A stretch of DNA of 64,000 nt from the human T2T-CHM13v2.0 reference genome, Homo sapiens. Within the stretch, counting starts at the first letter, position 1. Each line of letters starts with the position of its first letter. A program made the translations under genes and the position numbers. The notes under the pieces are model-generated. The model made no database searches, was not told where the DNA came from, and saw only the letters and a program-made list of their open reading frames with translations. The stretch lies in assembly GCF_009914755.1 (NCBI RefSeq), contig NC_060934.1. One strand, 5' to 3'. Positions 1 to 64,000 of this stretch are shown in pieces.

Positions 1-129
1 GCAGCAGTACAGTTACTCTTTGTTTGGGATGTGCTGGGAGTGCTGTTCTCAGAGCAAGGCCACATGATGCCTGGAGGTGGGGCGGCAGCATGCCCTCCTT
101 CCTCCTGCTCTTTGCCTCAGAGTCTTTGT

Positions 130-250
130 GTGCAGAAATGGGGTTTTTGTTAGCCCCACTTCATAGGGTTAATATGGGATGATGTGAGGAAATGCGTCAA
201 GTGTTCGTTGGAGTTTCTGGTCTTTCCCAGGGCAGAATGAAGTTTAACTC
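130..250 (+). mobile_element. Degenerate MIR 3' portion
   Basis: cagaaatggg...ttcatagggtt...aatgcgtcaagtg resembles the MIR core/3' end. Confidence 0.4.
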
Positions 251-1102
251 TACCATGATGATGGTGGTACTGGTGATAGCGGTGGTGCTGGTGATGTTGG
301 TGATGTTATTGTTGATGATGGTGGTTGGTAGTATTGCTGTTGGCGGTGATGGTGGTGGTGGTAACATTGCTGGCGGTGATTGTGTTGGTAGTATTGATGT
401 TGGTGGGGGTGGTGAAGGTGGTAGTATTGTTGGTAGTAGTAGTATTGGTGATGGTGGTGGTAGTATTGTTTTTGGTAGTGTTTTTAGTATTGATGATAGT
501 GGTGGTAGTGTTGTTGGTAGTATTGTTGGTAGTGTTAGCATGGTTGTTGGTGGTAGTATTACTGGTAGTAGTGTTGGTGATAGTGGTGATGGTGGTAGTA
601 TTGGTAGTGGTGGTGGTAATATTGGTGATGGTGGTAGTATTGGTAATATTAGTGATAGTGGTGGTGGTAGTATTGTTGGTAGTATTGGTAGTGTTAGTAG
701 TGGTAGTATTGTTGGTAGTATTGTTGGTGATAGTGGTGATGGTAGTATTGTTGATAGTATTGGTAGTGGTGGTGGTAGTATTGGTGATGGTAGTAGTATT
801 GCTAATATTAGTGATAGTGGTGGTGGTAGTATTGTTGGTAGTGTTGGTAGTATTGGTAGTAGTGGTAGTATTCGTAGTATTGTTGGTGATAGTGGTGATG
901 GTGGTAGTGTTGTTTTTGTTGGTATTATTGCTGTTGGTAGTATTGTTGGTGATGTGTTGGTGGTGATTGTGGTGGTGGTAGTATTGTTGGTAGTGTTTTT
1001 GGTAGTGTTGGTGGTGGTATTGTTGTTGGTGGTAGTATTGTTGTTTGTAGTATTGGTGACAATGGTAGTAGTAGTAAGTATTGTTGTTGGTATTACTAGT
1101 AT

Positions 1103-1592
<490 letters not shown>

Positions 1593-3962
1593 TGGTGGTA
1601 GTATTGTTGGTGATACGGTAGTATTGTTATTGTTGGTAGTGTTGTAGGTGATGGTGATGGTAATAGCATTGTTATTGTTCATAGTATTGTAGGTGATGGT
1701 GGTGGTGGCGGTAGTATTGTTATTGTTGGTTGTATTGTTGGTGATGGTGGTAATATTGTTACTGTTGGTAGTATTGTTGGTAGTGTTGGTGATGTGGCGG
1801 TAGTATTGTTGGTAGTGTTGGTGATGTTATTCTTGGTAGTATTGTTGGTGATGGTGGTGGTGGTAGTATTGGTGGTAGTATTGTTGGTGATGTATTATTG
1901 GTAGTGTTGGTGTTGTTATTCTTGGTAGTACGGTTGGTGATGGTGGTGGTAGTATTGGTGGTAGTGTTGTTGGTGATGTAGTATTGTTGGTACTGTTGGT
2001 GATGTTATTCTTGGTAGTATTGTTGGTGATGTAGTATTGTTGGTAGTGTTGGTGATGTTGTTATTGGTAGTATTGTTGTTGGTAGTATTGTTGGTGATGT
2101 GGTAGTATTGTTGGTAGTGTTGGTGATGTTGTTATTGGTAGTATTGTTGGTGGTAGTATTGTTGGTGATGTGGTAGTATTGTTGGTAGTGTTGGTGATGT
2201 TATTCTTGGTAGTATTGTTGGTGATGGTGGTGGTGGTAGTGTTGGTAGTATTGTTGGTGATGTGGTAGTATTGTTGGTAGTGTTGGTGATGTTGTTATTG
2301 GTAGTATTGTTGGTGGTAGTATTGTTGGTGATGTGGTAGTATTGTTGGTAGTGTTGGTGATGTTATTCTTGGTAGTATTGTTGGTGATGGTGGTGGTGGT
2401 AGTGTTGGTAGTATTGTTGGTGATGTGGTAGTATTGTTATTGTTGGTAGTATTGTAGGTGATGGTGGTGGTGATAGTATTGTTATTGTTGGTAGTATTGT
2501 TGGTGATGGTAGTGGTAGTATTTTTTTGTTGGTGGTATTGTTGGTAGTATAGTTAGTGATGTAGTGTTGGTGGTGGTAGTATTGTTGGTGCTGCTGGTGG
2601 TGGTAGTATTTTTGGTAGTGGTGGTAGTATTTTTGGTAGTGGTGGTAGTATTTTGGTGATGGTTGTGAAGTATTGGTGATGGTGGTGGTGGAAGTATTGG
2701 TAGTAATTTTCGTAGTGTTGGTGGTGGTGGTATTGTTATTGGCAGCGATGGCAGTGGAGGTGGTAGTGGTGGTAGTACTGTTGGTAGTATTTTTAGTAGT
2801 GTTGGTAGTGGTGGTATTGGTGATGGTGGTGGTGGTAGTGTTGTGGTGTGGTGTGGTGGTAGTGGTGATGGCAGTGGAGGTGGTAGTGGTGGTAGTATTG
2901 TCAGTGATGGTGGTTGTGGTAGTATTGTTGGTAGTATTTTTCATAGGTTGGTAGTGGTGGTATTGGTGATGGTGGTGGTGGTAGTATTGTTATCGGTGGT
3001 GATGGCGGTGGAGGTGGTGATGGCAGTGGAGGTGGTAGTGGTAGCAATATTATTGATAGCAGTTTTGGTAATGTTGGTGGTGGTAGTACTGCTGATGGTG
3101 GTGGTGGTGGTAGTATTGTTAATCAGTGGTGATGGCAGGGGAGGTGCTGGTGTTAGTACACTGTCATCAGTGGAGCTCCCATTTTTCAGCTGAATGCCTT
3201 CGTGGCATAGGCCTCCTGGGAATGAGTGTGGGTAGAACGTCCCTCATTTGTGGTTGAGATTTTTCCCTGGAGCTGTGTTGGTGGGGGAAGCCTTGTTCCA
3301 CGTGTGTTGGGGTTAGAGGGTGTGTGGCTGCTCAGTGGTCAGCTTTGATGTCACCTGAAACATGTTACAGGTGAGTCAGGTGGAGCATTGGGGAACTGCA
3401 GGGAGAGGAGTGTTTTCTGATGTCAGAGCCGATGGAGCTTTAAAAGCTAAAAATGAAACAAACAGAAAATGTGGAGAGATGTTCAGTAGTTTGCTCGGTA
3501 CATTTTTAAAACTTCCGAGTGGTCCTGTGTGTTGGGTGTCATGGTGGACACACTGTCGTGGGCGCTTTCTGGGCAAAGTCTCCCCTGCCTGCCCTTTATC
3601 CTTGTGTGCTTTCGTCCTGCCCAGCAGCACCTCTGTAAGCAAGCAAACAGGGTTTTATAGCCTCTTGCTGAGTATTTCTCATCTCTTGCTAAGTATTTCT
3701 ACTGTGGTGCAAAAGCAATCTTATTATGTGTTGCTGTATTTTTATAGTCAATTGAAATGACTATTAAAATACAACATTGCTCATCAGGCTCAGAGCAGCA
3801 CTGCTGGAGAGGCCTGCCCTTGCAGATGAGGCAGCTGAGTCCTGGAAAGAGAGGCCTTCTTGGGAATCACAGCCGATGCAGGGGCCTGAGGCCTGGGCTG
3901 CTATGTAGGACCCTCCACAACCTCAGAACAGTCCTGGGCTCTGCTGTCACATCTTGAAATGT

Positions 3963-4661
3963 TTTTTCTATTTTCTTTATTGTGGCAAGATATATATAAC
4001 CTAAAATTTCCCATTTGAACCATTTTTAGGTGTACAGTTCAGTGGCGTTAAACACACTGACGTTGTTGGGCAACCATCACCACCATCCATTGCCAGAACT
4101 CTTTTCTTCTTCCTGAAGACAGACTCTGTTCCTATTAAACACTAACTCCCATTCCCTCCTCCTCCCAGCCCCTGGCAGCCGCCGTGCTATTTTCTGTCTC
4201 TATGCAAGTGACTACTCTAAGAACTTCGTGTAAGTAGGATCACACGCTTCTGTCCTTTTGTGACTGGCTTATTTCACTCAGCACAATGTCCTCAAGGTTC
4301 ATCCACATTGTAGCATGTGTCAGAATTTCCTTTTTTAGGTGTGGGTAGTATTTCATTATATGTACATACCACGTTTTATCCATTCATCTGTTGATAGACA
4401 TTTGGGTTGCTTCTGCCTTTTAGCTATTGTGAATAATGCTGCTGTGAACCTTGGTGTACAAGTTTCTGTTCAAGTCCCCGCTTTCAGTTATGTTGGTATT
4501 GCCTGATCATATAGTAGTTGTATATTTAACTTTTGAGGAACTGCCAAACGGTTTTTCCGCGGCTGCACCATTTTACATTCCTGTGACCAGTGCACAAGGG
4601 TTTCTGCTGCTTCAGATCCTTACCAACATTTGTTATTTATTTAAATAATAGCCATCCTAAT
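3963..4661 (-). mobile_element. L1MB-type 3' fragment
   Basis: aaccatttttaggtgtacagttcagtggc..., tttagctattgtgaataatgctgctgtgaac. Confidence 0.85.
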
Positions 4662-4682
4662 CATCTCCAAATGTATCACAGT

Positions 4683-4977
4683 TTTTGTTTTTTGTTTCTT
4701 TTTTCTTGAGATGGAGTCTTGCTCTGTTGCCCAGGCTAGAGTCAGTGGTGCATTCTCAGCTCACTGCAACCTCTGCCTCCCAGGTTCAAGTGATTCTTGT
4801 GCCTCAGCCTCCCAAGTAGCTGGGATTATGGGCATGCACCATCATGTTCGGCTAAATTTTGTCCTTTTTGTAGAGAAGGGGTTTCACTATGTTGGCCAGG
4901 CTGGTCTCAAACTTCTGGCCTCCAATGATCCGCTCACCTTGGCCTCCCAAAGGGCTGGGATTACAGGCGTGAGCCAG
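4683..4977 (-). mobile_element. Alu
   Basis: Dimeric Alu with T tail on +. Confidence 0.95.
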
Positions 4978-6267
4978 TAATTTATCATAATTTTTGAACA
5001 AAGGCCTTTACATTTTCATTTTGCCTTGGGCCGTGAACATTTTGTAGCCAGTCCTGCTGGGAACTGATGCAGCCTGGGTGTTCTGTGGAGCCCCGCCCAT
5101 GTTCGGGGCACAAGGGTTTGGCCAGGTGTCAGTTTAAGCTGCTGGGGAAGACAGGCTGGCGCTGTCTGGGGTTAAAGGTGGTTCCCAGAAGGCCCAGATC
5201 TGGGGCAGAGTAGCTCTGTGTGCAGTGAGCTGGCAGGCAGGAGGGATGGCTGTCTTGGCTTCCGCTGTTTTATTTAGTGCCTTACCTAGAATCTGTATTC
5301 CTGCCGAGTGGTCACGTTGCACAGGGGCTGTGAGCAGTTCAGTGGCTCACTCTGTGAAGGGCGGCTTACCACACACTTTTTGGGTGCTCTCTAGGGAAGG
5401 AAAATTTATCAAGCAGTTAACTAAGGAAAGATTCGTTTGTGTCCTCTGGGAACTGACACTGCACACTAGCTGGCTCAAATAGTGGTGTTGAGGGTAGCCT
5501 TTGGGTGAGACCTGTCCATATGCCTGTTAAAACAGATGACAAAGGCAGGCAGCCCAGGTCTGGTCAAGTCGGGAGCCTTGGCTCCCTCCTCCAAGGCTGT
5601 GCTGGGATGGACTCTCTGCCACTGTTCAGTTTCGGTCTGCAAGTATGGAAATGCCCGCGTCTCTGCAGCCGGTGCATCTGGGCCAGGCCCAGGCTGCCAC
5701 TGTGCAGTTGCTGATCTGCCTGGGAACAAGAGGGCTATGTCTGGGCCGCCTGTGCCTCGGAAGAGCTCATCAGCAGTCAGCATCTGAGGTGTGCAAACAC
5801 ATCTGAGCAGACTTCTCCCTCCAGAGCTCTGCCCCGTTGGGACTTCTGGAAGCCTGAGATTTCACCAGCAGAAGGTCCTGTGTGTCCTGACCTTTAGGAT
5901 CTGAGAGTGACTTCGTACCTTCTTGTGCTAAGGCCTACAGCCTACGAGTATCTACCCTCTGTCTAGTTAGAAGTGACTGTACCAGGTCCTGGTGCAGCTG
6001 AGTGAGTGGGAGGAGAGGGGCTCAGGAGGGGAGCACAGGAACAGGAGCTGGGCCCGGCTGAGCTGCTCAGTGGGAAGATGGCAAGACACTGCAGATCCTT
6101 GCTCCCCGCCCACGTGCCTTGCTGGGAGAGAAAAGCAGCTCCTCAGCTCGCACTGGGGCCGTCTTAAAATCTAAGCAAATGTTTATTGTGCACATGTAGG
6201 GTGGCCCCGGCTGGATGGACCTTCATATGCAGGAGCTAATACACACTCACCAGGGACCCCTTTGCTG

Positions 6268-6390
6268 TCATCCTCCCATTTCATGGAGGGAGAAACTGAG
6301 CTTCACAGAGTTTGTGTTGCTTGTCAGGGCACAGAACAGGGGTTTGGGACCGAGTCCATGTCTTGATTCCAGAGGCTGAGTGCTTGGCTC
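6268..6390 (-). mobile_element. MIR fragment
   Basis: cccatttcatggagggagaaactgag core. Confidence 0.6.
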
Positions 6391-6999
6391 AGAGGGAGGG
6401 AGTGGCCAGGCTGGTCTGCAGAGTTCCAGAGATTTTGCCTGAGCAGTGGGGGGCCACCAGCCTTGAAAATGGGCATTCTCTCTAGGGTCCTAGAGGAGGC
6501 TCAGGCCAGAGCCCACAGGGAGGAGGCAAAGTGCTTTGTCACCTGAGAAGCCCCCACATTGGAGGGAACATGGGCTCTCCCTGGGCACAGGCTGCACCCG
6601 ACGGGGGAAAGCGGGGAAGGGGTCTCTGCAAGGGGGTCCTCTCCAGCAGCCTGTGCCAACAGGCACTAGGCTTTATTGTTTTCCTCACAGAGGGCTCGAT
6701 TGGTTTTTAATCTTCAATTTTACTTTTTTATCAAAGCTAAATAATGTAACAACGACAGAGGAGGAATTTCAAGCAACTACAAAGAAACCAAATATTTTTT
6801 GGCGAGTCCCTGGCGTGGCTGCCTTTCCCTGTCTTCTCCCTCCTGGTTGCAGTATGGACAGAGGTGTCACCCTTCAGGCTTGGGGACGGCACTGGGCTGC
6901 TGGCTCACCTGAAGATGCCTTTGGCATGTGCAACTTCTCCAAAAGTGCAAACGCCTCCCATCAAAGTGGAAATTCCATGGGCCAAAAACAGATTCACAA

Positions 7000-7750
7000 A
7001 ACAGTTCACGCTGGAATGTTCAATCCAGCCTTATTTATTTATTTATCTTCGTTTTTATTTTTTTCAGAGCCAGAGTATCACTCTGTCACCCAGGCTTGAC
7101 TGCAGTGGCACGGTCATAGCTCACTGCAGCCCTCAACTCCTGGGCTCAAGTGATCCTGCCTCAGCCTCCCAAGTAGCTGGGACTGCAGGTGCCCACCATC
7201 ATGCCTAGCTAATATATTTCGTTGTAGATACGGAGTCTTCCCATGTTGCTCAGGCTGGTTTCGATCTCATGGGCTCAAGTGATTCTCCCACTTCAGCTTT
7301 CCAAAGTGCTGGTTTTACAGGTGTGAGCCACTGTGCCTGACTGCAGCCTTATTTATAATAACTCAAACCTGGAAACAAATAACTCAAATGTCCATCAACA
7401 GGAGAATGGATAGACACATTGTGATGTGTTGATATGATGGAATACTATTCAACAATAGAAAATAACAAACTACTGATACAACACCATTCATGTGGCTCAA
7501 AATGTTGAGCAGAAGAAGTCAGACATAAAGGAGCACATAGGATTCCGTGTATTTGAAGTTTAAGCATTGACCGTTATTTATGACTTATCTATGGTAATAA
7601 AAATTAGAAAATGGTGTTTTGGGAGAAAAATCTCCTAGAGAGGGGCTTGAGGGTACTTTCTGGATCTCTTCCTATCTTGGGTGTACACGGCGTATAGAAT
7701 TATATAAAAGTCACTGAGCTGATCACCTAAAGACTGTGTGTTTTATTATA
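7000..7750 (+). mobile_element. Old L1 (L1MC/ME-like) 3' fragment split by AluJ
   Basis: caaatgtccatcaacaggagaatggata...ggaatactattc. Confidence 0.7.
7031..7341 (-). mobile_element. AluJ
   Basis: Alu dimer; TSD cagccttatttat at 7026 and 7344. Confidence 0.93.
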
Positions 7751-8375
7751 CCACTAACATACATGTGAGTGTATACATGTAGATGGATGTGAGCATATTT
7801 ATGTCTGTATATATGCCCATTTGTTACATGGCTCATGGTGTTGAACTTTTTTCTGTAGTTAGAGATATTGGATGTCATGGTCCACGGTCTTTGTGTAATA
7901 CGCAGGAATGTTGCTGCTTTGGCTCCGTAATTTTAAACTCACAGGGTTTGTTGGGGCTTCAGAAGCCAGCCATACAGAGGGTAGGTTGACAGGGAAGTCA
8001 CAGCTCATGGAGACCAGAGCAGGGACTCTGTTTTGGCATTTTGGCACAATGGGTATTCCCACATCTGTACAGAAGGTGATCGAGAGGTGATGATGTCTTG
8101 ATTTACAGGACCGGAGGCTGGGTATTCTGGAGCCGTTGGTGGGGTCAGGGCTCTGTTAGGTAAAGCAGGTAGGTTTTCTCTAGAAGGCTGAGTCCTTTGG
8201 GCACCTGGGTATTAGTATACTAGAATATGTGCCACAGGGCTCTATGACACCTTCCTGATTCTAGTGGGTTGGGGACCTATGAGGAATCTTCTTCATTCTG
8301 AGGGAGGCGCTGCTTAGTTCTTGCTGTTTCACTCCGCTCAGATGTGTTCAGGGGAGGGTCACTGCTGAGTGTTTT

Positions 8376-9107
8376 TGTGTCAAAAAGAGTCGAACTCTGT
8401 GAAATATTTGAAGAGATTTATTCTGAGCCAAATATGAGTGACCATGGCCCGTGACACAGCCCTCAGGAGGTCCTGAGAACATGTGCCCCAGGCGGTCGGG
8501 GTGCAGCTTGATTTTATACATTTTAGAGACGCATGAGACATCAATCAAATACATGAAGAAATACATTGGTTTGGTCCAGAAAGGCGGGACATTCCAAAGC
8601 AGGGGCTTCCAGGCTGTAGGTGAATTTAAACATTTTCTGGTTGACAATTGGTTGAGTTTGTCTAAAGAACTGGGATAGATAGAAAGGGAAAGTTCAAGTT
8701 AAGATAAAGATTGTGGAGACCAATGTTCTTTTGAAGTCTTACAGTGGGTGCCCTTAGAGACAATAGGTGACAAATGTTTCCTATTCAGATCTTAATCTTT
8801 TTAGGGTCTGGAATAAAAAGATCTAGCTATGTTAATAGAGATTCTTTACAGATACAAGTTTTCCCCCACAAAACAGCTTTGCAGGGCCATTTTAAAATAT
8901 GGCAAAGAAACATGTTTTGGGGTAAAATATTTTGATTTTCTTCTTTGTCTCATAATGTTATGCCAGAGTCAGGTTGGAAAGTAAATCACGATATATAGGG
9001 TTATATAAAACCCATCTGATGAGAATTTATGATTTGTGGGGCATGACTTCCCAGACCCCTTAGACACGAATTTGGACTAGATAAAAAAAATCAGAGTTTA
9101 GCCCACA
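8376..9107 (-). mobile_element. MER4-family ERV1 solo LTR
   Basis: gagatttattctgagccaaatatgagtgaccatggccc...; ends aaaaatcagagtttagcccaca (reverse complement of the MER4 5' end). Confidence 0.85.
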
Positions 9108-9379
9108 CATGGAAGGGGAGACCCTCTGACGTGCCAGGCTGCATCTTCCCCAGGTGGGCCCTGGATCAGAGCCAGCGTGACCTCCTCAGTCTTTGCTGCT
9201 GCTTACAGCTCCTTGAGGGTGTGTATAGCTGCCCTGGGGAGGATCGTTAGCACCATTTGTTCAAGTGAAATAGAGTGTGCTTTGTTTCTGGACATAGGGG
9301 TTGGATCTCCAGGACATGCCTACCTGGTTAGACTGTTGGAAGTTGTCTTTGCTAGTCAAGATCCTGGTCTGCTCTTTAG

Positions 9380-9646
<267 letters not shown>

Positions 9647-9739
9647 ATTTATTTGCTTGAAGTAAGTACAAGCAAAGCCGCAGTGGTTTCCAGTGGGTTT
9701 AACATTCAGGTAATAGTTTTACTGCCTTGACTTCCTCTA

Positions 9740-10190
9740 TTTATTTATTAAGTGATTCACTCAGTGAGCATTTGTGGCACTCCAGGTGCCAGGCACTGTT
9801 AGGCATGGCTGCTGAGATGGAGAAGATGCAGGTGTGAGGTACAGAGAGGTCAAGGGGTCACCAGCCATGTGGTATTGTAGTGGGGGCATGGCACAGGAGG
9901 CTAGAGGAGGGGTCCTCAGTGGTGGCTGCACTTGAGAAGCCTTTATTGGGCACCTGCTATGTGACAGGCACGGACAGCAGTGAGCAGTCGCCTGGCGGTA
10001 TATTGTCGGGATGTGCAAGGCTGCTGTTGAGCGCTCACATGAGGCCTCTGACTGTCGTGGGGGAGTGGCAGGGAAGGGTTTCATCCAGAGGTGATGGGGA
10101 CCTGGAGAGCCAAGCTGGGGAGAGGTAGGGCTGTGGACCAAGGCCTGAAGTTGGAGGGCGCATGGGGACTCTGGTTTGGTTTGGCAAGAA
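9740..10190 (-). mobile_element. L2 3' fragment(s)
   Basis: attcactcagtgagcatttg...gtgccaggcactgttagg. Confidence 0.55.
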
Positions 10191-10286
10191 CTCATCTGTT
10201 TATATTTGCATAATGACAAAGCCTCTTCTGGGATGATTGGATGATTGCTGGCTTTATTTGTGAATTATAAACAGACCTACCCTCAA

Positions 10287-10325
<39 letters not shown>

Positions 10326-10423
10326 GACACATATATACGTATATATGTGTATATACACACACACACACACACATAGATATATACGTGTGTATATCTATAC
10401 GTATAGATATATACATGTAGATA
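10287..10423. repeat. Compound (TA)n/(CA)n microsatellite
   Basis: Seen directly. Confidence 0.95.
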
Positions 10424-10729
10424 TGAACCCAATAGAAAAAAAAAAAGAAATAAGATAGTTGCTGCTAGTTGTGGATAAGGCATACAGAGATATTTTATTC
10501 CGAAGAAAGATATTAAAATGTCTTTTACTGTGTCTATCAGTTCAGTTAGAATGTGAGGAAAGGCTCTTTTGTATATTTCTTTTCACATTCTTATCTTCAC
10601 CATCCCTCCCACCTGTTTCCAACCAAAAGCCAAAAAGAAATATTGAATAACAAATGATGGTTCCTCTGTCTCACCAGGCCCAGCTAGCTCTGTTTCCTTA
10701 ATTAGGTAGATGACTCCTTGATTCTGTTA

Positions 10730-12990
<2,261 letters not shown>

Positions 12991-13077
12991 GTATGTTATT
13001 GCTTTTATTCAGTTCATCTTTAAAAAAATATTAGAGACAATACTTTTAATAACACCATTATAACCAGGCTCTAAGAA

Positions 13078-13267
13078 ACTTCCTTCCCTCTCTTCCCTCC
13101 CTTCACTTCCGTCCTTTCGCTTCCCTCCTCTCCCTCTCCTTCCCTCCCTTCCCTTCCCTTCCCTTCCCTTCCCTTCCCTTCCCTTCCCTTCCCTTCCCTT
13201 CCCTTCCCTCCTTCCTTCCTTCCTTCCTTCCTTCCTTCCTCCCTCCCTTCCTCCCTTCCTTCCTTCC
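13078..13267. repeat. Polypyrimidine (CCCTT)n/(CCTT)n tract
   Basis: Seen directly; abuts an L2 3' end at ~13270-13440. Confidence 0.95.
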
Positions 13268-14539
13268 AAGGCCTGCTGTGTGCCAGGTGTTTTTAGATGA
13301 TTGCGAAAAATAAGATGCAGATTTTGTCCTTGAGAGGCTCACAGTCAAGTGGAAGAGGCACAGGTGATTAAATGGTGGCAGTGTGATACAGTAAGTGCTA
13401 CCATTCAGGCTCATCTCTCTAGGAGGCTCTAATCCAGCCTAAGGCATTTGCCCCCAGACAAAAGCAGTGGAAGGATTTTACTACAGGTCGTAGAAGCTTG
13501 GTGATGGCGTGGCTGCCAGTTTGATTTTGAAGATAGAGTTTAGGAAACCCAGCCTCCAGCTCCAAGTGGGTGCCATCTAAAGCTGCCTGATGAATTTATC
13601 CTTTTATTTGTGGCTACTGGGATCACATTCTCGCTAGTAGTACAGTGGGTAATGTTGGGTACTGAGCCGTTTGCAACAATACAGTTGACTTGTTCTCCAT
13701 CTTCACCAAGTTGCTATAAACGGCTGGTCTCTGCCCCAGGGTCAAGTTGAAAGGGTGTGTATAATGTTCTGTTTCTCTCTACATGGTGTTTCCTGAATGG
13801 CTCAGTGAAAGGTTGTTCCTTGGAGACCTAGCTTAGGCTGATTTCCTCTCTGGGGTTACATCTGGCTTATCTCCTCTCTCCAAGCCCAGCTCAGTGTGGA
13901 CCAGCGCAGGGGCCTATGGAGGCTTAGGAAATGCAAGGTACCTGCATGGACCAGGCAAACGTGTAGGGTGTGTGAAGTTCGAGACCAGGCGGATGGCCCT
14001 AGGGTGAAACCCTGTAGGAGCACAGACAGGGAGGGCCCTGGCATTGGGCCGTGTGAGGACGTGGCCTTTGTTTTCCCCAGCCCTGAGAAGATGCATACCA
14101 TTGAAAAGCGTTTCCAACTGAAGGCAAGAGAAAGGAAATGAGAACACAGAGCAATTAATTTTCACAAATTGACTTTAAAAGAATTAATTAACGTTTAAGT
14201 TGCTACTTGAAGTCTTGAAATCATGTTTCAGTGGTGTGTGAGACAGAGAGTGACTGAGCCGAGTTGATTTCAAGGAGTAACGTATGGCCACCCCTGGCCT
14301 TTGATGCTTTGGGGAGGCTATGGACCTGAGCACTGATGGCAGGTGGGCTATCTCCTTAGATCAAAAAGACCCACAGCAGAGCTGGCAAAGCTAATATTGT
14401 GTTTCTCTTTCTTACTGATTAAGTCTCAGCCTCTGTATCTTTTTGCAGAGGGCAAGAGCATTTTGAAGACGAACAAATGCTACAGCTTTTGCTTTTCCTC
14501 TTTCAGACTGCATGAGGAAGAGTACTTTGGGATCTGGTT

Positions 14540-14760
14540 AAATTCAGTGCATTTTTATTGAGTGCCTGCAAGGTATGGTTTTAGCTACTGTGGGAAATCC
14601 AATGATTAATAAATATTTACCTCCCTCAAGGAGTTTGTGTCTGATGGGAGAGACAGACTTACAGATGAGCAACTCTACAAGGTTGTGGGGTGGCACAGAG
14701 TGTACAGGGAGTTCAGAAGGAAGCCATTCATTTAGGTCTGCGTGTAACTTCTTCTTGGTA
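14540..14760 (-). mobile_element. L2 3' fragment
   Basis: attcagtgcatttttattgagtgcctgc...ccctcaaggagttt...ggggagacagac. Confidence 0.65.
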
Positions 14761-15094
14761 GGGGGAGAAATAATTCTGTTAGGGCCTGGAAAAGGCTGTG
14801 GAATTAAAGGCAGGCCTTGTAGACAAGTGGGGCAGTCGGAGGCGGAGGGAGGAAGGATTTTCAGCTGCAGAGGAGCGTGTGGCAGGCCTGGCAGGGCAGG
14901 TGGAGCCGAGGAGGGTGAGGGGGCTGAGATGAGATGGAAAGATGGGTTGTGTGCTGGAGAAATGAGCCATCATTCAGAATGCTCGGCGAAATGGTCCCAG
15001 ACTTTGGAGTGAGAGTTCAGGAAGGTAACTGGTGATGGAGAGAAGGGAAGACAGTCTGTACATCTCACCGAGGGGTGATGAAGTCTTGGGCCAG

Positions 15095-15260
15095 GCAGTG
15101 TGGAGTGGTGAGATATCCTGGGAGGGAAGTCCCAGGATCCCAGGGCTGCCATCAGCTCACTGTGTACCTTGAGCCAGTCACAACGCCCCTGTAGACCTCT
15201 GTTTTCATCTGTGAAGTGGGCTGATGGGCTTACTATGTTTTTTCTCAAGTGAGAGTAGTC
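15095..15260 (+). mobile_element. MIR
   Basis: ctgtgtaccttgagccagtcac...cctctgttttcatctgtgaagtggg. Confidence 0.7.
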
Positions 15261-15339
15261 AAGTTGTTTTTTTTGCTTTTCCCTGAATGGGTGTTACATT
15301 TCATTAAATGTTTTCTCTGCATCAGTTGAGATGATATAA

Positions 15340-16200
15340 TAATTGTATGTATTTATGGGGTACACCTTCATGTGGTACATATGAAGTATGGTGATCAGAT
15401 TAGGGTAATTAGCATGTCTCTCATCTCAAATGTTTATCATTTCAGTATCTTCCTTCCAGCCATTTAAAACTGTATGGTATATTATGGTTAACTATAGTCA
15501 TCCTAAGGAGCTATAGATCACTAGAACTTAATTCTCCTATCTAGCTGTAATTTCGTATCCTTTAGCAAATTTCTCCTGTCCCCACTTCCCCCCTACCCTT
15601 CTTAGGCTCTAGTATCCTCTGTTCTCCTTTTTACTTCTATAAGCTCAGTTTTTTTAGCTTCCACCTATGAGTGAGAACATGTGGTGTTTAACTTTCTGTT
15701 CCTATCATATTTCACTTAATGTCCTCCAATTCCATCCATGTTGTTGGGAATGACAAGATTCTATTTTTTTTAAATGGCTGAATTGTATTCCATTATGTAT
15801 ATATACCACATTTTTTTGTATCCCTTCATTTGTTGTTGGACGCCTATGTTGATTTTCTTTATTCATCTGTGTGGGACACCTAGGTTGACTGCGTATCTTG
15901 GGTATTATGAATAGTGCTGCAAGAACCTTGGGGTTGCAGATGTGTCTCTGATACACTGATTTCCTTTCCTTTGGATAAATGCCCAGTGGCGGGATTGCTG
16001 GGTCATGTGGTGGTTTTATTTGTAGTTTTTTTAAGGAACCTTCATATTGTTGTCTATAATGGCATATTCCCACCGAGTGTCTAACAGTTCTCTTATCTCT
16101 GCACCTCACTGGCATTTGTTATTTTTTTGTCTTCTTGATACTAACTATCCTAACTGGGGTGAGATAATACCTCATTGTGGTTTGGTTTGCATTTTCCTGG
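15340..16200 (-). mobile_element. L1MA-type 3' fragment
   Basis: aattgtatgtatttatggggtac..., ttagcttccacctatgagtgagaacatgtgg. Confidence 0.85.
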
Positions 16201-17071
16201 GCAGCTTTTTTATAGACAATCAGGAGACTGAACAGAGGTGATCGCAATACCTTTTTAGGTCTCTGATAAGGCACAGCTGCATGAGGCATGAGTGCAGCCT
16301 GTTAATTTTTTATTTTAGGGAAAAGATCCACTCACTGTAGGCTGTTTCACACTCTCCTAGAAAAAGAAAAAAACAAAAAACCAAAACATCATCCAAGCAA
16401 AGAACTTGGCGCTTGGTTTATCTCTGTCTCTTTTCCCACTTAACATCTCACACAATGTGTCTAGCTTCTACGCTGGAGTCTGCTGTCCAGGGTTGAGAAA
16501 TTCATGTGGACCTGAAGATGCTCATTGGCAGCCAGGCCATTATAAAATGAAGATGGACTCGACCAGGGAGAATGTAGTAGGCATTCAGCCCACCACCCAG
16601 AGGGAGGCTGGTGCTACCCTTGCCAGGATGTGAATGGGACGCCATGAGCTTGTTCTCTATGGAGTTGTTCCCAGACCCTAACAGATCAGAAAATTGAAGC
16701 AAAACTGAGCGATCAGCAAAAAGGCCACCATCTTTGTAGTACGTCATATGTCAGGTGACAACATCTTAGATGCCATTTGTCATCCTCATCCTTCTTAAAG
16801 GAGACAAGAAGTCGTTGCCCTCAACCCCTAAGAAGGGGCAACTGTGAAAGGCCAAATAATCAGAATAAAGGATAGCCTCTCACATTACATACTTTTGGAT
16901 TCATTTAAAAAAATTCCCTACATGGTTCTTGTTTTTCTCATGTCACTCAAGAATTGGGAACCACAGCCCTGGACTTGTCTGGGTTTAGGTGCCTGCAGTG
17001 GAGACCCCAGTTCCAGAGTCAATCAGTGAACCACAAAGTACCACTTTCAAATTGCTTTTCACACACCTCCT

Positions 17072-17790
<719 letters not shown>

Positions 17791-20269
17791 TCCGCTCCTC
17801 TCTCCTACTCCCTTGTCAAATACCCTTGCAAGGCTGGCTTTTAATTTGTCTTCATATATGGGATTATTTAATCATTAGTCCTAAAATGAACAAAGGGCTA
17901 GGGGCTGGGCATCTGGGGTTGTGATCTTGACTGGGTTGCATGATTTGGGGCCATGTGCATAACCCCTGAGGCTCTTTTTTTTCTTACCTACAAAATCATG
18001 GGTTGTCTGGCTCATTTCACAGTTAAATGTGAAGTTTCCATATCCATGTATGAGATTTCAATCACTGCTTTCCACTGTCTGCTTTAGGGATTGGGGAGTA
18101 GGGTATTTAGAGGTGAAACAGGAAGAAAGGAATTATGTGTATGTGCTTTACAAATTCACATGTGCTTGAATGTATTTACCCTTGATGTGCTCATTTTATT
18201 TCATTTCTATGATTTTTGACGTGTTTATTTTTCCCACGTCTAGAACAGAATAGGTGTGCTGGCAGGGATGCTGTTAGGAACTGTGATAGATGTATTTATG
18301 GTTCCTGAAGGTTTACGAATACGGTCATGCTGAGCTGGGGAAGTCCAGCCTCTGCCCTGGGCTTCCTTCACCTGATGCAGTTATTTCTTGTTAAAGATTC
18401 ACTGTAAAATGCCAAATAAACTTAATAACTAACTAATAACCATCTTTGTCAGTTGAGGACACTTACATTTTATGAATTTTGGGGAAAATATAGGAAGATA
18501 CCTGAGGAAATAGAATTTTCAATATCATAGGTCTAGCTTTTGATATTACAGAATTTTTGTGCACATGTGGCAATGTGCTTGCTTTGGCTTTCTAAAAAGA
18601 ATTCAGGTAGCGGTAGACATCTTGATAGCAGTAAAAAAAATACAACCAAAAGGAAGGCCTTCACCGTTACCTGAGTGTTCACCATGGACCCCATTGTGCC
18701 AGATCCAACAGGGGCATCATTTTCTCTAAGACACAAAACACACACGCAATTCTACGAGGTCAGTATCCGGTCCTTATTTTGGCCATTGAAAACCTGAAGA
18801 TAGAGCAGATCGTTTGCCAGAGGGCAGGCACCCAGGGGCTCGGGGAGGGGTGCTGCCCTACCCACTTTAGCTGTCTGTAGAGACCATGAACGTGAACACC
18901 AGGAGGCTGCGTGCGCCTGAAATTCTGGACTTTACAGCCTGAGGTGCAGCTCAGGCAGCTCAGGTTTATGGAGGCCATTCCTTGTACGGCTAAGCACCTT
19001 CCTGTCCTTGGAGGTGTGGGCAGGAAATGTTGAAAGGTGGGTGGCTCTGCCCTCTGGTGGCTTTTCTTTAGTTGGGGATGTCTTAACACACACATCTGAA
19101 ATAAGACTGGCTCATGCAGAACAAGAGATGGGAAGCTTTGCGTGGTGCCAGGGCTGTTTGGAGGAGCGGAGTTAAAAGATCAAACACAGACTTGGGTCTG
19201 GCTTTCGTGATGAGGTGCACCCAGTGGGAAGGCCCAGCTGGCGAGGGAGAAGTTGGTACCCAAAGATGTGGGCTGGACTGGCTTCTTTCCTTCAGTAGAA
19301 GCAAGGGCCCAGGGAAGGGAGTGTGTGGTGGGAAGGTACGGTGGCCCGTGCTTGCCAGAGGAGTTTGCACATGACATGGTTTAATTTTAGAGAATTTTAG
19401 AGGTGTGCCACAATGCAGGTGCCTTTTGTGCATAGCCTCGCCTGGCTGGGCTGTGCAGGATGGATGGATGAGAGCTTTGATCCGCGATTTTGAAGATGAG
19501 TTTTATATTGAATGCTATATCCTATTAGGTAGAGGCTGTTGGGTAGGAGGAACATTAATATATATTTTTTTAAATTGAGAGTGGGCTAGTTGAATACTTT
19601 TTGGGCCTTAAACACTTTGTAGCATCCTTTTTACACCTGTGACTGCTGCCTTTATTCCATAATGCATGAGCAAAAGTGTGGTTGGAATTTAATGGTGTGA
19701 CTTTTTAGGGGCTTATGTAGGAGCACTATGATCCTTTTGCAAAATAGGAGCAGCTTTATGTCAGGATAAACATGGGATTTCAGACATTTCTTGCTTATCA
19801 TTGTCAGTTTTAAGGATTTCTTCTAACACAGGACATATTTTTGTCTACTGTGATTGTAAAATCTATTGGCTTAATATCAACATTGCTATATGATAATTTT
19901 TTTATTAATTTGGTTTCCAAAGAATATTCACTCCATGTGCAATTGATTCATAGGCAGATAAAAATCTATTAGTGGAAATAAAAGATAGTATTGAAGTGTC
20001 AATCAAAATACTGTTAACAATGTCTTCTTATGTCACTTATGGTCATCTGGTGTCATGGGTAGTTATGAATTTCTCCTCCTTAAACTATTGACCCTTTATA
20101 TTTGTCTGAAAGAAAAGGTCACTTCTGTGGGTATCAGAGAGGATGATGCAGGCAGCGACTGAATGTATTTCAATATTAAAAACAACAACATTAAAACAAG
20201 CCAACACGACTCAGCATGGTCACTTCTATCTTTACTATTACTAATATATTTCCCCTTTTTTCATCACAG

Positions 20270-20353
20270 CTTTTTATAACTATGATGCCAGAGGAGCGGA
20301 TGAACTTTCTTTACAGATCGGAGACACTGTGCACATCTTAGAAACATATGAAG
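20270..20353 (+). CDS. DOCK1: DOCK1 exon 2 (84 nt): (A)[27 protein letters not shown](G), SH3 domain
   Basis: ttttttcatcacag| acceptor, TACTAAT branch motif at 20239, GAAG|gtgcgt donor; SH3 signature Y-x-Y-x-A...DELS. Confidence 0.97.
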
Positions 20354-20616
20354 GTGCGTATGCATCTTGGTATCTTTTCTCTTACATTTTGGGCAGATGG
20401 CACACCTTCTCAGTGCCTGCTGGGCAAAGCATTCCTCTGTTACAGACACATAAGACAGTCATGCTTCCTTCTCAGGCTCCCTTTTCTTGCAGATGGATAC
20501 TGTTTCAGGTAAGGGTAGTAGTGAGGCTGTTGTTTAATACTTTCTGAAGGTGAACTTAAAACTGAAATTCCCATTTTTAAACTCCTTGGCTCCTTATTTT
20601 CAAGCATGTGTAAATC

Positions 20617-20920
<304 letters not shown>

Positions 20921-20989
20921 AAGTGTGTATAAATCTTGATTGTTAACAGTTGACCACTTGATAAAAAATAGGTTTAAGATAGTTTACTT

Positions 20990-21285
20990 CGTTGTTTTGA
21001 GACAGGGTCTTGCTCCATCGTGCAGGTTGGAGTGCAGTGGCACAATCAGAGCTCACCGCAGGCAGCCTCCCCATCTTGGGCTCAAGCAGTCTTGCCACCT
21101 CAGGCTCCCAAGTAGCTGGGACTACAGGTGCATGCTGCCACACTCAGCTAATTATTTATATTTTTTGTAGAGACAGGATTTCACCATGTTGCCCAGGCTG
21201 GTCCTGAACTCCTGAGCTCAAGTGATTTGCCTGCCTCAGCCTCTCAGAATGCTGGAATTACAGGCGTGAGCCACTGTGCCTAGCC
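20990..21285 (-). mobile_element. AluJ
   Basis: Diverged dimer. Confidence 0.9.
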
Positions 21286-21483
21286 TGCTTCATTGTTTTG
21301 ATGTGTTTGATGTGAACTAAGATTTCTTCTTTTAATGTCCTCACTTAGATTTGTTAGCAGTATATGTCTCAGAGGAACCCCAATTTTCATCCTTTCCTTT
21401 TTTTTTAAACCTGTAATCCCCATTTTCTTGGGATGAACAGAGATTTATCATAGTTATATGGGATGCCGTCCAATGAAGCAATA

Positions 21484-21783
<300 letters not shown>

Positions 21784-22801
21784 TGAAGCAATTGTTATAA
21801 TTATCCAATAAATAAACTATTGGTGACAGTGGTTTTCCAATGTCCTTGGCTTTTCAGACAATTTGTTTTTATATTTTGTGTTTGCAAATAATTTGAGCAT
21901 GCCATATTTCATTTTATGCTGTGGTTATTGTTGCACAGAAGGGAAGAAATGATGGGCTTGATTTTTTAAAGACTGTTCAGATCTGGAGGTTTTGGTGAGA
22001 TTGTGTTTTCTTATTGTTGTCGGCTTAATTTCCTGCTTGAAAGGGTGGTTCCCATATAGCATATGAATAAAAAGGATAATTTCAGTAGAAAAACTGCTTT
22101 TTCACAGAGGTTTTTTAGCAAAACCCTTCCACATGGGAGGTTGGGGGTGAGAGGGGAAATTGAAGACATCCCGTAGTAATCAGCAAATTGAACTTCCAAC
22201 TTGAAATCCACTTTACAAGGAATGAAGTATGCCCAGCTTCCTGCTCGAGGCAAACTGTGACCAGCTCCTGGTAGACTCCTCTGAGAAACACAGACCTACT
22301 AACAGATCCATGTTCATGGCCCTTATTTCCCCATCTGATGCATGCTGTACCTTCCCTAAAAAAGTCCTGTCTGAAAAAAAAAATCGACTTTAGTGGCCTC
22401 TGCGTGGAAGCCAGTGCAGCTCTGCAAAAACCAGCCCCAGTCCTTAAGCGGATGAGTAGTTGTGATGGGGTCTTCTGCTTGTTTTCCGTGTTTACAGCTG
22501 ACAGCTGTGTTCCCTTATCTCCTCTCAGTATATACTGCATGTGTCTGAGAGGAGACAGAGAGAAATTAAGTAGAGGTTAAGGATCAAACCGCTCATCTCA
22601 GACACTTTTCTGATTTGAAGGGAAATGCTCTTGTATCTTGTTTTACTTTTGCTGCCGGTCAGTTGAAGTTGAAATCCTGGTTAATAAACACTGGGCAATG
22701 ATGTCATTCCTGAATAGTTAATGATTTCCTGTGGCCCCTGGGCCTGTGGAGACTGCATTTTTGTTCTTTGCTTCATAAGAGGAATGCGTGTGTGGTGGTG
22801 G

Positions 22802-22961
22802 TTTTTTTTTTTTTGAGATGGAGGCTCGCTCTGTCGCCCGGGCTGGAGTATGGTGGTGCAATTTCAGCTCACTGCAACCTCTGCCTCCTGGGTTCAAGGG
22901 ATTCTCCTGCCTCAGCATCCTGAGTACCTGGGATTGCAGGTGCCCACCACCATGCCCAGCT
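22802..22961 (-). mobile_element. 5'-truncated Alu (right arm)
   Basis: TSD gaggaatg(c/t)gt on both sides. Confidence 0.9.
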
Positions 22962-25172
22962 GAGGAATGTGTTTTTTAAACAGTGGACTCCTCGGGCATG
23001 TCAGTGGTCCTTGTAATACGTGTAACTTCAAAAATATCTGATTGCAGGCATTTGACTTTTTGGCTGACATCATGATAAGAGATCTACAGTGAACATTAAT
23101 TTTCTGGGCTAGTCATTCTTTCTAGATTCTGATGAAAATATTTCAGTCTTTGTAAAGACTCTTTAGCATAAAATGAATTTCCGTTCCTTGACAACTAACT
23201 TTTTGGTTTTAATCTGAATCTAATCAGAGAAATGCATTTGGAGAAGTATTAATAGTTTTGACTTTGGGGAGTGTGGTGACTTTTTGTCATTAAATAAAAA
23301 GAGAATAATGTACTTCCATTTGTTTTCCAATATCTTCCTCTTGTTTTATCTAAATTTCATGGCTTGTATTAGAGTCTGGCATTTTCTTTTTCTTTCCTTG
23401 GCTCTCCTTTTCCTCTAAGATGACTTTTTGGTTTAGCAAGTTTGATTTTCTTTTTTTCTATGATCCTTTCCAGGATATTACAGAGCTTGCTCCAGAGGCT
23501 ATAATTTCTAGATGATAAATCTTTATTTTAGGGTTCAAAGACTAAATTTACCTTCAAGTTGTGGTTAATTTCTCTTTCTTGAGCTCACGAAGGCTTACAG
23601 CATAGAACAAAGAAAATGAGCTTTCTAGCTCATGGTGGAAGTGGAAAGAGCTTTGAGAGCTCATTCGTGCAGACCCCTGCCTTTAAACAATGTCCTACCT
23701 CCAGATAGGAGAGGTGAGGCCAGGCCCCAGTGTTGATTGAGTGACTCTTGTCTGGTCAAGGGCGTGCCAATCCTGCTGTCGACTCGTTTCCATAGGGTCC
23801 CCAGGGCTTCCATAGCGTCCCCAGGGTGAGATGCTGCACCAGAGGCAAGCTGCAGGCATTGCCCAAAGTTGAGGAAATTGTCCTTTTGATTCAGCCACAT
23901 TCAAACTTAATTTATTCAACTCTTTAAAAGGGATAGTGATGCATTTTCTTCTAAAATGACTAGACCGCCATTTTCCTGTGCTGGACTGTGTCCTCCCCGA
24001 GTTTGGGACCTGTGTCTTGCCTGTATTTGCCTGTTCCCTGGGTGGATGTCTCTTTTTTTGGAGCAGGTTGGTTGACTACGTGGAGGCCACTTGCAAGCCG
24101 TGCCAGGGAGAAGTTAATTCTGTAACAGCTGTGAATCTTTCTCCTTCCAGCCTCATCCCCTCTTTGCTGTGCCCCAGAGCAGCCAGGTAATCGTTCCGTT
24201 CTGTTCTCTTACTCTCCGGTGCAAAACCTCTGCCGGGACATCCTCTCTCCTTCATGCCGAACTCTGTCATGCAGCAGGGTTTGTGGTGTGACCCCTACTT
24301 GTCTTAGGGCACTTCCAGTTTCTGAGCTCATGGAGGACAGAGATTGGGTCTAATCTCTTTCTGTATTTGTGGCACCCAGTGTGGTCTCTGGTACATGGTG
24401 TGCGGGCTCACTTTGTTGAAGAAATAGTGCATGCCAAAAATCGTGGGGAGGAAAACCATGGTTTTCATTTTGCTTAGGAAGGCCATTAGAAGAGGAATCG
24501 ACTGCCTATGAACATTAAATAAAGACACAAAACTCCTTGCCTTTCATGCCTACTGCTTGGCCCTTCCTCCTCCTGCCTCCCATAGAAAACCTTTCTACTG
24601 TGTGTGAAGTGGCCTCTCGTTTGCCTGTGTTCTCGTGCTGTTTGGTGTGCATCTGTTTTTAACAGATGTAAGTGTGTCATTATAGTCTTGTTCTGTTTTT
24701 TATTTTCCCTCGTGCTCCATTTAAAATGCACTGTGTTCTCTGTGTCCCTTTAGTCCATGGCTCTAACTGCATCGTGTGCACATTTCATGTTTTACTAACT
24801 GCCTGCCTCCCCGGGTATGAGCACTTAGGTTGTCCCCGCTTCCCACCACCCAAGATCAAGCTGCCCTGAGCATCCCATGTCCATCTCACTCTGCAGGGCA
24901 CACAGATGTCTTTGGGCTGCGTTCCCAGGAGGGGGTTGCTGGGTCTTGGGTGTGGAGATGTAGACTTTGGATAAGCAGGGCCTGCTTCTCCCAGGCTGGT
25001 TGCCGCAGTGGACACTGCCACCCACGGTGACCAGGGGCTTCCTGCATCCTGCAGTGTTCTGCCTTCTACCACTCTTAACTGTGTACTTTTCATTTCTCTG
25101 ACTATTATTAAACTGAAGCATCTCTTCATACATGTTGAGGTCTTATGGGTTTCTTCTATACATAGTTTATAA

Positions 25173-25486
<314 letters not shown>

Positions 25487-25694
25487 TCATTTTCTTACTA
25501 TACTTAGTTGCTGTCTTTTTGTGTCTCTGTATTATTTCCTTATGTATTCTAAGACGTTAATCTTTGTCAGTTTCAGAAAAGAAAGGACATATTAATGTTG
25601 AAAATGCAGGAAGACTATAATAGGATAAAGGACAGTTGTTGAAACTGAGTACACAGCTTTGCATAACTCATTCAACTGACCTTTCTTTTTCCTT

Positions 25695-25758
25695 TTTGAT
25701 ATATGAGCACTGTGTCATAGATGGGCTTTGATATATGAGCACTGTGTCATAGATGGGC
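25695..25758. repeat. Perfect 32-bp tandem duplication
   Basis: tttgatatatgagcactgtgtcatagatgggc x2. Confidence 0.97.
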
Positions 25759-26181
25759 GCTGATACTGGGCCAGCTTATCAAAACCACTGAACTTGACAA
25801 TATGGCTATCAGGAGATAATCCTTCAAATGTGTGGCTGAAGTCTAGGCATTTTGTATCTGAGGTTCCCCCAATCAGTCTGTTGAGTCTCCAGTCAAGAGA
25901 GTGAAATGAGTTCAGTTCATCATAACTGGGTCTTAGCAAAACCTTTGCCAGAGTCCTGGCAGTTTCTGTCCTCTTTTCTGGATATGCAGAAAACAGCTGG
26001 TTAGTCATCCCTTGGGGATTCTGCTCATCTTAACACCATCACTTTCTGGTTCACAATCATCCTTTTCATCCCTGGTTGTGAAAATTTTCACCTTTTGAGA
26101 GAGGTGGAGGCCAGTTGCTGTGACAATGGCCCGTTTTCACATCTGTCTGATCTTTGGTTCTGAGGTTTGCCTTTTTAATAG

Positions 26182-26606
<425 letters not shown>

Positions 26607-27515
26607 TGAGCTTTTGATTAGCTTTCCAGAAACTAGATGGCCTGGAGTGACTTCAGAATGTTTGGGAGTAAAAAATCATCCATCTGAACTCACAAATGGT
26701 GGGGTGCTTGGAGGCTGGATACTGACGGTAGACCCCTAGGCCTTTGCAGGGGCAGTTCCTGTCCTCAGCCTGAGAGGGGTGCCAGGGGTGTGGCTGGGTC
26801 TGGTCCCTTGTTGAAGGGACTCTTCTGTGTGGCATCCATGGCATGCGGATGGTTCGAGTGTGTCTTTCTTTCTGCTCTCACTATTTTCTTTCTCTCGCCA
26901 CTTGGAAGGAGCGAGAAGTGGAGCCTGGGCCAAACCCAAAGGGCAGGTGTGTCCTGTGCTTGGCCCTGGAGCTTCCTGTGGGTTGAGGGCTGTATTGTTG
27001 CTACAGAAGTACTTTGTGAGGTCGTGGCTGCTCCAGGAAAAAGTGCCCTGTCTTGAAGTGGGAGGAAGTTCTCTCTCAATGGGTTTTCTGTTTTGGGGCA
27101 GCGAGATGCTGACATGTGCCCTTGGAGAGATCTTGGTCTAAATCAGGCAGAGGGAGAGTGAAGAAAATGCATACACAAGGAGCCTACTCAGGGCCAGTGG
27201 TTGAAAGGACAAGTCCTGCTCTTGGAACTGTGCATCTGAACTTCAAACTGCTGCTTCCGAACCACATGAGATGACGGAGGTGAAGGTATGGAGGCCCATG
27301 TGTGAAGGTTGCCAGCTGGGCTCCGGGTGCGCTGTTGAAATGCTCTCTGGGAAACCACGTAGTATATCTCCAAAGCCTTAGGTTCACTGAAAAATGCTGG
27401 TGACAAACTGACCTCACTGGTTCTGCCAAACAGTGAGTTCTACACATCATGAATGTATTGTGAGGACCCTAACATGTCTCTTTGTACTAACTGTTTCAAC
27501 TTTGTGTTTGTTTAG

Positions 27516-27556
27516 GGTGGTACCGAGGTTACACGTTACGAAAAAAGTCTAAGAAG
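27516..27556 (+). CDS. DOCK1: DOCK1 exon 3 (41 nt): (G)WYRGYTLRKKSKK
   Basis: TACTAAC branch point at 27485, tttgtttag| acceptor, AAG|gtaagt donor; SH3 WxxG motif; phase fits exon 2. Confidence 0.97.
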
Positions 27557-28248
27557 GTAAGTCCTTCTTCTTAAACACAGTGCATGTCTCTTCATAAATC
27601 ACACCTTGAGAGGAAATCAATTCCATCTCATTTGTGTCTGAGGGTTTTACTTCTATATCTCTTTCTCTGAATTTAAAAAAATATATGGGTAGGAATGTGA
27701 ACGAGCTTGGATTGTTTTCTTCTGAACAATATGTGTACATAGAAATTGTAGCTTCATCTCCGTGAGTGAATTGCTAGTTTGTGATATAGTGTTGGCCTGT
27801 TGTCTTCTGTTCATGAATTTTGTGTCCTTTTTAGGTCTGTGTGTGTCAGAGAATGATCCGAGTAAAGCGACTTCAGGAAAAAAATTATTTCTCACAGTTG
27901 TCAATCTTATGTTGTCCTTAATAATAGATTAGCAAATTTGCAAGCTCATGCATGCTGTTTCCCTCTTGCATATAACTGTTTTTACTCTGCCTAAGTCAAG
28001 CTGTGAAAAAAGGAGTTCTGCTCTCCTAGAGCAGTTTGCATGAGTGGTTGTTTGAATTTCTGAAACTAAGACATGTAATTACACCTCGGATCATTGTGGT
28101 GGGCACTCCCATACACAATTCTGTTGTGGCTTTAACATTCTTAGCTTCATGGAACCTAATTATGGCTCTTCTGTTTCATTCTACGATGTTAAGATTTTGA
28201 AGTAACCTCTATTCTAAGCTGTGGTTGGGCTGTCCACGTTACCCAATA

Positions 28249-28311
28249 TGTTTTAATATCTAATTATGTTTGACCCGATGTGTTTTAATATCTAATTATG
28301 TTTGACGGATG
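28249..28311. repeat. Tandem duplication, 32-bp period
   Basis: tgttttaatatctaattatgtttgac at 28249 and 28281. Confidence 0.95.
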
Positions 28312-28807
28312 GTTCATTTTACTTTTGTGTCCTAAATTTACCTCTCATTATCTCCTTATTGGGCTGGACTCTGGATTGTGGTCCTGAGCCTGTAATAAGT
28401 CCTCCAAAGTCTAGTGGCCCAAGTGCCAGGGTCCTTCCACTCTGCCTTCCCCAGAGCCCCTAACCCAGGCTTTGCTGAGCAGGTCAGAATGGGTCATCCT
28501 CTCGCAACACCAGCACTTGGGAAGGGTCCAGGGTGGTCCCTATGGCAGCCATCCTCTGGCACAGTCATGTCTAATGTGAGAGACAGTGTTAGGAAATCAG
28601 TGAGCCAGATCTGCAAATTGGGACCAGGACCTCTTACCTCCACCTTGCCAACCTCAGACTGGGCTACAGGTCTCTACACATCAGTGACCTATAGCCTTGA
28701 AGTTTGCACAAGATCGATTTCAATCCAGTGGATGGTGGAATAGATTTCTCCAAGGAAAGTTCTATTTTCACATTGGTTTTCCCTTCCCCAATCAAGAGTG
28801 AATTCCA

Positions 28808-28935
28808 GCCAGGCCCAAAGATATGCACCTGTAGGCCCAGCTACTTGAGAGACTGAAGTGGGAGGATTGCTTGAGCTCAGGAGATTGAGACCAGCCTCTG
28901 CTGGTCATAATGAGTGAGATCTATCCCTAAAAAAA
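28808..28935 (+). mobile_element. Alu monomer (FLAM-like)
   Basis: cacctgtaggcccagctacttgagagactgaagtgggaggattgcttgag. Confidence 0.75.
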
Positions 28936-29767
28936 TAGTGTGTATCTGCAGATGAAGCTCTGAATTTAGGAAAGCTGCAGTTGAAACCTTTAGTAATAAG
29001 AGATTAAGATCATGGACTAATATGCCCCTCCCCCATCACATTCCTACATAGGACACAACTGCCACATCCTGGGCTGGATGTGCCCCAGGCAAGCTGTTCC
29101 TTTTTCTTTGAATCTTACTTGGTATTTGTTATCACCTTCCCCAATTTGAGATCTCTTCCATTCCCACAATGCCTCCTGAAACCACAGTATTTCTGCACTA
29201 CACCTGGGCACCTAGACATCATAACTCATTCATAACTCATCAACACAGTAGCGCTGGGTAGGGCATAGCTATTTTTCCATCTAAGATCTCCACTGGTAGA
29301 TGAATAAATCCAAGCTTTACAGAGATTATAAATTTGTAAGGGGCCTCCTAGGCAGTAGCAGAAAAGGGATGTGGGCCCTAGGAATCCTGGCACCACGTGT
29401 CTGTAAACAACTTTCCTGTAGTTATAAGTGTGCAGTTGATTGGGGTGGTGCTGAGCAGGCCCAGCGGAAGTTGCGCATTTCAAACCTGCAGGTGTGTCCA
29501 GCCTCACTCAGTCATTATCCTTCCTGTGGCTTCATGATTCTCCAGTGGGTTTGCTGAGATTGAGGGTTGTCTCCACCTGTGGACATGGACAAGACTGGGA
29601 CTGGTTTTTTGTTTTTCTCCCCCATCTGGGTGGACACCTATTGCTATCATGGAAAGAAACCCAGGAGGGTGTACCTGGGATTTGGAGGTGTCCCGGATAA
29701 CCAGGACCTGAACACAGCAACCCAGCGTTGGGTCCCTTCAGACTTCTGTTTTTTTTAAGTTAATGTT

Positions 29768-30070
<303 letters not shown>

Positions 30071-30339
30071 AGCCTTGTTTGTTGCTCAGCCTCTGACTCT
30101 CTGCCTGACGCCTTCCCTCTCTGTGATAATTCTTCTTTATATGGAATTTGGCCACTTTCCTTGTTGGCAGAAGCAACATGAATCATTGGTGCCTGCTAGA
30201 CCAGTTCAGCCCCCTGCCTGCCCCCTGCCCACCCCCTGCCCTTCCCAAACTTGATTAGTAGCTTGTTTTCTGCATCATTCAGGGCTGAATGCCGGGGAAA
30301 CCCATGCAGAAGCTTCCATTCCCACAACAGGTGCCTTGA

Positions 30340-30805
<466 letters not shown>

Positions 30806-31485
30806 CGGACCCAAACTCTTGATAAAGCTCTTTCTGGCACTTCACAGAATGTGCCTGAGGCTGAATGTCCTGTTGAGAAACTCTCCCCAGGCTTCATTCT
30901 CTTGGGCTCACATGTGCATTGCACTTGAGGGAGGCCGACCAGCTTATCAGCGGAAGCTAGGGTGTACCCCCAGGTGTTGTGCAGATTGGGCGAAATTCGG
31001 CCTGTCTTTCTGTATTTTACCAGAGGGCCCCCCTGTTGGGGAAGTCTCTGAGAAAGTCTCTGTGGGTCTGGGTACGTGGTCAGTGCACAAGGGACAATTG
31101 GTGGTGTAAACCAACTTTCATCATTTTGAAAGAGGAGACCATCATCAAAAATTGCTTTTGAGACATCAGTTGGCCTTTGTTCTGCCTGCATTGAGGCCAA
31201 AAAGGTGTGATCTATGGAGCAGCCTGCAAATTGCCTGTATCTTTGTGGACTTTTTCCTTTGCAAGTGTGTTGCCTGTTTGCTTCTAAGACATCGGCAGAC
31301 TGCAATACAAGCCAAATGAGTTGCCGTCTTTTCTACTTCTTTGTGTTTTCTTTGATATGTTAAGACTTAAAAAATTAAGAGCGATCTAGCCACCCCTCAC
31401 CCCACCTTTTTGGGAACTATTGTTTGATTTACATTCAGCAATCCTATTGATAATAAAAGCTACTGTTTTTTTTTTCCTCCCAAAG

Positions 31486-31541
31486 GGTATATTTCCTGCT
31501 TCATATATTCATCTTAAAGAAGCGATAGTTGAAGGAAAAGG
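31486..31541 (+). CDS. DOCK1: DOCK1 exon 4 (56 nt): GIFPASYIHLKEAIVEGK(G)
   Basis: Poly-T tract and caaag| acceptor, GG|gtgagt donor; SH3 GxFPxxY motif. Confidence 0.97.
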
Positions 31542-33024
31542 GTGAGTCTGGTCTTGATGTTTAAATGAAGAATTGCAAGTACTATATTTGGCCTTGCTGC
31601 TCTTTTGTACGATGGCGTAATATGAGAGGGTCAAGACAATGGGTGTGATTGACTCCTGGGGGACAGGAGTTTTGGGGAGAGAAAGGGGACTTGTGATTCA
31701 GAGTTGTGTTTAACATGGCTTTTATCCTTTATGGAGTCTGAAGTCAGCACCATACTTGGCAGTTACTGTCCTTGAACCTGGGGTCACTATTGGAAAGCAT
31801 TCGCCCTGGTGCTCTGTGCTTCCTCTGTGAGCTACTGACTTCATTTGGCAGAGACTCCAAAGCCCCCCAGCTCTGAGTCCCCTTTTTTTTGGGAAGACAT
31901 TGCAGGCTGTGATATAAATGGAGTTTAGGGTGAAGCAACAGTTGTTAAATTGGGACATGCAGGAGTTTACATTTTGTCTAATTGTGATGTATGTTTCCTA
32001 GAGGTCATAAAACTGATGTATAAGATCATTAAAAGGACATTTCTAGAACAGGAACCCATTAGGCAGGAATGGCAAATGAATAACCAGGTGTGAACTTGGA
32101 AGAAGGAACATTAAAATGTTTTCTTTTTTTGTCTCTGCTACATCTTCACACTCAGTTAAATATGTAAATTATAAAATTACTAATCATATGATTACTGCAT
32201 AATGACATCTCTTTGGCTGATTACAAAATTGCCTTTCCAAGCACTGTACTTTTAACATATGAAAAGAACCGTTCGGGTTCCATAGTTCCATGATGCATAC
32301 TTAAAATGAAGAAAATAATTTAGAGGCATGAATGATGATGACCTGCAATATGGTACTTTTTAGACAGATAAAGTGTTTTGTATGCAAAGTTTTAAAGGGA
32401 AGAAAAAGAAAGTTGAGACTTTTACTCTGTGGAAGTAACTGGATCAAGTGTGCATTTAGTGTACTTTATATCTGCATTAGAATCCTTATACAGGGCAGAC
32501 TGTGTATGATTATTTAAAAAGCACTTTGATGTATACAAAAGAATATATGTAAAATGTAATTATGAAGCATGATAATAAAGTGAACAACAGGTTATTCTGA
32601 GTCTCAATAAGTAGAGTCACACCTAACCAGACAGGCAGACAGAGACACATTTGGTTCCTGTTCCTGGGCCTTCTGGTCCAAGGTGCCCCACTGTGGGCAA
32701 ATGCATAGAGCTATGGTGAAATGAACAGTTTAGAAACAATTTCCCTGCCTTTGCTTTGGGTTCCCTGTGATTGTTCTCCACACTGTTTTCCTGGCTCTAT
32801 CTGTCTCCCTTGCCACGGCCACTCAAGCCTAGCTGCCCAACAGCTCCTTCCCTGAAGAACCCCGGCCTTCAGGCTTGACAGGTGATCTCATCCCTCTTCT
32901 TTTCCTCCAGGTTGTTGTAGACTTCCACCTTCCCTTCTTCTCCTGGTCCTTTCCCCTTTCTAGTGCCAATGTGGGCCACGCTTTCATCCCACCTCTGCCT
33001 GCCTTCTTGCTCTCCAAGTTTATT

Positions 33025-33270
33025 GTCCTGTCTCTCTTGCAGAGTCTGTCTCTTTCAGGATCTGTCTCTTGCTGGTCTCTTGCATGATCGTTCTCATATG
33101 GCCTCTGTCTTGCAGGCTGCCTTGTAAGCCTCTCTTTCTTGCATGAGCTCTCTCTTGCATGATCTGTCTCTTGCAGGCTCTGTCTTTCTCTTGCAGGCTC
33201 TGTCTTTCTTTTACAGGCTCTGTCTTTCTCTTGCAAGGCTCTCTCTCATGTGATCTCTCTCACAGTATCT
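33025..33270 (+). repeat. Degenerate CT-rich minisatellite, core unit ctctgtctttctcttgcagg (20 bp)
   Basis: Seen directly. Confidence 0.9.
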
Positions 33271-33894
33271 TGCTTGCATTGACTCTCGTGAAGGATCTCT
33301 TTTGCTTTGTCTCTCTTCTCTCTGGACGCTGACTTCATTCATTCTCAGACATCCCAAATGATTACTCTATGCCTGTTACCACTGATTCTGTACCTATTCC
33401 CCCATAACCAAAGCAATTCCCATTTTGTCCTCCATGCTTTTCCCAGTACTGACATGGTTAGCAATGCCTCCTTATGTCTGGACCTCACAGTGTCTTCTCA
33501 TCCTCTGCCTCTGGAGCTCCACTGCAGCCTTGGACACGTTGGTCCTTGCTTCACTGAAAGCCCCTCTTAACGCCGATGCTCTTATCCTCTTCTTATTATG
33601 CTGACCTACTGCTCAGGCATGTCACCGTCTCCTCTGTCCTGTGTCCGCTACTCTGAGGGTGCTGTCCTAGCCTTCTCCTATTTCTTTGTTGCCCCTCCCT
33701 GATTGACATGGCCTCTGTTGCGTTTCCCTCTTCAGCTGATCTGTCTCTGTGGGTGATGCTCACATCGGGACCACCAGCCCTGATTTGTCTCTTGACCCCT
33801 CATTCAGTTAGGCAGCCAAGTAACTAATGAGAATCATCCCCACTGTTGGGTGAGCATCTGCTATGTCCCATTCATTCTCTTTTCAAAAAAAATT

Positions 33895-34235
33895 ATTATT
33901 ATTTTTATTTTGTATTGTGTATTTTTATTTTATGAGATGGAGTCTTGCTCTGTCACCCAGGTTGAAGTGCAGTGGCGAGATCTTGGCTCACTGCAACCTC
34001 TGCCTCCAGGTTCAAGTGATTCTCCTGCCTTAGCCTCCCCAGTGGCTGGGACTACAGGCATTCACCACCATGCCCAGCTAATTTTTGTGTGTGTGTGTGT
34101 GTGTTTTTTTTTTTTCAGTAGAGATGGGGTTTCACCATGGTGGCCAGGCTGGTCTTGAACTTCTGACCTTAAGTGATCTGCCTGCCTTGGCCTCCCAAAG
34201 TGCTGGGATTACAGATGTGAGCCACCGCACCCGGC
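33895..34235 (-). mobile_element. Alu with (GT)n in its linker
   Basis: Full dimer. Confidence 0.93.
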
Positions 34236-34239
34236 CAAA

Positions 34240-34966
<727 letters not shown>

Positions 34967-35383
34967 TAACAAAGGTAAGACAATAAAGCCAGATCAAATG
35001 TGTTAATGCCAGCTGGCACATTAATCCCAGGGATCCACTGGGCCTACCAGAAGGGAGGAACCTAAGGTGGAACCAGAACCAACAGCAGGACATGGTGCAT
35101 GCACTGAGGCCCTATTCACATGGTGGAAGGGAGGTCGTTGAGCTCCAGGCTTCTCATAGCCAGTGTGAGGAGCACCAGTGCACTCAACCCAGGATCCGTA
35201 AGATGAAAACAGCCCAGTCGTTGTTGCAGATCCTCATACTGTGAGTGGAAGGAAATTTCTCCCTGCAGACTTTATAGGGATGACACCGTAGCATGTAATG
35301 AACCGCATTTCCATCAGCATCCTTACTGGGAAACTTGGGGACATCCTTGGCAGGGCTGTTTTAATAGTCATGTTCTTCAGTAG

Positions 35384-35712
<329 letters not shown>

Positions 35713-36095
35713 AAAGGGTCATTCTTCATAGCAGTTTTCTAGGGGATGGTTTTGCCTGCACCCTTCCCTCTGATGTCTGGTTCTGGAACTATCCATGAGA
35801 CCACCGTTCTTCCAGGGTCCCCGTTGTCTGTTGCTTTGGGATCCTCCCCTCCACTGTCAATAAGTCATCACAGGCCTGATCTCCAATCGTGAGCCAGTCA
35901 GGGTTCCTTCCACAGGTCTGGGCTCTGTGCACATCAAGGGTTGTAGGTGGGAACTATTGTAGCATCCCTCGGCATCCCATGCTGGCCACATTCTTGCCTG
36001 TTCAGGACACACAGACAACCTGTGGGGCCAGCTAGCCTAACTACACCAGCCACAAATTCACTCTCTCCCCCTAACCCTCAGTAGTCTGAGTCTTA

Positions 36096-36552
<457 letters not shown>

Positions 36553-37088
36553 TCAGAGTTGGCATCAGATAGAGTAACCATGGACATTTGGAAGCTGTAA
36601 CCTCTCTCATATTTCGCCAAGGATAACTGCTTCCTGTATTATCATGTAATGAGTTTTATGCGTGATGGAAAATGTAAAAGTAATCTTAACCCAAACCTGC
36701 ATTTTAATGCCACATGGACCGGCTGTAATTTATGGCATCTTTAAGATAGATGGGTACACATATTATGAATATACTTTCCTTTTGCCAGACCTTGACATTC
36801 TGTAGACTTTTAATGGAATATTATTTGCCTCTTTCATCTTACTTTGACGTATGAGGTGGATGGCTTACGTGCAGGGTAATGTATGAACCTTCCCAAGCTC
36901 TGTACAAATATAACTTGTCATTCGTAGAGACGTATGTATTTATATGTGTGCATGCAGTCTTATTTGTAGATTTTCTTCCCATTTGCTTAATACTGAACGC
37001 TATGGCCTAGATGTGAAATTTACCAGGTACTACTCATAGCAGGCAGTGAAACCGTGGACTCAGCTGCTCTTTCCTTCTTTCCTCCCAG

Positions 37089-37185
37089 GCAACATGAAAC
37101 AGTCATCCCGGGTGACCTCCCCCTCATCCAGGAAGTCACCACGACACTCCGAGAGTGGTCCACCATCTGGAGGCAGCTCTACGTG
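37089..37185 (+). CDS. DOCK1: DOCK1 exon 5 (97 nt): [32 protein letters not shown]
   Basis: ctttcctcccag| acceptor, GTG|gtgaga donor, frame continuous. Confidence 0.97.
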
Positions 37186-38358
37186 GTGAGAAAATGAGAT
37201 ATTCATTCAAAGCTTAGAAATAGAGAGTGGGCTTTTTTGACCCTGATATGCCAATGGGATGTTTTTTTTTCTCAGCGAAACTTAAAAGCAGAGCTTCCGA
37301 GACAGAGTTTTACTCGGAATTGGCAAAGGAAGCGACATGGCTGAGAGTTTAGCCCCTGCTGGGGGCTGTGTGCCCTTCGACCTGCCATGTATTTGGGTGT
37401 ATTACAGTGAGCTGTAGCAGAAGGGACTGTAGGATGTGTCTTTCCTTGCATTGGAAGGAGAAATGTGGTTGTTTCAGGCCCCTGGAATGCAGGATCGGGC
37501 AGTGGGTGTTGATGTCACCTTTTAAACAGTAATAGGTGCTTATTTAAGGATCCGGTAGAGGGCAATTACTATTTTTTTTTTTTTTTTTGCCGTTGTCTGA
37601 CAGTAGGTAATACCTCTTATCATTTAAGAAAAACAACAGTCTTCTAGATTTACCTGTGTTTGTGACAGGAATAGGGAAATATTTTACATTCTAGCTTCGT
37701 GTGCAATTGTCCAGTTCTCCTGATCACAGAAGAAGTCTTATTAATGCAGAGAGGTTGAAGCTCTGACATCTTCCATTTCGTATTCCCTCGGGGCATTTCT
37801 TTGCACATAAATTCATATTTGCAGTAGATTACCTTTTGTTAAGCTTGTATTTCTATTCAGAGTGTTGATTTCTCATATGCTAATGTTATTACCACCAAGC
37901 CAGGGCTCTGGAAGGAAGTCGGTACGTTCATTTCTTGAGAACATAGAAAACTTCCTAAAGTCCTGCAGCTGCTTGTTGGGCAGGCTTGTTGTTTTTGATT
38001 ATACAGTGGTTTCCTATAAATGCACAGTAATAAGCAGTTGCAGTAATTGTCATCAAACGTACTGAAAAACCTAAAAGCGTAAAGTTAGCCATGAATGTTT
38101 TGTGTAAATCTGAGCAATTCTGTAGTCAGGGTTTCATCTTCAACTTAGCAATTTTTAAACAAAAATATGGCAACAAAACAAACAGGAGTTGATGCTCATA
38201 GTCAGTGGACCTACTTAAGTCTGTAACCCTAGAGTAGGTATTCTTAATGAGCACCTTGGTTTCCTTTTACAAAACTTAAATTTGCCTCTGATAGACTTAC
38301 ATGGTTGGATTTGTGCAAAGAAAGCTAACCCCCAAAATGGCTATAATATTTTTATATG

Positions 38359-38757
<399 letters not shown>

Positions 38758-38892
38758 TTAGAAACTCCTAGAAAGAAGGTTAAATACCAGAGTGAGCTCA
38801 GTACGTGGTTTAGATATGTAGAGGGGGAGTTTTTTAAAAAAGTGGCAGTGAACAAATTTAATGTTTTAAAGGGACCATGACATTTAGATACC

Positions 38893-39193
38893 TTTTTATT
38901 TATTTATTTTTTGAGATAGGGTCTTGCTCTGTTGCCCAGGCTAGATTGCAGTGGCATGATCACAGCTCCCTGCAGTCTTAACCTCCCAGGCTCAAGCAAT
39001 GCTCCCACCTCAGCCTCCTGAGTAGCTGGGACTACACCTGTGAGCCACCATGCTCAGCTAATTTTTTTAATTTTTGAAGAGATGAGGTCTCCTTATGTTG
39101 CCCAGGCTGATCTCCAACTCCTGGACTCAAGCAATCCTCCCGCCTCTGCTTCCCAAAGTGCTAGGATTATAGGCCGGAGCTACCAAGGCCAGC
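38893..39193 (-). mobile_element. AluJ
   Basis: Diverged dimer. Confidence 0.9.
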
Positions 39194-40022
39194 ATGCTTA
39201 GAGTTTTATCACATTAGGTTCCACCTAAATTTCTTTTCATGGAAAGAACCACTGAGTTATTTTCCTTCAGATAATCCCTAATCTCCTTGATTATTGTACG
39301 CTTGTAATTGCAAGCTGCAAACTGTTGCTTTTCTTTGAACCGTCAATCCCATCAAAATTCTTAGAAAGTGGTAAGAAGTGTGAGTTTTGCATCTTATTTG
39401 CATTTTCCTCTTGTCACAAAGCACCAAGAGCTTGTAGATTGAGATTTGGCCTCTTGCAGAAGTGTCTCTTGTGGGTTGTACACACCACAGTGTGCAGCAG
39501 CCCGCCCAGGGTGGAATGCTTCTTCTTCCCTATAGCTGAGCTGAGAGCGAGGCCGAGGAGTTCAGGTTCTCAGTGTGCTGAGAAGGGTCCAGGGTGCAGG
39601 GTGTTCTGAAGACCGTATGTAGGTTGTAGGATTCAGATCTTTAGGCTCAGACTAATTCCGGAGGAGCTTTAGACTTGCCCATCTCTGATCCAGATGCAGG
39701 AAGCTCACGAGCAGGTGTTGACGCTCAAGGTCTAGCCCCTGTTGGGATCACCTTTTTGCTTCAGTGGGACACAGGATGTTGGATGAAGTCTTGGGGATTA
39801 TGCATTACTTTTTGTTCCTTTAATCTTTTAATGTCGCATGGAAACCAAATTCCGTATAATATGTTTTAGTTTATGCTGAAAGCACCTTTTAATTCAACAT
39901 TAACTAAATCTCATGATCTAGTGCTTATACCTCATGCGTATTTGAAGAGATAGCCATTCTCTACCATCTCCACAATGCTGTTTTATAACAAAATCTTTCT
40001 GATTGGGTTTTTCCCCGTATAG

Positions 40023-40171
40023 CAAGATAACAGGGAGATGTTTCGAAGTGTGCGGCACATGATCTATGACCTTATTGAATGGCGATCACAAATTCTTTCT
40101 GGAACTCTGCCTCAGGATGAACTCAAAGAACTGAAGAAGAAGGTCACAGCCAAAATTGATTATGGAAACAG
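40023..40171 (+). CDS. DOCK1: DOCK1 exon 6 (149 nt): [49 protein letters not shown](R)
   Basis: ccccgtatag| acceptor, CAG|gtttgt donor; overlaps supplied ORF 40038..40232. Confidence 0.97.
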
Positions 40172-41085
40172 GTTTGTTTATTTGAAAGATGATTTTACGC
40201 TTAAATTATCCAATGTAATAACATCACTATAAGTCTTCAGGAGACCAAGATCATATTTTATCATAAAACAAAATTTCTACCATCAAAGTAATGGCATGTT
40301 TTTCATTTTGAAAAGGATGAGGTATTTTCCACTGGATTCTGAACTGGGGAATTTTGTGAGCCATTCTTGAAACCTTGTCATTCTTCAAGGGATAGAGTCA
40401 AGAAGCCAGGGAGCCTGTCATTTTCACCGTTCTGGAGGGAACCCCATCATTACTCCCCTAGCAAGGAACTTTTACTTTCTGACCATAGTTTTTGACTTTG
40501 AGTCCAGATCTGGGGGGCCTTGCATAGTGACAAGCAACAGGTTTCTTTCTGTGGAATCCCAGGTTCTGAGCATTGGAGTGGACATTAGATCACTGGAAAG
40601 TTTGTCACCTGTGTAGGCTTGCCAGTTTTCACAAACAGAAATACAGCCCAGTTAAATTTCACTGCAGATAAACAACAAATAGTTGCTTTGTGCAGTTATG
40701 TCTCTTGCCAGAGCAAGAGTTCTTCCCATCCATAGCAGGCATCCCCCCAGCTCTGCATGAGTGCCTTTAGTGCTCACCCCTGCCTACAGCTGTACCTTCT
40801 ATGTTAGCACGTGTTTTTTGATGCTGAAAGCAAACAAGCTGCTCTGATCCTAATTCTGCTGGGTCCTGTAACTAGAATGAGGCCATGCCCTTTTCCACCT
40901 GGTAATATTTAGTTTTCATAGAATAGCAGAGCTGCAAGAAGCCTTAAAAAGTATCTGGTCACATGGTTCCCAAATGCTCTTCTATTTCAGAATCACTGGG
41001 ATAGCTGTTGAATTATAGAATCCCAAGACCTACCCCTTAAGGCTCTGATTTGTGATATCTGGGATGCTGGCTGGAAATCTCCAGT

Positions 41086-41396
41086 GTTTTTTTTTTGTTT
41101 GTTTGTTTTTTTTTGAGATGGAGTTTCGGCCTTGTTGCCCAGACTGTAGTGCAATGGCATGATCTTGGCCCATTGCAATCCCCGTCTCCTGGGTTCAAGT
41201 GATTCTCCTGCTTCAGCCTCCCGAATAGCTGGGATTATAGGCATGCACCACCATGCCTGGCTAATTTTGTATTTTTAGTAGAGATGGGGTTTTTCCATGT
41301 TGGTCAGGCTGATCTCAAACTCCCTACCTCAGGTGATCCACCCGCCTTGGCATCACAAAGTGCCAGGATTACATGCGAGAGCCACTGCTCCCAGCC
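41086..41396 (-). mobile_element. Alu
   Basis: Full dimer. Confidence 0.95.
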
Positions 41397-42257
41397 GGAA
41401 ATCTCAAGTTTTAAAAATAGAGTTGGGTTGTGCTGGACAGCAGATTTGGAAAACTTCTGGTTTAATTCAACCCCCTCATTTTACACATTGGAATGTGGAA
41501 GTCAGAAAAGGGAAGGGGTTTGCTTCCAGCCATTCAGCAGAAAGGAGTCCGGGTAAATCAAGGAACCTTTCTGTAAAATCAGAATTATCACATAATTTTC
41601 TGGTAATTTATATTTTGAAGTGTGAAAAACTTCTTAAAGCAACGTTATGAGCAAGATGTAGGGTTTGGATTAGAAATGCTGTAGGAGAGATTTTTATTTT
41701 TTTTTCCAGAAAGCCTGAGATATTAGCTATTGTTGCAGCAAAACCCATTTCAAGACCACCTGCTTAAAAAAGCAGACTTTTGGAGCTTTGATTTGATTTT
41801 CTATTGGAGTATCATAATTTAAACTTATGTTCAGAGACCACCTGCTTAATTTGGCTGCAGGAAGCTAGCAAAGTACATTGTATCATGGAAAAATCTAGTT
41901 AAGGAAGGAAGTGTTTCCAAATACAGTTTACTACTTTGATAGGAAATACAGTCCTTAATAAGACAGGTTTTTTGCCCAAGGATCTCCAGGCTCTTCCATA
42001 ATTTCTCCAAAGCCCAGCGCTCTGCATATATCTTCCTAGTTCTTCCTTCAGAAAACCTAAATGATGCAAAATGATACCACAGTGTTGAATGTTTGATTTT
42101 AAGGTGGGTGGATTTAATAAGGAAAAGATGTTTTGCGTCTTTTTCATTGATCGCTTAGGCATTCTTGCTTTTTTGATTGATTTTTAACCTGGGTGGAGGG
42201 GTTTGAGGAGCTGTTTGAGAATGTGATGAAGGTCTTGGACCATATCTCTAGAAAAAT

Positions 42258-42305
42258 GTACATACACAATACACAAACACAGGCACACAGACCCCCCCAA
42301 CACAG

Positions 42306-42336
<31 letters not shown>

Positions 42337-42375
42337 GACACAGACACACACACACAGACACACACACACACACAG
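42258..42375. repeat. (CA)n/(CAGA) microsatellite
   Basis: Seen directly. Confidence 0.93.
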
Positions 42376-42870
42376 TTCTACACATGATTTCAGGTTGGGG
42401 AGGTCTCCCACCCTGTCCTCATAGATGCATTGGGCTTCCATGGACTTCATCTCTCCATTGCCTTGCTGTGATAAGTTGCACCTTCATAATGGAAACTCAC
42501 TCTGATTCAGAACCAGCTGAACACTGGTTGCTGAGAACAATGCGTAGAAGGGTTGACTGCACAGGCCACTTCGTTTGATGGTTTGCATGTGGCATTCTGG
42601 AAGGAGCATGGCTCTGCCATTGGAGAGTTCTGATACAGAACCCAGGATCTGGTTTTGGAATAAATAACTTCTCCAAGCTTAGGTTTCCTCCTTTGTGCAA
42701 TGGGTCTGACGGTCTGCCCTGGCAGGTGTGAGGTGATGATGTGGCAGGACGTGCACAGCAGGCTGGCACAGGGCCGTCCTCTCGTGTGTTCCCTGAGGGA
42801 ACCCAATTCTGCGTGGCCTGTAGGACCTACTGGCTGGGCCTCCTAAGCTGGTTCTTTGTAGCTGCCCTGG

Positions 42871-43052
42871 CACCAGCACTGACGTGCCCATACCAGAACT
42901 GATCATGCCTACACTAGAAGTGACCATGCCCTACCCACAGTAGTACTGACTCTATCCACGCATTACTGACCCCTGCCCATACCAGTATTGACCCCACCCA
43001 CACCAGCACAAACCATGCCCACACCGTCACTGACCCTGCCTGTACCAGCACG
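42871..43052. repeat. Degenerate ~20-21 bp minisatellite (ccagcactgaccctgcccata-like), about 9 copies
   Basis: Recurrent ccag.actgac..tgccca.a. Confidence 0.75.
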
Positions 43053-43874
43053 TTCCTAGGGGCCGGTTCAGGGATAGGATAAGGAGTAGTATTTGGGAGG
43101 GAGGAGCTTGCTTTGTTAGTGAGACATATTACAAAAATAACTAATGAGACCTTAAAATGCTTTTTACATTTTCTCCAGATGTCTTTCTGTTGGTCTTGAG
43201 GCACCCTGCTTACATTGCAGCCACTGCGGCTGTTTTCATGCAGTGCAAAAAGCCTCTATTTGTTTAAAGTCTGTTTACCCTGATGCTGTTGACAGGCCCA
43301 GTTGGTCCTCCTGCTTCACTGTCAGTGGAATTTGCTCAATAGATATTAAAAGGAAAAAATCAGTTTTCTGTATTTGTCTTCCCAGTGGTACAGTGCTTGA
43401 GCAAAACTCCAAAGACTAAATATGTTTGAGATGCTGGCAGACTCGTATCTGGCTTTAAGGTGTGTGACCTCAAGACTCGAAGTCTCAGGGTAGTTTTTTA
43501 GATGGAACATTTATTGGCAATTCAACTTTCCTCTTTAATTTGTAACTATAAAGATGTTCTCTAATTGAAATTTATCATTCTTTCAAATGACTCTGTTTCC
43601 TTTTTCATATTGTTAAAAAAGCCTGTTTCCATCGGCTTGTTAATTACAGGAATATAATCCTAACGGGTAAGAGGCACCTATGGTTAATTTTCTGCCCTTA
43701 GACCTGCGTGTTTTGTTAACAAGAAAGCCAGAACCTACTGCCAGATCACAACTCTTGATCTCTTTTGTTACACAGTTGTCTGTGTTCTTTAAATAAAAAC
43801 TGTGGTAAAAATCATCTTACAATTTTGTTGGATTTGAGGAATCAGAGAGAATATTCCCCAAAATATGTACTGTT

Positions 43875-45266
43875 TATTTATTTATTTATTTATTTATTTT
43901 TAGTATTTATTGATCATTCTTGGGTGTTTCTCCGAGAGGGGGATTTGGCAGGGTCATAGGACAATAGTGGAGGGAAGGTCAGCAGATAAACATGTGAACA
44001 AAGGTCTCTGGTTTTCCTAGGCAGAGGACCCTGCGGCCTTCCGCAGTGTTTGTGTCCCTGGGTACTTGAGATTAGGGAGTGGTGGTGACTCTTAAGGAGC
44101 ATGCTGCCTTCAAGCATCTGTTTAACAAAGCACATCTTGCACCGCCCTTAATCCGTTTAACCCTGAGTGGACACAGCACATGTTTCAGAGAGCACGGGGT
44201 TGGGGGTAACGTCATAGATTAACAGCATCCCAAGGCAGAAGAATTTTTCTTAATACAGAACAAAATGGAGTCTCCCATGTCTACTTCTTTCTACACAGAC
44301 ACAGTAACAATCTGATCTCTCTTTCTTTTCCCCACATTTCCCCCTTTTCTATTCGACAAAACCGCCATCGTCATCATGGCCCGTTCTCAATGAGCTGTTG
44401 CGTACACCTCCCAGACGGGGTGGCCACCAGGCAGAGGGGCTCCTCACTTCCCAGACGGGGCGGCCGGGCAGAGGCGCCCCCCACCTCCCGAACGGGGTGG
44501 CTGCCGGGTGGAGGGGCTCCTCACTTCTCAGATGGGGCGGCCCGTCAGAGACGCTCCTCACCTCCCAGACGGGGTGGCGGCGGGGCAGAGACACTCCTCA
44601 GTTCCCAGACGGGGTCGTGGCTGGGCAGAGGCGCTCTTCACATCTCAGACGGGGCGGCAGGGCAGAGGCGCTCCCCAGATCCCAGACGATGGGCGGCCGG
44701 GCAGAGACGCTCCTCACTTCTAGACGGGATGACGGCCGGGAAGAGGCGCTCCTCACTTCCCAGACTGGGTGGCCGGGCAGACACGCTCCTCACTTCCCAG
44801 ACGGGGTGGCGGCCGGGCAGAGGCTGCAATCTCGGCACTTTGGGAGGCCAAGGCAGGTGGCTGGGAGGTGGAGGTTGTAGCGAGCCGAGATCATGCCACT
44901 GCACTCCAGCCTGGGCAACACTGAGCACTGGGTGAGCAAGACTCTGTCTGCAATCCCAGCACCTCGGGAGGCTGAGGCTGGCAGATCACTCACGGTCAGG
45001 AGCTGGAGACCAGCCGGGCCAACCCGGTGAAACCCCGTCTCCATCAAAAAATACGAAAACCAGTCAGGTGTGGCGGCGCGCGCCTGCAATCCCAGGCACT
45101 CCGCAGGCTGAGGCAGGAGAATCAGGCAGGGAGGCTGCAGTGAGCCGAGATGGCGGCAGTACAGTCCAGCCTTGGCTCGGCATCAGAGGCAGACCGTGGA
45201 GAGAGAGGGAGAGGGAGACCGTGGAGAGGGAGAGGGAGACCGTGGAGAGGGAGAGGGAGAGGGAGA
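43875..45266 (-). mobile_element. Full-length SVA retrotransposon (short VNTR; probably an older subfamily)
   Basis: On the - strand: (CCCTCT)n 5' end, Alu-like domain, GC-rich VNTR ~44410-44820, SINE-R, A-rich tail; TSD ATGTACTGTT at 43865 and 45267. Confidence 0.97.
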
Positions 45267-45667
45267 ATGTACTGTTATAGACTGGACAGATTTATTAGCC
45301 AGATGTTGCTTGTGTTTTTAGTTGGTGACTACATTTAGCCATCTGGCCAGGAAGTTGCTTAACCTTATTGTAGATAACGTCCATATGTTTGGTGTTCACA
45401 TACAATAGAACATCTGTATTGAAAATCTTCCTGTGGCCTCATGTAAGGACTCGAAGTAGAAGGGGAGACATGCAGGGATCCCTATTGGGGTCAGTGGGGA
45501 GTAAAAAGGTGGTGGATAGATCTCTCCTCCAAGTTTTCTTCCCTCTCTCCTTCCTCAACTCTCTGATGATGTCACAACTGCCAGCTATGTGTTTGGGTTG
45601 ATGGATGTATATGTGATTGCATATATATGTGAATGTGTGTGTGTGTGTACATATGTAGTATGCCTTA

Positions 45668-45989
<322 letters not shown>

Positions 45990-46315
45990 TCATATTTTAC
46001 ATAATAATTAGTAATACATACTTCACTTGGGCCTTGTAGATCTGTAAAACTTCTCCTTGCAAGACAAAGCCACTGTTGATTGCAATGGAAATAAAAATTG
46101 AGGATTTTTTTTTTTTTTTTTTTTTTACTTCTCCCAAGATGACACATTTTAAGCTAAAGAAAGCAGCCTCCAAGAATTTTATATTCCTAATATTTTGGGC
46201 AAGCCCGAGTTTCTAGGTTGTTTTTACCTGCCCAGTTGCTGTGGTGGAAGTTGTGCTAGAAAATTCAGCCTCCTTGGTCTATGTCTGTGAACTTACTAAA
46301 TTCTTGTTGTTCTAG

Positions 46316-46451
46316 AATTCTAGATTTGGACCTGGTGGTTAGAGATGAAGATGGGAATATTTTGGATCCAGAATTAACTAGCACGATTAGTCTCTTCAGA
46401 GCTCATGAAATAGCTTCTAAACAAGTGGAGGAAAGGTTACAAGAGGAAAAA
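46316..46451 (+). CDS. DOCK1: DOCK1 exon 7 (136 nt): ILDLDLVVRDEDGNILDPELTSTISLFRAHEIASKQVEERLQEEK
   Basis: ttgttctag| acceptor, AAA|gtaagt donor; inside supplied ORF 46281..46511. Confidence 0.97.
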
Positions 46452-46849
46452 GTAAGTTTGACTCTGTCATATGCCATTCACGTTTTCTCAGTAATAAGTT
46501 TTCAACATTAGTAAAGTATCAGTCAAGCCCAAAATTGTCACTAAGAAAGAACCTGAAAAGGAGTAGCTGCAGAGTTTGTGTCCTACAGTCATGAGTGGAA
46601 TGGAGCCTGGTGGCACAGGATGTCACCCATGACATGAAAGGGGGTCGGACAGCATTGTGTTTCATCGTAGGAGACAGGATCCTAATGATGTTGATTTTGT
46701 GTTCTCATCTGTCAAATGAGACACAAGACTTGATTCTGCATTTCCTCTCGGATAATGGTAGGCAGGTCATGTATTCCAAGCTCATTGAGGGCAGAGAGTA
46801 CATGTCTTATTGTCTTTTCGTCTTCTATGATCTTTAATGGTATCATGTA

Positions 46850-47199
46850 TGCATTAGCCTGTTCTCGCCTTACTATAAAGAAGTGCCTGAGACTGGGTAA
46901 TTTATAAAGAAAAGAGGTTTAATTGGTTCATGGTTCTGCAGACTGTATAGGAAGGATAGTGGCTTCTGCTTCTGGGGAGGCCTCAGGAATCTTATAATTA
47001 TGGTGGAAGGCGAAGTGGGAGCCAACACTTCACATGGCTAGAGCAGGAGGAAGAGAGAGGGTGTGCGGGGGGGTGCTACACGCTACACTTTTAAACGACG
47101 AGATCTTGTGAGAGCTCACCATCATGAGGACAGCACTGAGAGGATGGTGCTAAACCATTCATGAAAAATCCACCCCATGATCCAGTCACCTCCCACCAG
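46850..47199. mobile_element. MST/THE1-type MaLR LTR, truncated at a (TA)(CA) microsatellite
   Basis: gagactgggtaatttataaagaaaagaggtttaattgg. Confidence 0.88.
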
Positions 47200-47659
47200 T
47201 ATATATATATACACACACACACAGTAGATACTCAGAAATTGACTAATTGAATCATCTGTTAATTCAACAAGTACTTACTGAGCATCTACTGTGTACCAAA
47301 TGTTGAAGACATAATGATACATGAGACAGATGTCCTTGGAGGGTTTAGTCTAATGAGGGAACAAAAAATTAAATAACTACACATATATAATCATTATTTT
47401 GATTTATTGGATGGACACCTGAAAGTTTTGTATCTCTGAAAATACTCAGCACAGCAGTTGCACAGGATACAATTTTTTGTCTGTTGTGTGAATGCATGAT
47501 TTAAGAATGTGCAGGGGAGATAAGAAAGTGACTGCACCAAGGCCTTTGCTGGGTTATGCCAATGAGTTATTACAATTTTCTATTCTGTAGGGAATAAAGA
47601 AAGCAAGTGTCAGTGATGAGTGTTGCTGGGGTTGACTTTCTGTTTCCTTCCATACACAG

Positions 47660-47817
47660 TCTCAAAAGCAGAACATAGATATTAACAGACAAGCCAAGTT
47701 TGCTGCAACCCCTTCTCTGGCCTTGTTTGTGAACCTCAAAAATGTGGTTTGTAAAATAGGAGAAGATGCTGAAGTCCTCATGTCTCTATATGACCCTGTG
47801 GAGTCCAAATTCATCAG
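47660..47817 (+). CDS. DOCK1: DOCK1 exon 8 (158 nt): SQKQNIDINRQAKFAATPSLALFVNLKNVVCKIGEDAEVLMSLYDPVESKFI(S)
   Basis: ccatacacag| acceptor, CAG|gtgggt donor, frame continuous. Confidence 0.97.
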
Positions 47818-48921
47818 GTGGGTGACATTTCTTGGCTGCCGTCTTTCCTCTTTGGTTAGTGTTAGGAACTTGGGATCAGAACCACTGAAGCGTCCCATTC
47901 ATGCTGAGAGGCCTTGGATGAATGGCTGCTGGACACGAGCAAGCAGCCGAGTCAAGAGCTGTCTTAGACAGTGTGATGGCAGCCAGGTTGGGCTCTGGGT
48001 CAGGGTGAACCTTCTTGCGTGTAGATTGCTATTTGCTCGTAGAGTTATAGCAGTTGCAGGTACACTCTGGCCGTATCTTAAGAGTGTAGCTGAAGATTGA
48101 AGTAATACTTTGTTTCCTAAGTTGTCTTCGTAAGATTTTATATATCCTGGTCCCTCAAATATCACTATTTCCATTTTTCAAAATTTGGTTTCTATGAATG
48201 CCATTTCTGTGAGTTTTGTCTTGTTTTTTCTGCAAGATGATTGGCTGGAATACATCATTTAGAATGGTGCCTGCCACATACAGACTGTCAGTTAATATTT
48301 GTTAAATGAAAACACTGTAAGTCTATTTTTTCCTGCTTAGCCTTCAGTATAACTTTCTCTTTGCCCAGATGGAAACAATGTGGTTCAACTATGTATGAAT
48401 TATGTGTGTGTCTGTGTATATGTTAAAACTCTAGTATCTTCACTTGTATTATTCAAAATTTGAAAACTTAGTGTATGAATGATACAGAAAAATACGAGTG
48501 GATTTTATTCTCACTTCTGATAAAGACTTTGTTTCCTCTTGACATAGGATGCAGTTTTTATTTTACAATGTATTTGGTTTGTCATAGGTTTTGAAATAAA
48601 CATGCATTGTGCTGAATTTTATAGTATTGTCATTCTAAATGAACAAATAGGCTCTTAAAAAAAAAACCAACTTAGAAATACCATTTGCAAGTAGTTCTAT
48701 TACAGTGACAACCCAAGACATTGCACATTAAAACTTGGCAAGGTTTTTGTGCTGTGGATGTTAATTGATGAGTAGCTGTATGTGATACTTTTGATATTTA
48801 TAAACTCAATAGTTGTCTGTATAGTGCACGTACATGGTATTAATTATGAAGCAATGTGGATGTACATTTGGTACCCTGTTATTTGGAAAATTAACTTGCT
48901 TTTATTTCTCCATTTTTCAAG

Positions 48922-49003
48922 TGAGAACTACCTGGTTCGCTGGTCCAGTTCAGGATTACCTAAAGACATAGACAGATTACATAATTTGCGAGCCGTGTTT
49001 ACT
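48922..49003 (+). CDS. DOCK1: DOCK1 exon 9 (82 nt): [27 protein letters not shown]
   Basis: catttttcaag| acceptor (AAG), ACT|gtaagt donor. Confidence 0.96.
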
Positions 49004-49244
49004 GTAAGTGCACCCAAAGATGCTTAGTTGAATTGGCTACCATTCTAAGGACTACTTTTAGCCATTTCTGTCTGCCTTCCTGCGACACTAGAACATGGGT
49101 CCCTGGGATGCCTGTATACAGGTTAATTTAGTATTACTAAGTAGAGCGCATTTCCAGAAATCATCTGAGTCTCTAGCCACCCTTAGAATCACCGTGACAA
49201 AGATTTACCCCATTAACATGGAATGTGCCTCTTAAATGTGTATC

Positions 49245-49543
49245 GTTTTTATTTTTTTCCTTGAGACGGAGTCTTGCTCTGTCACCCAGGCTGGAATGCA
49301 ATGGCGTGATCTCGGCTCACTGCAACCTACGCCTCCTGGGTTCAAGCAGTTCTCCTGCCTCAGCTCCCGAGTAGCTGGGATTACAGGCATGCACCACCAC
49401 ACCTTGCTAATTTTTTGTATTTTTAGTAGAGATGGGGTTTCCCCATGTTGGCCAGGCTGCTCTCAAACTCCTGACCTCGTGATCCACCCTCCTCGGCCTT
49501 CCAAAGTGCTGGGATTACAGGTGTGAGGCACTGCCCCTAGCCC
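49245..49543 (-). mobile_element. Alu
   Basis: Full dimer, TSD cttaaatgtgtatc. Confidence 0.96.
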
Positions 49544-49739
49544 TTAAATGTGTATCTTAAGCTCACTTAACAGTAATTGACTATTGTTATTAAATTCCTT
49601 TTTGTCATATGAATAACTGATTAAAATGATAAAAACTGGTCTGAGAAGAGTCTCAATCCATTTTTTTACTGTCCTTTTCATTGGAGCTTGCATTGAATAA
49701 TGGGTCTCCAAAATAATTTATGGAAACTAATATTTCTAG

Positions 49740-49875
49740 GACCTCGGAAGCAAAGACCTGAAAAGGGAGAAAATCAGTTTTGTCTGTCAGATTGTTCGCG
49801 TGGGTCGCATGGAGCTGAGGGACAACAACACCAGGAAACTGACCTCGGGGTTGCGGCGACCTTTTGGAGTGGCTG
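49740..49875 (+). CDS. DOCK1: DOCK1 exon 10 (136 nt): [45 protein letters not shown](V)
   Basis: tatttctag| acceptor, CTG|gtaatc donor; DOCK-family RRPFG motif. Confidence 0.97.
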
Positions 49876-50281
49876 GTAATCTATTTCTCTGTGTTTCCTT
49901 GAGAGTTTCAGATCTTCACAGTCACTTTCAAAAGAATCACTGTTGAATGTTGATTGGACAATGCACAGCTGTGATTTATAAGCTTTTCTGCTGGAGAGAA
50001 AAAATATATTTATTAGTTATTTTCATTGTGGCTTCAAGTTGACCTGCTAGGCTCAGGATGCTCTAGTCCTCAAGTTTCAGATATAAATCATATATTTGGT
50101 TTTAAAGTGGATCCCATCTTTCCCTGGGAGTGATCCTGACCCATATTCTCAGTCTGTAGGGAAGCCAGTCAGTGGAGGTTTTCAGGTCTTGGTGATGGAC
50201 ATAAGAATGGATATGTGCAGGACGGTCAAAGCAACGAAGAAGAGGAAGAAAGGCAAACTGTGAAGAGAACGCGGTTAGCTT

Positions 50282-50515
50282 CATGTTGGTGCTCTTCATC
50301 CGCCATGTTGGTGCTGTTTCTCCGCCATGTTGGTGTTCTTCCTCCGCCATGTTGGTGTTCTTCCTCCGCCATGTTGGTGCTTTTCCTCTGCCATGTTGGT
50401 GCTCTTTCTCCGCCATGTTGGTGCTCTTCCTCCGCCATGTTGGTGCTCTTTATCTGCCATGTTGGTGCTCTTCCTCCACCGTGCTGGTGCTCTTCCTCCA
50501 CCCTGCTGTTGCTCT
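50282..50515. repeat. 22-bp minisatellite (ccgccatgttggtgctcttcct), ~10.5 copies
   Basis: CATG cores at an exact 22-bp period from 50282 to 50458. Confidence 0.97.
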
Positions 50516-50871
50516 GTTATTTTTGGTGACAGCACGAGGAATGTGAAAGACCAATTATCTCTGTTGAGGAAAGATAAAGGCATACCCAGGAAGTTCTGAT
50601 TATTTGCCCTAGTTCACTGTGACTCTCATTTTTCATAGTTTTGGGAAGTGGTTTTCTCTCTTTTATGGTTGCAGTACAATTTCATTACCTAGCACTGTGA
50701 TATTTATTTTAATTTTTGTGATTTTTGGGATTCATATGGATATTTATGAGGGAAAAGTTCCTGATTCTTGACACATAGCTGGATTTTTTTGTATGAACAG
50801 CTATGGAAGACATTCTTTCCCTTGGCTACCAGGAAACTCTGAACTTAGTCCATCCCCCCTGCCTTTTAAAT

Positions 50872-51180
50872 AAACATTATTTTTAGAAGAGTTTTAGGTT
50901 CAAGCAAAATTGAACAGAAAATACAGACAGTTCCCATATATTTCTCCTTCCTTCCCCCTGCCTCCCCATTATCAGTATCCACCATAGATTGGTACATTGA
51001 TTACAGTTGGTGAACCGCATTGACACATCGTCGCCCTGTGAAGTCTGTAGTTTACATTAGCGTTCATTCTTGATGTTGTGCCTTCTGTGGGTTTCGACAA
51101 ATGAATAATACCGTATATTCACCATTGTAGTCTCTCACTGGGTAGCTTCACCATCCTAAAAGTCCTCTGTGCTCCGCCTG
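50872..51180 (-). mobile_element. Old L1 (L1MC/MD-like) 3' end fragment
   Basis: tttttagaagagttttaggttcaagcaaaattgaacagaaaatacag. Confidence 0.75.
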
Positions 51181-51440
51181 GAATTTTTGGAAAAATATTT
51201 CAAATCATTTAAATAAATGACTTACTACATCATAAGGAGTAAGCAATAGCAGCGATATAGACATTATGAGAGCAGCATATTAATTCAATTTACTTGAATT
51301 CAGTTTACCCATAGAGCTAACTAACGGAGTGTTCCAATGATTTTACCATTTGTGAGTGAAAATGGTGAGGGTGAGGTGTTCTTTCTGAAGTCCCCACAGC
51401 CTTGGGCTGGGGAAATCCTTTTGCATTTTCATCTTTCTGT

Positions 51441-51580
51441 CTTTTTGTTTTTATGAGACAGAGTCTAACTCTGTCACCCAGGCTGTGTGATGACAGCTCA
51501 CTGCTGCCCCGACCTCCTGGGCTCAAGTGATCCTCCTGCCTCAGCCTCCTGAGTAACTGGGACCACAGGCGCATGCCGTG
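51441..51580 (-). mobile_element. Alu monomer/fragment
   Basis: gagacagagtct...ctcaagtgatcctcctgcctcagcc. Confidence 0.8.
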
Positions 51581-52580
51581 CTAACATTTTCATGTCATGA
51601 CTTGAATACATACTTGAAAATTGCCCCTCTATTTGTCAGAGCCTGTAGCATCTTTTACATGTAATCTAGTGTTATATTTAAAATGCCTTTCATTTTCCAG
51701 GATTGTTTTTTTTCTTTTCCACCTTGATGGTAGTTTTAAGAAAATATTTAATTTTTGTCTCAGGCATAATTGGCTTCATTTGAGCAATCAGAGACATCTT
51801 TGACAACACACGGAAGTCGCTCCTCTTTTCAACAGCAGAGCTACACATTCTCTGGTTATTAGATTACAAGATGGATTGTGTCATAAGTTCCTACGAATGC
51901 GTAGTTATATTTCTTAAAGATGAAATGTAGACCACAGGCTGACAGTTTTTACCTTCTTTTGATTAAAATTTTTGGAATTTAAAAATTTGGAATATTTTTC
52001 AGTTTTCATTGGGTTGATATTCCAGGAAAGTCTAGGTACTAATGGATGGAGAGGGTGATGGGCATGGGCTCAGCTGACACCACTGTGGCCTTCCACTGTT
52101 TCTTACATGCTCACTTATGCTTGCTTGGTGGGGTCTAGAGTTAGGTTGGGCCCCCCAGCTCCTGGAGTTCTCCATGAATTACAGAAGCCTGGGTTATTCA
52201 CTGGGGCAGGGCGGGCAGCCTGGACATAGTTCCTTGTTTCTGGAGCCCCTACCTGTGTAGTGTTGGCTGAGACACTACATCTGGTCCCTGGAGTTTGGAT
52301 GCCTGGCTGTGTGGCCTCCAGGGACTTCTGTCCCCTGATATCTGCTGATCACATGGACACCCCCTTTGGTCCCTGGTTCCTCCTGTCTGGACTGGTCTCT
52401 GGTTCCTTCCCTTCCTGTCTTGTGTCTCTGGTACCCACTGATATCGGGGCTTCTGAAAACCCACCTGGGGCCAAGTTCTAGCCTTGTCGTCTTGCTCGTG
52501 AATTTTCCAGAGTGTGGCTTCTCCTCACTGCTCTGCTCTGACTGGCACATGGGGTGTCCCCCCTCACTTAGGGGTTGCAA

Positions 52581-52951
52581 AGAACCTGTGTGAACCTGCA
52601 TGAACCTGTGTGAACCTCTGTAAACCTGTGTGAACCTGCGTGAACCTTTATGAACCTGTGTGAACCTGTGTGAACCCACGTGAACCTTTATGAACCTCTG
52701 AACCTGCATGAACCTGTGTGAAACTGCGTGAACCTGTGTGAACCTCTAAGAACATGTGTGAACCTGCATGAACCTGCGTGAACCTGTGTGAACCTTTATG
52801 AACCTGTGTGAACCCACGTGAACCTTTTTGAACCTGTATGAACCTGCGTGAACCTGTGTGAACCTGCGTGAACCTGTGTAACCTTTATGAACCTGTGTGA
52901 ACCTGTGTGAACCTGCATGAACCTGCGTGAACCTGTGTGAACCTGTGTGAA
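52581..52951. repeat. 10-bp minisatellite TGAACCTGTG and variants, ~37 units
   Basis: Seen directly. Confidence 0.98.
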
Positions 52952-53248
52952 GTGCTTCAGAGATACCCATAGGCATTTGTTTTCCTCTGTGGGAAGATTT
53001 CAGGCCTGCAGCTGTTAATGTTGGGTTGCCGGGTCCTTTGAGTTCTCTGTCCCTTCTGGTGTCACAGTTGCCTAGCAGTTGCTGGTTTGCCTGGCTCCAC
53101 TACATGCCCTGGGTGGGGATGTCCTGTTCATCCCTTGGTGCCAAGCACTGAGCACTGAGCCTTTGTGGCCTCTGTGCTCACTCCAGAGGGGCCAGCCTTC
53201 CTAGCCCTGCTCAGCTGGTGTGTGTCTGTACATTATAAGTAAGAAACT

Positions 53249-53845
53249 GGCTGGGCGCTGCCTGTAATCCCAGCACTGTGGGAAGTTGAGGTGGGCAGAT
53301 CACATGAGTTTGGGTGTTCGAGACCAGCCTGGCCAACATGGTAAAACCTCCTATCTACGAAAAATAAAAAAATTAGCCAGGCATGGTGGTGCATGCCTGT
53401 AGTCCCAGCTATTTAGGAGGCTGAGGGAGAAGAGTTGCTTGAACCTGGGAGGCGGAGGTTGCAGTGAGCTAAGACTGTGTCACTGCGCTCCAGCTTGGGG
53501 AACAGGGAGAGACTCTGTCTCCCCTCCCCCCCAAAAAAAAGGCCAGGTACAGTGGCTCACACCTCTAATCCCAGAACTTTAGGAGGCCGAGGCAGGCAGA
53601 TAATGAGGTCAGGAGTTCGAGACCAGCGTGGCCAGTGTGGTGAAACCCTGTCTCTACTAAAGATACAAAAAATTAGTTGGGCGTGGTGCTGTGTGCCTGT
53701 AATCCCAGCTACTCAGGAGTCTGAGGCAGGAGAATTGCTTGAACTGGGGAGGTGGAGGTTGCAGTGAGCCAAGATCACGCCAGAGTGATGGGGCGAGACT
53801 CCATCTCAAAAAAAAAAAAGAAAAGAAAAGAAAACAAAACAAAAG
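53249..53845 (+). mobile_element. Two head-to-tail Alus (53249-53540, 53541-53845)
   Basis: Second Alu begins directly after the A tail of the first. Confidence 0.93.
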
Positions 53846-54028
53846 TAAGGACCTGATCGTTCTGCTTGTGGAGTTTCCAGTTTCCTACTAGAAACTCTTC
53901 TCTGAGACATTTCATTATGTGATCTGGCTATGTAAATTTTTGGCACAAAAAGTAAATATCTTAATGCAGTGGTTCTCAATCCTAACTGAATATGAGAAAA
54001 ATCTTGCGAGCTATCAATAAAAATTCTT

Positions 54029-54363
54029 GGTCAGGTGCTGTGGTTCATGCCTGTAATCCTAGCACTTTGGGAGGCTGAGGAAGGCAGATCGCTTGAGCCC
54101 AGGCATTCAAGACCAGCCTGACAACATGGCAAAACCTCGTCTCTACTAAAAAATACAAAAGTTAGCTGGGCGCTTGGTGGCTTGCACCTGTGGTCCCAGC
54201 TACTCAAGAGGCTGAGGTGGGGGGATCACCTGAGCCTAGGGAGGTTGAGACTGCAAATGAGCCATGATCGTGCCATTGTACTCCAGCCTGGGCTACAGAG
54301 TCATCCTGTCCCCCCCAACGGCCCCCTGCCCCGCCCCCCCCCCCCCCCAAAAAAAAGAAAAAA
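54029..54363 (+). mobile_element. AluJ with C-rich tail, inserted in a MER5-like element
   Basis: Dimer; gcagtggttctcaatcct upstream. Confidence 0.88.
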
Positions 54364-54605
54364 GTCTTGCACAAGCCCCACTCCTGTCCAGGTAAACCAG
54401 AATCTCTACTTTAACCAAAATCGCTTGTTTGTCACTATGGGCCACTCAGTGACTGGCAGTTTGCTGCCACCAGACTACCTTGCCCTCCCTGCTCTGCCCC
54501 GCTTATCACATGGTGGCATTCAGCACATCTGGGGAATTTTTTTTAATAGGACTTGCTTCTAACTTATTCAGTGTGTTGTCCAACCAGATGTTCTCTTTGT
54601 TACTA

Positions 54606-54907
<302 letters not shown>

Positions 54908-57551
54908 GGGATAGAAGGGATGCTTCCCACATCTGAGAAGGTTGATCAACATTTTGGTAATCGTATTCTATCTGTTCATAGGCTACTTCAATTTCCACAT
55001 GCAAATTTAATTTTGAGGCTTTCTTTAGAATGACTTCTGCGTGTCTGTGTTAACAGAGTTCAGTTCCTTAAAATGAGAAAGTGTCCATGGACCTTTAAGT
55101 CTACAGTTCTTAGTCTTCGGTTGAAAAGAATGTGTCACATTTCTGTCTTTTAACCTTTTTATAATGTAACCTTTTCTATCTTTTTCTAAAAGATAGAAAA
55201 TTGTAAAAATAATGGAAATTTTATGGAAAAGTGTAGTTAAATAAATTATCCATAGTTTTACATAGCCAGGGTAGTACCTCATGTTTATTCTGATATGTTT
55301 GTTTCCAAATTATTTTTTCTGTGTGTGGCATATGATTTTTAAATACAATATCCCGTCCTACCATGTATTTGTTTATTTAACTGATTGATTTTTTAATGTC
55401 TTTTTAGTCCCTTTTTTGCCATCTTAACCATTTTTAGGCGTGCAGTTCAGTAGTAAGTATGTTTGCATTGCACATACTTTTATCTTTCTAACAAACCTAG
55501 CATTATCTTATGAACATGTCCTTTTATTAAGCATTATTCAAAAATTCGGCTTCTCAATGGCTGCAGCCTGTAGTCCTGTGATTCCAGCAGTCCTTTGCTT
55601 TGGGCTCTGAGGTTATCTCAGCCTTGCGGTGTAGTAGCTACGCAGTGAGCATCCTGGGGCTTGAAGCATCCCACCTGTGCCTGTTTGCAGGCCAGCCCCT
55701 GCAGCGGAGTTGCTGACTCGCAGGGTGTGGGGGTCCATCTGCCGTGAGCAAGTCATCCTGATGCAGCCCCACCAGTGGGACTGAGCCATCAGCCCCTCTC
55801 CCTGCGAGACGTTTCTCACCTCCTGCCTTCTGCTCTCCTGCCTGTGCTGGCCCTGGGCCTCTGTCACTCTTGTCCCAACGCCACTGCCTCCTTCCTTCTC
55901 CTGCCCTCTGTCTTCCAGCATCACGCGGTGCCGTCTGTCTACCCGGCCTCTCCCTCACACAGCTGTACTGACTTCAGCTGGACTCTGTCTTTTCACCATC
56001 CTCTTCCCTGAATGTAGAGACCCTGGGCTGGCTGGCTGGGGGAATTTTTCCCCCAAGTCCTTTATTTCCTCCTTTGGTGTCAGGGACATCTTGTCCAAAC
56101 TGCAGGGAGCACTCCCTCTGCGTGGGGCTGTGTGCGGAAGAGCAGTCAGGGGAGTCCCTGGGAAGCGCGATGAGCGGTGATGACTGGCGACGTCAAGGCC
56201 TTCTCCTCGAGGCTCAGGATGGGTGCGGGACTCGGGGTGTTTTCCACCTGTGGGTGCTCAGGCTCTGATTGCGTTTCCCGCTTGTTTGCTGCCTTCCTGC
56301 ACATGGTCCTGTGTTCCAGGGCTGGGCACTGGGGATGTGGCAAGGGAGTCCCATGGTCAGCTGGTGAGATGAGTCCCATGGCAGAGCAGAGCTCTGCAGG
56401 CACCCAGCAAGGCCACCCAGGACCAGCTGGCATGTGAGGGTGGGCCTGCTCGGGTCAGACTCCCTTGGTTCTGGCTCATCGTGGGCTGCTGCCTAAATGA
56501 GTTTATTGAAGGATGCTGAACTGGTGGTCTCGGGCATCTTGGAAAAAGGTAAAAAGGTGGGTGCTGCAGTCAGTCGCGTGTGGGTCAGTCACCCCCAAGA
56601 GTGCTGGAAGCTGGGAAACGCTTCCCCCAGGCCAGGTGAGGGCCCGTGTCCAGACCATGCATCCTCTGAGCAGCTGTCATTTGATGTTGCAAGTTATTTG
56701 GGATTCCTTGACCTGTATCTGCAAACACAGCCGTGGGCTCCTGGCTCTTTGAGGCCCCTTGGTTGAGTGGAGTGAGTGTGGGTGTCGTCTCTTACGACAC
56801 TGCTGAGGCCCCTGGGGCCCCACCAGACCAAGCAGGGGATGAGGATGCTGCTTTTTTGGTTCTATGTATCCCTCCTCCTTTTTGGAGGGTGGTGATGGTG
56901 ATGGTAGAAAGGAAAATTTTCAATATATGATTACTTACATGTTGGACAAAATATATTTAGACTGATCCTCTTACCTGAACGCAGAGCTGGGCTACAGAGA
57001 GACCCTTCTGGGGAAAGGTCTTGTGCGAAGAAAATAAACAAGGCATCTTCCTCTCAAGTCCAGTGTGGCGGTGGAGCAGTAGCAGACACAGGGAAAGTGA
57101 CCCGGGCCATCTGGGGTTATTCTTGGACTTTCTTGTTCTGTCATGACCAAGGGCAAAAGGAATTGTTTGAAAGGTAGACAGTGTGTCTGGGTTTACCCCT
57201 GAATGTCATCAGGGAATGTCTTTTAACACAAGAAGATGGCAAAGGATATTAGCCTTTCTTGTGATGTTAGCAAGCCTGGATCTCCCGGGGGGTGTGTTTG
57301 TGAAGGCAGTTTAATAGGATTGAAAGAGCTTGGGTCTTGGAGACTTTCTCGCTGTAGACTTTGAGCATGCTTGTTCATGCCTGTCTTTGAGCCTCAGTTT
57401 CTTGTCAGTATGGTAGGTTACTGAGGATTTGCCTTGAAGTGTCCTCTTGAAAGAGCGTCCACAGATACCAGCATGTGGTGGGTGCTTGGTAAATGGTAGC
57501 TACTTGTTGGCTTAATTGTTTGCGGGAAAGCAAAAGTGTGAGGCTTCAGAA

Positions 57552-58043
<492 letters not shown>

Positions 58044-58295
58044 GGGTGACAGTTGGGTAATAGGCAAAGGAAATTATTAAATGGAACTCTGCCATTTGAG
58101 CCCCAATTCCATTTGGGCCAGCATTTTCTGATAACTTAATTTGTCTTTCAAGCATGGAAATAATTTAGACTTGACTATGAGAAAACAGCTTTTGCTGTTG
58201 TTTGCCAGAAGATATTCTGATGTTCCTTTGTTTGTTTGTGTTCTGTGATTATAGCATTTAAGCCAAAACAATCTCTGTTCTCTTTTTGTCTCCAG

Positions 58296-58368
58296 TGATG
58301 GATGTAACAGATATAATAAATGGAAAAGTAGATGATGAAGATAAGCAGCATTTCATTCCCTTTCAGCC
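58296..58368 (+). CDS. DOCK1: DOCK1 exon 11 (73 nt): (V)MDVTDIINGKVDDEDKQHFIPFQ(P)
   Basis: tttttgtctccag| acceptor, GCC|gtaagt donor, frame continuous. Confidence 0.97.
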
Positions 58369-59636
58369 GTAAGTATGGAGCAATTCAAGTACTTAGCCAG
58401 ATATAATGTGGAAAACATAGGCTTGTAATAATTATCTTTATAATTAAATGGATAAACATAACTAAGGATTGATTATTTTGTAATTATGAAAAACCTCTTT
58501 AGTCACTGCTGTAGTACATGGAATTTTTTGTAGCCATAAGAATCCTGGGTCAAAGTTTGTTTATGGTCCTGGAAGTAGGAGATTTTACTTGTAATCACTG
58601 AATTGCCTTATATAGAAGGCACAGAGTTACAGCTCTGCTCTGAGCCTGAATGTTTCTTTACATAATTGATTTATTCTAGTAGCTATTTGTATTTTCAAAG
58701 CACAATACTTCCAAATTCATCATAGGAGGTTGCTGTTTTTAAAATAAAAAAACAAACAATTATGATGAATTATTTTAAAGCGAGAAATAATGCTTTAAAG
58801 CATATAATCACACTGCTGATTTTTGTGTCTCGGTTTTTGCTTAGAGTGGAGCCTATCTGTGTTCGTTTTTAGGCTTTCTCTAGTTCTGACCTGAAGTCTT
58901 TAAAGAGGCACGGAAGCTGAGAAAAAGCTCTTGGAGGAGATTCATTAAATTGATTATCTGATTTGTGGGTAGAACCCAGGGAACTGGTGGGAAGAACTGG
59001 CGTTTATTTCCCTCGTGTGGAAGCAAGAGTGTACCCAGATGATGGTCGTTGGCCACTTAAGCACTCCTACTCCTCACAGAGGAGGAGAGAAAAAGGAATC
59101 CAGATGGTTGAGGTTAATTGTAAGAGACAGCTTCCTCCTGGGCGTGGGGTTGGGTGGCGATGTTAGGGGAGAAGGCATGGTAAGGGCAGTGGAAGCCACC
59201 TGCCATAGTGCTCTGCAGTTTCACTTTTCCCTCATTTTTATTCTTAATCGACTTCAGACTTGAAACACATTTCAGATTTTAGAAATTTTACGGTTTTCAG
59301 CTGTTGGCTGAAGGGTTTAGGAGGCGGGTAGTAATTGGGTGGCTGAAGGAGCCCTGTCCTTGGGGGCCCGGAGATGTGAGGTTGACTTCCCTCTGCCCCA
59401 CGCATCCTTGGTGATGGACCACCGCGCTCAACCCCACCCGACTCCTCTGGGTCTTGAGTGCCACTGGCTAAGACAGGAAGAGTATGGCTTTCTTTGCAGG
59501 CGGGCGATGTGGTCACATAGCACCCTAAAGCTTTTTGTACAGCTCAGTAGGAGATTTTGCTATCTTCTTGACGTAAGAATAACAGCAAACCCTGCGTTAT
59601 TGAGCTGGGAGTCAGGGTTAAGTTATATGTATCTCA

Positions 59637-60190
<554 letters not shown>

Positions 60191-61795
60191 GTTGTTTTGT
60201 AGTCCCATCCAGTGAGGAGAGTTTATAAAGGGAACACAGTGCTGCAGAATCTGGAAGTTTCCTTAGCAAACAAGGGGAACAGTATCATGGAACATGGGCA
60301 GATATTGAGGTCATAAATAAAATACACCTTTGTAAAATTATAATATTAAATTGCCTCATTCTCTCATGAGAAATAATGCAGCCCCCTGCTGTTTTGAATG
60401 CTGTATTATATATTAGACCTCAGAGGTTCTTGATGCCCAGATGTAACACTAAGTTGAAATTACCTGTTGCCTGCTAGTGTCCTCTGTGAAAAGTCAAAAA
60501 CAAAAACAAAAACAAAAACAAACCCAACCTGAGGGATTGTTTGAAAGGTTAGGGAGGTTATTAGTTTTAGATTCACTGATTTTCACAGAACATGTTATGA
60601 GTTGTTTGAGATTGCCTGTGCTTTGACGCCATCTTTTTCTATCTTGTAGTGGAATGTCCACTTGAAAAATATGTTATTCCATGTGTAACTCTTATGTAAT
60701 TTGTGACTCCATGCTCCATTAAAGGAAGACTAATAGACAGATGAATATTTGAAGTGTTGGAAACAAAAGAACAGCATGATTTTTAATAGCAAAATAAGCA
60801 GTGAAACCAGTTCTTTGGGAAATGTCGTGCTAATGAAACCATTTTTTGCTCCATTAAAACTGATTTATTATCTCACAGGGTTGGTTTTAGAGAAGGAAGC
60901 ACATTGCACATCTCCCTCCCTCCCTGTCTTTTTTAACTTGGTGAAGTAAATGACAACAGTCTTCAGTTCCCTCGAGTCATGTGGCTCAAGTGATGGATAG
61001 CACTGTCCTTGTTCCCAGGATTGATTTTAAACATTATGGCCATGCTGTCTATTTTCTTGCTCATTTCATAGTGCACTTCGCTGTGCTACATGGTGTTTCT
61101 ATTTGGGCATATGCCCCCCGTTTGTAGCCAGTCTCTCGTACAGCGCAGCATCTGTCACAGGCTCCTGGTTCATGGGCCCTGAAAACGTGGGTGGTCTGTG
61201 TTCATAACAGCGCCACACGTGGGACTAGGCAGTGGTGTTCTCCACACACGGTACCATTCTTCTCACATGTAGTCACTTGAGGGACTATTGTGTACGTAGT
61301 CCAGGAGGGTAGAGTAGAAAGCCTTTGCAAGCAGTTAGGTTCCAGGGATTTTTTTTTTTTTAAATCTTGATTTTGCTTTTCCCTTTAGATCAACCTGCCC
61401 CTTGACCTATGCTATGTTCAGAATTAATTGAAATTGGAGGAATGGCCATAAACATTCTTTGGGATTAAATGCCTTTCAACCATGTGGCTTTCAGACAAGC
61501 TCCTTTTTTTAAACACAAGAGTCTGATGGAGATGCAGTGGAGGCCTGGTGCACGTTTATTCCTGGGGAGAGGGTTGCCCTCATTTGCTCTGTTCCCTCTC
61601 GTGGTTCAGCATTTTCCTGATCAATGCTTTTCCCTGTTTCTCTTGTCACCTCTCCCATCCTTTGTCGTGCGTTGACTCATGATGCCTCCCTCTCGCACTC
61701 GGTGACGATGATCTCTTATGTTCCCTTGTTACCGTGGCCCATGGGTCTCTGTGCCCCTTTGTCTCCTGTGGTCTTGGTCGTCCCGTGCCCTCCAG

Positions 61796-61938
61796 GCTCG
61801 CGTTGGACGACGCCATTCGACACAAGCCGCTGAACATGTCATCCCGTTTTTCACCCAGGGTGGCAGGGGAGAATGACTTCCTTCAGACTGTTATAAACAA
61901 AGTCATCGCTGCCAAAGAAGTCAACCACAAGGGGCAGG
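61796..61938 (+). CDS. DOCK1: DOCK1 exon 12; long form from 61796 adds LALDDAIRHKPLNMSSRFSPR, short form starts 61859: VAGENDFLQTVINKVIAAKEVNHKGQ(G)
   Basis: Two in-frame acceptors 63 nt apart (ccctccag| and ttttcacccag|), AGG|gtacgt donor. Confidence 0.95.
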
Positions 61939-64000
61939 GTACGTATTTTCCTATTTTGTTTCTATCAGCGTGTATTTGCATGCGCTGGGGCAGTGCTGTC
62001 TGGGTTGGTTTTAGTTTGATGTTGATCATGATGGTGGTGATAATGATGGGGATGACAGTGATCGTGGTGGAGAATGTGTGTGACAGTTGCCCCTGTGTAC
62101 AGTGCATGATGGTTTTCTTACCCGTCACCTTTGTGAACATTGCTGAGAGCCCACTCCTGGATGGAGAGTGGGGTCAGATTAGAAGTTTAGAGGAACATGC
62201 AGGCGGTAGGCGTAACTCCCTCTGCCCGTGTTGTGTGCTAATCTTTGCCTGTTCTGGGTCTTCCCTGCTGGTCTCCCTAAGAAGGTGATTTCATTTGTGC
62301 AGACTTGCTCCCCTGAGTTCTGTCATTTAAGTGATTTCTCCGCCCCTACACTCCGCCTCACACTCACTGTTTTTAATCCTGCACTGACACGTTTCTGAGC
62401 AGCTGACCTGCTGCTGGCAGAAGGAATGAATCAGTCACCTCGGGCTGGTGACAGTTGGCACTTGGCTGGCCAGGAGGGCTGCCAGGAAACAACTGTGACT
62501 GAGGCCCCGCCTCCAGCCCAAGGGGAAGTCACCTTCAGAACTTGACCGTCTCACTCCCTGATCCATGCAGACTGCCCGTAAACGCGGTAGAGCTTAGGTG
62601 AACAGACCTGCTTCATCGTCCAGCTACCTTATGTCACTAGACTTTTAAAAAACAATTATCTTGATTCATTTCCACTGTTCTAAAGGAGAATGTGAATTGA
62701 GCCTGAAGAATGTTTTAGAGAATGAGCCTTCCTAGGGATCTGCAGGGACCTCCAGCTTTCTTCTGGTGTGAACTACCCCCCTTTCTGGCAAACAGTAGCA
62801 GGACAAAAACCCCAACCCAGAACGTTAATGAGATGTGGCCTCTGCAGACAGAGCGATTTTCAGCTGACCCAGGACCCATCTTCTCCTAAATTAACAGCCC
62901 TCCCAATTTACACTTTAATTGAAAACCACGGGGAGGTCCAATTAGGGCTGTTTAGATTGGAGTCACTCTCAGGCTGGGAGTGCCAGTGCAAAGGTTGCCA
63001 GCCGATCCTTCAGTGCTTCGAGCTGGGACTGCCCTCGGATCTCCAGTTTCTTTTGCAGTCATCGGAGTTTTGATAAACTTTTATTAGAGTCATTCAGGGA
63101 AAGTGGAGTTTGGTGTCAGGCCAGCAGGAAATCACTGGGAAAGAGGACCAGAAGCCTGCCTCTGCCAGGCTCACTGGTGTGTGGCCAGGATCTTTGAAGC
63201 CGGCGAACCTTGGGCTCATGTCCGGGGGTCCAGTTCCTTGAACTTCTGGGAGGAGTGGGCATTTTCAAGTCACAGTGAAAACTGAGGGAGAAGAACAGTG
63301 ATAGTTTTGTCAAGGGGATCACAGGTGACTTCCTGAATCAGAATGGCCTTAGGCAACATGACTAGTGCTTGTTTTCCTTGAACCTGAATTTTCTCCAGGG
63401 CACAATGGTGGGTGGAATTCAGGTCAGAGGTGAGTGATGTGGCCAGTGAGGGCAGCCACACAGATCGGCCGCCGGGACTGCAGGGCGCTGCCCACCGGCG
63501 CTCATTTTATCACCAGCAGCCCAGGCTTAACCTGATCCTTGCTTGTCTGTCAAGTGACTGTTAGCGGCCCCAGGAGTGGAAGGGACATGGAGGAGATACT
63601 CATCTTCAGAGAGAACCACTGGGTTTTTTCACACCTCTGTCCACATGCGCCTCCTGTCTCTTGAGCTCACCACTTGGCCTTGGCCAGTTTTTGGTTTATG
63701 CCAACATGTTTCCTCTTCACAAGAGACAAAAATCCTGAATATTTAATCCAAATTATTCTGATCCCTGAACCCAGAGGTGTGGGACATTTTATGTGGACAG
63801 TGAATTCATGAAGACTCCAGACATCTGGTTCTGTTGTTTGAGATAGAATGTATGCTAATCCTCTTTGTTTTTAGTTATTCTGCTTAAGCAAATGTCAACC
63901 CCAAATGCACTTTTTTCTCCTGTGAGAAAAGCATTTAAAACACAGCATAATCAGGAACATTTAATTTCCATTTTTAAAGCGTGTGGTAATAAATTTAATG

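What the first reader, a model, noticed from the sequence alone, without database searches (positions are those of the whole stretch)
50282..50515. 22-bp minisatellite that is a phased array of YY1 consensus sites
Seen: six exact CCGCCATGTT (50300, 50322, 50344, 50366, 50410, 50432) and two CpG-decayed CTGCCATGTT (50388, 50454), all in one orientation, about two helical turns apart and ~400 bp after exon 10. Established: the YY1 consensus is CGCCATNTT, CpG methylation can block binding, and tandem intronic YY1 arrays occur at imprinting control regions such as Peg3. Inference: a methylation-sensitive, copy-number-variable YY1 hub inside DOCK1. I know of no description of it.
Basis: partly seen in the sequence, partly recalled or inferred. 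Interest (0 to 1): 0.7.

Follow-up and report, generated by a model that had tools for sequence, protein, structure and literature searches.

The report
YY1-site minisatellite inside a DOCK1 intron
A short tandem repeat inside the human DOCK1 gene carries eight copies of the binding word of the regulator YY1 and likely works only as a dormant enhancer that wakes when its DNA is unmethylated; it lacks the marks of an imprinting switch, and ten similar repeats lie elsewhere in the genome.

Summary
In detail: a single-locus 22-bp minisatellite (50282-50515, 10.6 copies) with six exact and two TpG YY1 consensus sites in one orientation, 407 bp after DOCK1 exon 10. For activity: it lies inside the window's only RefSeq enhancer (1.5% by chance) and is flagged in a published catalogue as overlapping an ENCODE factor-binding cluster; the same site variant occurs in the PEG3 and XIST clusters. 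Against a standing hub or imprinting element: no DNase cluster, no CpG island, no ZFP57 motif in 4.2 kb (PEG3: 11 in 4.5 kb), 105 kb from the promoter, absent from the imprinting lists I could read. The motif is not better kept than the spacer, 'phasing' drifts 34 degrees per copy, and ten other human repeats carry such triplets, near the rate of control words. It is already catalogued as a VNTR (hg38 chr10:127,000,714-127,000,947; 15 of 2,504 people with a much shorter allele), with no expression link reported. Best reading: an accidental YY1 array, likely methylated and closed in most cells, able to bind YY1 when unmethylated. YY1 binding, methylation and conservation could not be tested. 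New member of a known kind; interest 0.3.

The parts
50282..50515 (+). 22-bp minisatellite, 10.6 copies, in DOCK1 intron 10; equals hg38 chr10:127,000,714-127,000,947 (VNTRseek TR 182313752)
   Evidence: single locus in T2T
50300..50375 (+). four exact YY1 consensus sites with intact CpG (50300, 50322, 50344, 50366)
   Evidence: consensus from PMC1904287
50388..50397 (+). TpG variant of the YY1 site (no CpG; predicted weaker, methylation-proof)
   Evidence: TpG and CpA probes still bound YY1 in gel shifts
50410..50441 (+). two exact YY1 consensus sites (50410, 50432)
50454..50463 (+). second TpG variant of the YY1 site
50468..50511 (+). two 3' copies that have lost the YY1 core (CpA at the CpG plus changes in the core)
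50338..50498 (-). five GAGGAAG (ETS/PU.1-like) words in the spacer of the unit; weak match, second candidate factor
   Evidence: motif recalled; a related spacer word bound PU.1 in the MAD1L1 VNTR
49583..50782 (.). RefSeq functional element 'enhancer', 1,200 bp, contains exon 10 and the whole array; assay not stated in the annotation
   Evidence: hub annotation; (centre 216 bp left of the array centre; 1.5% chance of containing the array)
49740..49875 (+). DOCK1 exon 10 (NM_001290223.2)
   Evidence: hub annotation
50473..50560 (-). last exon of the predicted antisense lncRNA LOC107984059; canonical acceptor at 50560, model ends inside the array
   Evidence: hub annotation

Best explanation
The element is a single-locus 22-bp minisatellite whose unit contains a YY1 consensus site, and it likely acts as a latent enhancer: predicted methylated and closed in most body cells, and predicted to bind YY1 and drive transcription only when its CpGs are unmethylated. 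Shown: the array, eight same-orientation sites (six with CpG, two TpG), single-copy unit and 5' flank, position inside a RefSeq enhancer, overlap with an ENCODE TF cluster but no DNase cluster, CpG-poor surroundings, rare large contractions. Inferred: (1) local slippage or unequal exchange amplified a 22-mer that happened to hold the site, with no sign that the motif was selected; (2) gene-body methylation covers the six CpGs and blocks most binding, the two TpG copies leaving weak residual binding; (3) on unmethylated DNA (reporter plasmids, hypomethylated cells) several YY1 molecules load and account for the enhancer call; (4) the effect on DOCK1, 105 kb from its promoter, is small or confined to few cell types.
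For: Array and motif. Unit and 5' flank unique in T2T. YY1 consensus, methylation block, TpG/CpA still bound: PMC1904287 passages. G-variant site in known clusters: 2 of 7 at PEG3, 1 of 5 at XIST. The window's only RefSeq functional element contains the array (1.5% by chance) and holds no AP-1, CRE, NF-Y, p53 or E-box word, so the array is its densest motif cluster. Catalogue flags TFBS yes, DNase no, CpG island no. CpG o/e 0.41 in the array, 0.30 over +/-2 kb; both strands of the unit's CpG show transitions. Accidental origin: motif no better kept than spacer (0 of 5 distinct non-CpG variants in the motif for the 8 motif copies, P 0.12; 3 of 9 for all 10 copies, P 0.61); 11 human loci carry such triplets, 0.7-1.9 times the rate of five control words per single site.
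Against: Methylation and YY1 occupancy at this locus were not seen in any call. The TF cluster names no factor and 38% of reference repeats have the flag. The assay behind the enhancer is not in the annotation (my recall that 1,200-bp RefSeq enhancers come from HCT116 STARR-seq could not be checked), its centre lies 100 bp left of the array, and it also holds exon 10. CpG decay is weak evidence for methylation: 2 distinct variants at 2 CpG positions against 9 at 20 others, and PEG3's own cluster has TpG copies. Nearly half of all genomic CGCCATNTT words (31,793 of 66,774) sit in an Alu-type context that shares most of the unit's site, so the word alone predicts little. With those removed, YY1 arrays are 1.4-3.6 times the control rate (P 0.02-0.53), so mild selection for such arrays is not excluded.
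Confidence: 0.5

Rival explanations
1. Inert minisatellite: the YY1 word is accidental, is never appreciably bound in the genome, and the enhancer call comes from other sequence in the 1.2-kb fragment.
For: No DNase cluster; no motif-selective conservation; arrays at about the control rate; the site is nearly the common Alu word; 15 of 2,504 people carry an allele lacking at least five units; single TEAD, ETS, GATA and FOX words lie elsewhere in the enhancer.
Against: Containment in the window's only enhancer (1.5%) together with a TF ChIP cluster (about 22-27% expected for a repeat without DNase); eight sites within 165 bp; the variant occurs at PEG3 and XIST.
Confidence: 0.22
2. Active YY1 hub: YY1 is bound in one or more normal cell types and, in proportion to copy number, loops to the DOCK1 promoter or tunes the antisense lncRNA or circDOCK1 output.
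For: Enhancer and TFBS overlap; length variation exists; Peg3 YY1 sites act as transcriptional activators; precedent of a VNTR unit binding PU.1 in proportion to copy number; a spliced antisense transcript runs into the array.
Against: DNase flag 'no'; 105 kb from the promoter; no hit in the readable supplements of three VNTR-expression studies, though none shows that this locus was tested; hg38 and CHM13 have the same length.
Confidence: 0.17
3. RNA-level element: the sense strand (CU-rich tract plus UGUUGGUG per unit) binds splicing factors such as ESRP1 400 nt after exon 10 and affects splicing or back-splicing.
For: GGTG density 42.7 per kb against 53.2 in the intron-1 GGT repeat and 5.5 elsewhere; ESRP1 recognises GGU and controls circDOCK1(2-27) through an intron-1 repeat (PMC10853802).
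Against: That paper's text reports CLIP peaks in intron 1 and two very small ones at exon 28, and never mentions intron 10 or exon 10; no stable fold (z -0.74); no Rfam match.
Confidence: 0.07
4. Imprinting control-type element like Peg3-DMR: one parental allele is methylated from the germ line and YY1 binds the other.
For: Site number and orientation fit; human PEG3's cluster is itself partly a tandem repeat (138-bp period) with G-variant and TpG sites.
Against: 0 ZFP57 hexamers in 4.2 kb against 11 in 4.5 kb at PEG3 and 6 in 2 kb at XIST; CpG 1.3 per 100 bp against 4.5-5.0; far from a promoter; the imprintome's DOCK1 candidate (ICR_686) is 23 kb upstream of the gene and the next numbered candidate is at 127.91 Mb; no hit in 18 of 18 Akbari files.
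Confidence: 0.04

Closest known systems
YY1 clusters of imprinting/X-inactivation control regions (PEG3 intron 1, XIST exon 1; Kim lab)
   Same: 4-10 same-orientation YY1 sites; CGCCATGTT variant and TpG-decayed copies present; human PEG3 cluster partly a tandem repeat
   Different: PEG3 sites are 84-769 bp apart over 2.5 kb and XIST sites 33-136 bp apart, both beside a CpG-rich promoter and rich in ZFP57 words; the DOCK1 array has 22-bp spacing, lies 105 kb from the promoter in CpG-poor DNA, has no ZFP57 word and is in no imprinting list read
Regulatory VNTRs whose unit is a factor site (MAD1L1 VNTR binding PU.1, PMC11701250; promoter and intron VNTRs cited in PMC8096271)
   Same: intronic minisatellite, unit carries a factor site, length varies, overlaps an annotated enhancer
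   Different: binding and expression effect shown there, not here; only rare large contractions are documented here
Other human minisatellites with tandem CGCCATNTT (10 loci: chr2:83.88, chr8:132.47, chr10:131.45, chr20:65.14, chr21:10.71, chr22:46.08, X/Y PAR 1.29 and 1.98, X:112.0, X:112.8 Mb, T2T)
   Same: three or more exact sites in a row at 13-37 bp period; several longer or purer (11 of 11 copies at chr10:131.45; at least 18 sites at PAR 1.98)
   Different: the DOCK1 array is the only one built on the G variant; only X:112.0 shares the 22-bp period; unrelated units, so no shared origin
ESRP1-bound GGU repeat of DOCK1 intron 1 (PMC10853802)
   Same: tandem repeat in a DOCK1 intron with GGU words on the sense strand
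   Different: kilobases long with a strong CLIP peak and a deletion phenotype; none reported for intron 10

Membership tests
ICR-type YY1 cluster (PEG3/XIST/Nespas) | 4-10 YY1 sites in one orientation | tested here: met
   6 exact + 2 TpG sites on +; definition from PMC5526879
ICR-type YY1 cluster (PEG3/XIST/Nespas) | beside a promoter, in CpG-rich DNA | tested here: not met
   105 kb from gene start; CpG o/e 0.30 and 1.3 CpG/100 bp over +/-2 kb; PEG3 4.5-5.0, XIST 2.7-2.9
ICR-type YY1 cluster (PEG3/XIST/Nespas) | listed as a parent-of-origin methylated region | tested here: not met
   imprintome has no candidate between 126.88 and 127.91 Mb hg38; no gene or coordinate hit in 18 of 18 Akbari files; Rosenski: none in 5 readable files, the 2 large tables unreadable
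ICR-type YY1 cluster (PEG3/XIST/Nespas) | ZFP57 hexamers (feature and motif recalled) | tested here: not met
   0 in 4,234 bp; controls PEG3 11 in 4,500 bp, XIST 6 in 2,000 bp
ICR-type YY1 cluster (PEG3/XIST/Nespas) | cluster kept at the orthologous place across mammals | not testable with these tools
   no other vertebrate genome is held ('no relatives here')
ICR-type YY1 cluster (PEG3/XIST/Nespas) | YY1 bound in vivo to the unmethylated allele | not testable with these tools
   no ChIP or methylation tracks; only an unnamed TF-cluster flag
Regulatory (expression-linked) VNTR | copy number varies among people | tested here: met
   private VNTR, count 15 of 2,504; 150-bp reads see only alleles up to 130 bp, i.e. 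loss of at least 5 units
Regulatory (expression-linked) VNTR | unit binds a transcription factor | tested here: inconclusive
   exact consensus match and TFBS flag; binding to this unit not shown
Regulatory (expression-linked) VNTR | copy number associated with expression | tested here: inconclusive
   the DOCK1 row in VNTRseek's expression table is another repeat (182313792, FDR 0.84); no hit in Lu 2023 (4 of 5 files) or Zhang 2024 (4 files); not shown that this locus was tested
Active enhancer | enhancer annotation over the element | tested here: met
   RefSeq enhancer 49583-50782 contains the array (hub annotation); assay not seen
Active enhancer | open chromatin in cells | tested here: not met
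   DNase cluster flag 'no' (ENCODE 3 track as used in PMC8096271)
Helically phased binding-site array | sites stay on one face of the helix; period chosen near a multiple of 10.5 | tested here: not met
   34 degrees drift per copy, 240 over eight sites; 5 of 11 YY1 arrays within 1.5 bp of a helical multiple, P 0.26

The most novel reading that the evidence does not exclude
The array is a demethylation-activated YY1 rheostat: in placenta, germ cells, stem cells or hypomethylated tumours it loads several YY1 molecules and tunes DOCK1, circDOCK1 or the antisense lncRNA in proportion to unit number, and it is one of a small undescribed set of about eleven human YY1 minisatellites that behave this way outside imprinted domains.
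Probability: 0.15. Interest if true: 0.6.

Novelty: new member of a known kind. Interest (0 to 1): 0.3.

Why it matters
If the array binds YY1 in a methylation- and length-dependent way, it is a natural dose series for asking how many YY1 sites make an enhancer or loop anchor and how methylation gates it, with human carriers of half-length alleles already known, at a gene (DOCK1, a Rac activator) whose linear-versus-circular output controls cell migration. The genome scan also gives a ready list of eleven such arrays to test together. As it stands it is an ordinary catalogued VNTR with a suggestive motif and an enhancer label; it does not extend imprinting biology.

Tried and rejected
Origin from a dispersed repeat or pseudogene: unit with up to 2 mismatches gives 7 rows here and 1 lone row on chr3; array and 5' flank are single-copy (the tool warns that DNA searches skip common words); likeness to the Alu word is limited to about 11 bases. 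Structured or known RNA: no Rfam match over the array at E up to 10, only an Alu/SRP hit elsewhere in the window, fold z -0.74. Coding: every unit gives an ATG in strong context on the minus strand with ORFs of 10-104 aa; nothing supports translation; not searched further. p53: no full half-site in the enhancer. REX1/ZFP42: rejected. Helical design and motif-selective conservation: not significant. Enrichment of YY1 arrays over control words: not shown; the control locus count is a range (5-13) because reversed-pattern rows are counted but not listed. Literature: searches for clustered YY1 + DOCK1, DOCK1 + YY1 (37 papers, 30 listed), DOCK1 + VNTR (11 of 11 listed), DOCK1 + imprinting terms, VNTR + YY1 and DOCK1/minisatellite/LOC107984059 (40 of 2,309 listed) showed no title or abstract on this array. 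Not obtainable: Kim 2006, Kim and Kim 2009, Neumayr 2022. ECMFinder covered only 5 kb around start sites, so it could not list this array. Earlier scan findings were not open.

Full report
1. Observation. The repeat is there as described: 50282-50515, period 22, 10.6 copies, 88% matches, no indels. Six CCGCCATGTT and two CTGCCATGTT sit at the stated positions on the + strand, 407 bp after exon 10 and 105 kb after the start of DOCK1. The two 3' copies have lost the core and carry CpA at the CpG. Eight of 23 GCCATNTT words in the window are in the array, against 11.5 expected for the window; the excess is one amplification event. The array, its unit (up to 2 mismatches: 7 rows here, 1 on chr3) and its 5' flank are single-copy in the T2T genome.

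2. Is the word a YY1 site? Passages of PMC1904287 give CGCCATNTT as the consensus, show that methylation of the upper strand inhibits binding, that TpG or CpA at the CpG lowers but keeps binding, that YY2 binds the same word more weakly, and that REX1 does not bind YY1-type probes. So the six intact copies are predicted methylation-sensitive and the two TpG copies weak but methylation-proof. I fetched the human PEG3 and XIST regions at recalled coordinates; identity was checked by the PEG3 N-terminal reading frame and the XIST A-repeat, both recognised from memory. PEG3 has 7 same-orientation exact sites over 2.5 kb (one further Alu-type site 1 kb away left out), 2 of them the G variant; XIST has 5 in 350 bp, 1 the G variant. 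Part of the PEG3 cluster is a 138-bp tandem repeat with TpG copies. Against over-reading the word: 31,793 of 66,774 genomic CGCCATNTT lie in an Alu-type context sharing most of this site (Alu assignment recalled).

3. Is it special? Three exact sites in a row at 10-40 bp period give 39 rows: 11 loci plus 2 Y-chromosome duplicates of pseudoautosomal loci. Several are longer or purer than this one. Five control words with the same letters have 56,919 single sites and 15 rows, 5-13 loci. Per single site the YY1 arrays are 0.7-1.9 times the control rate (P 0.32-0.82); with Alu-type singles removed from the YY1 side only, 1.4-3.6 times (P 0.02-0.53). Enrichment is not shown, and not excluded. Within the array the motif is not better kept than the spacer: 0 of 5 distinct non-CpG variants fall in it among the 8 motif copies (P 0.12), 3 of 9 among all 10 copies (P 0.61). 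Phasing: 34 degrees of drift per copy; 5 of 11 arrays have a period near a helical multiple (P 0.26). Only this array and one at X:112.0 Mb have four cores at 22-bp spacing.

4. What is on record. The supplement of Eslami Rasekh 2021 (PMC8096271; one file, cut when stored) lists the repeat as TR 182313752, hg38 chr10:127,000,714-127,000,947, period 22, 234 bp, 10.64 copies, flags intron yes, CpG island no, TFBS yes, DNase no, count 15, among private VNTRs. By its methods (passages) private means under 1% of 2,504 people, the flags are ENCODE 3 TF and DNase clusters (38% and 21% of reference repeats), and an allele must fit in a 150-bp read; so the 15 carriers lack at least five units and smaller changes were invisible. 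hg38 and CHM13 have the same length. The DOCK1 row in its expression table is another repeat, FDR 0.84. Lu 2023 (supplements only, 4 of 5 files) and Zhang 2024 (passages and 4 files) gave no hit by gene name, coordinate or, for Zhang, motif. The hub annotation places the window's only RefSeq functional element, a 1,200-bp enhancer, over exon 10 and the array; a random element of that size would contain the array 1.5% of the time, and the fragment has no AP-1, CRE, NF-Y, p53 or E-box word (motifs recalled). I recall that RefSeq enhancers of this size come from STARR-seq in HCT116 (Neumayr 2022), a plasmid assay on unmethylated DNA; the paper was not held, so this is unchecked.

5. Imprinting. 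PMC5526879 (passages) describes ICR clusters as 4-10 same-orientation sites inside a germline-methylated region that includes the promoter, and found that mutating Peg3's 7 sites lowered transcription without changing the imprint. Here the surroundings have 1.3 CpG per 100 bp and no ZFP57 hexamer in 4,234 bp, against 11 in 4,500 bp at PEG3 and 6 in 2,000 bp at XIST. The imprintome (PMC9665137; passages and its one supplement) has ICR_686 23 kb upstream of DOCK1 and ICR_687 at 127.91 Mb, nothing between. Akbari 2022 (supplements only, 18 of 18 files) has no DOCK1 or coordinate hit, but also no hit for the neighbouring FAM196A/INSYN2 region that I recall as placenta-imprinted, so placenta is not covered by this negative. 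Rosenski 2025: no hit in 5 readable files; its two large tables could not be read and may bear on this. ECMFinder (PMC2665242; abstract, sections 14, 16, 21) searched only 5 kb around start sites. Kim 2006, which I recall screened genomes for tandem YY1 arrays, was not held and could list this locus.

6. Mechanism. Most likely (0.50) a 22-mer holding a YY1 site was amplified locally; gene-body methylation (inferred from position, CpG depletion and transitions on both strands of the unit's CpG, weak evidence) keeps it closed, matching the missing DNase cluster; when unmethylated it would load several YY1 molecules, matching the enhancer label and perhaps the TF cluster. Rivals: inert repeat (0.22), active copy-number-dependent hub (0.17), RNA-level splicing element (0.07; GGTG density near that of the ESRP1-bound intron-1 repeat, but the CLIP text of PMC10853802, passages, reports no peak here; no fold or Rfam match), imprinting element (0.04). 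A second candidate factor is an ETS protein: five units carry GAGGAAG on the minus strand, and a related word bound PU.1 in the MAD1L1 VNTR. The antisense lncRNA model has canonical splice sites and ends inside the array; the first AATAAA on its strand is at 50014, so its last exon may cross the whole array (inference).

7. Verdict. It works like a tandem YY1 cluster of the Peg3 type in anatomy, but fails the tested membership features of an imprinting control region. It is a catalogued VNTR; six literature searches (listings only) showed no description of its YY1 content. PMC8582367 (passages) was used only to anchor hg19 coordinates (about 128,798,978-128,799,211). New member of a known kind; interest 0.3, rising to about 0.6 if methylation- and length-dependent control of DOCK1 were shown.

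Noticed in passing
window 52582-52951: 10-bp minisatellite (37 copies). Most units score 8 of 10 against the recalled p53 half-site RRRCWWGYYY, head to tail with no spacer, one unit 9 of 10; the core is CCTG, not CATG, so binding is doubtful.
   Followed up: partly
window 50473-50560, 51123-51177, 56975-57049 (minus): Predicted lncRNA LOC107984059 has canonical donors and acceptors; the model stops inside the array with no polyadenylation word until 50014. The VNTR catalogue also flags the array as overlapping a GENCODE 5' exon and as within 1 kb upstream and downstream of transcripts, which I could not resolve.
   Followed up: partly
window 256-3112: Long GGT-rich repeat in DOCK1 intron 1, 17-20 kb before exon 2; probably the broad second set of ESRP1 CLIP peaks described in PMC10853802 (main peak 23 kb upstream of exon 2, just outside the window).
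   Followed up: partly
G000 chr10:131,448,329-131,448,647 (L013); chr22:46,076,519-46,076,749 (L024); chrX:1,975,717 (L030); chrX:1,285,353 (L027): Stronger tandem YY1 arrays than the DOCK1 one: 11 identical 31-bp copies; 7 copies of 37 bp at 98%; at least 18 and 10 exact sites in two pseudoautosomal repeats with CpG o/e 1.05 and 0.81. Better candidates for a YY1-array study.
   Followed up: partly
G000 chrX:112,798,590-112,798,624 (L046): Three exact YY1 words at 13-bp period plus a near copy, in a CpG-rich patch (o/e 0.77) just after a TATA-like word; looks like a promoter of unknown owner.
   Followed up: no
G000 chrX:111,999,476 (L005) and chr8:132,465,820 (L008): Two YY1 arrays share a unit core and look LTR-derived (assignment recalled), i.e. 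expansions of a YY1 site inside a dispersed repeat.
   Followed up: no
window 44405-45266: 40/77-bp GC-rich VNTR followed by a hexamer tract, the layout of an SVA element on the minus strand (recalled), in DOCK1 intron 6.
   Followed up: no
window 50284-50460 (minus): Each unit read on the minus strand gives an ATG in strong Kozak context, opening ORFs of 10-104 aa; the usual overlap of YY1 and Kozak words (recalled).
   Followed up: no
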